NCBI GenBank assembly: GCA_963976765.1
Contig: CAXBME010000010.1
Span: 62,001 to 126,000, forward strand
Length of the DNA stretch: 64,000 bases
Reading direction: 5' to 3'
Source: an uncultured Planctomycetaceae bacterium
GTDB taxonomy: Bacteria > Planctomycetota > Planctomycetia > Planctomycetales > Planctomycetaceae
Shown: one piece after another, positions 1-64,000 of the stretch
Layout of the letters: each line of letters opens with the position of its first letter
How positions within the stretch are numbered: the first letter of the stretch is position 1
Translations under genes and position numbers: made by a program
Notes under the pieces: generated by a model
The model's database searches: none
The model's input: the letters and a program-made list of their open reading frames with translations, nothing else
What the model was told of the DNA's origin: nothing

Positions 1-440
1 ACACCCACAATTCCGAAGATCAGCATCGAAACATGCAGCATCACCCAACCGCGGGTCGCTTGCGCAGAAAGTTCCTGAGCACTGATCAACTGGTTCGGCT
101 CCGGGCTGATAAATCGCGAAGCGCTGACCAGAACCAGCACGACTGGCAGAACAAACGCCCCCAGCGGTAGCTGCCAGTCGAGCATCGTCAGGAACAGGTA
201 GATCAGAACTGCAACCCAGGCAAGCACCAGCAGCCAGTCGTGTGACGATGCCATCAACGGTGGCAGATCAGCGTTGTGGCTTCGCTCAAGCAGGTAGATC
301 GTATGAGCAGCCAGGCCAGCGAACGTCGCCCCAACCGTCAGCGAGTGGTTCAGCCGGCTCTGCCCTCGAAATCTCAGAAACGCGAACGCCGTAGCGACCA
401 CGTAGCTGGCGAGAAAACAGAAAACACTGACCTTCTCCAT
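1..440 (-). CDS. Cytochrome c assembly (CcsA/HemX-like) membrane protein; 3' end runs off the window
   Basis: Absent from the ORF track; translated by hand from ATG at 440: MEKVSVFCFLASYVVATAFAF...LPPLMASSHDWLLVLAW...GWVMLHVSMLIFG. Open to the window edge, multi-TM, with a W-x-x-x-H-V motif typical of the family. Confidence 0.65.
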   Translation of the reverse strand, partial: MEKVSVFCFLASYVVATAFAFLRFRGQSRLNHSLTVGATFAGLAAHTIYLLERSHNADLPPLMASSHDWLLVLAWVAVLIYLFLTMLDWQLPLGAFVLPVVLVLVSASRFISPEPNQLISAQELSAQATRGWVMLHVSMLIFGIVG

Positions 441-501
441 CAACCGTTTCTCCGAGGTTACTGCCTTAGGAACGTGTCGAGAATACATTCCCGAAAGTCG
501 A

Positions 502-571
502 GCAGGGTGGGTATTGCCCACCAATGTCGATGAACACTCAACCTGTTTTGCTGGTGGGCGATGCCCCCTGC
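502..571. repeat. Degenerate REP-like inverted pair
   Basis: GCAGGGTGGGTATTGCCCACCA (502-523) and TGGTGGGCGATGCCCCCTGC (552-571) are imperfect reverse complements, each with an internal palindrome. Confidence 0.55.
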
Positions 572-592
572 TGGCAATGCAGACTCCGACAG

Positions 593-1645
593 CTAGCGAC
601 TCTCGGAATCCAGACCGTACTCAGTCACTTTTTTGTGCAGAGTGTTGCGGTTAATGCCCAGCCGTTCTGCCGCCTTGATCTGCACTCCCTGACACTGTCG
701 CAACATCTGAGTCAACAGTTGCCGCTCAACCAGCCCCATCACTTTTTCGAATGGTTTCGCGTCGTCAGCGTACTCGGTGAGCCCCAGGGTGACCAGTTCT
801 TCTGCTGTCTTCTCAGCGCCGCCAGTCCGATGCCGACCGATTCGAACTGGAGCCAGACCTCGAACATGCGGCGGCAGAAGATCCGGAGTGAATTCGCCAC
901 TTTGCAGAAGCACCAGGGCTCGCTCGGCGTAATTCTGCAGCTCACGGACATTCCCCGGCCACGAGTATGACTTCAGGGCTTCGATCGTTGCCTTGGCGAT
1001 CGTCGGGATCGGACGTCGATTGATCTCGGCGTAGATCCTAACGAAGTGCTCAATCAGTTCCGGGATATCATCAGGACGCTCGCGAAGCGGCGGCAGATAA
1101 ATCGGCACCACGTTCAGCCGGTAGTAAAGGTCTTCCCGAAACCGTCCGGCTTCAATCTCGTCTGGCAGGTCACGATTCGTGGCGGCCACGATGCGGCAAT
1201 CGACACGGATTGTTTTCGTGTCGCCGACGCGTTCGAACTCCTGCTCCTGCAAAACCCGTAGCAGCTTGACCTGCAGCGTGTAGCTGACCGAATTGATCTC
1301 GTCGAGAAAAATCGTCCCACCGTGAGCAGCCTCGAACCGCCCCGTCCGATTTTCGTTGGCACTGGTGAATGCACCTTTCACGTGTCCGAACAGCTCGCTT
1401 TCGAGCAGGCTCTCGCTGAGAGCGCCGCAATTAACTCGGACAAAGGGACCGGACGCACGAGGGCTTAATTCGTGAACCGCCCGAGCTACCAGTTCTTTCC
1501 CAGTGCCCGTTTCACCTGTCAGCAGCACGGTCGTCGATGCCGGAGCCACCAGTCGCGAAAGTTCAAACACTTCGCGCATGGCCGGACTGTTTCCGATCAT
1601 GCCGGCAATCGAATCTGTTGGACCGGAATTAGACGCGGATGTCAT
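593..1645 (-). CDS. Sigma-54-dependent Fis-family activator lacking an N-terminal regulatory domain
   Basis: GETGTGKE Walker [21 protein letters not shown] Walker [10 protein letters not shown]-terminal [15 protein letters not shown]. Confidence 0.93.
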
Positions 1646-1924
1646 TTTGCGTCCTGAACTACTTTCAGGTAAGAGGATGTTACAGAACAATTCAATCGGC
1701 AGTGGAGCACAAGAGTTGAATTCTCAGCGACCGTGAGCACATGAATGTCTGAGAATCGGTCACATTCTGCGCGCATCGCGCGCAATCAGTCAAGCAGAGG
1801 CTTGACTGCTCGACATGTCGCCAGTCCGCCAGTCAGTTCGCCTCGAACCGGCAAACAACGGCTGCCTTTGTGGCGTGCAAAGCTCGCCCGACAAGCTTCG
1901 GCGGTTTCCTGCCCGTCCGGCCTA

Positions 1925-3079
1925 TCAACCTGCGGCAAATTCGTCGACGACGGCGGTCACGTCGGCCTCAGGAATGTCCGCAAACGTTGTGACGTGCCCC
2001 ATTTTTGTCGGAAGAATGAATCGAAGCTGCCCGCCGACGGTTTTCTTGTCGAGCCGCATTTTCGAGAGAATATCTTCCGTGGAGAATGCTGCAGGGTCGG
2101 GGAGCGCGGTCAAGGCGCCGATCTGCTCCAGCAGCTTTCGCTGGCGAGCCGTCATCGCAGCGTCAATCAGCCCGCGTTTCTCCGCGAGCCGACTGGCGTA
2201 GAGCATGCCGATCGAAACCGCCTCACCATGCAGCAACTCGCCGTATCCAGCCAGAGCCTCGAAGGCATGAGCGTAGGTATGGCCGTAGTTGAGTACCGCT
2301 CGCAGACCAGTCCGTTCGTACTCGTCTTCCTTAACAACCATCGCCTTCAGCTCACAGCTTCGTGCGATGATGTGACGCAGCACCGACGACTCTCGAGCGT
2401 TTATTCCGTCGACGTTCTGTTCGAGAAACTCGAAGAAGCCAGCGTCAAGGATGACGCCGTACTTAACAACTTCAGCCAGCCCGCTGCGGTAATCGCGATC
2501 CGGCAACGTCGCAAGCACGGACGTGTCGATGAAGACGCCGAGCGGCTGATAGAACGCTCCGATCAGATTCTTCGCCGCCGCCAGGTTGACCCCAACCTTG
2601 CCGCCAACCGAACTGTCGACATCAGACAGCAACGTGGTCGGAACCTGCACAAACGGCACGCCGCGGTTGTAAGTGGCAGCAAGAAACCCGGAGGCGTCAC
2701 CGATCACTCCGCCACCGACGGCGACGACCACCGTACGGCGGTCGGCCTTCATCTCGACCATCCGCTCGTAAAGGCTGGATATTACCGGCAGCGATTTGGT
2801 TCTTTCGCCAGGCTCAAGCTCGGCCAGTTCAACTCGAAATCCGACAGCCTCAAGACTACTTCGCACAACGTTCGCATGAGCGAGCACGTTCCGATCCGTC
2901 ACGACAAGTGCCGATTGCTGAGTCGAACTTGCACCAAGCCGTTTATCGAGCCACTCGGCTACCGAGCTTCCAACAGACGACAACTGGTCGCTGCAGATTC
3001 GAATGTCGTAGCTGCGTTCAGCCAGATCGACGTTCACGATAAGAGAGTCGGTGGATGACGTTTCGGATTGCTGAGGCAT
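1925..3079 (-). CDS. aroB: 3-dehydroquinate synthase
   Basis: GGGVIGD, PTTLL..VDSSVGGK, KNLIGAFYQP, LNYGHTYAHA, LHGEAV motifs. Confidence 0.97.
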   Translation of the reverse strand: MPQQSETSSTDSLIVNVDLAERSYDIRICSDQLSSVGSSVAEWLDKRLGASSTQQSALVVTDRNVLAHANVVRSSLEAVGFRVELAELEPGERTKSLPVISSLYERMVEMKADRRTVVVAVGGGVIGDASGFLAATYNRGVPFVQVPTTLLSDVDSSVGGKVGVNLAAAKNLIGAFYQPLGVFIDTSVLATLPDRDYRSGLAEVVKYGVILDAGFFEFLEQNVDGINARESSVLRHIIARSCELKAMVVKEDEYERTGLRAVLNYGHTYAHAFEALAGYGELLHGEAVSIGMLYASRLAEKRGLIDAAMTARQRKLLEQIGALTALPDPAAFSTEDILSKMRLDKKTVGGQLRFILPTKMGHVTTFADIPEADVTAVVDEFAAG

Positions 3080-3385
3080 GAGATTTCGTTTCGTGGCTGA
3101 AATTCTCGAATCTGCGATAGTATCAATGCAGGACTATCAGGAGAGGCGGATGATAGACAACGCTGCTCACCACGTCTTCAGAGGAGAACTCCCCAATAGC
3201 CGTCCTGCACTGAGCCCTGTAACCTCGATGACGAGTCGGGTTACCTTATAACGGGGCGCTGCGCTTTGACTCACGTTCGCGCGAGCGCCCTTTCGAAATT
3301 CGTTTTCCGTGTTCTGCAAAAAGGCCACCAGGGAAACAAGGACTATCCCTTAGGCCAGTTCCTGCACAGAGACCATAAAAATGGT

Positions 3386-6300
3386 CTAGCGTTCTGACCG
3401 GGGTAATGCTGGTTTTAAAAATGCTCGCCAGAATGTAGCGCGGGGCTGCTGACGCGTTTGGGCAGCGAAGGGCTTCTGGTCGGTCGGTTCGTTGGGGTCG
3501 GGGTAGCTGACCATGCCGGCAAACGGGAGCGGATCGACTGTCTGGCCGAAGACCGTGTTGAGGTCGGCGTCTTTGTCCCAGCCAACATTGTGCAGGATAA
3601 AGTCGCGTTTCCAGCCGACAGGGAGATCGGTCGACGTTGCTTTGAAGCGAACTTCCATTTCGTCGCCCGCTCCCAGCAGTGCCTGACGATTATCGGTTGC
3701 GGCGATGAGCCCGGTGACGTCTCCGTAAGATGTCAGACGGCCTTCCATCGGCGGCCACTGCTGACAAGCGTTGAGCTGGTTGTAGTCGTAGCTTCCCGGG
3801 CCGAGGCCTGGATGAGGCACTTTCTTCGAGAATCCCCGGTAGTGCAGATCGGCTGCGACCAGCGGTTGCTCCGTTGTACGAATCTCGACAGGCTTTTCGT
3901 CGACGGTGAAGAAGGCGTGGTCCCAGTAGATTTCCATTGTTGTCGCAATGCGGACTCGGTAGTCGTCAGTGGGAAAGACGTCGGACAGATCGATCGCAAT
4001 CGTCTTGGTCTTGCCGCCGGGAAAGCCCATGTACGGTCGGACTTTCTTCCAGTTTCCGTCGGCATCGGGAACATGGACTGACGGCGGCTGTGTTGACTCA
4101 AGATCCGGTCGCTGCGAGATCGCAACGTTGAGTGAAGTGTCCGTCGGTCGGATCCAGCCGGTCAGAAACAGCGTGATGTCCTGCGGGTCTTCGAGCTGCC
4201 CGAGGTCCAGCTCAAGGAAGTGCGGTTCAGTCAGTCCCTGTTTGAACCGGCGGTCGAAACACTGCAGAAAGTCTTCGTCACGAGCTTTGACCTTCGGCAG
4301 AACATCGCGGCCTTTCTGATCAACGGCAGCGACTGGCGTTCTGGAGTTTTGAACGGTGTGAACTTTGAACTGCGAAATGGACGGCGGACCGACTTTTTCG
4401 TTCGAGTAGATGTCGACGTCTGCCGGATGGTCGATCGCGAGCAGCCGGACCGAATCGAAGTAGCCGATCTCCCAGAGTTCCTCCGTCAGCTTCAAGACGT
4501 ACTCGCCGTTCCTTTCCTGGAGCCGGTCGCCGTCGATCTTGAGGTACTCCCATTCGCGCGGCGGAGCGAGGACTCCTTCGGCCAGTTGCAGACCGATCGG
4601 CGCCGCCCAGAGACAGTCGGTGTAGAACGCAAACTTCTCGCCGTCCCACGTGTAGAGAAACGGGCACGAACCTTTCAGTTGCTGCTGCAGGCAGATTGGC
4701 TGACCGTGCTTCGGATTGACGATGTGCTCGGGAACGCCGTTCGTCCAGAGAACTCGTGCCGAATCAGCCTGCTTCTGCTTGCCAAGTCCGAAGTGCGTCG
4801 TTCGTCCTGTGACGACTTGAGGCTGGTAACTGTTGCCAGATCGAAGTTCGAGCAGGCTACCGACGCCGTGAATGTTGACTCGTTCGTTTGGTTTCTGAGC
4901 CTGCTTGGCATCTTCTGCTCGAATCGGGATATCGATCCAGTTGTTGGCGTTGCCACCTTCGTTGATCAGAACTTCGACCGAGTTTTCACAAACGACAACC
5001 AGGTCAACGTCGCCATCCGAGTCGATGTCTGCCGTTTCACAGGCCTTGAGCTGTGAATCGAAATCGTTCTTCGACCCATCAATCGCTTCGAAAACGGCAT
5101 TCGGACCACCTCGATAAAAACCCAGCCGGTGATGATCCATCGCCCATTCCCAGGTGATTGCATCAAGGAAGCCGTCGTTGTCGAAGTCGCACGTTTCAAA
5201 GTCGTAAACTTTCGGCCCTCGAATCAGTCCTTCGTGTGTGAACCGCGTCACACCAGCATCTGCGTTGGATGTTCCGAACCAGGTGAGCTGTCCGCGCACA
5301 TCCATTTTTTCAGTCCTGGTGACGGTCAACAGGTCCCAGGAGAAATTCGAATCTGCGTCGAGCAGTGCCACGGTCCGGTTTTCAAAAACGACATTTGATT
5401 CACGAGGAAACGGTTCCCATCGCAGTTGGCCATGCAGGATGTTTGTGAGCACTCCTCCGGACGTCCCTCCAAAAGCCAGCACGTCAATCGAAACGTTGCG
5501 GTCCCAGTCGACCGCGATCAGCTTGTGAATCTTTGAGTCGGCTGGCGGTAACGTTGAAAACTGTGAGTGGTCGACGAAGGTCGAATCGTCTCGGTTCAGC
5601 CAGACCGAGATCCCAGCCTCTGCAGAGACCACCAGATCCAGATCGCCGTCGTGGTCGAAGTCGACCGGCAACGCGGTGAGGACGTCTCTTACTGCCGCGA
5701 AGTCTTCACTTTGTTCGACCGGGGTTAAAACTCGCGTTCCGGCGTCGTCACCTTCAGTGAGCAGTTCGTTGCGAAGAATGACGAGGCCGTCTTTTCCGTA
5801 CGCGAGAATGTCCAGGTCAGCATCGGCACACATCAGTTTTGTGTCGCCGGAAACGTGCTCGACAACGGCGGCGTCTCGATCAAGGTCAAACAGGCAAATG
5901 CCAGAAAGTTGCGAGGGCAGACCGGCCTCAGACATCGTTAACGAGACGGCTTGTGTCCAGGATGGTTTCTCAGCTTCGCTCTGAGTCCAGACGCTGATTC
6001 GGTCAGCCGCGACGATGACCACGTCCTGATTTTGATCAAGGTCAAAGTCAACGACGTGCGCCTGCCTGACACCTTTCAGTTTCTGAAACGGCGTTTCGAT
6101 CGGCCCAAAACTGACGGGAATAGCTTCGGAAAATTCAGGTTTCGGAAGTGTGTGGCTGGCGTAGAAATCTTCGCCGAAGTCGTGGACGATGAATTCCAGC
6201 AGGTGCGGCGTCACTTTCTTCGCGTCGTTCTGGGTGGCCACTTCCGGGCGCAGCATGTTGCCAACGACAATCGCGCTGCGAGTGACTTTGCTCCAGTCAT

Positions 6301-7090
6301 CATTCTCTCGCGCGGTGAGCCCTTCATCGATCAGGCTGTGAAGATTGACGTTGGTCAGGTTGTCGATTCGTTCGACGAATGGCGTCACGAGTTCTCGAGC
6401 CGCCTTCAGCGTTTCGCCAATGGTCGCGTCCCTGGCTCGAGCCTGAACGCTCAGCCATTCGCGCATCACGTAAAGATTGTTCGGCGCCAGTTCCCAGGCT
6501 TTGGCCAATCCTTCATTTGCCTGGGCGGTCAGCTTGTCGTCTCGTGAATATCGACCGGCATCGAAAATTCCAAACCAGATGGCTGCATCGTCGGGAGCCA
6601 GTTTCGCTGCTGCCTGCAACGCGGCAATCGCGCTGGCGTAATCTTCGGTGCGAAGAGCCAGCCGCGAGGCGATCACATGAACCCGCGCGTCGTTAGAAAA
6701 CTGCTCCAGAAGCTGGTCGACTGTTTCTCGTGCCTTGGCCAGACCGGCATCGAACTCAGGCTGGTTCTCGGCCCGGTTGAGATTCTCCGGCGCAATCTTC
6801 AGGAGCTGTGTGATCGCCATGTTCTGCTGACCGAACCGTTCGTCCGGAAGCAGCGAGATCAGCTCTTCAAAACAGGACGCCGCATCCGACAGGTCGTTGT
6901 TTTCAAGGTGAGCGATGCTGAGGTTCTTCAGCTCGCCAACTCTTGTGAGATTCAGGGGATTTTCAGGCGGTGAATCATTGTCGGCGTCGTCAGGCGGAAT
7001 CAGGAACAGGCCGCCAACAACGATCGCAACAATAGCGAGAACGACCAGGCCGACTTTGGGAACAGATGATGGCCGAGGAGCTTCAGGCAT
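3386..7090 (-). CDS. Membrane-anchored TPR + FG-GAP repeat + ASPIC/UnbV (CRTAC1-like) protein
   Basis: N-terminal TM after MPEAPRP, TPR-like helices, repeated D-F-D-x-D-G-D-L-D loops, HFGLG...VLWTNG and GSCPFLYTWDG. Start placed at 7090. Confidence 0.85.
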   Translation of the reverse strand: MPEAPRPSSVPKVGLVVLAIVAIVVGGLFLIPPDDADNDSPPENPLNLTRVGELKNLSIAHLENNDLSDAASCFEELISLLPDERFGQQNMAITQLLKIAPENLNRAENQPEFDAGLAKARETVDQLLEQFSNDARVHVIASRLALRTEDYASAIAALQAAAKLAPDDAAIWFGIFDAGRYSRDDKLTAQANEGLAKAWELAPNNLYVMREWLSVQARARDATIGETLKAARELVTPFVERIDNLTNVNLHSLIDEGLTARENDDWSKVTRSAIVVGNMLRPEVATQNDAKKVTPHLLEFIVHDFGEDFYASHTLPKPEFSEAIPVSFGPIETPFQKLKGVRQAHVVDFDLDQNQDVVIVAADRISVWTQSEAEKPSWTQAVSLTMSEAGLPSQLSGICLFDLDRDAAVVEHVSGDTKLMCADADLDILAYGKDGLVILRNELLTEGDDAGTRVLTPVEQSEDFAAVRDVLTALPVDFDHDGDLDLVVSAEAGISVWLNRDDSTFVDHSQFSTLPPADSKIHKLIAVDWDRNVSIDVLAFGGTSGGVLTNILHGQLRWEPFPRESNVVFENRTVALLDADSNFSWDLLTVTRTEKMDVRGQLTWFGTSNADAGVTRFTHEGLIRGPKVYDFETCDFDNDGFLDAITWEWAMDHHRLGFYRGGPNAVFEAIDGSKNDFDSQLKACETADIDSDGDVDLVVVCENSVEVLINEGGNANNWIDIPIRAEDAKQAQKPNERVNIHGVGSLLELRSGNSYQPQVVTGRTTHFGLGKQKQADSARVLWTNGVPEHIVNPKHGQPICLQQQLKGSCPFLYTWDGEKFAFYTDCLWAAPIGLQLAEGVLAPPREWEYLKIDGDRLQERNGEYVLKLTEELWEIGYFDSVRLLAIDHPADVDIYSNEKVGPPSISQFKVHTVQNSRTPVAAVDQKGRDVLPKVKARDEDFLQCFDRRFKQGLTEPHFLELDLGQLEDPQDITLFLTGWIRPTDTSLNVAISQRPDLESTQPPSVHVPDADGNWKKVRPYMGFPGGKTKTIAIDLSDVFPTDDYRVRIATTMEIYWDHAFFTVDEKPVEIRTTEQPLVAADLHYRGFSKKVPHPGLGPGSYDYNQLNACQQWPPMEGRLTSYGDVTGLIAATDNRQALLGAGDEMEVRFKATSTDLPVGWKRDFILHNVGWDKDADLNTVFGQTVDPLPFAGMVSYPDPNEPTDQKPFAAQTRQQPRATFWRAFLKPALPRSER

Positions 7091-7138
7091 GGGTGACTCA
7101 TCACAAAGAAGAAAGACCAGAAAATAAGGATGAATTTT

Positions 7139-7213
7139 CTCACGCGAAGACGCGAAGTTCCGGAAGACGGCGCCCAGCCTTCTTTTCTTTGCGTCTTCGC
7201 GACTTAGCGCGAG
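7139..7213. repeat. Periodic imperfect palindrome with CGCRAAG units
   Basis: CGCGAAGACGCGAAG ... CTTTGCGTCTTCGCGACTTAGCG: left and right arms are reverse complements built of 8-9 bp units. Confidence 0.6.
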
Positions 7214-7410
7214 CCCTTTCAGAAGACATCCGCAGCAAACGATTGCGATATTCAGAACGGTCCGGCATGATCGAAGCCTTGGATTCTGCGGACGATGATA
7301 AACAGTGTCAAACCGCAGAATTCTGAGTATTTCGTATCGCCCGCCATACTCTGCCAGAAACGGCAGAAACCACGGCATTCCCGCCTTCCTGCCTCATCCC
7401 GCGCGGACTC

Positions 7411-10400
7411 ATGTTTCTCACCCGGTTTGCTGTTTACCGCCCCGTTACCACGTCGATGGCGTGTCTGATTGTCGTCCTGCTTGGCTGGATGTCAGTCAGA
7501 AGTCTGCGCGTTGACCTGATGCCGGACATGACCTGGCCGATCATCACCGTCACCACGTTGTACCCTGGCGCCGGTCCGGAAGAAGTCGAAACGCTGATCA
7601 CTCGACCGATGGAGCAAACGATTGGCTCGGTGCAGGGCGTCGAGCGGATGTCGAGTTCCAGCTACGAAGGCTCCAGCAGCGTGCGCGTTCAGTTTTCATG
7701 GGGCACCAATCTGGACCCGGCCATCGGCGACATCCGTGCTCGACTGGAACGCCTTCGCAACGACATGCCACCAGGCGTCGAGCCGCCCTATATCCGACGG
7801 TACGACTCGGCGGATTCGCCGATCATTTACCTGGGCCTGCGAACCGATCTTCCACCGGTTCAGGCGACTCAACTGGCCGAGAACTCCATCGCCCCGCGTC
7901 TGGAACAGGCGGCGGGGGTCGCGAGAATTCGCATCCGAGGCGGGACTCGGCGCGAGATTCAGGTCGACCTCGATCGGCAGAAAATCGAATCGCTCGACAT
8001 GACCGTGAAGGAAGTGCTCGACGCGCTCGGTCGAGACAACATCAACCAGCCAGCCGGAGACCTTGACGAAGGGCACTTGCGAATGCTGGTTCGCAGTCGT
8101 GGCGAGTTCACCAGTATCGACCAGATTTCGGACACGGTCATCCGTCAGCGCGAAGGAGCTGTCGTCAGAATTCGCGACGTTGGCCGGGTAATCGATGGCG
8201 AAGAAGAACGCACGGAAGAGACTCGGGTCAACGGCGAAAACGGTCTGCTGATTTATGTCTACATGCAGTCCGGCGCCAACACCGTCGACGTCAGCGAGGC
8301 CATTAAAAAGAAGGTTGACGAGATCAACGAATCGACTCCGGACGGTGAACTGAGCATTCGAGTCGACAAGTCAGATTACATTCGGCAGGCGATTGCCAAC
8401 GTACAGGATTCGGCCATGTACGGATCCGGCCTGGCGATCATTGTGCTGATCATCTTCCTGCGCAGCTTTCGCAGCACTCTGGTCATCGCGGCAACGATGC
8501 CGCTGTCCGTATTGGCGACCTTTGTGTTGATCTACTTTTACGGGCTGTCGCTGAACATGATTTCGTTCGGCGGGCTGGCGCTGGGAATCGGCCTGCTGGT
8601 TGATAATTCCATCGTCGTGCTGGAGAGCATCTTTCGAAAACGCGAGGAAGGCTTCGGTCGGATCGAGGCCGCGATCGAGGGTACGCAGGAAGTCGCGTCC
8701 GCCATCGTGGCCAGCACGTTGACGACGCTGGTCGTCTTTGTGCCGCTGCTGTTTATCGGCGACCAGACGGGGATCATGCTGCGTGAACTGGCGATCGTCG
8801 TGTCGTTCTCGCTGGTGTGTTCGCTGGTGGCCAGCCTGACTCTGACACCCATGCTGACGACGCATCTGCTGTCGGATTCCGAAGGTGTGCGAATCCGTTG
8901 GCTATCGGCGATCGTCAAAGTGTTTCACGGCATCAACGCAAAAGCCTTTGGTGCCGTCGAGTGGTGTTATGAGAAGCTTCTCGGAACGAGTCTGAAGTTT
9001 CCGTTGGCGGTCGCTTTCCTTTTGATTTTATGCCTGGCGACAGTGGCCGGGCTGAGTCCTCGCGTCGGAACCGAGTTTCTGCCAAAGACTGACGAGGGGC
9101 GGATCATCGTCTATACCGAAATGGCTCCGGGAATTCGGCTTGAACGCCTGTCGGAGAAAGCCGGCCTGGTCGAAGAGATTATTCATCGGTCGACGCCAGA
9201 ATCGCAGACCACCGCATCGTTTATCGGTGATGATTCAGACGATGCCGAAGACTGGAACGACGCGTGGTTCAGTCTGCACCTTGCCTCGCGCGACGAACGA
9301 ACCCGTACGGTCGAAGAGATTCGCAAGGACCTGTCCGAGAAAATCGGTACCGTGCCCGGAATGACGATCAACGTGAAGGTCCGCAACGACCTGTTCGGCA
9401 GCAGAATGTTCAACTCGAATGGCGACGGCATCGCTGTCGAGATCCGCGGGCACGATCAGGCGACAGCCGAGGACTTGTCTCAGCGTGTCACCAGGGCGAT
9501 GGAGGCAGTTCCCGGTCTGATCAACATTGAGGCGTACCAGGCTGAACGTCAGCCGGAAGTGTCGGTCGAGATTGACCGAGCACGTTCCAGCGCTCTGGGA
9601 ATCAGCGTCAGCGATATCACGCAGACTCTTGAAACGGCGATCCAGGGAAGCCGCACGACCGTCTTCCGCGAGAATGGCAACGAGTACAACGTGGTCGTCC
9701 GACTTCGAGAAAGCGACCGGGCCAGCATTCAGGACATCGGTCAGGTCGGCGTTCTTGCCCCCGGCGGCAAAGTAATTTCACTGAAGAATCTCGTGACGTT
9801 GAAATCCGGTGAGTCCGCCGTCGGAATCACGCGACTGGACCGTCAGCGGGTTCACTGGGTCGGCTGCAACGTGGAAGATCGAGACCTCGGACACGCCGTG
9901 AGAGACCTGCAGAAAGAGCTGAGAAAGATTCCTCCGGTCGACGGTTTTTCAATCAATGTCGCTGGTGACTGGGAAGACCAGCAGAAGAGTTTTAAGGCGT
10001 TAACCAATGGCTTCATTCTGGCCGTTATCCTGATGTACATGGTCATGGCTTCTCAGTTTGAGTCGATGGGGGCACCATTGCTGATTCTGCTCAGCCTGCC
10101 GCTCGCCGCGCTGGGCGTTGTGGCCATTCTGCTGACAACTGAGACGACCTTGAATGTGCAATCCTTCATCGGGCTGGTGATGCTGGCCGGGATTGTTGTG
10201 AACAATGCCATCGTTCTAATCGACTATATGATGCAACTCCGGCAGCGGAATCCAGAGCGTGCGGGGCTGGAGATCGTCAAACAGGCTGCCGTACGCCGAT
10301 TCCGGCCAATTCTTATGACGACGCTGACAACCGTGCTGGCGATGATGCCTATTGCAATGGGCATTGGCGACGGCGGCGAGTTGCAGGCTCCAATGGCACG

Positions 10401-10557
10401 AGTCGTCATCGGTGGGCTGACGTCTGGAACATTGATCACTCTGATCGCGATTCCGCTGGCATGGTGCGCCGCGTTCGGTCGTCGTTCGCAAGCGGCGGTC
10501 AACTCGCAGGTCGAAAGCAACATTGAGACGCCGGTCCTGGCTGGAGGGAACGTGTGA
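7411..10557 (+). CDS. RND efflux permease (AcrB/SwrC family)
   Basis: 1048 aa; YPGAGPEEVE, GLALGIGLLVDNSIVVLE, RFRPILMTTLTT, PMARVVIGGL. Confidence 0.95.
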   Translation: MFLTRFAVYRPVTTSMACLIVVLLGWMSVRSLRVDLMPDMTWPIITVTTLYPGAGPEEVETLITRPMEQTIGSVQGVERMSSSSYEGSSSVRVQFSWGTNLDPAIGDIRARLERLRNDMPPGVEPPYIRRYDSADSPIIYLGLRTDLPPVQATQLAENSIAPRLEQAAGVARIRIRGGTRREIQVDLDRQKIESLDMTVKEVLDALGRDNINQPAGDLDEGHLRMLVRSRGEFTSIDQISDTVIRQREGAVVRIRDVGRVIDGEEERTEETRVNGENGLLIYVYMQSGANTVDVSEAIKKKVDEINESTPDGELSIRVDKSDYIRQAIANVQDSAMYGSGLAIIVLIIFLRSFRSTLVIAATMPLSVLATFVLIYFYGLSLNMISFGGLALGIGLLVDNSIVVLESIFRKREEGFGRIEAAIEGTQEVASAIVASTLTTLVVFVPLLFIGDQTGIMLRELAIVVSFSLVCSLVASLTLTPMLTTHLLSDSEGVRIRWLSAIVKVFHGINAKAFGAVEWCYEKLLGTSLKFPLAVAFLLILCLATVAGLSPRVGTEFLPKTDEGRIIVYTEMAPGIRLERLSEKAGLVEEIIHRSTPESQTTASFIGDDSDDAEDWNDAWFSLHLASRDERTRTVEEIRKDLSEKIGTVPGMTINVKVRNDLFGSRMFNSNGDGIAVEIRGHDQATAEDLSQRVTRAMEAVPGLINIEAYQAERQPEVSVEIDRARSSALGISVSDITQTLETAIQGSRTTVFRENGNEYNVVVRLRESDRASIQDIGQVGVLAPGGKVISLKNLVTLKSGESAVGITRLDRQRVHWVGCNVEDRDLGHAVRDLQKELRKIPPVDGFSINVAGDWEDQQKSFKALTNGFILAVILMYMVMASQFESMGAPLLILLSLPLAALGVVAILLTTETTLNVQSFIGLVMLAGIVVNNAIVLIDYMMQLRQRNPERAGLEIVKQAAVRRFRPILMTTLTTVLAMMPIAMGIGDGGELQAPMARVVIGGLTSGTLITLIAIPLAWCAAFGRRSQAAVNSQVESNIETPVLAGGNV

Positions 10558-11249
10558 CGGATCAATCGTTGAGCAACATTCTGCAGCAGACGCTGGATGA
10601 TCACCGCCTCACTCGAAGCGAACGACGCGCTCTTCGTGACACCCTTACGGACTTTATCAAAGACCAGGCGTCGCAAATAAAATGTCACCAGACCGCGTTC
10701 GAGCTGGCGAGAAACACCATTGACCAGGTGAACTCGTCAGCCGTTCTGGAATGGCTTGAAGACGTGTCTCAAGTGATTCGACAGGCGGCAGCTCCCGCTG
10801 AACCGAGTACCGACGCGGAAGTCGTCTTCAGTCCGGGCGATCATTGCTGGCAGCGAATTGCCAGCCTGCTGAAATCGTCCCGACACTCAGTCGACATCTG
10901 CGTCTTTACCATTACAGATGATCGAATCACGTCCGCGATTCTGGACGCTTACGATCGCAAAGTTTCGGTGCGAGTCATCACGGACAACGACAAAGCATTC
11001 GACAAAGGTTCTGACGTTGAACGACTTGCTCGTGCCGGTGTCGATGTCTGCGTTGACCAGACCGAGCACCATATGCACCACAAGTTTGCCATCTTTGATC
11101 GCAAACGTTTACTGACCGGCAGTTACAACTGGACGCGATCGGCGGCGGCGAGCAACGAAGAGAATTTTATCATCGTTGACGACGCTCGGCTGCGAACACA
11201 GTTTCAGAACGAGTTCGACCGGCTGTGGAAAGAGTTCTCGACGTATTGA
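10554..11249 (+). CDS. Phospholipase D/Nuc-like single-HKD protein
   Basis: HHKFAIFD...TGSYNWT...NEEN; the GTG start overlaps the RND stop (GTGA). Confidence 0.9.
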   Translation: MTDQSLSNILQQTLDDHRLTRSERRALRDTLTDFIKDQASQIKCHQTAFELARNTIDQVNSSAVLEWLEDVSQVIRQAAAPAEPSTDAEVVFSPGDHCWQRIASLLKSSRHSVDICVFTITDDRITSAILDAYDRKVSVRVITDNDKAFDKGSDVERLARAGVDVCVDQTEHHMHHKFAIFDRKRLLTGSYNWTRSAAASNEENFIIVDDARLRTQFQNEFDRLWKEFSTY

Positions 11250-11273
11250 GCGGCGAAGCACAGACTCAACGAG

Positions 11274-12449
11274 TTACGCATTCTTCAGCAGCCGCTTCAT
11301 TCGCTTGAGCTGGATCATGGCGTTTGCGGCCAGCGTGCCTGTTCGAGTTGTCGTGAAGACTCCGGTCGTCAGGCGACGCTTCCACGGCCACACGTCTTCG
11401 ACGTACGAACCGGGTTTCGAGCAACTGTCTGCCAGTCGGAAATCGGAAAGATTTTCTCGGCAGTTCTGCAGGAAGTTCAGCTCGTTGAGGATTCCGGGCG
11501 AGCCGCTGGCGAAGTCAGGGTTCCAGCCGATCTTGAAGCAGAAGAGGTCGTCAGCCGATCGCATGTTCAAGGCTGAAGCCACTGGCGACCCGTCGACAGA
11601 AAGTTGATAGATGACGAGTTGTTCATCCGCCGCAAATCGCGAGGCCATCTCTCGACAGAATTGTTCATGACCAGACGCTGACAGCAAGGCGGTACCTGCG
11701 TCGCTTTTCCAGCCCATTGCCTCAAGCTCCAGAAACGTCTGAACATGTTCGGTGGACGTATTTGCTCGGTCGAGGCAGGAAAAGCTGACCGCTCCGTGCG
11801 TGGCGAGTTGTTTCTCGGCTCGTTTGAAGTTGCGACGACGATTCTTTGAATACAACGATTGCAGGCAGTCCTCAGGGACTTCTTCGATAGGGATGATGGC
11901 CCGTTCGCGGAACCAGTCTTCAAACCACCGGGCTCCGCTGGCTGCGGCGGCGATTTCCAGCATGTCGTTCAGTTCGCCATCGGCGCTGCGGTCTGTAAAG
12001 GCGACTCCCTGCCACCGCCGCCCCTGACGACTCAACCAGTTGAAGAAGGTTGCCAGCGCCGCGGTGCCGAGTTGCTGATCGACCAGCAGGCCGTCAAACA
12101 AAGTGTGCTCACATCGCCAGCTTTGCAGATGGGTCAGCGGAAGCAGTCGGCTGCTTCTGGAAGTTTCGAACAGGCCGAGTGCCAACAATCTTGAGTCATC
12201 TTCGGATTCGACCGCCAGGATCAGTGGCTTCTGGTCGTACGCTCCTTCGAGATGCTCGACAGCCGGGATGACAAAGTGTGGCGACAGGAATGCGTTACCT
12301 TCGACCGAACGGGACTCCAGCTGAGCCCAGCGTGCGACGAACTCATCAGTCAAGTCTTCGTACGAAAGTTCAACAACGCGAAGCCCGGTTCCCACGACTT
12401 GTTCAGAGGCATTGTTTTCAATTGTTGATCCGGTCGCGAAAGTGGCCAT
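11274..12449 (-). CDS. GNAT acetyltransferase, CelD/BcsL-like
   Basis: NAFLSP, FLELEAMGWK, FKIGWNPDFASGSPG motifs. Start uncertain. Confidence 0.75.
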   Translation of the reverse strand: MATFATGSTIENNASEQVVGTGLRVVELSYEDLTDEFVARWAQLESRSVEGNAFLSPHFVIPAVEHLEGAYDQKPLILAVESEDDSRLLALGLFETSRSSRLLPLTHLQSWRCEHTLFDGLLVDQQLGTAALATFFNWLSRQGRRWQGVAFTDRSADGELNDMLEIAAAASGARWFEDWFRERAIIPIEEVPEDCLQSLYSKNRRRNFKRAEKQLATHGAVSFSCLDRANTSTEHVQTFLELEAMGWKSDAGTALLSASGHEQFCREMASRFAADEQLVIYQLSVDGSPVASALNMRSADDLFCFKIGWNPDFASGSPGILNELNFLQNCRENLSDFRLADSCSKPGSYVEDVWPWKRRLTTGVFTTTRTGTLAANAMIQLKRMKRLLKNA

Positions 12450-12626
12450 CAGCACGTCCGTTATTTGAAGCATCGAGCGGGAGCATTGTGAGAATTCCTT
12501 CTCCTCAAGGTAGCTCGTCGATGCCCGCACGGAGTCAGTACGAAGCCGCGTCGCCACATTCATGACGTGGAACAAGCGTTACGATCCGCACTACGTACCG
12601 AATCAGAAACCTGCGAACTGCTCCGA

Positions 12627-13688
12627 TCAGTCCTTCGTCGCCGCGACGCAGATTTCCCGACGGTTAAAAGCGAGTTGCCGTGAGCGAACGTTCTGGTAAC
12701 CCCACGACCGGATCCGTTTGTGGTAAAGCGGGATTTCGTCGGCAAGCTTCCAGTCTGTGAATTTGAGCGTCAGGAGCAAACCCTCGATCTTGACCGACGA
12801 ATGCGTCACGATGGCTTCGATGGTATCCAGTGAGTAGTTCGGTACGGCAGACGCGTCGCTCGCCAGCCAGCGGACGTTGGAGAAAAGTTTTCGCGGCAAT
12901 TCTTTGGCACGACCTCGAACGTGCGTGAACTTCTCTTCTCCAAGCAGAGCCTCGTGCATTTCTGCCGGATCGATCCCGGTCACTTTCAAGCCAAGTTCCA
13001 GCAATGCCTGGCAGGAACCACCCGGCGAGCTGCCAATTTCGACGATGGAATCTCCGGCTTTGACAGGCAGCCCGGACCACATAAGCCCCTCGACCATTTT
13101 GAGCCACGTTCGAGAGACGGCGTGTTCGGGCAGTTCGATCTGCGGCGTGCCGCCGGGCCAGCAGGAAGACCCCTGACCGGCAATGTGCCAGCCGATCCAC
13201 CACTCACCCGGTTCGACGAGCACACAGTCGATGACCAGTTCTCCTGGCTCGGGACTCTCGTTGACCTTTCGACTGATTATGCCGTCGTCGCTCGCCGGCT
13301 CCAGAATCCGCCCGACCTCTGACGCAAGTAGCGAGACTCCCGGTTCAAAGCCGCGCGAGCCCGGCATGAATCGATCTCGTTCCCAGACGTGCAGATGCCG
13401 GCAGGCGGCGAGTTGTTCTTCGGTGAGCTGCGCGGCGAGAAGTTCAGCATACTCACGTGCCATGGTCGCACCATCGGAACCAACTACCTTTCCGATGGAG
13501 TGTCCCCATGTCCGGGCAAAGACGGACCTCAAATCAAAATTGACAGCGAAGCCTCTTGTGTCAGGCGTCTTGAACGTGATGAAGCCGGGTCGGGAAAACG
13601 CCAGTCGCAGGTCCGGGTGACGCCGACTGATCTCATTTTTCAACGCAGCCTCAGCACCTGCCTGGCAGACAACAAAAACAAACGACAT
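12627..13688 (-). CDS. SAM-dependent RNA 2'-O-methyltransferase (RlmM/FtsJ-like)
   Basis: VSRTWLK, VEIGSSPGG, GIDPA, LTLK and REI motifs. Confidence 0.8.
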   Translation of the reverse strand: MSFVFVVCQAGAEAALKNEISRRHPDLRLAFSRPGFITFKTPDTRGFAVNFDLRSVFARTWGHSIGKVVGSDGATMAREYAELLAAQLTEEQLAACRHLHVWERDRFMPGSRGFEPGVSLLASEVGRILEPASDDGIISRKVNESPEPGELVIDCVLVEPGEWWIGWHIAGQGSSCWPGGTPQIELPEHAVSRTWLKMVEGLMWSGLPVKAGDSIVEIGSSPGGSCQALLELGLKVTGIDPAEMHEALLGEEKFTHVRGRAKELPRKLFSNVRWLASDASAVPNYSLDTIEAIVTHSSVKIEGLLLTLKFTDWKLADEIPLYHKRIRSWGYQNVRSRQLAFNRREICVAATKD

Positions 13689-14014
13689 GGAATCACTTTC
13701 GGTGTGCTGTGTGAGGTAAAGCTATGGTGAGGGCGTCGGCGGGAGATTACCCGGCATGTTTCCGTCGACAAGCGACTTCTTCTTCAGAAGATGATGCCGG
13801 CAACGTTGCATGGACGCATCATGCTGCCGGGAGGCAACGTTAATTTGTTGACGTTGCGCGGCGAGGAATCTCGACACAGAATCTGCAAACCAAGCAAGGC
13901 AAACGGTTTGCAGAAAACTGTACAACTCTGTTTCGTTCTTTGAGCGCTATGGCATTGGATTTGTTTCTACGACCTGCATCTGACGAAATGAAACCCAGGC
14001 GTCCGGGAACTCTC

Positions 14015-15508
14015 ATGAATAAACCTCTGATTATCGTACTGAGTGAACGACCTCGCTGGACAAGCGAGCTGCCGAACAGCGCTCGCGACGGTTTTGAGTT
14101 TGTCACGTGCTCGGACGTCGAAGCGCTGCCGAAGCTTGCTCAGGACAAGGCTGCCGCCGGAGTCCTTGCCGACCTGACTGACGTTTCAGGCGGCGGCCAT
14201 CTTCAGGAGCGGGTGCTGGAGCTGCTGTGCGATCGGATGGCCGATCTGCCGGTCGCGATGGTTACGGACGAAGACTGTCCCGAGCCGCTCGAACGTCGAG
14301 CCCTCTACAGCGGCATCATGCACCTTCGTGGTGAAGTGACGGTTGACCGAGTACTTGACTGGCTGGCCGAACGCCTGCCGCCCAACGTGACGGACACAAC
14401 TGCGGTTACTTCCGATGCCGAAAATCGATTCGAAGAAATCGAAGAAGGGGACACGAAGGACGAGCCGCTCGCAATCACCGCCAGTTCGCCGCGCCAATCA
14501 GGCAACGGAGATTCGTCCGCTGTCCTGTCTGGAATCACTCGACGCTTTGAAACCTATTCGCCAGAGATGAAGCGGATGCTGGAAGAGGTGGCGATCGCCG
14601 CCGACAAAGATGTCACGATGCTGCTGATCGGTGAAACCGGGTCGGGGAAGACCTACCTGTCGAATCTGATTCACGAAGTCTCGCCGCGTCGTGACCAGCC
14701 ATTCATCACAGTTGCCTGTGGATCGTTGCCGGGTGACCTGATCGAAAGCGAAATGTTCGGCCACATGAAAGGGTCGTTTACGAGTGCTCACGTCGACAAA
14801 GAGGGCAAGTTCATTGCCGCGAAGAAAGGAACGATTCTACTCGACGAAATCGACGTCCTTGGTCTGGAGCAGCAGGTCAAGCTGCTTCGAGTCATCGAGA
14901 CCGGCCAGTTTGAACCAGTTGGATCGAACCAGACAATGACGTCGCAGGCAAGGCTCGTTGTCGCGAGTAATCTTCCGCTCGAACCGCTGGTCGAGAAGGG
15001 TTTGTTCCGTCCAGACCTTTACTATCGACTCAGCATGTTGAAGTTTGAACTGGCACCACTGCGAAAACGGAAGCCGGACATCAAAACGCTGGCCAAGCGG
15101 TTCATCCAGGACAAGTCGTTGAAGCACGAAATGGGCATCGTGCGGATCGAGCAGGAGTTCTTCGACGCTCTGATCGCGTACCCCTGGCCGGGCAACGTTC
15201 GAGAACTTGAGTACGCCATTCAACGAGCAGTTATCTACTGCCGGGACGGCGTGCTGCGGGCAGAGCATCTTCCGGCCCATATCCTCGCGGGAGTCGCCGG
15301 CCCGACCAACGATCCGACCGTGAAGCTGGAAAACGCGAAGCCGAAAGAACTCTCGAAAGAACTCGGCAGCCAGATCGCGACAACCGAGCGAGACATCATC
15401 GAGCAGGCATTGATCCGAAATAACTACAACCGGACGCGCACCGCCAAAGAGCTGGGAGTCAGCCGGGTGACGCTTTACAACAAAATGAAACGGTACGACC
15501 TGAGCTGA
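14015..15508 (+). CDS. Sigma-54-dependent activator with a degenerate receiver-like N-terminus
   Basis: [55 protein letters not shown]. Confidence 0.92.
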   Translation: MNKPLIIVLSERPRWTSELPNSARDGFEFVTCSDVEALPKLAQDKAAAGVLADLTDVSGGGHLQERVLELLCDRMADLPVAMVTDEDCPEPLERRALYSGIMHLRGEVTVDRVLDWLAERLPPNVTDTTAVTSDAENRFEEIEEGDTKDEPLAITASSPRQSGNGDSSAVLSGITRRFETYSPEMKRMLEEVAIAADKDVTMLLIGETGSGKTYLSNLIHEVSPRRDQPFITVACGSLPGDLIESEMFGHMKGSFTSAHVDKEGKFIAAKKGTILLDEIDVLGLEQQVKLLRVIETGQFEPVGSNQTMTSQARLVVASNLPLEPLVEKGLFRPDLYYRLSMLKFELAPLRKRKPDIKTLAKRFIQDKSLKHEMGIVRIEQEFFDALIAYPWPGNVRELEYAIQRAVIYCRDGVLRAEHLPAHILAGVAGPTNDPTVKLENAKPKELSKELGSQIATTERDIIEQALIRNNYNRTRTAKELGVSRVTLYNKMKRYDLS

Positions 15509-15570
15509 CCGACGTCGCCCGAACGCTCTCCCGCGTTCGACTTTTGGAAGCACATCGTTAGTACCGATTC

Positions 15571-15607
15571 AAGAGCCCGGCATCCTTCAATGTCGGGCTC
15601 TTTCTGT
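15571..15607 (+). terminator. Intrinsic terminator
   Basis: Stem AAGAGCCCGGCAT / ATGTCGGGCTCTT followed by a T-rich tail, between convergent genes. Confidence 0.65.
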
Positions 15608-15698
15608 CTTGAGAGGAGCTTCAGGGCAGGCACCACCCACCAGAGGATTCTTCCATTGGTAGACCGTACCCACCGTACAGTTTCTTTACAGGTCTGCG

Positions 15699-16400
15699 TC
15701 ACCCGGGAGGCAGAGCAATGCTGAAGCGTGTGCCTCGACCTGGGTCGCTTTCGCAGGTGATAGTGCCGTTGTGAGCTTCGACAATCTTCCGAACGGTTGG
15801 CAGTCCGAGTCCGCTGCCGTTGGGTTTGGTCGAGAAGAAGATCTGAAACAGCTTTGACCGAGTGGCTTCGTTCATCCCTTGACCGGTATCGATGAACTCA
15901 AGCCGTACGAATCCATCGCGGACAAACGTCTGGAGTTCCAGCAGTCCACCATCGGGCATCGCCTGTTGCGCGTTCCTGGCAAGGTTCATCAGAACCTGGC
16001 GAAACAGCGAACTGTCCAACCGGACCGGCGGCAGGTTCGATTCCAGATGCGGGCTTACGTCAATGCCTGACTCGTCGGCGGTCGGTTTGTAGAAGTCGAC
16101 GAATTCGCGGACGGCGGCGTTGAGATCTGACTCGACCAGCTCCAGTTCGCCGACTCGTGCAAATTGCAGAAACGCGTTGAGGATCTCGTCCAGGTGTCCG
16201 CATTCCTGCTGAACCCGCTGAAGCTTGGCAAGCATTCGCTGGTCGCGAGCGGTGTCGCTTTCCTGCAACTCTTCGACGAGCAGTTCGAGATTCAAACTGA
16301 TTGTCGACAGCGGGTTCCGAATCTCGTGCGCAAGACCGCCAGCAAGAGACGCGATCTCTGAATACTGAGCGAGCAGTCGTTGCCGTTCCTGATCTTCCAC
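15699..16400 (-). CDS. Histidine kinase (HisKA + HATPase only)
   Basis: LAHEIRNPL, N box QVLMNLARNA, DTGQG, FFSTK, GSGLGL. Confidence 0.92.
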   Translation of the reverse strand: MEDQERQRLLAQYSEIASLAGGLAHEIRNPLSTISLNLELLVEELQESDTARDQRMLAKLQRVQQECGHLDEILNAFLQFARVGELELVESDLNAAVREFVDFYKPTADESGIDVSPHLESNLPPVRLDSSLFRQVLMNLARNAQQAMPDGGLLELQTFVRDGFVRLEFIDTGQGMNEATRSKLFQIFFSTKPNGSGLGLPTVRKIVEAHNGTITCESDPGRGTRFSIALPPG

Positions 16401-16655
16401 CGATGAATTTCCGTGAGATTTCGAGTGAACTTTGAATGCTGTCTGTTGCGCAAGCGGCTTTTAGCAAAGGTCTGAAGTTACCGAAACCTGTGATTCTCCT
16501 TCAGCAAAAACGAATGCAATAGCGAAGGGCGTTTTCGTTTCGGCGGACTCTGGAACATTCGGATCATCGCCAGGATTGCATCTCGAAGGTTGACAAGTTG
16601 TCAGAAGGAGATGTCTGCACGACAGTCTGCCGTTTCCTCGACAAAGTTCGAGACG

Positions 16656-16699
16656 TAAAAAACGGGATCGACACTCAGAGAGTACCGATCCCGTTTTGA
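16656..16699 (-). terminator. Intrinsic terminator after the repeat lipoprotein gene
   Basis: Minus strand reads AAAACGGGATCG ... CGATCCCGTTTTTT. Confidence 0.65.
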
Positions 16700-16746
16700 A
16701 ACAGATGTCCGACGCCAGGTGACGACCCTGGCCAGCGAATAGCTGA

Positions 16747-17037
16747 CTACTCAGCAGCAGCTTCGCCTTCAGCTGGTGCAGCGCCTTCACCTTCAGCTGG
16801 TGCAGCGCCTTCGCCTTCAGCCGGTGCAGCGCCTTCGCCTTCAGCCGGTGCAGCGCCTTCACCTTCAGCTGGTGCAGCGCCTTCGCCTTCTTGAGATGGA
16901 TCTGGAGCTGCTGAGTGCATCATGTCTGTTGTGGTTGAGCCGGTCTCAGCACCAGCGTCCGTAGCAGGAGCGCCACCACAGCCGACAACGAACAAAGCGA
17001 TAGACAGGGCAGCGATACTCGATACGAAAGATTTCAT
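16747..17037 (-). CDS. Small acidic lipoprotein with (EGEGAAPA)n repeats
   Basis: MKSFVSSIAALSIALFVVG|C lipobox, upstream AGAGGA RBS, downstream terminator. Confidence 0.8.
   Translation of the reverse strand: MKSFVSSIAALSIALFVVGCGGAPATDAGAETGSTTTDMMHSAAPDPSQEGEGAAPAEGEGAAPAEGEGAAPAEGEGAAPAEGEGAAPAEGEAAAE
16761..16890. repeat. 24-bp coding tandem repeat, about 5.4 copies
   Basis: Unit CTTCRCCTTCAGCYGGTGCAGCGC; the variable positions are synonymous in the minus-strand lipoprotein frame. Confidence 0.95.
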
Positions 17038-17237
17038 CACGGATTCCTCTTTGTTGAATTTTCTGTCAGAAATTGACAAGCGGGTTTCTCGCCTGGAAGC
17101 ACCTTTCCAGACGCTGGACCATTAGATGCGCCAGCGGCTCGGCATATTCCCGGTCGAGCAGAAATTCCGCAACTTTTGCAACCTCATGAAAACGACACGG
17201 CCTTCGATCAGTGCCGGGAAGGGCGGATTGGGTAGAA

Positions 17238-17690
17238 TCAGTCCGGTTTTCGTTCCAGCAAATCGCCACCAGCGTTTGGAATTCGGACAAAACTGAACGT
17301 TCCCGAGGCAATCGCCACTCGAACGCCGCAGTCGGTTGCCATTTCGGCTTCAGCCACCGAAGTCGTCGCCCCGGTGTGCGAAACCTTTGCCGAGATTACC
17401 AGCCTTTCGCCATTCCAGCCGGGGCGGATGAAATGAACGTTGAGCTGACAGGTGACGGCAAAGCACCCGTCGGGCGTCTGTGTTGAAACAGCCACTCCCA
17501 TAGCCGTGTCCAGGAGAGTCGCGATGACGCCGCCGTGAGCGATTCCACGGGTGCGAAGGTGCATATCCGAAAGATTCAGTGCGAGCGTGGCCGTGCCCTC
17601 GCCACGGCCGATCAATTCCGCCCCGAGCAGTGCCAGAAACGGCGACTCTTCGAACGGTTTTCGTCGTTCTGCTTCGTCGACCGCGGTCAT
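17238..17690 (-). CDS. PaaI-family hotdog thioesterase
   Basis: GIAHGGVIATLLDTAMG, LNVHFIRP. Confidence 0.9.
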   Translation of the reverse strand: MTAVDEAERRKPFEESPFLALLGAELIGRGEGTATLALNLSDMHLRTRGIAHGGVIATLLDTAMGVAVSTQTPDGCFAVTCQLNVHFIRPGWNGERLVISAKVSHTGATTSVAEAEMATDCGVRVAIASGTFSFVRIPNAGGDLLERKPD

Positions 17691-17900
17691 CCTGGTGCCT
17701 TGTCTGGATCAAAGGGTGTGCTGAATGGCAGGCATTCGATCAGCCATTTGAACCTTAAAGGGGTTCGGCGATCGAGTATCTCGACAGAACATGGCAGGTT
17801 CGCGAAGTGTCCAGGCAAACGCAATAATCCGCTCCGATTCCGACCGAAGCGTTTGTCGGACGTCGCCGCGTTCACCCGACACTTTCAGGCAGAGATTTCC

Positions 17901-18974
17901 ATGAGTCTGTTTCGACCCGACGTCGATCGAATCCAGGGCTACGTTCCAGGCGAGCAACCGCAGGAAACCGGCTGGATCAAGCTGAACACGAACGAGAATC
18001 CCTACCCGCCGTCGCCTGGTGTCACCGCGGCAGTCGCGGCGGCGTGTGCCGGCAGACTGAACGTTTATCCGGACCCGCTGGCGAGTCGTTTTCGCAAGGC
18101 GGCGGCTGAACTGTTCAACGTCGACCCGGAATGGATCCTTCCCGCGAACGGCAGCGACGAAAATCTGACGATCCTGAATCGCGCCTTCGTCGACCCCGGC
18201 GAGCTGGTCACGTTTCCGTACCCGAGTTACATCCTCTACGAAACACTCGCCGACATTCAGGGAGCGGCTCACGAGCGGCTGCAGCTCGAACCCGACTGGT
18301 CCTGGAATCTCGATCGTGTTCGACCTCAGATTGAACGAAGCAAACTCGTTCTGGTTCCGAACCCGAATTCGCCTTCAGGAAACTGCTGGGCCGACGAGGC
18401 GATTCAGGAACTCGTTCCGCCGAACGGAGTGTTTGTCCTCGACGAAGCGTACGGCGACTTTCGCGACGAACCTCACCGCGGTGAGATCCTTCACACGGCT
18501 GCAGGTCGCCGCATCGTGATGACCAGAACGCTCAGTAAGTCGTACTCGCTGGCCGGAATCCGATTCGGCTTCGCCGTGGCGCATCCGGATTTGATTTCCG
18601 GAATGAGAAAAGTCAAAGACAGCTACAACTGCGACACCCTGTCTCTTGCGGCAGCTTCGGCAGCCATCGAAGACCAGGACTGGATGCTGGAGAACCGGCG
18701 GAAGATTCTGGCGACACGTTCCCGACTGACAACGTCCTTACGGGAAATCGGCTTCAACGTTGTCAACAGCGAGGCCAACTTTGTCTGGGCAACGCACCCC
18801 GAGATCAGCCATCAGAAGATTTACGAAGCACTGAAAGCTCGCAAAGTCCTGATTCGATTCATGAAGTTTCTGGAATCGCTTGATGGTTCTGAGCTGACCG
18901 GGCTTCGCATTACCGTCGGAACCGACGACGAAACCGACGGCTTCCTGTCAATCCTCAGCGACATTCTGAGGTGA
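17901..18974 (+). CDS. hisC: Histidinol-phosphate aminotransferase
   Basis: KLNTNENPY, YPD, NGSDE, NPNSPSG, DEAY, RTLSKSYSLAGIRFG. Confidence 0.95.
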   Translation: MSLFRPDVDRIQGYVPGEQPQETGWIKLNTNENPYPPSPGVTAAVAAACAGRLNVYPDPLASRFRKAAAELFNVDPEWILPANGSDENLTILNRAFVDPGELVTFPYPSYILYETLADIQGAAHERLQLEPDWSWNLDRVRPQIERSKLVLVPNPNSPSGNCWADEAIQELVPPNGVFVLDEAYGDFRDEPHRGEILHTAAGRRIVMTRTLSKSYSLAGIRFGFAVAHPDLISGMRKVKDSYNCDTLSLAAASAAIEDQDWMLENRRKILATRSRLTTSLREIGFNVVNSEANFVWATHPEISHQKIYEALKARKVLIRFMKFLESLDGSELTGLRITVGTDDETDGFLSILSDILR

Positions 18975-19013
18975 CGCGCCCGCAAGGGTGGATGAACGCC
19001 GGAAGGCCGCAGA

Positions 19014-19418
19014 ATGGATCGGCTCACGAAGCAACATCGCAGCTGGAATATGTCACGGATTCGCGGTGCGCATACGAAGCCGGAAATTCGAGTGCGTTCA
19101 ATGCTTCACCGAATGGGTTACCGGTTCCGTCTTCACCGGAAAGACTTGCCCGGGAAGCCCGACATCGTGCTTCCGAAATATCAAACCGTCATCTTTGTGC
19201 ATGGCTGCTTCTGGCACCGGCATCCTGGATGCCGGTTCGCGTACACTCCCAAAAGTCGAGTCGAATTCTGGTCAAAAAAGTTTGCCAGAAATGTCGAACG
19301 TCACAAAGAAGTCGAAGCAGAATTGTCCGAGCAGGACTGGCGAGTCGTCCTCGTGTGGGAATGTGAAACGAAAAACGAAGAAACGTTGTACGAAGTGCTG
19401 ACCGAACGTCTGGAATAA
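19014..19418 (+). CDS. vsr: Very-short-patch repair endonuclease
   Basis: RSWNMSRIR..TKPE, DLPGKPDIV, FVHGCFWH, VWEC. Confidence 0.95.
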   Translation: MDRLTKQHRSWNMSRIRGAHTKPEIRVRSMLHRMGYRFRLHRKDLPGKPDIVLPKYQTVIFVHGCFWHRHPGCRFAYTPKSRVEFWSKKFARNVERHKEVEAELSEQDWRVVLVWECETKNEETLYEVLTERLE

Positions 19419-19420
19419 CC

Positions 19421-19987
19421 ATGTCAGAATTGCCACACAGTCACGAGTTGTTGTCACGCGACGAAAGCCGTCTGCTGATTATCGATATGCAGGAGAAAAT
19501 TCTGCCGGTGATCAACGGCCAGGAAGTCGTCCTGACAAACTGCCTCAAGCTGATCGAAGCAGCAAACATTCTGGAAGTGCCAGCGACGGCAACCGAGCAG
19601 TATCCGAAAGGGCTTGGGTCAACCGTTACGGAGATCGCCGAGCGTTTACCGAACCGGCCGGAGAAAATTGAATTCAGTTGCCTGAACTGTCTCGACTGGA
19701 ACTCGTCGGCGTCAGACCCTGAAGGTCGATTCAAAGTCGTCGTAGCCGGGATCGAGTCGCACGTCTGTGTGCTTCAAACGGTGCTCGATCTGTTGTCCCA
19801 GGGATTCCGAGTGTTTGTTGCCGCCGACGCCGTTGGCAGCCGCAAACCACTCGACCGTGAAATCGCCCTGCAACGCATGGCGTCGTCCGGAGCCGTCATC
19901 ACGACGACCGAGTCCGTCCTCTTCGAATGGTGTGAGCGGGCCGGGACGCCTGAGTTCAAGCAAATCAGCCGGCTGGTCAGAGATTAG
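19421..19987 (+). CDS. Isochorismatase-family hydrolase
   Basis: [26 protein letters not shown]. Confidence 0.92.
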
Positions 19988-20058
19988 CCAGCGTTCTATG
20001 CTCCGCCGCCTGTCACGATTTTCATTCTTCAAGAGACATTCACAGCGGGACTTTACGC

Positions 20059-21045
20059 ATGGCGGCATACAACGTTTTTGGAGTAGGCAACGCTCTGGTC
20101 GATGTTCAGACGCAGGTTTCTGACAAGACGCTGATCGAACTCGATTTCGCAAAAGGCATCATGACGCTGGTCGACGAGCAGACTCAACAGCGAGTACTCA
20201 GCCGGCTGGAAGGCTCAAAACTCAACCGATGCGCGGGCGGTTCGGCCGCAAACACGATCATCGGCATCGCTGAGTTCGGCGGAACGACGGCCTACGCGGG
20301 CAAAGTCGCCAATGATGAAATCGGTGAATTCTTCCTGAAGGATCTGCGCGATCTGGGAGTGGCGATTGAGGTACCGCAAACCGACGGGCAAAGCGGAACC
20401 TGCGTCGTCCTGATTTCGGAAGACGCTCAGCGGACAATGCTCACCAACCTCGCCGTGTCGGGCACGCTTTCGCCGGACGATATTGACGAAGAAGAGATCC
20501 GCAAGTCCGAGTGGATTTACGTTGAGGGGTACCTCTTTGCCGGTGAATCATCAAGAGCGGCGGCACGGAAAGCGATCGATATCGCCGTTAAGCACGGCAT
20601 CAAAGTTTCGCTGACGGTTTCCGATCCGTTCCTCATTGATATCTGCCGTGACGAATTCCAGGAACTGATTGAAGGTCCGGTTGACCTCCTGTTCTGCAAT
20701 CTGGAAGAAGCTCGCAGCCTGACAAAGAAGCACGATCCCGCCGACTGCGCCCAAGAAATTCATCAGCACGCCGCCGCCGTTGCATTGACTCTGGGTGAAG
20801 ACGGTTCACTTCTCATGGAAGGCAATCGTCTGATTCCAATCGAGGGTGTTTCGGTAAAGGCTGTCGATACCACCGGAGCCGGCGATATGTACGCTGCCGG
20901 AATCCTCTATGGCATTACGAATGGACTGTCCTGGAAACAGTCGGGGCATCTGGCGTCTCACGCGGCGGCACGAGTTGTCAGCCAGCTCGGCGCCCGCCTC
21001 GAAAAACCATTCACGGCTGAAGAAATTCAGTCACTGATTTCGTAA
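20059..21045 (+). CDS. PfkB-family (adenosine kinase-like) kinase
   Basis: GNALVD, GGSAAN, RTMLT, DTTGAGD. Confidence 0.92.
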
Positions 21046-21284
21046 CGAGCCACCAGTCTTTCTGGCGAGCACACCAGCGAACGCAGAGTTGATCGTTAAA
21101 AGATCGCTACAGCGGTCAAACTTCGCCGCGACCGAGCCACTTAACTCGGAACAAACGTTCCTTACGAGGAGTGTACCACAAGCGCCACGCCAGACAGACT
21201 GTATGGTCGTTTCGGTTCTCCACAATTCAAAAAAGTTTGAGTGAGAGACTGCAACACGGCACGTAATTCGGCAATACTACCCTC

Positions 21285-21395
21285 GCAGCCGGTCGCTTGT
21301 GCCGTTTTAAGCGTTGGCCCGCGCGCAAAGTGGCATTGGCCGGCTGCATTATCAAAAATCGCAAAAAGCCCGATCTGTAAAGGTCGGGCTTTTTT
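21285..21395 (+). ncRNA. Candidate small RNA (long hairpin plus terminator)
   Basis: Nested stems containing G-U pairs that form on the + strand, a promoter-like element upstream, and a terminator at the end. Confidence 0.35.
21363..21395 (+). terminator. Intrinsic terminator, possibly bidirectional
   Basis: AAAAAGCCCGATCT-GTAA-AGGTCGGGCTTTTTT. Confidence 0.85.
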
Positions 21396-21449
21396 AATTT
21401 CCTGTCACTGAATGGCCAATCGCCTCGTCTCAGCGGGACGCGAATAGAT

Positions 21450-22589
21450 TCAATTGGTACTGAGTCGACGAACCCGATGTGTCTCGCTGTCGCCGATGTA
21501 GACGTTTCCGTGACGATCAACAAAGACTCCATGCGGGCGAGCCGTTCGGCATTTGAGTGGATCGCCATCGGGGCCATCTCCTCGCTGTCCGTCTCCGACG
21601 AGAATTTCGAGCGTTCCAGTGGCCGCTCGAATAACGCGGATTGAATGGCTTTCGGTGTCTGCAAGAAAGACATCGCCATTTGGACCGATGGCAATTCCCT
21701 TAGGACCGGACAGTGTCGCCAGTTTCGCCGGACCGCCGTTTCCCGTGAAACCTTTCTTGCCAGTGCCGGCGAGGTGGTGCAGCGTCTGACTGCGAAGATC
21801 AATCCGGTAGACCGTGTTTCCTTCACGCAAGGCGAGATACAGGCTGGTCTTCCCATCGAAGTCCAGTGTTCGTGGCCCGTTCAACGGCGTTCCTTTCAAT
21901 GATGCTCCGTCGGGAGTTGGCTTCCGCTCGCCAGTGCCAGCAAACGTTTCGATGAGCCCGGTCTCCAGATTCACGATTCGAACTCGATGATTCCCGATAT
22001 CGCAGATGTAGAGATTGCCCTGATGATCAAGCGCGATCGAGTGCGGACGATTGAGCGTTGCCTTCGTCGCGGGGCCACCATCGCCAGAGAATCCCAACTC
22101 CCCAGTACCGGCAACGGTCGAGATGATTCCCGAATTCGCATCAACACGGCGGACGATGTTGTTTTTCATCTCGACGAAGAACATGTTCCCGGCGGCATCG
22201 AAACGAACTTCATAAGGCTCGTTGAGTTTCGCACCCGTTGCCGGTCCGCCATCGCCGGAGTATCCCTGCTTTCCGGTTCCCGCGACGATGCTGATCTTCC
22301 CGGTGACTTCGTCCAGGCGGCGGACGACGTGAGTGGCAATTTCGCAAATGTAGAGAGCGCCGTCCGGTCCTTTTGAAAGTCCATACGGTTCCCCGACCGG
22401 AGTCTGAGTGGCGATTCGCTCGCCAGGTTCAAGTCCAGACACGCCGGTTCCAGCAATCGTCACGACCTCAGCCGCAGAAGCGATCGTCGTCATCAGACCT
22501 GCCGAAACGACGACCGAAAGAATCCAGATTGGCACGAAATTGTGAGCATCAACGTGACCGTTGCGAAGTCTGGAGATTAGGCACAGCAT
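21450..22589 (-). CDS. Secreted NHL-repeat beta-propeller protein
   Basis: Repeated AGTG..G.SGDGGPAT.A.LN.P units and a signal-like N-terminus. Start uncertain. Confidence 0.88.
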   Translation of the reverse strand: MLCLISRLRNGHVDAHNFVPIWILSVVVSAGLMTTIASAAEVVTIAGTGVSGLEPGERIATQTPVGEPYGLSKGPDGALYICEIATHVVRRLDEVTGKISIVAGTGKQGYSGDGGPATGAKLNEPYEVRFDAAGNMFFVEMKNNIVRRVDANSGIISTVAGTGELGFSGDGGPATKATLNRPHSIALDHQGNLYICDIGNHRVRIVNLETGLIETFAGTGERKPTPDGASLKGTPLNGPRTLDFDGKTSLYLALREGNTVYRIDLRSQTLHHLAGTGKKGFTGNGGPAKLATLSGPKGIAIGPNGDVFLADTESHSIRVIRAATGTLEILVGDGQRGDGPDGDPLKCRTARPHGVFVDRHGNVYIGDSETHRVRRLSTN

Positions 22590-22718
22590 CAGCGGGTTCC
22601 TTAAATGAGGGTCTGTATCGAGGACGCATCCTGAATCGCAACCGATAGTCTGATCGTTTAGCGTTAGACTGTCACTGCGATGAGCATTCGCGCTCAAACA
22701 CTCGGGAGTCTCATTCGA

Positions 22719-24188
22719 CTACTCAACGACGTGAACGAGCATGGCGTCGTGGCCTCGAGCGCTCCAGTGAGAACTTGCCACAATCACCACGGTGTCGCCG
22801 ACTTTCAGAACGCACTCTTTAAGACCCCATGCCGTAGCGAATTCCGCCAGCTCGTCACCAGACTGAGACGACTGCTGCCACACGATCGGGGTAATTCCCC
22901 AGATAAGCGTCATCCTTCTGGCCGTTCGCCACGACTGGCAGATCGCCAGAACGGGCACCAGCCGGCGTTCTTTCGAGATGGCGACGGCAGCTCGTCCGGA
23001 AACGGTCGCCACGGCGATCAGGCTGGAATCGAGTCGGTCAGCGGTCGCCACCGCGCCGATGGCCACTGCTTCCGTAATGGCTTGAGCCTGAGCTGACGTC
23101 GCTGATAAATCCTGGCGAACGATCGGCTGCGACTCCAGCAGCCGCTCCGCATCGCGAATAATGCGGCTCATCATGGCGACGGCTTCGCGAGAGTAGTCTC
23201 CGATCGCACTCTCTCCGGAAAGCATGACAGCGTCCGAACCATCGAGTACAGCATTCGCAACGTCGCTGGTTTCGGCACGAGTCGGCAATTCGTTTTTCTG
23301 CATGCTGTCGAGCATTTGAGTGGCCGTAATAACAGGCACTCGCTTCTGATTGCAAAGTCGAATAATCCGCTTCTGAATGCCCGGCACGGTGACGATGTCA
23401 ACCTCGACGCCCAGGTCTCCGCGAGCGACCATCACAGCATCGGATGCGTCGATGATCGCTTCCAGTTGCGCAACGGCTTCTCCTTTTTCGATCTTGGCGA
23501 CGATCATCGGCGGCGTTGCAGTGCCGGATTCTTCGATGCACGACCGCAGCAGTCGGACGTCGTCGACGCTTCGTACGAAACTCAGGCCCACAAAGTCGAT
23601 CTGGTTTTCGATCGCCCACTGAAGATCCACGCGATCTTTTTCAGTCAGCGACGGAGTGCTCAACGCGACGCCAGGCAGGTTGACCCCCTGTCGACTTCGA
23701 ATGATTCCCGCGGCATCGACAACGCACCTGGCCCAGCCGGCTTCGGGATTGGTTTCTTCGACTCGCATTCCGACGGTACCGTCAGCAAGCAGAATTCGAT
23801 CGCCGGCTTTCAGGTCATCGACCAACGGCTCGTAGGTGCAGGTAAGTTCTGAATTGTCTTCAGGCTGGCGCCCGCGAATGAACGTGAAGATGGCACCATC
23901 GGGGCAGAAAACGCTGTCGCCGTGTATCTCTCCGAGGCGAATCTTCGGCCCCGACAGATCCCCCAGCAGCCCGATTGGTTTATCAAGCTCTTCCGATAAC
24001 GACCGGATGTGAGTGACGATTTCTGACAGCCACTCGTGCGATCCGTGAGCGAAGTTGAGTCGGAAGATGTCCACCCCTCGCCGGATCAGGGCTCGCAAAG
24101 CGTCACGCGTTTCGCACGCCGGGCCGACCGTCGCAATGATCTTCGTTCTGGCGAGAGGGTTCTCTCGGTAATCGCTTCCGAAGCTCAT
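22719..24188 (-). CDS. pyk: Pyruvate kinase
   Basis: RTKIIATVGP, RLNFAHG, IVAKIE, MVARGDLGVE, TQMLDSM, PTRAE. Confidence 0.97.
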   Translation of the reverse strand: MSFGSDYRENPLARTKIIATVGPACETRDALRALIRRGVDIFRLNFAHGSHEWLSEIVTHIRSLSEELDKPIGLLGDLSGPKIRLGEIHGDSVFCPDGAIFTFIRGRQPEDNSELTCTYEPLVDDLKAGDRILLADGTVGMRVEETNPEAGWARCVVDAAGIIRSRQGVNLPGVALSTPSLTEKDRVDLQWAIENQIDFVGLSFVRSVDDVRLLRSCIEESGTATPPMIVAKIEKGEAVAQLEAIIDASDAVMVARGDLGVEVDIVTVPGIQKRIIRLCNQKRVPVITATQMLDSMQKNELPTRAETSDVANAVLDGSDAVMLSGESAIGDYSREAVAMMSRIIRDAERLLESQPIVRQDLSATSAQAQAITEAVAIGAVATADRLDSSLIAVATVSGRAAVAISKERRLVPVLAICQSWRTARRMTLIWGITPIVWQQSSQSGDELAEFATAWGLKECVLKVGDTVVIVASSHWSARGHDAMLVHVVE

Positions 24189-24338
24189 GAGCTGCCTCCT
24201 GCATTCTGAAAAGCTGCCTGGTCGAGCTTGCCCACAGCTTTAGTTCGTGGTAACCCCCGAACTCAGGCGGGCTGCCCGTGAAAACGCCGAACTTCCGAAC
24301 GTGGTCGCTCGGAAAACGAAACGGGCGAGCACGGCCAG

Positions 24339-24863
24339 ATGGAGTCTATCGAACAAATGCAAGAGACGAATCGTAATCCTCTGATTGATCGATTTTCGGT
24401 CGTGCTGGGAACAGGTTTCGGAATTGGCTTTGCGCCGGTTGCTCCGGGCACCTTCGGAAGTCTTCTCGGGCCGCCGCTCGTCTGGGGAGTTCTCCAGACG
24501 GAATTGCCCGTCATGGCGGTGCTGGCCATTGCGGCAGTGTTTATCGTCGTCGGAATTCCGATCTGCTCGGCGGCGGCAGCAGCGTTGGGCAGGCACGATC
24601 CAGGTCAGGTTGTCTACGACGAGATCGCCGCCTTCTGGATCGTCTTTCTGCCACACATTGTTCTGGGCAGGCCCGTCGGATGGCTCGCCGCAGTCGGCGG
24701 GTTCGCCTTCTTCCGCGTCTTTGACATCGCCAAACCGTGGCCAGTTTGCCGACTGGAGAAGTTGCCCGACGGGCTGGGAATCATGGCGGACGATCTGGCC
24801 GCCGGCGCTTACGCCGCAGTTTGCCTGTTCGCTCTGGAAGAAACCGTTGCTCGGGCTCTTTAG
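24339..24863 (+). CDS. pgpA: Phosphatidylglycerophosphatase A
   Basis: APGTFGS, HDPGQVVYDE, FRVFDIAKPWP, GIMADD. Confidence 0.93.
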   Translation: MESIEQMQETNRNPLIDRFSVVLGTGFGIGFAPVAPGTFGSLLGPPLVWGVLQTELPVMAVLAIAAVFIVVGIPICSAAAAALGRHDPGQVVYDEIAAFWIVFLPHIVLGRPVGWLAAVGGFAFFRVFDIAKPWPVCRLEKLPDGLGIMADDLAAGAYAAVCLFALEETVARAL

Positions 24864-25014
24864 CCGCTTTTGGGGTCCGATCGAGTCTGACCGCTCGGTA
24901 CGATGCCGACTCGAGCGCCCGTCCCGCGAATAACGGACTAAAGATCGAAATTCGCCGCAAAGGCGCTAAGCCGCAAAACTACGAAAAGAGTTGAACTGAA
25001 AGGCGGCCTGGACG

Positions 25015-26334
25015 ATGAGTAGCGAAACAATCATTCGGACGCCAGCCGCGCTGGCAGCGATCTGTGCCTGGAGTGTCGTCCTGCTGGCAACGTCGGGTGC
25101 GAGTGCCGACATTGTCCATCTCAAAACCGGCGGCGTCCTGAGAGGTCTCATCGAGCCGTCGCGTGAGGACGCCGAGGCCCCCCGGAACTCGGTCACGATG
25201 AAACTTCTCTCTGGAGCTGAGGTCGAATTGCCGGTCGACCAGATCTCCAGTCGGCAGGTGCGTCCACTGAAATTCGAAGAGTACGAAGTCCGTGCCGAGT
25301 CGCTGCCGGACACACTGGCTGCTCACTGGGCACTCGCAGAATGGTGCCGCGAGCAGAAGCTCAACGAGCAACGAGAGATTCATCTGGAAATCGTGCTCGA
25401 CATCGATCCCGACCATCGTCAGGCACACTACGGATTGCGACACACATTTTATCGTGATCAGTGGATGACTCGCGAAGAGTATGAGCAAACGCGAATCGCC
25501 GACGGCTTCGTCCAGTACAACGGCAAGTGGGTGCCGGCCGACAAGCTGGAGGCCATCAGGAATGAAGACGCAGCATCGAAGGCCGAGCGAGAGTGGTATG
25601 CCAAAGTTCGCGTGTGGCTGAACTGGGCAACGGGCAATCATGCCGCACGCGCGGCGGACGGACTCAACAATCTGCGAGGCATCGACAGTCCAGACGCACT
25701 TTCTGCACTCGTGCAGTTTCTCGGCAAGAGCCCGCGAGCAGACGTCCGGCGGCTGTTCATCGAAATCGTCGGAAAAATCAAAGGCCCCGGCCCCGTCGTT
25801 CCATTAGCAACGCTGGCTGTTCGCGAGGACGTCAGAGAACTTCGAGAGCTGGCTTTGTCGATGATCGACGAGGCGCATTACGATCAGGCAAGGCTGCTGG
25901 TGGTCGACGAGCTGCGCGATCGGAACAACGTCGTGGTTCGCCGCGCAGGAACCGTCCTGGCGAAGATTGGTGATGAAACGTCAGTGCCCGCGCTGATTCG
26001 CGCCCTCGTCACCACTCACAGTTACAAAGTGCGAGTGCCCGTGCAGGGTTACAGCTTCGGCGTCGATGGCTCCATTCCCGGCGGAACGGGGTTGCCGCCG
26101 GAAATCGAGGTTGGGCTTCGAACCGGAGTTTACGACAGCGTGCAGGTCGTGCCGCTGCTCGGTGCGGCCAGAGCGACAAAGCTGATCCCCGTGGCGGTTA
26201 ATCGTGAGAACGAGGAAGTCCTGATGGCTCTGCGACAGATCACCGGGAACAACTTCGGCTTCGACGAAAATACCTGGCAACGCTGGTGGAACATCGACCG
26301 CAACCAGGCAACACTCGCCCCGGACCTCCCGTAA
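25015..26334 (+). CDS. Secreted HEAT-repeat protein
   Basis: Signal peptide, DIVHLKTGG, HEAT-like helices, ALRQITGNNFGFD..WQRWW. Confidence 0.75.
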   Translation: MSSETIIRTPAALAAICAWSVVLLATSGASADIVHLKTGGVLRGLIEPSREDAEAPRNSVTMKLLSGAEVELPVDQISSRQVRPLKFEEYEVRAESLPDTLAAHWALAEWCREQKLNEQREIHLEIVLDIDPDHRQAHYGLRHTFYRDQWMTREEYEQTRIADGFVQYNGKWVPADKLEAIRNEDAASKAEREWYAKVRVWLNWATGNHAARAADGLNNLRGIDSPDALSALVQFLGKSPRADVRRLFIEIVGKIKGPGPVVPLATLAVREDVRELRELALSMIDEAHYDQARLLVVDELRDRNNVVVRRAGTVLAKIGDETSVPALIRALVTTHSYKVRVPVQGYSFGVDGSIPGGTGLPPEIEVGLRTGVYDSVQVVPLLGAARATKLIPVAVNRENEEVLMALRQITGNNFGFDENTWQRWWNIDRNQATLAPDLP

Positions 26335-26367
26335 AAGTTGGGGCTGACGTTCGGCGAGAAGGCACAA

Positions 26368-28350
26368 TCAACTGTCGGTGATGACCTGGCACTCGGGCAG
26401 GCTGGACAGAAACAGCCGACCGTACGGCTTCGTACGGACGCGCGGGTCGAGGATCACGACCTGGCCGGTGTCCTGGCTGGAGCGGATCAAACGTCCGAAG
26501 CCTTGCTTGAGTTTGATGATGGCTTCGGGAACCTGGTACTCCATGAACGGGTTGCCGCCGCGGGCGCGGATCGACTCAACGCGAGCTTCCAGCAGCGGTT
26601 GATCGGGCACGCTGAAAGGAAGCTTTGTGATGATGACGTTCTGAAGCGCGTCGCCTGGAACATCGACTCCCTGCCAGAAACTGTCGGCCCCAAACAAAAC
26701 GGCGGCGGGTTCCTTGCGGAACTTGTCCAGCATCTGCGAACGCGGAAGACCATCGCCCTGGCAGTACATCGCGATGTTCTGCTCGGCGAACCACGAGCCC
26801 AGTCTGGCGGAGCAGTTTTTCAACGTGCGGTAACTGGTGAACAGAACAAACGCTCGGCCAGCGGTTTCCAGAACATGCTGCTTGATGGCCTGGCAAAGTG
26901 CCGTCTCAAAATCGGCTGGCTTCGCTGTCGGGTCGGGCATTCGATCGCGGACGATCAGCTTCACCTGTCGCTGATAATCGAATGGACTACCAAGTTTCTT
27001 CTCGATGGCTTTTGTCAGTCCCAGCCTGCTCTTAAAGAAATCAAAGTTCTCTTCGCCGATCGCCAGCGTCGCGCTGGCCAGGACGACAGTCTTTTTAACG
27101 TTGAACAGTTCGTCGCGCAGCACCGGACCAACTTCAATCGGGCACGAAACCAGCCGAGTCGATTCGCGTCGTCCGGAAGTGGCTTCGATCCAGAAAACGG
27201 AATTGTCTTCGGTCTGCGAAATCCACGAGTCAACCGCCATGGCCAGCATGCCGCAGCGTTCTGAGGCGGCCTTCAATTCGACTCGTTTTTCCTCGGCCTC
27301 AATCTCCTCAGATTCCTGCGCGAGACGAATGCCAAGCTTGCGGAGTGCGGGTGTCAGTTCGTTGGGGATCTCGACCGGACCTCGCACTCGACCATTTGTC
27401 GGACACTTTGCCTGACGCCAGTTCCGCATCGCTGCAAAGAAGTCGGCGTAGTATTCGCGCAGTCGGATGACAGCTTTCTGGCAATCGGTCAGGTTGTGCG
27501 CGACAAGTAGACCTTTGTTGGTACGGTCGTTGTAGAGCCGGTTGAGCAGATACTCGACCTGACCGCTCGACGCTGAAATCCCGAGGTGGTCGCCCGCGAC
27601 GCCTTCGATGGTGTGCGCTTCATCGAGGATGGCGATGTCGTAGTCGGGCAGGATGGCTGCTCCATCACGCCGCAAAGCAAGATCAGAAAAAAACAGAGCA
27701 TGATTAACGACCAGAATGTCCGCATTCCAGATGCGCCGTCTGGCCTGGAAGTAGTAGCAGTCTTCGTAGAAATCGCAGTGCTTGCCCAGACAGTTGCCGT
27801 GCTCACTCTGCACTTCTTCCCAGACAGTCGGCAGCGGGCGAAAGTCCATGTCAGAACGGCTGCCGTCCTTCGTGGTTTTGGACCATTCGACGATGTCTTC
27901 AAGCTGCCGAACTTCTTCCGGTCGAGCGTACAACGAATCGGAACGTTCAATCGCCCCGAACATCCGCCGGAGACTGATGTAATTAGATCGGCCTTTGACA
28001 AGCACCGACGAAAATTCGACCGGCAGCACAGAATTCAGAAACGGCAGGTCACGATGGAACAGCTGCTCCTGCAGACTGATCGTGTGCGTCGAGATGACGA
28101 TTCGCTTTTTGGGCTGCTTGTCGTCCTTCCTTTCGCCCTGACCGCGAGTTGCGTGCAGGATCGCGGGGACCAGATACGCAAAGCTTTTGCCAACTCCAGT
28201 TCCAGCTTCAACGATCAGATGCGACTCTTCGGCAATGGCCTGCTCAACGGCGGCGGCCATTTCCAGTTGTTGCGGCCGACTTTCGTATTGCGTCAGTCGT
28301 TGCGCAATGCGGCCCTCGTCTCCAAGAATCGATCGCGAGTCGAGTTCCAT
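26368..28350 (-). CDS. DinG/YoaA-family ATP-dependent helicase
   Basis: EAGTGVGKS, DEAH, LASATL, FWQGVD, QGFGRLIR, and a Cys cluster (CLGKHC...C). Confidence 0.95.
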   Translation of the reverse strand: MELDSRSILGDEGRIAQRLTQYESRPQQLEMAAAVEQAIAEESHLIVEAGTGVGKSFAYLVPAILHATRGQGERKDDKQPKKRIVISTHTISLQEQLFHRDLPFLNSVLPVEFSSVLVKGRSNYISLRRMFGAIERSDSLYARPEEVRQLEDIVEWSKTTKDGSRSDMDFRPLPTVWEEVQSEHGNCLGKHCDFYEDCYYFQARRRIWNADILVVNHALFFSDLALRRDGAAILPDYDIAILDEAHTIEGVAGDHLGISASSGQVEYLLNRLYNDRTNKGLLVAHNLTDCQKAVIRLREYYADFFAAMRNWRQAKCPTNGRVRGPVEIPNELTPALRKLGIRLAQESEEIEAEEKRVELKAASERCGMLAMAVDSWISQTEDNSVFWIEATSGRRESTRLVSCPIEVGPVLRDELFNVKKTVVLASATLAIGEENFDFFKSRLGLTKAIEKKLGSPFDYQRQVKLIVRDRMPDPTAKPADFETALCQAIKQHVLETAGRAFVLFTSYRTLKNCSARLGSWFAEQNIAMYCQGDGLPRSQMLDKFRKEPAAVLFGADSFWQGVDVPGDALQNVIITKLPFSVPDQPLLEARVESIRARGGNPFMEYQVPEAIIKLKQGFGRLIRSSQDTGQVVILDPRVRTKPYGRLFLSSLPECQVITDS

Positions 28351-28352
28351 GT

Positions 28353-30083
28353 TTACGGAACTCGCTGAAAAGCAACAATGCACAGGTCGTCGCTTTGTGA
28401 ATGACCACCGGCAAATCGATTGACGTCATCGACCGTCGCTTTGACCAGCGCGTCGACTTCAAGAGGTCCGCTCTTGATAAATGCCTGCAGCCGTTTGCTG
28501 CCATATATTTCCCGATTCGGCTTCATCGCTTCCGTCACGCCGTCCGTGTAGAGCACCCATGTGTCGCCTTGCTTCAGTGGATGTACGGACTGGACGAAGG
28601 TTTGATCCGGAATAATTCCCAGCGGAAGACCTGTGTCGTCGCCCTCGATCTGTTCGACGTTGCCTTCCAGATCGCGAGCTATCGGCGGCAGATGCCCGGC
28701 ACTAACGAGCACGATCTCGTGCTTTTTCGGTTCCAGCACTGCCATCGCGCAAGTGATAAATCGGTGCCCCAGTCCGCTGGTAGCGATTTCGGAATTCAGA
28801 CCCGACATCGCCTCGGCCGGAGTCTCTTTAGTCAGCAGATGGTATCTCGCCGCCGAGTAAAGTCGCGCCATCAGCAAGGCTGCGGGAACGCCCTTTCCAG
28901 CGACGTCGGCGACCGTCACAGCAATGCGACCATCGGGAAGTTTGATGTAGTCGTAGTAGTCGCCACCCACGTGCTGAGCCGCTTCGTAATAGTCAGCAAA
29001 GTCGTAGTCTTTGACGTCGGGCGGCTTGTTCGGCAGAAAACCAATCTGCACCTGCATGGCGATTTCGAGATCGCGTTCCAGATTCTGCCGATTGAGCAGC
29101 GTCTGGTGCATGTTCGCATTCTCGATGGCAAGCGTGCATTGCGTTGCGATATTCACGAGCAGATCGAGGTCGTCTTCAGTGAACTTGGACCTCAAATCGA
29201 AAGTCGTAATCTGAATAACGCCGAGCCGTTGACCGGCCTGAGTGATCAGCGGAACGCACATCATCGAGCGAATCTGCAACCCGGCAAGGCTTTCGCTGCT
29301 GACGAATCGGCTGTCTTCGCTGGCGTCGGCACTGAGAATCGCTTCACCGGTTCTCATCGCGCGACTGACGATCGTCTTGCTGACAGACATGGAATCGTCG
29401 TCTTTGCGGCGATTTCGACAGGCTCGAATTCGAGGCTCTTCTTCCTGTTCTTCCTTCAGCAGGACAAATGCCTGGTCCGCCTGCGGAAAGATCTGAAACA
29501 GTGCATCAAGAATCGATGGCAGCACGTCGTCAATGTTAAGAACATTGCTGAGACGTTTGCCGATTTCGAGGATCGCTCGAAGCTTGACTTCAGGTTTGAC
29601 GCTCAGTCGAACTCCTGAACCTGAGCGAGCATCGATTCGAGAGATAATCGACGAACGCTCGTCGCTGTCGCCTTCAGGATTGTCAGGATCAATCGGCACG
29701 TTGATGCTGGCGGTTGCCCGGATGGCGTCGTTGCTGACTTTCCTTTTACTCGGCTTGACGTAAGCCGTGTCGTCGCTGAGTTCGCCGTTGCTGCTGTCGT
29801 CATGAAACAGGTAGGTATACTCACAAACGCGGACGATGTCGCTTTCCTTCAGCAGCGTTGGTTCCGTCACGTCAGTTTCGTTGACCTGGGTACCGTTTCG
29901 GCTACGAAGATCCTTGACGTAGTAGCTGCCGTGCGACTGGACGATCTGAGCGTGTTGACGACTCACGGCGCCATCTTCGAGAATCACCGCGCAACTGGGA
30001 TGTCGACCGAAAACAATTCGGTCGCCTTCCAGCGGGATGATCTTTCCCGCGTCTTCTCCAGTGAGAACCTTGAGGTGTGCCAC
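28353..30083 (-). CDS. FHA-GAF-SpoIIE/PP2C protein phosphatase
   Basis: FHA (GR..VSRQHA..SRNGT), a GAF domain, VGGDYYD, DVAGKG, YTDGVTE, DD. Confidence 0.92.
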   Translation of the reverse strand: MAHLKVLTGEDAGKIIPLEGDRIVFGRHPSCAVILEDGAVSRQHAQIVQSHGSYYVKDLRSRNGTQVNETDVTEPTLLKESDIVRVCEYTYLFHDDSSNGELSDDTAYVKPSKRKVSNDAIRATASINVPIDPDNPEGDSDERSSIISRIDARSGSGVRLSVKPEVKLRAILEIGKRLSNVLNIDDVLPSILDALFQIFPQADQAFVLLKEEQEEEPRIRACRNRRKDDDSMSVSKTIVSRAMRTGEAILSADASEDSRFVSSESLAGLQIRSMMCVPLITQAGQRLGVIQITTFDLRSKFTEDDLDLLVNIATQCTLAIENANMHQTLLNRQNLERDLEIAMQVQIGFLPNKPPDVKDYDFADYYEAAQHVGGDYYDYIKLPDGRIAVTVADVAGKGVPAALLMARLYSAARYHLLTKETPAEAMSGLNSEIATSGLGHRFITCAMAVLEPKKHEIVLVSAGHLPPIARDLEGNVEQIEGDDTGLPLGIIPDQTFVQSVHPLKQGDTWVLYTDGVTEAMKPNREIYGSKRLQAFIKSGPLEVDALVKATVDDVNRFAGGHSQSDDLCIVAFQRVP

Positions 30084-30292
30084 AGCGGCCTCAACTTAGA
30101 ACGTGCAAACCCATGCGCAATCCACGCGTGAAAACACTGCTCAGTCTAGTCAGGCAGCGGCAGTCCGGCAACGAGTCGAGCCCGTCGTAAGCGTCGTCCG
30201 TGACGAATGTTCGGTAGATGGTGCGTTCGTCACGGGAGGGGACGGAACCGGCATAGGCGGTCTTTTTCAGGACTACCGTACAGGACACAGGA

Positions 30293-31357
30293 CTATCGGA
30301 TCGGTTGAGGCTTGCGCGGAACCTTCATCTCGAATGTCAGCAGCTGGTCTTCTCGCCGGACGACCAGACGCAGCACATCCCCGGCTTCCAGACGTCCGAA
30401 AGCCGCTGTCAGCTCTTTGACTGATTGAATTAAGTCGTCATTCACAAACAGTACCAGGTCGTCTGGTTGAAGTTTCACTTCTTCAGCAGGAGCCCCTTCG
30501 ACCAGTGTGTTGACGTAGGCCGGAGTTCTGAACAACACGTCCGGAATCATGACGATTCCGAAATCGATCGGAGAATATCGCAGCTCAGCGACGGGCTCGT
30601 CGAGCGGCTGACGCTGTGAACGAAAGCTGCCCGAGATAATTTCTTCGATCGCCGTCGTCAGCTCGGAAATTGGAATTGAGTAGTTCAGCCACGTATTGGT
30701 TTCGGCGTTGCGAACTTCTCGACCGATCATTCCAAGCAGTTTGCCTTCACGAGTCGCCAGTAAGCCTCCGGCCGCGCCCGAGTTGTTGGTGATCGCGTCG
30801 ACAACGTACACGGCTCCATCGTAAGGAATCTCAAACGTGCCGCGGCGGGTTTTGAGTTTCGTTTTAGCCGCGACAACTCCGTGCAGTACAGAAACAGCTT
30901 CGTCACCGGTCGCGACTTTGAACATGTTGCTGAATCCAAGGATTCGCGTGCCTTCACTGGCCGAACCGATGCCGGAACTCAGATCGAAGTGCGGCAGATT
31001 GAGTTCCTGATCGAGGGCTTCGATTTTCAGGACGGCCAGTTCAAGCTGAGGCTCGGCTCCCAGTACCGTTGCGGTGAATCGTCGACCATCGTTCAGAACA
31101 ACGATCACCTCGTTGGCGTCGAGGACGTGGCTCCAGACAGTGACGATGTGCCCTTCTTTCGAAACGAGAAATCCACTTCCGAAAGCAGCCAGACCCTGCA
31201 AGCCGCCCGCTCCGAAAATCTTCACCATGCGAGGGAGAACATAGTCAATCGTCTGGGAACTTGATCGACTACCAGCCCCGCAAACCGAACCTGGAATCAT
31301 TCCGGTCGTGGCGGCGACCAGAGCCGCGACTAATGCAAATTTTCTGACTCGAAACAT
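30293..31357 (-). CDS. Secreted HtrA-like trypsin/PDZ protein, likely catalytically altered
   Basis: GSGFLVS, TVWSHV, and DAITNNSGAAGG in place of DAAINPGNSGG; C-terminal PDZ-like region. Confidence 0.8.
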   Translation of the reverse strand: MFRVRKFALVAALVAATTGMIPGSVCGAGSRSSSQTIDYVLPRMVKIFGAGGLQGLAAFGSGFLVSKEGHIVTVWSHVLDANEVIVVLNDGRRFTATVLGAEPQLELAVLKIEALDQELNLPHFDLSSGIGSASEGTRILGFSNMFKVATGDEAVSVLHGVVAAKTKLKTRRGTFEIPYDGAVYVVDAITNNSGAAGGLLATREGKLLGMIGREVRNAETNTWLNYSIPISELTTAIEEIISGSFRSQRQPLDEPVAELRYSPIDFGIVMIPDVLFRTPAYVNTLVEGAPAEEVKLQPDDLVLFVNDDLIQSVKELTAAFGRLEAGDVLRLVVRREDQLLTFEMKVPRKPQPIR

Positions 31358-31427
31358 GGCAAACACTTTAAGAAAGTGGGATCCTCATCATGGCAGGCGA
31401 CAATCGGAACGGTTTCGAACCGGCGAG

Positions 31428-34400
31428 TCAACTGCTGATCGGTATGTTTGCCCGCAGTCGGATTCTCGCCGCCGCCCGAGCAGCCCCATATTGAAGAGAA
31501 GTGGCTTTGGGAACGTTCGCCAGTTGGTCGAGTGCTTCGAGGCTTTCCGGCGAACCGATTTCGGTAAGCAGGTCAACGATCGATTTTTGAATTTTCGGGG
31601 TCGCCGTTGCCAGTTCAGCAACAAGCTGCCGTTCACCGTCAACGCCGACTCCGATCTTCTGCAGCGTCTGAGCCGCCATAAACTGAAGTTTCGAATCAGG
31701 ATCGGCGAACAACTTCAACAGCCGAGGAATGCTGCGTTCGGTGGCTCGTTTCTGCAGAGCCATCATGCCCTGATGCTGAACAGCAAAGTTGGAATCGTCG
31801 AGCGTCTGGAGCAGTGCCTCTTCCAGCTCGTCGCGTTTGTAATCAGTCGGCGCACCGAGCTTCATCAGGGCACTCGTTCTGGCGTAACCGCTTGCGTCAG
31901 GCGGGTCGCTCATGGCTTTCAGGACGGCTTCGACTTTTTCTGCCAAAGGATCTGCGGATGCCTCGTTGCCACTTTCGGCGACAGCTTTTGCGGCAGCCAC
32001 TCGAGCCTTAACACTGCCCAGCGATCGTTGGGCGTAACTTTTCCGCGAAGAGTCATTTCCAGCAACGATTGATTCCAGCGGTTCGACGGAAGCTTCTCCT
32101 CCAACATCTTTCAGGATGTCACAAGCCGCGTGGAAAACCTGCAGGTCTTTCTCGAAAAGCAGTCCAATCGTTGACTCTTCTGCAGCCGTTCCGAAATCAA
32201 TCAACGCTTCTTTGGCGTAGTGCCGTGCGAGCTGGTTCTTTTGAACGATCTCAAGCAGCGGCGCAATGGCCTGCTCGTTTCGAAGTTTGCCCAGCGTTTT
32301 GATCGCCGACTGCACAACCGGGAACATGGAATGCTTCAGTTGAGCAATCACTGCCGGCACACAGTTCGGCGTTCCCCACGTAGCGAGCGCATCGAGCGAG
32401 GCGCGAACCGTCAAATACTGCTTCGATTCAAGCAGGTCGACCAGCGTTGCTTCAACTTCTGATTGTCGTTCGGGCAGAACGGCAAACTTCGCCAGCGAAC
32501 TCAACGGCGACGATGGGTAGCCACCTTTGGCATTTTCTTCTTTCAGTTTGCTCAACAATGCATCAAGTTGTTCGCCGGCGGGAACGACCACCTTATTGGC
32601 CGCTTTCACGGCGTTGGCGTGTTCGGCTTTTGCCTGAGCGATCGCGGACTCCCGTTTTCGTTGAGCGACGACGACCGGGTCTTCGCGCACGACGATAATT
32701 TCAACCGGAATGCGGACGGTGTCGTCGCCATCATTTTTCTCGTAGTGGTGGTCAAACTCGAACGACTCAACCAGTCCGAGCTTGCGGCTGAAAACGACTT
32801 CGCCCTTGCCCGTAATGCGAAAGTAAGGTGCGTCGTCGTTGTCGAGCGTGGTCAACGTGAACGTTTTCTCAAGGACAACCCTGTCGTCGCTGTCTGAAAC
32901 GATTCGGTATTGATGGACTTCCTGGGCTTCGAATTCTTTAATCGTTTCCGGAGCGAACGGGTTGCGGATTCGGCCTCCAAAATTTGGCAAACGCGGTGCA
33001 GGAATGCGCATTCGACCGAACGGAGAATTGTCCCGCTGAACCGAAACCTTGATTCGATCTCGTACGGTCCAACTGGTTCGGCCAGACGGGTCGAACTGAT
33101 GAATCGTCAGCAGAGCCATCGGCCCGGCCAGGAACGGCAACTGGTTCGGTGACGAGAACGACTCAACATTCCCGTACGCATCAACATTGAGCGAACCCGA
33201 ATCGAACGCAATATTCGGGAACGAGAAAACGGGGCGGGTGCGATTGCTGCTTTCAGTTTTTGTTCGGAAATTTCCGCTGGTCTGAATTCTGACCAGCTCG
33301 CCAGAAACCGCTTGACGACCAGTCGTCACGGAAATCAGTGCGACCGACGGAGCAACGGCTTCGACCAAAGCCGTTCCGCCAAGAACGTCGCCAGCCCCAC
33401 GATCCGGTGTCGAAACTTTGTTGGCCTTCAACAGCGAAAGAACTCGCTCAGCCGGAACGCAAAAGCCAACTCGCGTCAGCTCGATTCCGATCAGCTTTGA
33501 ACTGGCAACACCGAGCACCTGCCCGCGATCGTTCACGACGGGCCCGCCGCTGTTGCCAGGGTTCACTGCGGCGTCGATCTGGAATCGCTTCCCCATTTCA
33601 CCATCGACAACGCCAGCAACGATTCCGCGAGTGACTTTAATACCGTTTCCCAAAACCGTCGAAAGCGGATACCCGATCGCCCTGACTTCTTCGCCGAGCT
33701 TCACCTTGTCGGACGCGGCCAGCGGCAGCGCGGCAAACCCTGCTGCGTCAATCTTCAGAAGTGCCAGGTCGTCGTCGGGTTCAACAGCCACCACAGTAGC
33801 TGAGTGATCCTTGCCATCAATCTTCACCTCGATCCTGTCTGCTCCCTGGACGACATGAGCGCAGGTAATCAGGTGCCCGTCGGCACTGACGAAGAAGCCG
33901 GTGCCAGTGCCAGTTTCTGGCTTTGTCTCTTTCTTCGCGGCCTTTGCAGCAATCTTCGGCGGTTGCTCGTCGCAAGTTAGCTCGACAGTTCCCGAGACGC
34001 TCTGTTTCTGACCATTAACCGTCGTCGCCATGTTCACGGAGTAACCCTGAATCTGGCCCGGACTCCACTGATAACTAAGTGGTGTCCCCTTGCTGGTACC
34101 TTTCGCGGGTTGCACTGTCTGTTCGGAGACGGTTCGCACTCCCGGAGCAGAAACAGGAGCCGCAGCAGCGACCTGAGATAGTGCCGATGGCTCCGGAGTG
34201 ACGGCAGCAACTTCAGTGACGGCTGGTTCGGTATCGACCGGTTTGGTGTCAACCACTGGCGACGCAGAATTCTCGGTCGGCCTGTCTGGCAGAGCCGGCT
34301 CTGATACGGAACTCACTGGATCAGGGACGGTCGGAGCCGCCACTGAAGCAGCCGGCTCAACGACCAGTTGGTCCTCCGGGGCAAGTTCGGGTTCCGTCCC

Positions 34401-34580
34401 ATTCAGCGCGACGACTTCCGATGTCGGGTCATCAAAAATGAGTCCAACGACAAAGAAACCGGCTGTCACAAGCAAACCACAAACAACTGCGGCGCTCACG
34501 GCCAGCAGGATCATGGTGCGACCGTCGTGGTTCTCTTCGAGCAATTCGTCATCGGGCCGTGACAGGTTTCTCTCTCGCAT
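31428..34580 (-). CDS. Membrane-anchored trypsin-like serine protease with C-terminal HEAT repeats
   Basis: TM segment, P/A/E/S/T-rich linker, TCAHV / DDLALLK / NPGNSGG triad, HEAT-like helices. Confidence 0.85.
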   Translation of the reverse strand: MRERNLSRPDDELLEENHDGRTMILLAVSAAVVCGLLVTAGFFVVGLIFDDPTSEVVALNGTEPELAPEDQLVVEPAASVAAPTVPDPVSSVSEPALPDRPTENSASPVVDTKPVDTEPAVTEVAAVTPEPSALSQVAAAAPVSAPGVRTVSEQTVQPAKGTSKGTPLSYQWSPGQIQGYSVNMATTVNGQKQSVSGTVELTCDEQPPKIAAKAAKKETKPETGTGTGFFVSADGHLITCAHVVQGADRIEVKIDGKDHSATVVAVEPDDDLALLKIDAAGFAALPLAASDKVKLGEEVRAIGYPLSTVLGNGIKVTRGIVAGVVDGEMGKRFQIDAAVNPGNSGGPVVNDRGQVLGVASSKLIGIELTRVGFCVPAERVLSLLKANKVSTPDRGAGDVLGGTALVEAVAPSVALISVTTGRQAVSGELVRIQTSGNFRTKTESSNRTRPVFSFPNIAFDSGSLNVDAYGNVESFSSPNQLPFLAGPMALLTIHQFDPSGRTSWTVRDRIKVSVQRDNSPFGRMRIPAPRLPNFGGRIRNPFAPETIKEFEAQEVHQYRIVSDSDDRVVLEKTFTLTTLDNDDAPYFRITGKGEVVFSRKLGLVESFEFDHHYEKNDGDDTVRIPVEIIVVREDPVVVAQRKRESAIAQAKAEHANAVKAANKVVVPAGEQLDALLSKLKEENAKGGYPSSPLSSLAKFAVLPERQSEVEATLVDLLESKQYLTVRASLDALATWGTPNCVPAVIAQLKHSMFPVVQSAIKTLGKLRNEQAIAPLLEIVQKNQLARHYAKEALIDFGTAAEESTIGLLFEKDLQVFHAACDILKDVGGEASVEPLESIVAGNDSSRKSYAQRSLGSVKARVAAAKAVAESGNEASADPLAEKVEAVLKAMSDPPDASGYARTSALMKLGAPTDYKRDELEEALLQTLDDSNFAVQHQGMMALQKRATERSIPRLLKLFADPDSKLQFMAAQTLQKIGVGVDGERQLVAELATATPKIQKSIVDLLTEIGSPESLEALDQLANVPKATSLQYGAARAAARIRLRANIPISS

Positions 34581-34896
34581 GCCTGAAACTCCTCATGCCT
34601 TGAGTTGGTGATTCTTTCGAAACAACGAAAAGCAACAGGCACTCTCCGTGTGTCGTATTCTCGAAAATCACAGGTTTCAGCCGGCAACAGGTGGACGGCA
34701 CACGGAGTTCGACCGCGACAACAAAAAGCTCGCTGCCGAGTCCACAGTCAAAACCGATCGCTGGCCGAATCGCATACTACCGTCAAGCTTCTGTCGACGT
34801 CCCGTGAAAGCCGGAAGTTCCGCAAAGAAGTCTGAGTCGTAGCGATCTCGCAAAACCGAAGGATGACGGCCAGTGAGTCGCTGCCGGATGAGTGAT

Positions 34897-35106
34897 TCAT
34901 CGACCTACAAAAAAACGATCCGTCGAACCGCCTTCGTCAACGATCGGAATTCGCACCGGAGCGCAGCAACGCGGGCACCAGCCGACGAATGCATCTTTCG
35001 AAGCATTGGCGTACGCGCGAATGTAGACGTTGCAGCATTTCATATGAATGCCGACAAACGGTCGCGCGTTATTTGAATCAGGCTGAGCGTCTGATTGTGA
35101 CGTCAC
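34897..35106 (-). CDS. Small Cys-motif protein, putative Zn-binding
   Basis: 69 aa with CC...CPRCC; co-oriented about 40 bp downstream of the KS gene. Confidence 0.65.
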   Translation of the reverse strand: MTSQSDAQPDSNNARPFVGIHMKCCNVYIRAYANASKDAFVGWCPRCCAPVRIPIVDEGGSTDRFFVGR

Positions 35107-35146
35107 GTGGAACCCTCCTGGTTCCCGAGCTGGTCCTCTTCACAAA

Positions 35147-36445
35147 TTACACGCCGCAGGCCACGAGTGCGGCGGCTTGACCAAAAGCGGTGACGTTAAC
35201 GGTCAGGAAGAGTTTATTGCTCGTTTTCAGAGGCTCGCCGTGGACGATGTTCAGCTTGCAGTTTTCGTCCGGCGTCGAGTAGTTCAGCGTGGCTGGAATG
35301 ACTCCGTGTTGAAGCCCGATCAGCGATGCAGCCAGTTCGAGTGTTCCACAGGCGGCACCCGAGTTTCCGATCACACTCTTAAACGCGGTCACAGGAACGG
35401 TCGTTGCCGATGCACCAAAGACTTCATGGATCGCGTTGGCTTCGTCGACATCTGCCTGAGTACCACCCAGGCCATGAGCATTGATGTGGCCGATGTCGGA
35501 CGGAGAAACTCCGGCGCGTTGAAGTGCCTTGCTGATCGCTCCAACCAGAGCGTCTTTAATTCCTGGAGTCCCGTCGACGTTGATGACACAGCAAGATGCC
35601 TGGCTGAGGACTGCCCCAAAGATGCTGGCGCCGCGAGCCTTCGCGTGCTCCTCTTCTTCGAACACGAACGTGCAGGCACCTTCGCCAGCAACCTGACCAC
35701 GGCGAGATGCATCGAAAGGCCGCGACCAGGTGGCGGGATCATCGTCGTTGTAACTGGCCATCTCGTCCCACAAAGCAGCGTGCAGACACTTGGTCGGCTG
35801 AATCCGCGAACCGGTCGATCCAGCCAGCATCATGTCGGCTCGTCCGGTCGAAATGATTCCGAAGGCTTCACCCATGGCGCTGTTGCCGGAAGCTTCGGCC
35901 AGTGTCAGCGAATTGTTGGGGCCTCGCGCGTCGGCATGAATTCCGATGTGGCAGGCTGGCATGTTCGGCAGGTACTTGAGCAGCCACAATGGCTCCATTC
36001 CAGCCAGACCTTCGTCGCCCCAGCGGTCGAAGTTGAATTTCTTGTCTTCATCGCACCGGAAGACACCCTCGCTGAGAACGTCCGGAGTGCTGAACATTTG
36101 ATTGGCGCCGAAGTCAACTCCCAAACGTTCATGATCGATCGTCGCGATGTCGAGTTCGCTGTTTGCCAGTGCCAGGTGTGCGGACGCGACTCCCAATTGA
36201 ATCTCGCGGCACATCACCTTGATGCTTTTCCTCTGAGCAGTCAGGTATTGTTTCTTCGCGCTGGCGTCGGTGAAGTCCTTGCATTCTCCGGCGACGTGTC
36301 CGGGCAGTGCCGATCCCGACAGCAAGTCGATCTTCGACACGCCGGACTTCCCGGCAGCGATGCCGTTCCAGAATTCGTCTCGACCGATACCAATCGGAGA
36401 AACAATGCCAGCACCGGTAATGACCACTCGTTTTTTATCAGACAT
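35147..36445 (-). CDS. Beta-ketoacyl synthase (FabF-like) with a non-canonical active site
   Basis: RVVITG.G..SPIG, SRPFD..R.G...GEG, INAHG; the catalytic Cys position reads Glu (TLAEASG) and GH reads GN. Confidence 0.9.
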   Translation of the reverse strand: MSDKKRVVITGAGIVSPIGIGRDEFWNGIAAGKSGVSKIDLLSGSALPGHVAGECKDFTDASAKKQYLTAQRKSIKVMCREIQLGVASAHLALANSELDIATIDHERLGVDFGANQMFSTPDVLSEGVFRCDEDKKFNFDRWGDEGLAGMEPLWLLKYLPNMPACHIGIHADARGPNNSLTLAEASGNSAMGEAFGIISTGRADMMLAGSTGSRIQPTKCLHAALWDEMASYNDDDPATWSRPFDASRRGQVAGEGACTFVFEEEEHAKARGASIFGAVLSQASCCVINVDGTPGIKDALVGAISKALQRAGVSPSDIGHINAHGLGGTQADVDEANAIHEVFGASATTVPVTAFKSVIGNSGAACGTLELAASLIGLQHGVIPATLNYSTPDENCKLNIVHGEPLKTSNKLFLTVNVTAFGQAAALVACGV

Positions 36446-36691
36446 AGCCGTAACACTAGACCCAGAAAAGAGTTACAGGCCCATTCAGGCCGTTCAGAAT
36501 TGATCGCCGTTCAGAATTGCTTGCAGAAGGCAGAGAAGCGTTGCATCTGTTGATTGAACGCGAGACCCAGCGTGCGTCCGATTTGACCCAACTTGCAAAC
36601 AGCGATTGCTTTCAGCAGAGAGAATTTGAGGCAGGATGCATAGCAAACCCAAACCCGCACCAAAATTCAAGAGCGGAGTCGTAATCCTTAG

Positions 36692-37084
36692 TCAACTGTC
36701 GCAAAACAGATTGCGCAGTGCCTCAACTCGCCGCCGATTTGTGCCAAGGTCGGAGTAACCCACCTGCGAGGCAGATCGCATGTGAATCTGCCCGGCGGCC
36801 CGGTCCAGGCGGAACTCAAGCACGTCTTCGAAACGGAGAATTCGAGTTCGCACCCGAGCGTGGATGTAGTCTTCAGTCTGTTCGACGATCGTCGTCCGCG
36901 GCTGGTCATTCAGCATGCTGATGAGTCTTGCCCAGGCAGCCCCGGCGCCACCTGAAAAGTTCAGAGGCTCGATCGAATGATCCTTGCCGGGGTACTCGCT
37001 GCACACGCAGTTCGGCAAGTCGGGGCAGGGACGCAGTTTGCCGTCGGCCAGACCTGCATCCTCCGGTCTGCTGATGTCGCTCAT
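36692..37084 (-). CDS. DUF1499-family protein
   Basis: LRPCPDLPNCVCS, RSASQVGYSDLGTNRRRVE. Confidence 0.88.
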   Translation of the reverse strand: MSDISRPEDAGLADGKLRPCPDLPNCVCSEYPGKDHSIEPLNFSGGAGAAWARLISMLNDQPRTTIVEQTEDYIHARVRTRILRFEDVLEFRLDRAAGQIHMRSASQVGYSDLGTNRRRVEALRNLFCDS

Positions 37085-37118
37085 GTGGGTTCCTGTGAAT
37101 CCTGCGGAGAAATTGTGA

Positions 37119-37190
37119 GCCACAGAGATCACCGAGGACACGAAGGCGTTATCAAGAGAATTCCTCTTTTGTCTCTGTGCCTTCTGTAGC
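37119..37190. repeat. Periodic imperfect palindrome with CACAGAG units
   Basis: GCCACAGAGATCACCGAGGACACGAAGG ... CTCTTTTGTCTCTGTGCCTTCTGTAGC. Confidence 0.55.
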
Positions 37191-37236
37191 CTGGATCTTC
37201 CAGTGTTCAGATTGTGAGACGGCTTTTGGGGGACTT

Positions 37237-38607
37237 CTATCTGGCTGCGGCGTTCTGCTTTGCGAGGCGATGCACCGTCGAGACGATCTGATCTTCCAGG
37301 CCGGCCTTCCACTTTGAAGGCAGCTGGTAGACGATCATCGACGAGTCGCCTTCGTAGCCTCCCTCTTCGAGTACCCGTTCCGACGGGATGTAGGCCATGA
37401 CATCGTTTGCGTAGCCGGTTACCCAGGTTGAGTTCTCTCCGAGTTCGCGTTTCAGTCGGAGCTGGTAATCAACGACCAGTTCTCCCCCCAGCGCCACCCA
37501 GTTAATCTCGTTACCCAGCTGCCAGACCTGGATTGGGTAGGGCCATGATGCTGGCAGCGAGCCATCGCGTTCCCACTCACTGAGCAGCAGCTTCGCTCGT
37601 CCGGCGGTGTAACGACTCGAATTCCTGAGGTCCGCCTGAAGCTGTTCTTTCGTGGGGAGCTGGTGGAACTCCAGTTCGACTTCTTCGAACGACGCTGCCA
37701 GTTCGCCCGTCACTTCATTCATTGGCTCGTCAAGAACCTGGTTCACCGACACGGCGAGCATCCGCCCATACTTCTGCGCGAGTTCGATCTTCCGCCTTGG
37801 CAGAGGATTCTGATCAGCCCCTCCGCCGGTAAAGAACATCGCCACAGAATCAGGATGGCGATCTTCCAGATAAAGCTGAGCGAACCCGGAGTAGTCGCCG
37901 CACCATTCGTAGAAGCCGAGCGTTGTGTTGTGGCAGGCGTAACCAAAGACAACACCTCGCAACGTTGATCCGTCCAGCGATTCAATTTTCAAAACCGGCA
38001 CCTGGTGGTCGTACGGGCCGATGCCTTTCGGCGTTCGACGATTGGCAGCGAATCGGCAAACGCCACTGCCGGTCGAAAGGCGAGCCGGTTTCAGGTCGGC
38101 GATGGCGGCGTCGACCGTTTCGATCACGCGCTGGTTGAGCCAGACCTGATACTCGCGAACCTGCTTCCAGTCGGCCTCTTTCATGTCGAGCATGTAGCTT
38201 AGCCGGTCGTCGAGTGCCGGTCCGCAGTGAGTGTGCGAGCAGGCGATCATCAGGTTGCGTCGAGGCAGGCCGTGCTTCTTCTCAGCGGCGGCAGCAACCG
38301 TTATCGCCATCGTTTTCGGAACGCCGACCAGGTCGGTGGCGACAAAGACAACGGTCTCGCCTTTTGAATCCCGAATCGCAGTCGCGCGAGCGTACAGGTC
38401 GTGCACCTTGCCTTCCGCAGCGTGAGACCGGCCTCCGTAGCCGGACATCCACATAAACTCGGGAGGCGTGATGACAACTCGGGAAACTCCGGCCTGCCAG
38501 GCACCGGCCTTGCTGGAAGGTTCGGTTGCGGCGTCGGCAGCGTGAGCTGTCAAACCATCCGCCAGCGGAATCACAAGCAGCATCACCGTAAGCAGAGCCT
38601 GTCGCAT
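37237..38607 (-). CDS. Secreted neutral/alkaline ceramidase-like hydrolase
   Basis: Signal peptide, MSGY, HDLYARA, SHTHCGP, YACHNT, GADQNP, GYAND..AYIP. Confidence 0.85.
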   Translation of the reverse strand: MRQALLTVMLLVIPLADGLTAHAADAATEPSSKAGAWQAGVSRVVITPPEFMWMSGYGGRSHAAEGKVHDLYARATAIRDSKGETVVFVATDLVGVPKTMAITVAAAAEKKHGLPRRNLMIACSHTHCGPALDDRLSYMLDMKEADWKQVREYQVWLNQRVIETVDAAIADLKPARLSTGSGVCRFAANRRTPKGIGPYDHQVPVLKIESLDGSTLRGVVFGYACHNTTLGFYEWCGDYSGFAQLYLEDRHPDSVAMFFTGGGADQNPLPRRKIELAQKYGRMLAVSVNQVLDEPMNEVTGELAASFEEVELEFHQLPTKEQLQADLRNSSRYTAGRAKLLLSEWERDGSLPASWPYPIQVWQLGNEINWVALGGELVVDYQLRLKRELGENSTWVTGYANDVMAYIPSERVLEEGGYEGDSSMIVYQLPSKWKAGLEDQIVSTVHRLAKQNAAAR

Positions 38608-38799
38608 GTTGAGTTCTCCATTGCAGGGAGGGACACCGTGGCTCAGCATAGCAGTCTGATTAAAAAGTGTGCCACTGGCTCCGCCACCGCTGTCTGGAAT
38701 CGGTTGTTTCAGGGGACTCTGCCCTGGCAGAGCCAGTGGCGCACGCTGAGTGGCCAGCCCACCAGCCAGTTGTTCGTCCCTTGCGAAAGCTCAGCCCGC

Positions 38800-40839
38800 G
38801 TGACCGTTTCTCGAACCGAACTCGTCGCCATCCTGGTGATCACCGTGGCCGGCTTTGCTGCGCGATTTGCTTTCCTGAACGAGCTGGCGATCGAGCATTT
38901 TGACGAAGGCGTCTACGCATCGAACCTCTGGTTTCCCGACGAGGGTTACCAGTACCCCGACCGGTTCCTTTACGCGCCACCGTTGCTGCCGAGTCTGATC
39001 GAATGGTCGATGATCCTCGTCGGCGAGGCACGCTGGGTTCCGTTTCTGCCGTCGCTGATTCTGGGAAGCCTGACCGTTCCACTGGCGTGGTGGTCGGTTC
39101 GCCGCTGGTCTTCCGGCGCGTCCGGAGTTGCCGCCGCAGGGTTGCTCTCGCTCAACGACTTTCACATTTCGATGAGCCGCTCGGCGTTGACGGATGCGCC
39201 CATGGTTTTCTTCCTGCTGCTCGCCGTGTGGCTGGCGGTCGAGGCTCTTGCCGATCGTAACCTGAGACTTTCGGCGATGGCCGGCTTTGTGACAGGGCTG
39301 GCCTGGGCGACCAAATACAACGGCTGGCTGCCCGTTGCCATCGCGGTCAGTGGCAGCGCTGCCGCGTGCATCTTGTGGCCTCGTGCAAAGTCGCCGGACG
39401 AACTCAACGCAGGCAGGCTGTCGATCGGATCAATCATCGCCTGCCTGGCAGTGCTGACTCTGGCGGCGGCGGCTACCTGGTTCCCGGTGTGGTGGGATCT
39501 GCAACCGATCGGTGGCTATGCAAGAGTCGCAGACAACCATCGCAACTACGTCACAGGCTTCGCTGAATGGTGGTCGGCAGCGGTCAGACACGAAGCCGTG
39601 CAACGCCACTACGCAGGGTGGCCAACGTTGCTTTCCGGATGGCTGGCCGTAATCAGTTCGGCGTTGGTATTTCGTGTGGAACGTTCCACGTGGAACGAAA
39701 CATCGCCACACCATGACAGCTCGGATGGTGGCTCGATCCATGCTGCAGAACCAGGCGTGAAACGTTCCACGTGGAACGAGTTCAACTTCATTAAGACGGT
39801 GGCGATGACTGCTGCGCTGGTCGGTGCCGTTGCTCTCAGCCCGGTCGTCGCACTCGGTATCTGGTCGTTGATTGAATTGATTGCGTCGGGCAAGTCAGTA
39901 CGCCGGATTCACCAGCAACGTTTGGAATCCACGTCGAGCAGAACCACTGAGAACCAGCGACCGTCGAAGAGCCGATCGAAAAAAGCGACAGGCAGCGACG
40001 GCGCCTCAACGATCGAACGCGCGCATCGCAGCTGGTTCGGAGTATGGCTGCACCTCGCCTGGCTTTGCGGGCTTACTCTGACGACGCCGCTTTATCGCCC
40101 CTACCCGCGACTCATTCTGCCACTGCTTTGTGTCGGGTGTGTCGGCACCGGACTGGCGATCGTTCGACTGCTGCATGGCCGACTCTTCGCTGGCCGATCG
40201 TCAATGTCGGTTATCGATTCGCAGGACACTTCGCCGAAGAAGAGTGCAACGTCAATCGAGACTGCTGGCGACGTCGACCTGTCGAACGAACGACCTGCAG
40301 GTGCGGGATCAGATCGGCGACCGAATTCTCAAGCAGCCAGGCTGCGGACCATCTGGTTGTCGATTGTCGTCTGCCTTTGCGTCTGGCGAGCGAACGATCA
40401 TCGCGCCCCGGCGTGGCAGAACCGCGCAGGTCTGGCAGACATCGCCGAGCAGGTGGTCGCTGCCGCTGCCGAAAACTGCAAAGGCTCGCAACCAATCAAA
40501 GACGAGTTTGCTTTCGTCATGTACTCCTACGGCGAGCCCGGACTCATGTTCCATATCGCCAGTACGGGAGCCCCGATCTTACCCATCATGGACCTGAGTT
40601 TTGCGAGACCTGGTTCTGACCATGCGCGGATTCCGACGTTCGTACTGGCTGGCCCTCACGCCTGGAAGAGTTCGCAGTTTGGCGACGAATTCAGGGCATT
40701 GCCCGAAGAAGCAATGATCGAGGTGGCCGAGTTTCCCTACCTGGTGAGTGATTTCGTCCTGCTCGATGACCACGCTCCGCGGCAGCTTTCCCGACACCGC
40801 AATGACATCGTGAAGCTTTACCGGGTGCAGTTCCGCTGA
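38800..40839 (+). CDS. GT-C (ArnT/PMT, GT39/83-like) membrane glycosyltransferase
   Basis: EHFDEGVY, YAPPLLP, SRSALTD, GLAWATKYNG and many TM segments. GTG start at 38800 is inferred. Confidence 0.85.
   Translation: MTVSRTELVAILVITVAGFAARFAFLNELAIEHFDEGVYASNLWFPDEGYQYPDRFLYAPPLLPSLIEWSMILVGEARWVPFLPSLILGSLTVPLAWWSVRRWSSGASGVAAAGLLSLNDFHISMSRSALTDAPMVFFLLLAVWLAVEALADRNLRLSAMAGFVTGLAWATKYNGWLPVAIAVSGSAAACILWPRAKSPDELNAGRLSIGSIIACLAVLTLAAAATWFPVWWDLQPIGGYARVADNHRNYVTGFAEWWSAAVRHEAVQRHYAGWPTLLSGWLAVISSALVFRVERSTWNETSPHHDSSDGGSIHAAEPGVKRSTWNEFNFIKTVAMTAALVGAVALSPVVALGIWSLIELIASGKSVRRIHQQRLESTSSRTTENQRPSKSRSKKATGSDGASTIERAHRSWFGVWLHLAWLCGLTLTTPLYRPYPRLILPLLCVGCVGTGLAIVRLLHGRLFAGRSSMSVIDSQDTSPKKSATSIETAGDVDLSNERPAGAGSDRRPNSQAARLRTIWLSIVVCLCVWRANDHRAPAWQNRAGLADIAEQVVAAAAENCKGSQPIKDEFAFVMYSYGEPGLMFHIASTGAPILPIMDLSFARPGSDHARIPTFVLAGPHAWKSSQFGDEFRALPEEAMIEVAEFPYLVSDFVLLDDHAPRQLSRHRNDIVKLYRVQFR
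39682..39697. promoter_or_regulatory. parS: parS-type centromere site 1
   Basis: Perfect 16-bp palindrome CGTTCCACGTGGAACG matching GTT(T/C)CACGTG(A/G)AAC, about 1.7 kb from parB. Confidence 0.85.
39763..39778. promoter_or_regulatory. parS: parS-type centromere site 2
   Basis: Identical 16-mer 81 bp downstream of site 1. Confidence 0.85.
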
Positions 40840-41023
40840 GCACAGGTCCCGCAAGCAGGAGACGGAATGGGGCAGCTTTTGGACTGACGGCAGCGCGTTG
40901 ACTCAAAGGAGCAAAGCACAACAGAGTCGCGGCAGGTTTGAATGAACCACGGAGTTCACGAAATGACACGGAAGACGTGGGGCTGTCCAATAACAGGTCA
41001 CGAGCTTTTTTTTGGGGGGACCT

Positions 41024-41215
41024 GTCCCAGCCGACTGCAATTTCATCGTGACGTTCGTGATCTCGCCCTGCTTAGAGCGGCTCTGCGTTAAGCGTCACGG
41101 TTCTGGTCACTCGACGCTTAACTTACGTTCGCTCCAGGCCGTCCATTGCCAGCGAGGCGTAAACATGCGGATTCTGGGAAGAATCGGGGTAGCTGTAGTC
41201 GGCCAGTGACGGGAT
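41024..41215 (+). ncRNA. Candidate structured RNA, 6S-like architecture
   Basis: About 192 nt of nested stems around an internal loop, in the gap between the glycosyltransferase and parB. Confidence 0.4.
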
Positions 41216-41347
41216 CATTGGCTCGACTGGCGATGTGAAGCGGACTTCAGTCCGCGTCCGAGCCGAATACAGACAGTGGGGAAATAGCAGTTCAGAAGGA
41301 TCTGGCTGCACGTGACGATTCGAATGTTCACATGCCAGGACACATCT

Positions 41348-41375
41348 TTGTCCAAACCGGACAAGGAAATAGAAT
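41348..41375 (+). promoter_or_regulatory. Putative sigma-70 promoter of parB with an overlapping inverted repeat
   Basis: TTGTCC-N16-TAGAAT; TTGTCC-AAACC-GGACAA palindrome at 41348-41364. Confidence 0.45.
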
Positions 41376-41431
41376 CCCGCTTACATCACGAGATGACTAC
41401 TGCAGAAGATGATCCAGGGAAGGATTAGCTC

Positions 41432-42376
41432 ATGGCGCAGGATGGCGCACCAAAACGCCGGCTCGGTCGAGGACTTGACGCATTGCTCGGCGGCAGATCA
41501 CAGGAGGCTCCAGCAGCCGTGCCGGTGGCCGTTGCGCAGCCGGAGCCCGTCACCGAACCGTCATCGCAACCGGCAACCCTTCTGCCTGTCGACCAGATTC
41601 GGCGAAACCCGTTTCAGCCTCGGACCGAATTCGATGAAGAATCGCTGAACGAACTGGCCAGGAGTATCGGACTTCACGGCGTGCTTCAGCCGGTCCTCGT
41701 CCGAAAAACGGAAAAGGGTTACCAGCTGATCGCGGGCGAGCGACGCTGGCTGGCTGCTCAGCGAGCTGGCCTGAAAGAGGTTCCCTGCCGAGTCATGGAT
41801 CTGGCCGATCGCGAAGTCAGCGAAGCGGCGATGGAAGAAAACCTGAAGCGGAAGGATCTCAACGTGCTGGAAAAGGCGCAGGCCTTCCAGGATTACGTCG
41901 ACCGCTTCGCCTGCACGATTGAGGAACTCGGCAAACGACTGTCGATGGACCGCTCGACCGTTTCCAACATGCTCCGGTTGCTCGAACTTCCCGAGCCAGT
42001 GCGGCGACTGCTTCACGAAGAGAAGATCACCGGCGGCCACGCCAAGGCCATGCTGCCTCTGGAAGAAGTCGACCAACTGGCCATCTGCGAGCGGATTCAG
42101 GCCGAGTCGCTTTCCGTCCGTAAGACGGAGCAGGCCGTCCGAGCGATCATGCGGGGCGAAGCGGCGAACACGATCCCGATCGAGTCCGTAAAGACGCCGA
42201 AGCAGCCACCCGAACGGACAACACACGTCGATTCGCTGGAGCAGCAACTCCGCGACACACTCGGTCTGAAAGTCCAGATCAAACTGAAAACCGCCGAATC
42301 CGGCCAGGTCATCATCGACTTCGGCACCAACGCCGACTTCGACCGCATCACCCGCCTGATCCGAAAAGCCGCGTGA
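41432..42376 (+). CDS. parB: Chromosome partitioning protein ParB/Spo0J
   Basis: LGRGLDALL, NPFQPR, LIAGERRW, ENL.R.DL, HTH DRSTVSNMLRLL, GHAKA. Confidence 0.97.
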   Translation: MAQDGAPKRRLGRGLDALLGGRSQEAPAAVPVAVAQPEPVTEPSSQPATLLPVDQIRRNPFQPRTEFDEESLNELARSIGLHGVLQPVLVRKTEKGYQLIAGERRWLAAQRAGLKEVPCRVMDLADREVSEAAMEENLKRKDLNVLEKAQAFQDYVDRFACTIEELGKRLSMDRSTVSNMLRLLELPEPVRRLLHEEKITGGHAKAMLPLEEVDQLAICERIQAESLSVRKTEQAVRAIMRGEAANTIPIESVKTPKQPPERTTHVDSLEQQLRDTLGLKVQIKLKTAESGQVIIDFGTNADFDRITRLIRKAA

Positions 42377-42427
42377 TTCTGCCGGGATGCTGAGCGTTCA
42401 TGCGGCTCAGACACTATTCGCCAGATA

Positions 42428-42471
42428 AAAAAGCCAGCCGGGAATTGATCCCGGCTGGCTTTGTCTTTTTT
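42428..42471. terminator. Bidirectional intrinsic terminator
   Basis: AAAAAGCCAGCCGGGA-ATTGA-TCCCGGCTGGCTTTGTCTTTTT between convergent genes. Confidence 0.85.
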
Positions 42472-42491
42472 ACGGAAGTCCGTGCGGCGGA

Positions 42492-43007
42492 TTAGTTGTC
42501 GTAGTCAACGACGACCCAACCGTTCTTGACGCGAATTTCGACACGGTATTTGCCGTAGTCATATTTCGTGTAAGCGCCGTTGTTCTTGCAGGTAACCTTC
42601 GGGCCGTGATCTTTCTCGCAGCCACAGGCTGGTTTCGGAGCACAGCAGCTTGGCTTTGGTGCACAGCAGGTGTGACAAGGCTGCTTCTTAGGAACACAAA
42701 TCTTCACGTAGACGCAGCGAGGCTGCTGGCAGCAGGCACATGGATCCGGCTTCCAGCACGGATCGAGAACCTTGACGATCTTGACTTCGGCGCACGGAGC
42801 GATGTGGTCGAGATCTTCGTACTTCACGCACTCAAACAATTCAATCGCTTTGCCTTCAGCAACTGGCTCAGGAGCTTTGTCACCTTCGTGGTGATCGAAG
42901 CTTCCGACAAAAGTGCTCGGAAACAAAGGGCTGAAATCTGCTGCTGAAGCAACATTGGCTGCCGCGACGACGGCAACCGCACAAAACACACTAGCAAGCT
43001 TTCTCAT
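42492..43007 (-). CDS. Secreted Cys-rich hypothetical protein
   Basis: Signal peptide MRKLASV...ASA, AGGAGA RBS, 16 Cys in the mature part. Confidence 0.8.
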   Translation of the reverse strand: MRKLASVFCAVAVVAAANVASAADFSPLFPSTFVGSFDHHEGDKAPEPVAEGKAIELFECVKYEDLDHIAPCAEVKIVKVLDPCWKPDPCACCQQPRCVYVKICVPKKQPCHTCCAPKPSCCAPKPACGCEKDHGPKVTCKNNGAYTKYDYGKYRVEIRVKNGWVVVDYDN

Positions 43008-43510
43008 GGCAATCTCTCCTGATGGCTGCCGCCCGATTGTTATTTCGGGCACGAAACAGAAACTGAAACTCATCAACCGCAGGGCATCCGAGCCCCCCGG
43101 CTCGCCCTGCGTTTTAAACATACAACATAAGATCAAATGCGAAAGGTGTCGCCGAGATGATCTTCAAGGTTTTCAGGGCACTCTGTGTCAGCTGTACCGA
43201 GTACGAATAATGGGTAAGACCTGGAGCAGCAAGGAAACGGCCTGTGTTTATTCAGTTATTATTGTAGATCGCTCAAACTTCCTGCCTGGCCCACTCGTCA
43301 CCTTCCAGAAACGACAGCTCAAAGCACGTATTGCGCCAAAAGAAGACGCCAATTTGGCAGTCTCTCTATTAGGCGAGCTCATACTGCGTGCCGAGCGCAA
43401 ATATGACAGTGCCTAAATGGCAGCAACACCTATAATGCGACAGGTCGCCTTTGACATTAGTTGTTTATCAGAAATCATTAACGATTAATTTACGGATCCC
43501 TTTTATTGAT

Positions 43511-43526
43511 TGGCACGACGTCTGCT
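43511..43526 (+). promoter_or_regulatory. Sigma-54 (-24/-12) promoter of hsp20
   Basis: TGGCACGACGTCTGCT with exact GG-N10-GC spacing and an AT-rich tract upstream. Confidence 0.75.
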
Positions 43527-43623
43527 TTAAGGGAAAGTGCCCGACGGGATTCGGGACATCAGGCCTGAGAATTCGAGTTCACGCTTTCCAAACGTCACAA
43601 TCAACTTGAAAGAGGAGTGTGCC

Positions 43624-44118
43624 ATGCTGCCCGGAACCCCTACATTTTCACGCATTTGGAATTTGTCGCCCACCACTCTGGACGAGCTGCGCCGCGAGTT
43701 CGACATCGCGTTAGGTTCGGTAGGTGGAGCAGTTTCGCGGACATGCTCAGCCCAACCGCCAGTGACAATCTGGGAGAGTGACGAGCGTTTGGTCGTTGAG
43801 TTCGACGTTCCCGGCGTCCGTCAACCAGATCTGGAAGTTTCAGTCGAGGATGGAGTGCTGACTGTTTCAGGCGCTCGGAAATCGGCTGATCACCCTGGCG
43901 AGCAGAAACACGCCGACTTCCGTTGCGACAAATTCAGTCGCTCGATCAAACTTCATGAGTCCCTGGACCCGACGTCCGTTGAAGCCGAGCTGGATAGCGG
44001 CGTTCTGACATTGTCGGTCGGTCGGCGAGCGGAGGCTCAGCCTCGGACAATACCTGTCGTCGTAAAGAGTCGACCGGTTGCAGAGTTGCCGGAACCTGCG
44101 ACTCAGGAATCGACATAG
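43624..44118 (+). CDS. Hsp20/alpha-crystallin small heat-shock protein
   Basis: DVPGV, GVLTVSG.R, FSRSIKL, A.LDSGVLTL; GAGGAG RBS. Confidence 0.92.
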   Translation: MLPGTPTFSRIWNLSPTTLDELRREFDIALGSVGGAVSRTCSAQPPVTIWESDERLVVEFDVPGVRQPDLEVSVEDGVLTVSGARKSADHPGEQKHADFRCDKFSRSIKLHESLDPTSVEAELDSGVLTLSVGRRAEAQPRTIPVVVKSRPVAELPEPATQEST

Positions 44119-44187
44119 TCGGTTCCACAAGTGTGTCGTGGAGAAATCCTCACTGAATGTCAGAACCTGTTCGCCGCAGACGAAGTC

Positions 44188-44216
44188 AAGCCCGACAAGT
44201 CTGCGGCTTTTTTGTT
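44188..44216 (+). terminator. Possible intrinsic terminator
   Basis: AAGCC...GGCTTTTTT after hsp20; the stem is imperfect. Confidence 0.45.
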
Positions 44217-44335
44217 CATGTCGGCGACCTTGCTCTTGAAGAACGAGCGGCTTCTGGCGGTTTGGGGCAACTGCTCGCATAATCCGGTTGAGTAATTCCG
44301 GCGACGAAATCGTGAAAAAAAGCAGGGAGTAGCGG

Positions 44336-45307
44336 ATGGCAATCAGGTGGGGAATCATTGGATGCGGAGACGTCGCCAGAAAACGGGTAGCGGCAGCAAT
44401 TCAGAGTGATCCAAACAGCGAACTTGTCGCAGTCTGCCGTCGTGATAAGGCAAAGCTCCGTAATTTTGCTGACGAATTCGGCGTCTCCATCGCGACAACT
44501 TCGGCGGATGAGGTGATTGCGTCGGCGGCGGTCGATGCGGTTTACATCGCGACTCCGGTTAATCTGCATGCTCCGCAGACGATCGCTGCAGCTGCCGCTG
44601 GCAAGCATGTGCTTGTCGAAAAGCCGATGGCCATGTCGACGGTCGAGTGCGACGCAATGATTGCGGCATGTGCAAAAGCTAACGTCCGCCTGGGCGTCGC
44701 GTATTACCGACCGTTTTACCCGGTCGTTCAGCGAATGCAGAAACTCGTTCAGTCGGGTGAGATCGGAAAGGTGCTTTCAGTTTCGGCCACGACCTGTACA
44801 CCGTTTGCGATCGATCCAGGCGACGATGGCTACTGGCGAGTTCTGCCGGAAGCGGGCGGCGGAGGAGCATTGATGGACATCGGCAGCCACCGGCTGGATC
44901 TGTTTCTTCGCCTGTTTGGCCCCGTCTCCGACGTGAAGGCTCAGTGCGGAACAGTGGCTGCAAGTTATCAGGCCGACGATGTTGCGACGCTTGCATTGCG
45001 GTTTGAATCCGGCGTTCATGGAATCCTGCATTGTTGCTTCGGCTCGTCAACTGACCCCGATGAGTTCGCCATTCTTGGGACGCAAGGTCGACTTGTCAGC
45101 CGCCCGTTAAACGGTGGCGAGCTGATCATCGAGCACGGTCGCGACCACACATCCGAGCAGCATCTCCCGACGTCGAACTTCAATTCTCCCTTGATCGCGG
45201 ATTTTTCCGCTGCCATTCTCGATGGTCGTCCACCACTCGTCAGTGGCGAGGTCGGTCGCGACGTGAATCGAGTGATGGAACTGGCCTATGCAAACTCGAA
45301 GCAGTAA
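44336..45307 (+). CDS. Gfo/Idh/MocA oxidoreductase
   Basis: GIIGCG, GKHVLVEKPM, GGGALMDIGSH. Confidence 0.92.
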   Translation: MAIRWGIIGCGDVARKRVAAAIQSDPNSELVAVCRRDKAKLRNFADEFGVSIATTSADEVIASAAVDAVYIATPVNLHAPQTIAAAAAGKHVLVEKPMAMSTVECDAMIAACAKANVRLGVAYYRPFYPVVQRMQKLVQSGEIGKVLSVSATTCTPFAIDPGDDGYWRVLPEAGGGGALMDIGSHRLDLFLRLFGPVSDVKAQCGTVAASYQADDVATLALRFESGVHGILHCCFGSSTDPDEFAILGTQGRLVSRPLNGGELIIEHGRDHTSEQHLPTSNFNSPLIADFSAAILDGRPPLVSGEVGRDVNRVMELAYANSKQ

Positions 45308-45398
45308 CGCCGATCACGCATTTCGTCACGACCTCAGCGAAACGAAACCGGCAAGGTGCCACTTCAATCAGGCCTGAGGAACTCAATGGGAGACTCGG

Positions 45399-46100
45399 AT
45401 GACACAGATCAAATTCGCAATCGTGCTTATCGTACTCACGGCAGTTCTGGCGACGGGTGGTGCGTTCCTGGCTGCCTTTGCGCAGGATGCACCGAAACCA
45501 GACTACGCTGTGCGAGAGCAGCGAGAACGGCTTACCGAGGAGGTTGAAGATTTCGAGCGACACCTCGTCGCCAGTCGGCGGGAAATCCAGAAGCATGCTG
45601 AAGCCGGACGCCGCGAAGAGGCAGAGCGTCTGGAACGCAGGCTCCAAGACCAGATTCGCAAGTTTCATAGCAGACACGACGATCATCGCGACGAAGAAGA
45701 ATTACATCAAAAACGCATGGAACAGGTTCGTCGAGCAGTAGACCTGCTTCGGGAAGCGGCTCGGCATCTGCACGAAGCAGGCATTCATGAACCCGCAGAA
45801 GAGATGATCGAGTTTTCAGAGAGAATCGCTCATGACGCGCCGCGTGAACTGGTGGAACGCCGATTCCACAAAGACGGTCGCCGAGACCACAAAGAGCGCG
45901 GTGACGAAGCGCGAAGGGAAGAAGATCGCACGAACGAAGCGCGAAGACTTACGGAGCGGGAACTCGACGACGAGCGTCGCGAACTGGATCACGTTCTGGA
46001 GTCTCACGAACACCGAATCAACAAACTGGAAGAACAGTTGAACGACGTTCGAGACGTTCTTGAGAAATTGTCGATGCGCCGGAAGAACGACCGCGATTAA
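45399..46100 (+). CDS. Secreted, highly charged coiled-coil protein
   Basis: Signal peptide followed by E/R/H-rich helical sequence. Confidence 0.7.
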   Translation: MTQIKFAIVLIVLTAVLATGGAFLAAFAQDAPKPDYAVREQRERLTEEVEDFERHLVASRREIQKHAEAGRREEAERLERRLQDQIRKFHSRHDDHRDEEELHQKRMEQVRRAVDLLREAARHLHEAGIHEPAEEMIEFSERIAHDAPRELVERRFHKDGRRDHKERGDEARREEDRTNEARRLTERELDDERRELDHVLESHEHRINKLEEQLNDVRDVLEKLSMRRKNDRD

Positions 46101-46323
46101 TGTTGCTGCCAGCTCCGCCCGCCATAAGCGTTCACAACGACCATGTGGTGGTCAGGCGATGGATCATTGAGCCGGGTTCGTCGGATTTTGACCAGGCGAT
46201 GTTTGCGAGTCGGTATTGACCGACTTCATCAATCCGACGTGTAATCCGCAGACGGTGGGGCGCACCCGCGAGGAACTGCTGCGCGCAGATCAGACGTTTT
46301 GTCGACGACGAGCAAGGACGTTC

Positions 46324-47445
46324 GTGACACTTTTTGACCGACATCTACTGAAACGATTCTGGCATGTCTTTGCCATCGGTTTCGTGGCAACGTACGGCCT
46401 GTACGTTGTGTTCGACGCATTTTCGAACGCGGACGAGTTTCAATCCGGAGCGGCTGACGAATCGACAGCGACCGTTCTGGCAACGATGGCGACTCACTAC
46501 TTCTTTCAGGCATTTCCGTTCTTCGACATGGTCGGACCGATTCTGATCGTGCTTGCCGTCGTTGGCGTTTTTGCGTTGCTGCAACGGTCTCGTGAGATCT
46601 ACCCGGTACTTTCGGCTGGAGTCCCGTCGTGGAGACTGGCTGTCCCCATCGTCATCGGAGCGTCGACGATCGTGCTGGCCCTCACGGTAAACCAGGAAAT
46701 CGTCATCCCAAACATTGCCGAAAGACTCCAGGCCAATCGTGGCGATGGCGGCGCCGCCACTCACGATGTGCAGCCTGCTCGCGACTATGTCACCAATATC
46801 GAAATTTCAGGCGATCGTCTGAGAATTGCGGAACGAAAAATCTTCAGTGCGAGGTTTCTGCTGCCGGTTCCTCTCCAGGTGATCGAACCGACGACGTTGA
46901 AAGCCGAAGAGGCGATTCAGATTCCTGCCAACGGAGACCGGCCAGCCGGCTGGCTGTTGCGAGAACCTCAGCCCACTTTTGAAGAACTGACACTCACCGC
47001 AGAAGGCAGTCGGAGAATTCTGAAAGCGCCGTCGAGTAGCGACCTGTTTGTCATTACCGATGTGACGATCGACCAGCTTCATAATCGAACCCGCAGTTTC
47101 AAGTACCTGTCAACATCTCAGCTGATTCATCGCATTCGGAATCCTGCCTACGGGAGAGTCACCATCCGCAGCCAGTCCGTACATCTACACGAACGGCTGG
47201 CGAGACCGTTTCTCATTCTGATTTCGGTCCTCATCGCGATCCCGCTGACGCTTCGCCGAGAGAGCTCCAGCCTGCTGGTAAACATCGCAGTCTGCACCAT
47301 GACCCTGGGAGCATTATTCCTGCTGACTCAAGTCAGCATTCACCTTGGACGGTTGAACGTCGTCGACATCGAACTGGCTGCGTGGATCCCGATCGTCGTC
47401 TGTGGAACGTGTGCGGCCTGGTTGTCGGGGCTTGTGCAGACGTAA
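46324..47445 (+). CDS. LptF/LptG-family permease
   Basis: LFDRHLL, RSREI..VLSAGV..WRL, LHERLARP, LAAWIP. GTG start is inferred. Confidence 0.88.
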   Translation: MTLFDRHLLKRFWHVFAIGFVATYGLYVVFDAFSNADEFQSGAADESTATVLATMATHYFFQAFPFFDMVGPILIVLAVVGVFALLQRSREIYPVLSAGVPSWRLAVPIVIGASTIVLALTVNQEIVIPNIAERLQANRGDGGAATHDVQPARDYVTNIEISGDRLRIAERKIFSARFLLPVPLQVIEPTTLKAEEAIQIPANGDRPAGWLLREPQPTFEELTLTAEGSRRILKAPSSSDLFVITDVTIDQLHNRTRSFKYLSTSQLIHRIRNPAYGRVTIRSQSVHLHERLARPFLILISVLIAIPLTLRRESSSLLVNIAVCTMTLGALFLLTQVSIHLGRLNVVDIELAAWIPIVVCGTCAAWLSGLVQT

Positions 47446-47470
47446 CGACCTTCAGCGGAGCCGGGTTCGA

Positions 47471-48946
47471 TCAGCGAATTCTGACCGGAGGCTTCTGGCC
47501 TTTGGGAATCAGCGATATGTATTTTCGGGCCGCCATACGCTGCTTCCAGTCCGCTTTCGCGGCCAGCACAAGCTCTGGCTTTTCGAGCAGGTCCAGCGCG
47601 CTGATGGCAAGAACTCGCGCTGCGTAGTCGATCCCTTTTTCGCCCATCGTCGATCCGATGCACGCGACATTCTGCCAGCTGTGACCGGGGCTTTCCGCAG
47701 CCATGCACGTTGTCCTGATACCGCCGGTCGGGACGTACCACGAAATGTCTCCAACGTCGGTCGAACCTTTGCTGGGCGTATTCGACTCTTTCAGAGTTTT
47801 GATTTCGTCGTCGATGGCCAGTGGAAATGTCTGCTTGAATTCTTCGACCAGTGGCTGCTGAATTCGTCTGGCGAAGGCACGTTCTTCGTCGGTGAATTTC
47901 GGCGCCCCAATCTGCTTCAGGTTTTCGTACAGAAGCTCGGACAACGGCGTATTCTGAATCAGCTCGTGGCAGTCGGTGTCGATCTGAACGCTGAGTTTGG
48001 TGCGGGTCATTTTCCGGGCACCTTCCGCAATCTCGCGCACCCATTGAAAGTAATACTCGACGTCTTCGTGCCTGTCTGCGCGGACAAAGTACCAGACCGT
48101 CGCGGTTGGAGGCACGACGTTCGGCGCGCCGCCGCCATTCGTGATGACGTAGTGAAGTCGAGCATCTTCCTTCGTGTGTTCGCGCATAAAGTTGACGCCA
48201 ACGTTCATCAGCTCGACGGCGTCCAGCGCGCTGCGACCGTTCTCAGGACTTCCGGCAGCGTGCGCCGAAACACCGTCGAATGTGAACTTCGCAGAGATCA
48301 ACGCTTTGGAGCTACCTGCCCAGACGTTGGTTTTCGTCGACGGGTGCCAGTGCAGACAGACGTCAAGATCGTCGAACTGCCCATCCAGCAACATGTAGAC
48401 CTTGCCGATCACCGTTTCTTCGGCGGGAGTTCCGTAAAGGCGAATCGTGCCCTTAAGCTGGTGCTTTTCCATCGACGCTTTGACGGCAAGCGCCGCACCG
48501 AGCGCTCCAGTCCCCAGTCCGCTGTGTCCGCAGGCATGTCCCGCTGAACCTTCCTGGAAGGGCGATCGTTCCGGTTCGACTTTCTGAGACATGCCGGGCA
48601 GAGCGTCATACTCGGCAAGAATTCCGATGATCGGTTTGCCGGAACCGTAGCTTGCGACGAAGGCCGTCGGCATGTCCGACACGCCTCGCTTTACGTCGAA
48701 ACCATTTTCCGTCAGTTTTGAAACGAGGAGACTGGCGGACTGATGTTCTTCCAGACCGACTTCGGCGAACTTCCAGATCGCCTGATTAACTGCGTTCAAT
48801 TCGTCGCGGCGAGAGTCGACGTCGGCAACCGCCGTCTGCTGAGTTGAACGAAGGTTGTCCGCGCCGCGGGCGTTCGACCCCGAAAAACAGAGTAGAACTG
48901 TCGTCACCAGAACAAGAAGCGATCTCACGGCAAACTCCTTCTTCAT
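47471..48946 (-). CDS. M20 amidohydrolase (AbgB-like), secreted
   Basis: EYDALPG, GHACGH, GTPAEE, SAHAAGSPENGRSALDA, GSTDVGD. Confidence 0.9.
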   Translation of the reverse strand: MKKEFAVRSLLVLVTTVLLCFSGSNARGADNLRSTQQTAVADVDSRRDELNAVNQAIWKFAEVGLEEHQSASLLVSKLTENGFDVKRGVSDMPTAFVASYGSGKPIIGILAEYDALPGMSQKVEPERSPFQEGSAGHACGHSGLGTGALGAALAVKASMEKHQLKGTIRLYGTPAEETVIGKVYMLLDGQFDDLDVCLHWHPSTKTNVWAGSSKALISAKFTFDGVSAHAAGSPENGRSALDAVELMNVGVNFMREHTKEDARLHYVITNGGGAPNVVPPTATVWYFVRADRHEDVEYYFQWVREIAEGARKMTRTKLSVQIDTDCHELIQNTPLSELLYENLKQIGAPKFTDEERAFARRIQQPLVEEFKQTFPLAIDDEIKTLKESNTPSKGSTDVGDISWYVPTGGIRTTCMAAESPGHSWQNVACIGSTMGEKGIDYAARVLAISALDLLEKPELVLAAKADWKQRMAARKYISLIPKGQKPPVRIR

Positions 48947-49049
48947 GCGAGCCTTCAGGGGAAGAAACACGCGGAACACCAATTGCCGCTAATCTTCACC
49001 TATTTGTTGATTAGTGATCATTAGCGGAGCTCGGTGTTCCAATTTCTGA

Positions 49050-49958
49050 TCAATAGGACCAGGTTGCCAGTGGCAGCACATTCCAAAGAAGCACCGCCAC
49101 CGGCCCGGCGTAAAGGACGCTGTCGAGCAGGTCGAGCAGCCCACCGAAACCGGGCATCAGCACTGCCGAGTCTTTCCTGCCAACGTCGCGCTTGATCAAC
49201 GATTCGGCAAGATCCCCGACCAGCCCCACAACGCCGATAGTCGCACCGTAAACCAGCGACCAGAAAGTGTCGCACGGGACTCCCTTGTCGAAGAAATATC
49301 CTGGAGCAAAATGAAGCCACGCCGTTACAGCAAGGCTCGATCCAAGAATTGCACCGACTCCACCCATCTGTGTTTTGCCGGGGCTTAAGGTCGGGACAAG
49401 TTTCTTTTTGCCGAACAGTCGTCCGAGTGTGTACCCGCCAATGTCTCCGCACTTGGCTCCAATGACCAGCGAGGCGAGCACGAGGTAACCCGCCTGCACG
49501 CCAGCCACCCAGCGAAGCTGCGCTGTCACGCTGAGCAGGACTCCCAGATACGCGATGCCCAGGATGTCTGCGCCAAGCGTTTCCATCGTCGTGCCGGGCT
49601 CGCGATACCTAATGGCACCGCGAAGAAACGCAGCAAGGATCGACAGCGCAAACACGACGAAAGAGAGATCGGAACCGGCAAGCCTGTCGAGCAATGAACT
49701 CCCCAGCCCAGAGAGCGCCAGATGAGGCAACCACGTCGCGGCAACGATCAGCGTCGAGCAACTACCGATCAGCACGAATGACGGACTGAAGGATCGCGTC
49801 TTCAGCAGGTCGCTGAACTCGTACGCCGCTCGCCAGACAAGCAATATCGACAGGCCAAACAGGTACGGGGCGGATTCACCGGCGCGATGATCAAGAACAA
49901 AGATCGCGATCAGCATCGGGATCAGGATCACCGAAATCAGAATTCGCCAGCCGAGCAT
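49050..49958 (-). CDS. cdsA: Phosphatidate cytidylyltransferase
   Basis: SPGKT..G, GDLAESLIKR..G.KDS..MPGFGGLLD.LDS. Confidence 0.95.
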   Translation of the reverse strand: MLGWRILISVILIPMLIAIFVLDHRAGESAPYLFGLSILLVWRAAYEFSDLLKTRSFSPSFVLIGSCSTLIVAATWLPHLALSGLGSSLLDRLAGSDLSFVVFALSILAAFLRGAIRYREPGTTMETLGADILGIAYLGVLLSVTAQLRWVAGVQAGYLVLASLVIGAKCGDIGGYTLGRLFGKKKLVPTLSPGKTQMGGVGAILGSSLAVTAWLHFAPGYFFDKGVPCDTFWSLVYGATIGVVGLVGDLAESLIKRDVGRKDSAVLMPGFGGLLDLLDSVLYAGPVAVLLWNVLPLATWSY

Positions 49959-49964
49959 GATCCA

Positions 49965-50693
49965 TCAGCCTTTCAGTCCGCCATAGCGACGGTCTCGTGC
50001 CGCGAATGCCTGAAACGCTTCGACCAGATCAGGTCGGCGAAACTCCGGCCAGAACTTTTCAGTGACCCAGATTTCCGCGTAGCTGATCTGCCAGAGCAGG
50101 TAGTTGCTGATTCGTAACTCGCCCGCCGTTCGAATGAGCAGGTCCGGATCCGGCATTCCCGCCGTATAGAGGTTTTCAGAGACGGTGTTTTCGTCAATTT
50201 CGTCGAGCCTCAATTCCCCGGCCTGAACCTTCCGAGCGATTTCTGTGGCCGCGTCGGCAATCTCGCTGCGGGCGCCATAGTTGAGCGCCAGACAGAGTCG
50301 CATGCCGGTATTTTCACGGCTCATGCGGACGGTCTTATCGATTTCATGGAGCACTCCATCGCTCAAACCTTCTCGTCGGCCAATCGTCGCAAACCGAAGC
50401 CCTTCACGCATGATCGTCGAGCGTTCTTCGACCAGAAACTGCTCCAGCAGATTCATCAGACGACGGAGTTCGGACTCGGGGCGTTTCCAGTTCTCGCTGC
50501 TTAAGCAGTAGAGCGTGAGCTGCTCCAGCCCCAGATCGGCCCCGGCCTCGACCATTTCACGAACGCTCTTGACGCCTCGACGGTGGCCTTCGATTCGTGG
50601 CAGTCCGCGCCGCTGCGCCCAGCGCCCATTGCCGTCCATAATGATGGCGACATGGCGCGGAATAGTGTCAGGTAGTTGCTCGGGCTGACTCAT
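49965..50693 (-). CDS. uppS: Undecaprenyl diphosphate synthase
   Basis: HVAIIMDGNGRWA, SSENWKRP, DLLIRTAGELRISNYLLWQ. Confidence 0.97.
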   Translation of the reverse strand: MSQPEQLPDTIPRHVAIIMDGNGRWAQRRGLPRIEGHRRGVKSVREMVEAGADLGLEQLTLYCLSSENWKRPESELRRLMNLLEQFLVEERSTIMREGLRFATIGRREGLSDGVLHEIDKTVRMSRENTGMRLCLALNYGARSEIADAATEIARKVQAGELRLDEIDENTVSENLYTAGMPDPDLLIRTAGELRISNYLLWQISYAEIWVTEKFWPEFRRPDLVEAFQAFAARDRRYGGLKG

Positions 50694-50848
50694 TAAGAAC
50701 CGTCGACAACAAACGTAAAACGGACGCACATCAAGGAAGCAGGATGACTGCAATGCTCGTCGTGCAGAACGCGAGTGTCAACGGTGCTGCCGTCGATATC
50801 GCTTGCGTCGTGCCGTTACTGCGCCGCTGCCGGAACGGGCTCATTCAG

Positions 50849-51031
50849 TCAGTTGGACTGAAGTTCGGCGTACTGGGGTTCCAGGTGGATCACTTCCTCG
50901 CGATAGGATGGTTCTTCGTTGGGCGATTCGATCGCCAGTCGAACAAAGTCATCTTTGAATTCGAGCACCGTGACGACAATTTCGTTACCGATGACGATAG
51001 ATTCATTTTCGCGACGGGAAATGATTTGCAT
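50849..51031 (-). CDS. CsrA-family carbon storage regulator paralog
   Basis: MQIISRRENESIVIGNEIVVTVL...VRLAIESP...YREE. Confidence 0.8.
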   Translation of the reverse strand: MQIISRRENESIVIGNEIVVTVLEFKDDFVRLAIESPNEEPSYREEVIHLEPQYAELQSN

Positions 51032-51569
51032 CGCTGCGCCTTGTGTTGAGAGAAGAGCCCACGCAGATAAAGCGGTCGAATGAACCAGTAGAGCGACAGT
51101 GAAATGAGCGACCATCGAGACCGAAAATTCATCCCAGCGATCGGGTCGACGCGCCTTCGTGGATCATGAATTGGCTGCTGATTGTAAACCTCGTCGTTAC
51201 AACGGCAACTTGAAAAAAAACTTCTTTTTGAAGTCGCTTCGCTGCCGTCAACTTTGTTGACATCCGCGCGTTGGAAGTTCCCAGTGAATCCGAAAGCAGT
51301 TTGAAAAGCACCAGGAATAACTCTCGATACTTTCGCGCAGCATCACCTCTGCATCGGATCAGAACATTGGTCGAATATCCATTCTTGAATTTGCAACACG
51401 GTTATTCAGAAACCGGCCAGGCATGCGGAACAGTCCGCGTATTGCCTCAATCGGTTGCGGATCGCCGCGAGGCTCGCCATTCTTGAATCTACGTGGCCAC
51501 ACCGGATGGCACACCGAATAATCGCTCGTCCTGCCTCAAACATCACCTGCCGCCCCAGCGAGACTTTTC

Positions 51570-54500
51570 ATGATGCTACGACCCTGGATGATCCTTCGAT
51601 TCTCGACTCTGCTGGCTCTGCAAATCTCGCTGTTCGCAACGGTCGATTGCCGAGCCGCCGAACCAGAACTGCAACTCGCCAAAGGCGATAACGTTGCCTA
51701 CATCGGCAATACTCTGGCCGATCGAATGCAGCATCACGGGTGGCTCGAAACTTACATTCAGGCCCTGTTTCCAGAACACAATCTTACTTTTCGAAACCTC
51801 GGTTACTCGGCCGATGAAGTGAAACGCCGGGACCGAGCCGACAACTTCGGAAACCCGGATCAGTGGCTGACGAAGGTCCAGGCCGACACGGTGTTCTGTT
51901 TCTTCGGGCGAAACGAAGCATTGAACGGCGACGCCGGTCTCGAAGGTTTCAAGAAGAACCTGGCTGAGATGATCGATGGGATGCGAGGGCAGAAATACAA
52001 CGGCAAGTCCGCTCCCAGAATCGTCGTCTTCTCGCCGATCGCTCATGAAAACCTGAAGAGTCCGCATCTTCCCGACGGGTCGGTTCAGAACGTAAACCTC
52101 GAAAAATACACCGCAGCCATGCAGGCGGTCTGTGCGGACAAGGGCGTCCAGTTTGTCGACATTTTCACTCCGACAAAAAGCCTTTACGCGAACGCCAAAG
52201 AGCCGCTCACCATGAACGGCATCCACCTGCTGGATCATGGGAACAAGGCTCTGGCCGAAGTCATCGTCAGCAGATTATTTGACAAGAGTGCTCCTGCCGA
52301 CGTCGTCAAACTACGTGAAGCAGTCCTCGATAAAAATCTGCACTGGTTCAATCGTTACCGGGTCGTTGATGAGTACAACGTTTTCGGTGGCCGTTCGAGG
52401 CTGAACTGGGATGGATTTTCTAATGCCGACGTCATGGGTCGCGAAATGGAGATTTTCGACGTCAAGACTGCCAACCGCGACAAGCGAATCTGGGCGATCG
52501 CCAATGGCGGTGACCTGGAAGTCAAAGACGATAACCTGCCACCCGAGGTGATTGTTCCGGCTAACAAACAAAGTCAGTTTCAGAAGGCTCTGGGCGAATA
52601 CCTGGACGGCGAAGAAGCAATCTCGAAGATGACCATTCATAAAGGAATGAAGGTCAACCTGTTTGCCACCGAAAAGGATTTTCCGCGACTCGTCAACCCG
52701 GTGCAGATGGCCGTCGACACGGACAGTCGAGTCTGGGTTTCAGTCTGGCCGTCTTACCCGCACTGGAATCCGGTCGAGCCTCGCCGTGACGCGCTGCTGA
52801 TCTTTCCGGATGAAGATCAGGATGGCAAAGCTGACGAGTGCATCGTATTTGCAGACGAGCTGAACTCCGTGACCGGTTTCGAATTCTGGGGCGGCGGCGT
52901 TCTTGTTGCCGCGCCGCCTGAAATCTGGTTTCTCAAAGACACCGACGGAGACGACAAAGCGGATGTCAAACTCCGAGTCCTGCAGGGAGTGTCCAGTGCC
53001 GACACGCATCACTCAGCCAACGCCGTGAACATCGGTCCGGACGGCTGGATGTACTGGTCGAGGGGGATCTTTAACGTCGCCAACTTTGAGACACCGACGA
53101 AGACGTTCCGCTCGGGAGCGTCCGGTGTTCACCGCTTCAACCCTCGAACGTTCGAGTTTGAATTTCACTTCCCGATCGGACCAAACCCGCACGGCGACGT
53201 CTTTGACCAGTGGGGTTACCAGTTTGCCAGCGACGGAACGAGCGGCACGGGCTCGTACGTCAACATCGGTAAAGGAATCGGCAATAAGAAGTGGTACGAA
53301 AAGAGAGTTCGACCGGTGCCGGCAACGGGCCTGCTGTCGAGTCCTCACTTTCCGCCGGAACTCGAAGGCAACTTTCTCATCTGCAACGCGATCGGAGTGC
53401 TCGGAGTTCTGCAGCACGAAGTCAAGTACAACGGTGCCGACATCACGGCAGAAGAAATTGAGCCGATCCTGATTTCGAGTGATCCGAACTTCCGCCCGAG
53501 CGACGTCGAAATCGGCGGCGACGGAGCATTGTACGTTGCCGACTGGCACAACGCTCTGATCGGCCACATGCAGCACAACATGCGGGATCCCAACCGCGAC
53601 CACGAACATGGTCGAATTTATCGTGTAACTTACGAAGGTCGCGATCTGGTTAAGCCGGCAAAGATGAAGGGCAAACCAATCGCCGAAGTCTGTCAGAACT
53701 TCTTCGCCGCGACCGACAGCACGCGATATCGAGCCCGGCTGGAACTTTCCGGTCGAGGCCGCGACGAAATCGCTCGCGAAGTTGGAGCATTTGCTGATTC
53801 GCTCAACCCGAAGAAAGTATCCGCCGACCGCGACGAAGCTCAGGCTCTACTCGAATGCCTATGGGTTTTCGAGGAGCAAAGAATTCAAAACGTCGATCTT
53901 GCTGCGAAGGCCTTTCAGGCTGACGAGCCTCGCGTTCGCGCCGCGGCGATCAGAACACTCGGCCATTTTGGAGAAGTGAATCCGGCAGTCAGCGGCTGGC
54001 AGGAGATCCTTGCAGCCGCGTCACGAGACGAGTCGGCACTCGTTCGGGCTGAAGCCCTCAAAGCGGCTGTCGCATTTACCGGAGCTGACGCTGCCGAAGT
54101 TATCTTCGAAGTGGCAACGCGACCGACAGATCCGGAACTCGACACCGTCCTGAAATACGCCAAGGGCAAAATCAACGCCGACGCTCTGGTGCAGGATGCG
54201 ATCGGGTCAGGCAAGCCACTCTCCAAAGCCGCCATGGCATATTCACTGCTCAACGCCAGCGTTTCAGACCTGCTCAAACTCGAACGATCTGAAGCGGTGT
54301 ATGAGGCAATTCTCAGCCGGCAGAGTGTTCCCGCCTCAGCGTTGAATGATTCTTTGAACGGACTGGCCGGACTGCGGAAAGTAAAACCTCTGTCGCTCCT
54401 GCTGAATCTGATCGAGAGCCGGGACGCGGTTGGTCAGGTGTCAGGAATCGATGGTCTGCTCCAACTGCTGGTCGAGCAACCGTCAGCAGACCTGAAGAAA

Positions 54501-56522
54501 TCCAGGGACCGCATCGAGAACCTCGCCCTGAAAGGCAAAGAAGTCGAGACGCGTCAGCTTGGTTATGCCGCTCTGATCCAAACCGACGGAGCTGGCAACG
54601 GAGCGTTGTTTACCGCTTCGAAGAGTAAAGAAAGTCTGCGAGACCTGCTGGCAGCGGTGCCGTCCATCGCTGACGAGAAACTGCGAGGCAGTCTCTATCC
54701 CGACGTTCGATCGCTGATGTTCGAACTTCCGCCGAACCTGGCAGCAGAGCAGGGCGGTGCCGGACTCATGCAGGCCGGAATTAAGGTCGACTACTTCTAC
54801 CCAAGCGCTTCCAACGTTGCCATTGAAACGCTGGCCAAGATGACGCCACAGGTAACCGAGATCCGTCCCCAGGTTGACTTCTACGTTCCGAAAGGAAAAT
54901 CAGCCGACAAGTTTGCGTTGCGGTTCACGGGTTCAATCGCGATCCCGAAGACCGGCAACTACAAATTCTTCATCACCTCGGATGATGGCTCACGACTTTA
55001 TCTCGACGGAAAGCTGGTCATTAACCACGACGGGCTGCACGGGATGTCTGAGAAGAATGCGTCTGTCAACCTGACAGCAGGCTCGCACGACCTCGTCGTC
55101 ACGTATTTCGACAATGGTGGCGGAGATGGTTTAAAGCTTGCCTGGTCAGGTCCGGGTCTGAAGAAGAAGCAGGCGATTGCCGCCGACCGATTTTCAGTCA
55201 GTGGCGGAACCGAGAATCTGCACGACGTCGCCATTCGCTCGCTGGCTTCAATTCCCGGCCACGAGTCGGAAAAATTTGCAGACCTGTCAAAGCTCATCCG
55301 AACCGGTCGCAACCGAACATCGGCCATCGACGGTCTGCGAGCGATCCCGGAAGAGCACTGGCCCGACAAAGGGCTCGGCGGGCTGATCGATAATCTGGTC
55401 GGCTACCTGAGTGCAATGCCCGCTCGACTAAGAACCGGTGGAGCCGCCCTGGATGCCATCGCTCTGACCCGATCGCTCTCGAAGAAGTTGCCTGCCGATG
55501 CGGCGAGGTCAGTCGAAGAGCGACTGCAGAATCTGGACGTTCGAGTCATCGCCATCGGCACAGTGATCGAACGAATGATTTACGACAAAGAAAAAATCGT
55601 CGTTCAGGCGGGTAAACCGGTCGAGTTCCGGTTTACCAACTCGGACAACATGGAGCACAACTTTGTCATTGTGCAGCCAGGTGCTCTGGCAGAAGTCGGC
55701 GAAGCGGCAGAGCGAACCGGTCGTGATCCAGACGCCAAAGCTCGTCACTACGTCCCGGTCTCCGACAAGATCCTGCTGAGCAGCCAGAGCCTCGACAAAG
55801 GCAAGAGTCAGGCCATTGCGTTTGAAGCTCCAACGACGCCGGGAGTTTACCCGTATGTCTGCACCTATCCCGGGCACTGGCGACGAATGTTCGGCGCGCT
55901 GTACGTCGTCGCGGACCTGGAGCAGTACCAGGCCGATCCGGAACAGTATCTCGCCGCCAATCCTCTGCCGTTCAAAGACGAACTGCTGAAATACACCACC
56001 CGAAATACGGAGTGGAAGTTTGAAGACCTCAACGGAGCCGTCGTAGAGATGATGCACGGTCGCTCGTTCGAAACCGCGAAGAATCTGTTCAAGGTGGCCA
56101 ACTGCGTCGCCTGTCACAAGATGAATGGCGAAGGTTTTGAAGTCGGACCGGACCTCACGAAGATCGATCCGAAGAAACACTCGAAAGAACACATCCTGCA
56201 ATCGCTGATCGAACCTTCGAAGGAGATCGCTGAGAAGTATCAGTCGAATACGTTCATTCTGGATTCGGGGAAGGTCGTCACCGGTATGGTTGTCGAAGAA
56301 ACCGCAACTCAGGTACGCGTGCTGATCGACCCATTGGCCAAAGCCGCACCGCTCGTGATTGACAAAGACTCCATCGACGAACGAGTGAAGTCTCCGCTAT
56401 CGATCATGCCGAAGGGGCTTTTGAACAAGCTGACAGAAGAAGAAATCCTGGACCTGGTCGCCTACATCTTTGCGAAAGGTGACCAGAAACACATGCTGTT
56501 CCACATGCACCACAACCATTGA
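51570..56522 (+). CDS. PVC-type heme-binding multidomain protein (SGNH-like, beta-propeller, HEAT, PA14, cupredoxin, cytochrome c)
   Basis: Signal peptide; FRNLG; DGALYVADW; SDDGSRLY (PA14); MEHNF...CTYPGHWRRM; CVACH...GPDLT...SIMP. Confidence 0.88.
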   Translation: MMLRPWMILRFSTLLALQISLFATVDCRAAEPELQLAKGDNVAYIGNTLADRMQHHGWLETYIQALFPEHNLTFRNLGYSADEVKRRDRADNFGNPDQWLTKVQADTVFCFFGRNEALNGDAGLEGFKKNLAEMIDGMRGQKYNGKSAPRIVVFSPIAHENLKSPHLPDGSVQNVNLEKYTAAMQAVCADKGVQFVDIFTPTKSLYANAKEPLTMNGIHLLDHGNKALAEVIVSRLFDKSAPADVVKLREAVLDKNLHWFNRYRVVDEYNVFGGRSRLNWDGFSNADVMGREMEIFDVKTANRDKRIWAIANGGDLEVKDDNLPPEVIVPANKQSQFQKALGEYLDGEEAISKMTIHKGMKVNLFATEKDFPRLVNPVQMAVDTDSRVWVSVWPSYPHWNPVEPRRDALLIFPDEDQDGKADECIVFADELNSVTGFEFWGGGVLVAAPPEIWFLKDTDGDDKADVKLRVLQGVSSADTHHSANAVNIGPDGWMYWSRGIFNVANFETPTKTFRSGASGVHRFNPRTFEFEFHFPIGPNPHGDVFDQWGYQFASDGTSGTGSYVNIGKGIGNKKWYEKRVRPVPATGLLSSPHFPPELEGNFLICNAIGVLGVLQHEVKYNGADITAEEIEPILISSDPNFRPSDVEIGGDGALYVADWHNALIGHMQHNMRDPNRDHEHGRIYRVTYEGRDLVKPAKMKGKPIAEVCQNFFAATDSTRYRARLELSGRGRDEIAREVGAFADSLNPKKVSADRDEAQALLECLWVFEEQRIQNVDLAAKAFQADEPRVRAAAIRTLGHFGEVNPAVSGWQEILAAASRDESALVRAEALKAAVAFTGADAAEVIFEVATRPTDPELDTVLKYAKGKINADALVQDAIGSGKPLSKAAMAYSLLNASVSDLLKLERSEAVYEAILSRQSVPASALNDSLNGLAGLRKVKPLSLLLNLIESRDAVGQVSGIDGLLQLLVEQPSADLKKSRDRIENLALKGKEVETRQLGYAALIQTDGAGNGALFTASKSKESLRDLLAAVPSIADEKLRGSLYPDVRSLMFELPPNLAAEQGGAGLMQAGIKVDYFYPSASNVAIETLAKMTPQVTEIRPQVDFYVPKGKSADKFALRFTGSIAIPKTGNYKFFITSDDGSRLYLDGKLVINHDGLHGMSEKNASVNLTAGSHDLVVTYFDNGGGDGLKLAWSGPGLKKKQAIAADRFSVSGGTENLHDVAIRSLASIPGHESEKFADLSKLIRTGRNRTSAIDGLRAIPEEHWPDKGLGGLIDNLVGYLSAMPARLRTGGAALDAIALTRSLSKKLPADAARSVEERLQNLDVRVIAIGTVIERMIYDKEKIVVQAGKPVEFRFTNSDNMEHNFVIVQPGALAEVGEAAERTGRDPDAKARHYVPVSDKILLSSQSLDKGKSQAIAFEAPTTPGVYPYVCTYPGHWRRMFGALYVVADLEQYQADPEQYLAANPLPFKDELLKYTTRNTEWKFEDLNGAVVEMMHGRSFETAKNLFKVANCVACHKMNGEGFEVGPDLTKIDPKKHSKEHILQSLIEPSKEIAEKYQSNTFILDSGKVVTGMVVEETATQVRVLIDPLAKAAPLVIDKDSIDERVKSPLSIMPKGLLNKLTEEEILDLVAYIFAKGDQKHMLFHMHHNH

Positions 56523-56536
56523 TTGGTTGTTTTTGA

Positions 56537-56603
56537 CGTAGGGTGCGTCTTGACGCACCTTGTTTTGATCTGCGAATCATGGTGCGTCGAAACGCACCCT
56601 ACG
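56537..56603. repeat. GTAG-family REP pair in inverted orientation (REPIN-like)
   Basis: CGTAGGGTGCGTCTTGACGCACC ... GGTGCGTCGAAACGCACCCTACG. Confidence 0.85.
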
Positions 56604-56613
56604 GAGTTTCACC

Positions 56614-57654
56614 ATGAGAAAACTGTTCGGCATTTGTGTGATGGCTCTCGGCTTGGCGGCGGCAATCGGCAACACCGTCGTTGCTGAAAGCCTCGTCTTC
56701 GAAGGCAAAGACGGACCCGGCAAGGGCAAGAAGGTCGTCCTGATCAGCGGCGATGAGGAATACCGATCCGAAGAAGCATTGCCGATGCTGGGCAAGATTC
56801 TCAGTCAGCGACACGGTTTTACCTGTACCGTGCTGTTTCCAATTGATCCGGAAAAGGGGTACATCGATCCCAACAACCAGCAGAACATTCCCGGACTGGA
56901 TGCACTTGATGATGCCGACCTGATGATCGTCGCGACGCGTTTCCGAACGCCCTCCGAAGAAGCAATGAAACCTTTCGACCGATATCTGGAAGCGGGCAAG
57001 CCGGTCATTGGACTTCGCACGGCGACTCACGGCTTTCAGGGCAAATGGAGTTTCTTTGGTCTACAGATTCTTGGAGAAAAATGGGTCGCTCATCACGGCG
57101 GTCACAAACGAGAAGGCTGTCGTGGGGTGATCGAAGAAGCGAACGCCGGGCATCCCGTTCTCAACAGCGTCAAAGATGTGTTCGCACCGTCCGACGTTTA
57201 CACCGTCAGGAACCTCGACGAGAAGAAAGCGACTGTGCTGCTTCGCGGAGCCGTAACGGCGACACTCGATCCAGCGTCAGAAGCCATTGACGGACCGAAG
57301 AACAACCCACTGCAGGCACTGGCCTGGCTTCGCGAGTACACCGCCCCCAACGGCGTCAAAGGCTACGCCTTCTGTACAACAATGGGTGCAGCGGTCGACC
57401 TGGTAAGTGCTGATGCACGGCGACTGGTCGTCAACGCAGCGTACCATCTGACCGGGTTGGAAGTTCCCAAAGCGGCGAACGTTGACTTTGTCGATCCGTT
57501 CTACCCGAGCTTCTACGGCTTTGTTAAAGACAAACAGTTCTGGATCGATCGAAATCTCAAACCGCAGGATTTTGCACTGGGCAAGTCGCCTGTCGCCAAA
57601 GATCCCAATGGCAGCCCTGACTGGCCGTTCCGGAAAATGGGCCCGGCTGAGTAG
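56614..57654 (+). CDS. Secreted ThuA-like domain protein
   Basis: SGDEEYRSEE, GKPVIGLRTATH, HPVL, TTMG. Confidence 0.8.
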   Translation: MRKLFGICVMALGLAAAIGNTVVAESLVFEGKDGPGKGKKVVLISGDEEYRSEEALPMLGKILSQRHGFTCTVLFPIDPEKGYIDPNNQQNIPGLDALDDADLMIVATRFRTPSEEAMKPFDRYLEAGKPVIGLRTATHGFQGKWSFFGLQILGEKWVAHHGGHKREGCRGVIEEANAGHPVLNSVKDVFAPSDVYTVRNLDEKKATVLLRGAVTATLDPASEAIDGPKNNPLQALAWLREYTAPNGVKGYAFCTTMGAAVDLVSADARRLVVNAAYHLTGLEVPKAANVDFVDPFYPSFYGFVKDKQFWIDRNLKPQDFALGKSPVAKDPNGSPDWPFRKMGPAE

Positions 57655-57755
57655 AGCGGGTCATCAAAGACAATGACTTACGACTGATCGAATTTAAAAC
57701 TCAAGCAATTGAAGCCGGCGCGGTTCTTCCGGGCCGGCTTCGCTGCTGGATGGTG

Positions 57756-58136
57756 ATGAGCAACCTCGAACCGGACAACAAACCTCGCCCTTCGGTCCAT
57801 GAACTCGGCAAAGTGACCGTGTTCTACGTGCCGTCGCATAAGCTCGATCACCCAAAACACGCTCGAGAATCGCTGACCGCGCGGCAGAACATCCACGAAT
57901 TCCTGATGAGCCGGTACAACGCTTACACGCAGACACCGACTCCCGTGCGAGGCTACTGGGCCGCTCCCGACGGAGAAGTCTTTCACGACGTCATGGAGCG
58001 ATTCGAAGTTTCATTCGGCAGCGAATCGGAATTTGATCGCCTGATCGAATTCCTCGCCGAACTCTGCGACCGCCTCGACGAACAAGCGATCTACGTCACT
58101 CGCGGCGAGCGAAGTTTCTTGGTCCAAAGACCGTAA
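57756..58136 (+). CDS. Hypothetical protein
   Basis: Compact ORF filling the gap between the ThuA-like gene and polA; alternating alpha/beta pattern. Confidence 0.65.
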   Translation: MSNLEPDNKPRPSVHELGKVTVFYVPSHKLDHPKHARESLTARQNIHEFLMSRYNAYTQTPTPVRGYWAAPDGEVFHDVMERFEVSFGSESEFDRLIEFLAELCDRLDEQAIYVTRGERSFLVQRP

Positions 58137-58149
58137 CGGCAAAACGGAC

Positions 58150-60867
58150 TCAGGATTTCGCATCGAGCCAGTTGTCGCCGATGGCGATGTCGACGGTCAG
58201 AGGAACGTCAAGTGTGAAGGCTGATTCCATCCCGGACTTCACGAGCTGTTTCAGGGACTCGGCTTCGGACTCGGGGGTTTCGAAAACCAGTTCGTCGTGA
58301 ATCTGCAGCAACATGTTTGCAGGATGGTTTTCTGCCTTGAGAGTCCGATGAATGTTAATCATCGCTGTCTTTATCAGGTCGGCAGCGGAACCCTGGATGA
58401 CCGTGTTGACGGCAGTACGTTCGGGCATGTTGAGTTGCCCTTTGCGAGTTGATCGAATGCCGGTAATGGCTCGGCGGCGACCAAGAATGGTCTTTGCAAA
58501 GCCAGTTGCTTTGCATTCGTCGAGCGTCGTTTCCATGAAGTCAGCCACTCCGTTGTAACGATCGAAGTAGCTTTCGATGAAAGCCGCTGCCTCTTCGCGG
58601 CTGATTCCCAAAGCCGCTGCCAGGCCAAACGAACTTTGTCCGTAGATCACTCCGAAGTTGACGCCCTTCGCCATGCGGCGCTGATTGGAATCTACGTCTT
58701 CTGGAGCGATGCCGAATACTTCGGCGGCAACGGCTCGGTGAATGTCGATTCCGTCGGCGAAGGCTTTCTGCATGGCGACGTCGCCGCTGAAGTGAGCAAG
58801 AACTCGCAGTTCGATCTGTGAGTAGTCGGCACAGACCAGCTTCCAGCCAGGTTCTCCAGGAATGAAGGCTCGGCGGATTCGCTCCCCTTCGGGCGTTCGG
58901 ATCGGGATGTTCTGCAGGTTCGGATTGCTGGAACTCAGCCGGCCGGTTGCGGCAACGACCTGATTGAATGATGCGTGGATTCGCCCCGTGTCCGCGTTGA
59001 TCAGTTTTGGCAGAGCATCCAGGTAGGTGCCCTTCAGTTTGACAAGGTGCCGGTTCTCGATGATCTTTTTCGGAAGTTCGTGCATCTCGGCGAGTTGTTC
59101 GAGAACTTCCTGGTCGGTGCTTGCCCCGGTTTTTGTTTTCTTCAGGACTGGCAGACCGAGCTTGTCGAACAGGATCGCGCTCAACTGTTTCGGTGAGTCA
59201 ACGTTGAACTCTTCGTCGGCGAGTTCGTGAATTTCGTTGATCAGTTCTTCGATGCGCGAACTGACTTCGGTGTTCTGTCGACTGAGTTCTTCAGCATCGA
59301 CTTTGATGCCAGTGTGCTCAAGATCGGCCAGGACCGAGATCAGCGGGCGCTCCACGTCGTGGTAGAGATCCCAGAGTTCGTTCTTCTCCAACTCTTCGCG
59401 CATCTTTGCCCCGGTCCGAAGCATCAGGCACGCTTCGTCGGCGGAGTGTTGTGCCAGGTTCTCCGTTTTGAAACCGTCCACCGCTTCATCTTTTGGAGAC
59501 AGACGCGAAAGGGGATCAACAGGCAATCCGAAATACCGTTCGACGAGCTGCGAGAGGCCGTGGCTTCTCGATCCCGAATAGAGAAGATAGTTACCGACCA
59601 TCGTGTCCAGGCCGGGGTCAATGTTTGCGAGATTTGTTTCGGAATCTGACAGGTCAGCCGCTCGTCGCAGAGCGAGCAGTGTCCCCTTGATGTCGTGCCC
59701 CGAAATTGAAGTGTTTTTTGAGTTCAGCGCTGGCCCCAGGATATTCCAGACGATGGTTGGATCGAGCGGCTGCTCGGAAACAAGTTCGTGCAGTGGAACA
59801 AAGCTTGCTCGCCATTCGTCAGTCGCGATGGTCAAAGAAAGCACCGTTGAGCAAAGCGGATCGAGTCCGTCGAACTCGGGCCGGATCGTGACCGAATCGG
59901 CAGCCGAGATCTGTTGAGCAAGCTTTTTCAGACCGACTTCATCAGCGATGACTTGGACTGCTGGCTCACCGTCTGCAAACAGGGGGTCGGGTTCGGCGAT
60001 TGATCCTTCAGGAACGAACTCGCGAATCTCGTCGATGAATCTTCGGAATCCGCATTCCCGAAACAATTCGGTGAGGCGGTCGGGGTTGACCTGGCCGGCG
60101 ACTGCTTTGTCCCAGTCGAGGTCGAATTCAAGTTGCGTGTTCAGCTCGACAAGCTGGCGGCTGATGCGCGCCTGCTCGGCGTACGTCTTGAGATTCTCCT
60201 GAAGTTTCCTGCCCGGCGCTTTGTCAGCATTTGCCAGAACGTCCTCGAGCGTTCCGAACATGTTAAGCAGAGCACTGGCTTTCTTCGGACCGATCAGAGG
60301 CACTCCCGGGACGTTGTCAACTTTGTCGCCGACGAGCGCCTGGAAGTCGACCACCTGGTCAGGGCGGACCCCCCAGTCAGCGATGAGATCTGGCTCGTCC
60401 AGAAACGTGTCCTTGCGAACGTTGTACAGCCGGACCAGCGGGCTGATGAGCTGCCTGGCATCTTTGTCGCTCGTCACAATGTTGGCCTGGATCCCTGCCG
60501 CTTCGCAGCGGCGAGCAAGCGTCGCCAGGATATCGTCGGCTTCCCAGCCTTCAAGACCAATGACTGGAATACCAAACCCTTTAATGACCTCAACGATGAC
60601 AGGTATCTGCGGACGCAGCTCATCGGGCATCTCGTCTCGGTTGGCTTTGTACTCCTGATAAATATCTTCGCGGATGCCACGTCCCGGCAAATCCATCGCG
60701 CAAATCATGTAGTCCGGTTTGCGCAGCCGGAGAATCGTCAGCAAATCCCGCGTAAACCCGAACACCGCGTTAGTCGGTTGACCAGACGTTCCCGTCATCG
60801 GCGGGATGGCGTGAAAGACCTGAAAGACCAGCGAGAAAACATCAATGGCGTAGAGGGTTTTGCTCAT
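58150..60867 (-). CDS. polA: DNA polymerase I
   Basis: 5'-3' exonuclease motifs (EADD, GDKVDNVPGV), TGRLSS.NPNLQNIP, DYSQIELR, QGSAAD, QIHDEL. Confidence 0.98.
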   Translation of the reverse strand: MSKTLYAIDVFSLVFQVFHAIPPMTGTSGQPTNAVFGFTRDLLTILRLRKPDYMICAMDLPGRGIREDIYQEYKANRDEMPDELRPQIPVIVEVIKGFGIPVIGLEGWEADDILATLARRCEAAGIQANIVTSDKDARQLISPLVRLYNVRKDTFLDEPDLIADWGVRPDQVVDFQALVGDKVDNVPGVPLIGPKKASALLNMFGTLEDVLANADKAPGRKLQENLKTYAEQARISRQLVELNTQLEFDLDWDKAVAGQVNPDRLTELFRECGFRRFIDEIREFVPEGSIAEPDPLFADGEPAVQVIADEVGLKKLAQQISAADSVTIRPEFDGLDPLCSTVLSLTIATDEWRASFVPLHELVSEQPLDPTIVWNILGPALNSKNTSISGHDIKGTLLALRRAADLSDSETNLANIDPGLDTMVGNYLLYSGSRSHGLSQLVERYFGLPVDPLSRLSPKDEAVDGFKTENLAQHSADEACLMLRTGAKMREELEKNELWDLYHDVERPLISVLADLEHTGIKVDAEELSRQNTEVSSRIEELINEIHELADEEFNVDSPKQLSAILFDKLGLPVLKKTKTGASTDQEVLEQLAEMHELPKKIIENRHLVKLKGTYLDALPKLINADTGRIHASFNQVVAATGRLSSSNPNLQNIPIRTPEGERIRRAFIPGEPGWKLVCADYSQIELRVLAHFSGDVAMQKAFADGIDIHRAVAAEVFGIAPEDVDSNQRRMAKGVNFGVIYGQSSFGLAAALGISREEAAAFIESYFDRYNGVADFMETTLDECKATGFAKTILGRRRAITGIRSTRKGQLNMPERTAVNTVIQGSAADLIKTAMINIHRTLKAENHPANMLLQIHDELVFETPESEAESLKQLVKSGMESAFTLDVPLTVDIAIGDNWLDAKS

Positions 60868-61126
60868 CGGATTGCGATACTGCCGTCGAAAGAGTGGCGG
60901 AGCGGGGTGGGTGGAGCATAGCTGCCCGGCAATCAGAAAACTGCGCACCGGAACTCGGTGGTTGTTACCGTCGGTCGGAGCATCATCCACGTTGCCAGAA
61001 CTTTAACCGCCTTCCGTCAAAGCGATTTTATCGGTCAATTCCTTACAAACCCGCCGTCACGACAGGTCCTGCTTGAATGCTCCGACTCTTGCGGGCGTTA
61101 CAGCCCACTGATCTGTGAGATCTTTC

Positions 61127-61154
61127 TTGACTCCAACCTGGCCAGTCATAGACT
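61127..61154 (+). promoter_or_regulatory. Putative sigma-70 promoter
   Basis: TTGACT-N16-TAGACT about 200 bp upstream of the 61351 ORF. Confidence 0.45.
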
Positions 61155-61350
61155 TGTGAACTTCATGGTCCCGCCTGTTTTGCGCACAAGAAGTGCGGAC
61201 CATCCCCGAGGGCAATTCCACCTTCATTTCTACAGGGTGCGCGACTTCACGATCCGCTGAGCGGAACGGTCCCGCTTCTATTCCGACTCTGAACTTCTAA
61301 CGTTTCACGCTGAACTCGAACGGTCAGAGTCTGAACTCAAAGGTGCTGGT

Positions 61351-62934
61351 ATGGCTGCTTCAAACAAATCCGTCGGCTTGCAGATCACTCTTGCCATTTT
61401 TGCGATGCTGGCGGTAATCGGTTGGGTCGCCTTCTACATGCAGTTCCGCGAACTGGCCGATAATCAGACTCGATTCGCCACGGCAGCAGCTGATAAGCAG
61501 GCTGCGGAAAACGCCGCCCGAAAGGGTCTGGACGATGTGGAAACGTTCAAACGGGTCGCCGGGTATAACCAGTCTGAAGTCGGTGATGCCGACCAGAGCG
61601 TTGCCAACACCGTTGTTGGTGCCATCATGACGGACCTCGGAAAAGTCAATGCGGCTCATGGACCTCTTCCGACGACGAATCTTGCCGCCGCCATCGAGTT
61701 TCTCTCGCAGCGGGTGACGGACCTGACCAACGAACGCGAGCAGCTTCAGACCCAGCTCGCCACACGAAACACCGAACTCGCCGCGTTGCGTGGCCAGTAT
61801 CAGCGGCAGGTCGACACTCATCAGACGGCTCGGCGGTCTGCCGAAACGGACCTGGCAAACCTTCGTGACACAACGAAAGAACAGCTCGACGCCAGGCAGC
61901 AACAGATCGAAGACCTGCGTCGAAACCTGAACGAAGTGCAGATCGAATTCGACGAAGCCACAGCCACCTGGACCGCCGAACGCAAGAATTATGTTGAGAA
62001 CGAAGATCAGCTTGTGCTTCAGGTCGACGATCTGCGTGAGAAACTGAAAGCAGCCACGCGAGTCAGCTTTGAACGTCCGGACGGCCTGGTTCGCTGGATC
62101 GACAATACCGCTGGTCTGGTCTGGATCAACCTTGGCTCGCAGGACCGATTGCGGCTGCGAACGACGTTCTCTGTTTACCGCAAGGCTCATCACGGAGTCG
62201 CTCGCGGCGCGGAAGATATCAAAGGGCAGATCGAGGTGACTCGAATCATCGATAACCACACCGCAGAAGCCCGCATCCTGAACGACGACATTTACGATCC
62301 AATTTCAAAGGGCGATCCGGTTTACACTCCATTGTGGAGTCCGGGCCGAACAGAAACGTTCGCGATTGTCGGTCTGGTTGATCTTGATCAGGACGGCGTT
62401 CTTGACCGCGACCAGTTTCACGACATCGTGGAAGACGCCGGAGCACGACTGAACCACGAAGTTCTGGATGATGGCAACCGGATTCGCTACGAAGGGTTTC
62501 CCGATAAGTTTCTCAACTGGTCAGAAGACAGCCCCACGCTGGATTCAGATACGAAGTATCTGATCCTTGCCGATATTCCCGACCCGGCCCTCGCGATTCG
62601 AGAAGAAGATGTTGCCATTCGAAAAGCAATTTCTGCTCATCTTGATGCCATGCGGAAGGAAGCTCGCCTGAAGGGGATTGAAGAAATTCGCTTGAGTGAT
62701 TTTCTGGAACACATTGGCTACCGGCCTCAACGCCGACTCTACATCCCAGGTCTCGTTGACCGCCCATTCAATCTTCGAGCTGGAGCCGCCAGCGTCGGGA
62801 CCAACGAAGTCGTCGGCGATCGTACAGCGGCCGGAGCCGTGTCCGGAATTTACGGTCGCAGCAAGAAGCTGAAGCCGCAGTCTTCCGCTGGCCAGACTTC
62901 GGAGCTGTACCGAGGCGGTTCAGTCGGCAACTGA
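61351..62934 (+). CDS. Membrane-anchored coiled-coil protein of unknown function
   Basis: N-terminal TM, long heptad region, C-terminal globular part (VWINLGS.D.L, YTPLWSPG). Confidence 0.8.
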   Translation: MAASNKSVGLQITLAIFAMLAVIGWVAFYMQFRELADNQTRFATAAADKQAAENAARKGLDDVETFKRVAGYNQSEVGDADQSVANTVVGAIMTDLGKVNAAHGPLPTTNLAAAIEFLSQRVTDLTNEREQLQTQLATRNTELAALRGQYQRQVDTHQTARRSAETDLANLRDTTKEQLDARQQQIEDLRRNLNEVQIEFDEATATWTAERKNYVENEDQLVLQVDDLREKLKAATRVSFERPDGLVRWIDNTAGLVWINLGSQDRLRLRTTFSVYRKAHHGVARGAEDIKGQIEVTRIIDNHTAEARILNDDIYDPISKGDPVYTPLWSPGRTETFAIVGLVDLDQDGVLDRDQFHDIVEDAGARLNHEVLDDGNRIRYEGFPDKFLNWSEDSPTLDSDTKYLILADIPDPALAIREEDVAIRKAISAHLDAMRKEARLKGIEEIRLSDFLEHIGYRPQRRLYIPGLVDRPFNLRAGAASVGTNEVVGDRTAAGAVSGIYGRSKKLKPQSSAGQTSELYRGGSVGN

Positions 62935-62982
62935 TCCAACCGATCAACACCGTCCTGCACGGCTCTTTCAGAAATCCAATCG

Positions 62983-63016
62983 AAACGCCCGACTGTGAGT
63001 GCAGTCGGGCGTTTTG
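62983..63016 (+). terminator. Intrinsic terminator
   Basis: AAACGCCCGACTG-TGAGTG-CAGTCGGGCGTTTT. Confidence 0.8.
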
Positions 63017-63038
63017 CATTCATCAGCCCGCGAACGCC

Positions 63039-63779
63039 TTACGTTGCATCAGCCACCGCTGTTACCAGCAAGAGCATGCCGATCAGCACCAGGCAGACAT
63101 GGACGACTCGAATGAACTGCTCTGTCGACACTGACTTTGTGAGGCTACGTCCAACGAATGCGGCGACGATGGTCAGCGGCAAACACATCGCGCTCAGGCG
63201 AATGACATCAGCGGTAACGGCTCCGCGCGAAATATGCATCGCCAGAACCGTCGTGCCTCCCAGCAGAAAATAGCTTTGAAGGTTCGCTCGAAATTTCCCG
63301 GCTGGCCATTGCCGCAACGTTCCGAAGATCACAAGAGGCGGTCCAGCGGTGTTGTAGGCGCCACCGAGAATTCCGGCGGCGAGTCCGAATGCTGGAGCCC
63401 ATCTGGCTGGCAGCACGCAGATGGCCTTCCGACTCGAAAGTGACCAGACAGCAAAACCGATGACAACTATGGCCAGCAGAACTTTGATCGCCGCCTCGCT
63501 ACCTGCACTGAGTAACCAGATGCCGATGGGAATTCCCAATAGAGCGGCGATCGTTAACGTTCCCGTTTCGCGAAAACTGACCTGACGCCATTCCCTGGAC
63601 AGGATCAGAATGGCGTTGAACGAAGAGACGACAGCAACGAGCGGTGCAGCCGTCTGAGACGGAATGACGAACGCCAGCAACGGCATGGCAATCAACGCCT
63701 CGCCAAAGCCAAGCGTCGATCTGACCAGAGATCCCACAAAGATGATTCCGCAGACGAATCCGACATCGAATGAATCCAT
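63039..63779 (-). CDS. TauE/SafE-family sulfite exporter-like membrane protein
   Basis: GFGEALIAMPLL, G..AGILGGAYNTAGPP, FRA.LQ. Confidence 0.88.
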   Translation of the reverse strand: MDSFDVGFVCGIIFVGSLVRSTLGFGEALIAMPLLAFVIPSQTAAPLVAVVSSFNAILILSREWRQVSFRETGTLTIAALLGIPIGIWLLSAGSEAAIKVLLAIVVIGFAVWSLSSRKAICVLPARWAPAFGLAAGILGGAYNTAGPPLVIFGTLRQWPAGKFRANLQSYFLLGGTTVLAMHISRGAVTADVIRLSAMCLPLTIVAAFVGRSLTKSVSTEQFIRVVHVCLVLIGMLLLVTAVADAT

Positions 63780-64000
63780 GTGAGAACGCAACCTGAAATG
63801 AACAGTTGACCGATTTTCCGAACCGTTTGGCAAAGTGCGCCACAGGCTGCGCCGGTTCCTTTTGGTTTGGCAGCTGAAACGATTTCGCCGGGGAAAAACG
63901 GTGGCACATTTCAGGCTGTAACTGGCTTCTGATATGCCGAGTTTCGCAGGTCAGGCCGTCCACGGCGACTGTCGTGAACCACGTTTCCGATACAGAGCGA

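Follow-up and report, generated by a model that had tools for sequence, protein, structure and literature searches.

The window, a 64,000-nucleotide stretch of contig C10 from the genome of an uncultured Planctomycetaceae bacterium (G000), contains a gene predicted to encode a membrane glycosyltransferase of the GT-C fold (PMT_2/ArnT/STT3-like; 38800..40839, forward strand, about 679 amino acids). Its start probably lies near the GTG at 38800 rather than at 38401, where the open ORF 38401-40839 begins, because in two relatives the open frame extends no more than 33 and 72 nt upstream of the first codon with homology and because an ORF from 38401 would overlap the divergent gene. Within this host gene, the 16-bp sequence CGTTCCACGTGGAACG occurs twice, at 39682..39697 (site 1) and 39763..39778 (site 2). 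Both copies are perfect palindromes, matched on both strands alike, with 14-bp cores at 39683-39696 and 39764-39777; they start 81 bp apart, share one frame of the ORF, and each yields the peptide RSTWNE. The spacer between the sites (39698..39756, forward strand) is variable and encodes loop residues 300-322 of the structure model. Directly upstream of each site lies an extra right half-site on the forward strand, GTGGAAC at 39676..39682 (codons GTG GAA C, V-E-R) and GTGAAAC at 39757..39763 (codons GTG AAA C, V-K-R), whose last C is the first base of the following 16-mer. Moreover, GTGGAACGTTCCAC at 39676-39689 forms a second perfect palindrome that overlaps site 1. The palindromes and half-sites had been described from the letters alone in a first-pass annotation, and our sequence check reproduced their coordinates, frame and spacing.

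The same annotation had placed parB about 1.7 kb downstream; the gene (41432..42376, forward strand) starts 1,654 bp past the second site. A terminator-like hairpin of 14 pairs, identified by consensus match only, lies between parB and a convergent gene (42430..42462, no strand). On the reverse strand at 42492-43136, convergent with parB, we noted a cysteine-rich ORF of 214 amino acids that has no Pfam match. A promoter scan returned one weak site before parB against 0.5 expected, and Rfam gave no match within the window. There is no parA beside parB at this locus; the best ParA candidate is encoded on contig C5 (AAA_31 match, E value of 4.5e-56).

A scan of the whole assembly found only two perfect matches to GTTYCACGTGRAAC in 8,570,753 bases, namely the two palindromes, compared to 0.10 expected by chance under a 5th-order Markov model and none for the reversed pattern. 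Seven one-mismatch sites are scattered elsewhere in the assembly, while the reversed control gave three. The two arm-swapped arrangements GTGRAACGTTYCAC are likewise the sole ones in the genome. The outermost base pair of the 16-mer is C-G here and T-A in the consensus given in the excerpted part of PMC7383237. A one-mismatch site at window positions 21738-21751, 18 kb upstream, was considered as a third parS and rejected, as none of seven congeners has a match with at most one mismatch at the orthologous place.

The host ORF matched Pfam PMT_2 with an E value of 5.5e-13 and also matched PMT and STT3; NCBIfam gave no match for the protein at an E value of 1e-15. A structure model based on 43 aligned orthologs reached a mean pLDDT of 86.6, and Foldseek retrieved STT3, ArnT, AglB and Pmt4 with E values of about 1e-5 to 1e-6. 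The first loop carries a conserved HFDE motif, in which H33 and D35 are invariant and E36 is nearly so, and the protein thereby combines the two features of the GT-C superfamily, a multi-pass fold and an acidic motif in the first external loop. The family matches and the modelled fold together identify the host as a GT-C membrane glycosyltransferase. With characterized GT-C enzymes (ArnT 5EZM/5F15, STT3/AglB/PglB, Pmt4) it shares the fold and the PMT_2 match, but identity is just 8-21%. Residues 300-322 have a pLDDT below 50 in the model and are probably disordered. Site 1 specifies R295-N299, where helix 274-301 ends, and the residues R322-N326 specified by site 2 immediately precede helix 327-345, so the two sites mark both ends of the loop. 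This loop is likely cytoplasmic according to the positive-inside rule, applied from a basic loop two helices later.

We found the host gene in 34 of 41 genomes searched and in seven of the eight within the genus; the remaining genus genome is 59% complete. In the seven gene-bearing genus genomes, all 18 perfect sites fall in this loop, with two or three in-frame copies each. Among the best 80 of 362 relatives, the named loci included parB in 64 cases, a perfect site in 52 and a perfect site inside the coding sequence in 17; the reversed control over the same 80 loci gave no sites.

The position of parS relative to the replication terminus was assessed with the octamer GGGCAGGG, which we take to be the FtsK-orienting KOPS motif and which is strand-skewed 184 to 41 in the window's genome. 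The terminus was defined as the point at which the octamer converges, among the matches listed in four of five complete relatives and with rounded genome sizes. By the matches listed, it lies at 2.87 Mb in G008, 1.64 Mb in G012, 0.06 Mb in G019, 3.58 Mb in G029 and 2.60 Mb in G037. The distance from the perfect parS to the point opposite the terminus is about 0.24 Mb in G008, 0.29 Mb in G012 and 0.17 Mb in G029, at most 0.44 Mb in G037, and about 0.02 Mb in G019, where octamer polarity seems to switch near 3.4 Mb and the distance is perhaps up to 0.5 Mb. In all five, parS is thus within about 8% of the chromosome length of the anti-terminus point, as judged from the octamer matches listed. Both dnaA copies of G012 and of G019 lie 1.2-1.7 Mb from that point, and dnaA is therefore a poor origin marker in these planctomycetes. 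In G019, parB is 2.2 Mb from parS; in G029, parB (G029:C1:3494299-3495201) sits about 80 kb from the octamer-defined terminus, with parS and the host gene about 4 Mb off on the origin side. Hence, parS marks the origin side in the complete relatives even where dnaA (G012, G019) or parB (G019, G029) is far off.

For the window's own genome, an attempt to place oriC gave no position: contig C10 has a flat GC skew without a clear flip and mixed octamer polarity (seven forward, eight reverse), and on no contig do three DnaA boxes cluster within 600 bp. Neither of the two dnaA copies is on C10. The cumulative GC skew reaches its maximum near 65 kb of contig C12, where the octamers also converge in polarity; this point is likely the replication terminus.

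Lineages outside the genus carry sites at other positions of this gene, and all three reading frames are represented. G009 (L020) has eight parS copies reading VPRET, VSRET or VSRGT in a different frame within a long stretch of an 882-amino-acid open frame, which is an independent in-gene array; G032 has two in-gene sites reading VPRET. G029 and G034 carry an in-gene site that reads FHVE between conserved residues, and in G010 (L018) the site at position 1551 overlaps the codons leading into the HYDEG motif (SFHVEHYDEG). In five of 16 out-of-family genomes, the sites remain with the host gene and parB lies on a different contig or at a large distance; in six of the 16, parS lies by parB and the host gene is unmatched by this query or weakly matched elsewhere. 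Several genomes deviate from these patterns. G011 (L154-L159; 88% complete) has 42 perfect parS sites over about 22 contigs, with no parB match at an E value of 1e-45 and no host-gene match, and six of its sites that we inspected extend to a T...A 16-mer. G033 has 24 perfect sites dispersed over about 20 contigs and does possess parB. G015, G030 and G035 gave no perfect parS match, though parB is present, and possibly use a variant site; the single contig of G015 has a single site with one mismatch, some 80 kb away from parB.

Taken together, these data make it very likely that the locus is an ordinary parABS centromere which overlaps the gene for a GT-C glycosyltransferase. We consider it probable, from the sequence comparisons, that the palindromes are the ParB loading sites of the chromosome and that the glycosyltransferase is their tolerant host and not a partner in segregation. 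That they represent a centromere, as proposed at the outset, is very likely given the sole perfect sites of the assembly, an adjacent parB with parS-type residues and the position of parS opposite the terminus in the complete relatives.

A further proposal of the first-pass annotation was that ParB could couple this envelope gene to segregation. In such a scenario, the sites would be parS but the gene would also be a functional partner, either because ParB tunes its transcription or because co-translational membrane insertion tethers the centromere. Several observations are consistent with this: throughout the class parS lies within or next to the gene, in three frames; in the complete genome of G029, three sites and the gene are found together opposite the terminus, and parB is about 80 kb from the terminus; and in P. 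aeruginosa ParB represses promoters beside parS3 and parS4 (excerpt of PMC5961200). The sites that stay with the gene but away from parB in five of 16 out-of-family genomes even go beyond what a purely passive host predicts. However, the loop is free of sites in 74 of 108 aligned orthologs, and 63 of the 80 named loci from the best 80 of 362 have no perfect site in coding sequence. In G037, parS is at 4.91 Mb while the homologue of the gene (E value of 5e-15), at 2.03 Mb, carries no site; in G012, parS and the gene are 330 kb apart, and the six out-of-family genomes mentioned above have parS by parB with the gene unmatched or weakly matched elsewhere. Furthermore, in the consulted part of PMC4010829, only two to three of 20 genes under ParB spreading were silenced in V. 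cholerae. Because of the many site-free loci and the distance of parS from the gene in G037, ParB-envelope coupling lacks direct support. No result supports a functional connection of the enzyme with segregation, and we regard a partner role of the gene as unlikely.

The reading as ParB loading sites also depends on the protein that would bind them. The adjacent parB product, to which profile matches assign ParB_N, HTH and dimerisation domains, is the top ParB_N match among six in the genome, and its GERRWLA motif (GxxRxxA) aligns with that of solved ParBs. R174 and G202 occupy the positions of Q and R in Noc; their equivalents R173 and G201 are specificity-determining positions in the available part of PMC7383237. 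Together with N179, both residues are invariant in all 73 distinct ParB HTH sequences. An identity as a Noc-NBS system was rejected, as the sites match parS and not the NBS consensus presented in that portion of PMC7383237, and the protein has R, M, E and G vs QKKR. Five more positions that contact parS according to the same partial source differ here (I163, S171, M172, D173 and K205, located by counting from R174), and these differences are common to the planctomycete sample and not genus-specific. Apart from this locus, contig C27 has a higher GC content of 59.6%, a V-shaped skew and two ParB_N proteins, and C23:9663-10882 encodes an adjacent pair of ParA-like and ParB-like proteins; both may be mobile elements or secondary partition systems.

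The extra half-site is a peculiarity of the genus. Of the 32 genus-level copies, 28 directly follow a perfect GTGRAAC, and 31 follow one with at most one mismatch. At position -4, G occurs in 14 copies and A in 18, with no other letter, which are both letters that parS permits at this place despite the resulting exchange of Glu and Lys; the genus consensus is extended and asymmetric (GTGRAAC-core-GA). We rejected the half-site as a general planctomycete feature, since outside the genus none of 143 perfect sites has a perfect flanking half-site and seven have one with a single mismatch. Nor did the 73 distinct ParB HTH sequences reveal a genus-specific helix-turn-helix that would explain it. 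Selection on the half-site is likely, based on few independent events in the sequences compared, and the half-site would probably serve as an auxiliary ParB contact, the weakest step of our explanation.

This asymmetry, the five further ParB_N-domain proteins in the genome and the five differing contact positions of the adjacent ParB might also be explained if the palindromes served not as a segregation centromere but as an operator for a different DNA-binding protein, such as a transcription factor or a second ParB-like protein. The sites, however, match the canonical parS core exactly; 64 of the named loci (best 80 of 362) also contain parB, the ParB differences are shared by the planctomycete sample, and by the octamer matches listed parS lies opposite the terminus in five of five complete relatives. 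We thus consider such an operator very unlikely.

We further asked at which level the sites are conserved. In nine genomes (seven of the genus, two of sister genera), all 22 copies share the core codons, with a pairwise divergence of 24-64% at 4-fold sites of the host gene. For the genus-level codon test, metagenome loci were added and duplicates removed, leaving 120 distinct of 141 loci. The core is identical in all 32 copies from 12 distinct genus-level sequences, which are kin, so that the copies are non-independent events; elsewhere in the gene, 13 of 193 4/6-fold and 13 of 67 2-fold columns of invariant residues are frozen. The 120 orthologs contain 76 RSTWN-like peptide matches, of which 61 have a perfect core, ten one mismatch and two two mismatches, and the remaining three are unrelated peptides with six to eight mismatches to the core. 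In the same-frame in-gene sites, GTGGAAC is used in 60 of 60 cases, compared to sites outside the gene, of which 57 of 99 use GTGAAAC. The latter variant is avoided because it would read TGA in this frame. Site spacings in 21 multi-copy loci are all multiples of three (42-114 bp). The avoidance of the stop variant and these spacings therefore argue that both codes are maintained. The initial view of the sites as dual-coded DNA thus holds: synonymous positions are frozen and the stop-creating variant is shut out of the frame.

According to the first-pass annotation, orthologs that keep RSTWN with codons breaking the palindrome would refute its reading. There are six such cases, all in outlying lineages and none within the genus. 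One is an ACG-to-ACT change in a second copy, in a locus whose first copy is perfect; the other five are AAC-to-AAT changes, and each of these loci has a perfect site 19 bp past the stop codon. The terminal-T form is also found between genes in other lineages; it could be either a variant that is tolerated or a site that has relaxed. Two more cases are xxTWN peptides with two core mismatches. In view of these cases, the first RSTWN copy may be under some protein-level selection. A stronger view would be that the palindrome is incidental and that selection acts on the peptide itself, either as a repeated motif of the protein or as a cap that ends the helix with an interfacial tryptophan; the six cases and the location of both copies at helix ends in the model are in its favour. 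This view is largely refuted by the codon test and is highly improbable to us, given the codons frozen in 32 of 32 genus copies, the perfect core in 61 of 73 parS-like peptide matches, the non-synonymous one-base variants RSTGN, RSPWN and ISTWN, the presence of the same DNA between genes and in other frames, and the lack of the peptide in most orthologs. The RSTWN peptide thus appears to be mostly a by-product of a constraint on the DNA.

Copy number and spacing point to a dynamic history of the sites. A fixed or helically phased spacing was rejected on the basis of observed distances of 42, 45, 66, 69, 78, 81, 90 and 114 bp. Recent duplication of whole spacers found no support either, as spacers A and B are 37-55% identical within a genome and shuffles give 45 ± 5%. 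In a quick tree of 38 rows, the two-copy rows of the window's genome and of G005 fall at separate places within the three-copy rows, as would be expected if one unit had been lost twice independently. The loop span was determined for 108 anchorable orthologs of the 120, with short or gapped rows dropped, and has a median of 28, 38, 52 and 79 residues for zero (n = 74), one (13), two (13) and three (8) sites. Two parS-free loops lengthen in parallel, one from 28 to 60 residues and the other from 39 to 81.5, and long loops are therefore a lineage trait. The suggestion that the loop may exist to carry the centromere thus stands in part: the loop starts and ends at the sites and grows with their copy number, but two parS-free loops grew equally. 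The loop is, moreover, a helix-to-helix connector that exists in site-free orthologs too.

Overall, being the sole perfect parS matches of the assembly and conserved as DNA inside a translated gene, the palindromes are likely ParB loading sites. By analogy with general parABS biology, ParB-CTP would bind the cores, clamp and spread over several kilobases, and ParB would segregate the origin region with ParA, encoded elsewhere, and perhaps SMC. As to the history, the ancestral locus may have had the host gene beside parB. New parS sites would be tolerated only near existing ones, leading to their repeated origin in this gene where the protein allowed it. One parS would have arisen at the helix end and then multiplied in whole-codon steps, and the window's genome would have lost one of three units.

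In Bacillus subtilis, parS lies inside spo0J. That site is dual-coded at the par locus, as here, but its host is parB itself and it is present in a single copy, in contrast to the tandem copies in a neighbouring membrane-enzyme gene. In the part of PMC4368675 consulted, nine of ten Pseudomonas aeruginosa parS were predicted to lie in coding sequence, and synonymous changes were used to inactivate them; moreover, P. aeruginosa ParB also binds single GTTCCAC arms (PMC5961200, in excerpt). As far as these excerpts extend, parS1-10 have the same core consensus as the sites described here but are spread over many genes, while here all perfect sites are in one protein loop and show in-frame copy-number variation and a directly abutting conserved half-site. 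In Corynebacterium glutamicum, parS1 lies within trpCF and belongs to an origin-proximal cluster (PMC7083940, partial text); one of ten sites is intragenic there, compared to two of two here and 18 of 18 in the genus. In the accessible section of PMC5815017, Caulobacter crescentus tolerates extra parS only near the native cluster, which would account for repeated gain in the gene next to parB. Its sites are clustered near the origin according to the same section, whereas the cluster here is squeezed into about 100 bp of coding sequence, and, unlike in C. crescentus, parA does not adjoin parB. That parS can lie inside genes is therefore established from the available parts of the Pseudomonas and Corynebacterium reports; the concentration in a single loop, the in-frame change in copy number and the conserved extra half-site are new. 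A literature search found no mapped chromosomal parS of a planctomycete, although a 2007 survey (Livny et al.) outside this search may list some. The portion of the Planctopirus essential-gene study (PMC10632474) covered holds nothing on parS, and the portion of a plasmidome preprint (10.1101/2024.01.22.576637) covered has no occurrence of the term.

On a more speculative note, the planctomycete centromere might be kept in or beside this gene for a function, be it membrane anchoring via expression or ParB-timed envelope glycosylation, with the 1.5-site unit loading a third ParB. We think this improbable; if true, it would amount to a gene-encoded centromere tether, and to our knowledge no origin anchor has been described in this phylum. 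The surprise is limited, since the principle of intragenic parS is already known. Nevertheless, the locus provides a concrete candidate centromere for a phylum in which chromosome segregation has barely been described. As the perfect sites all fall within about 100 bp of a single gene, recoding this segment synonymously would abolish the whole candidate centromere without altering the protein. Across the relatives, the loop also documents clearly how such sites are acquired, amplified and lost in nature while the DNA must still encode a protein.
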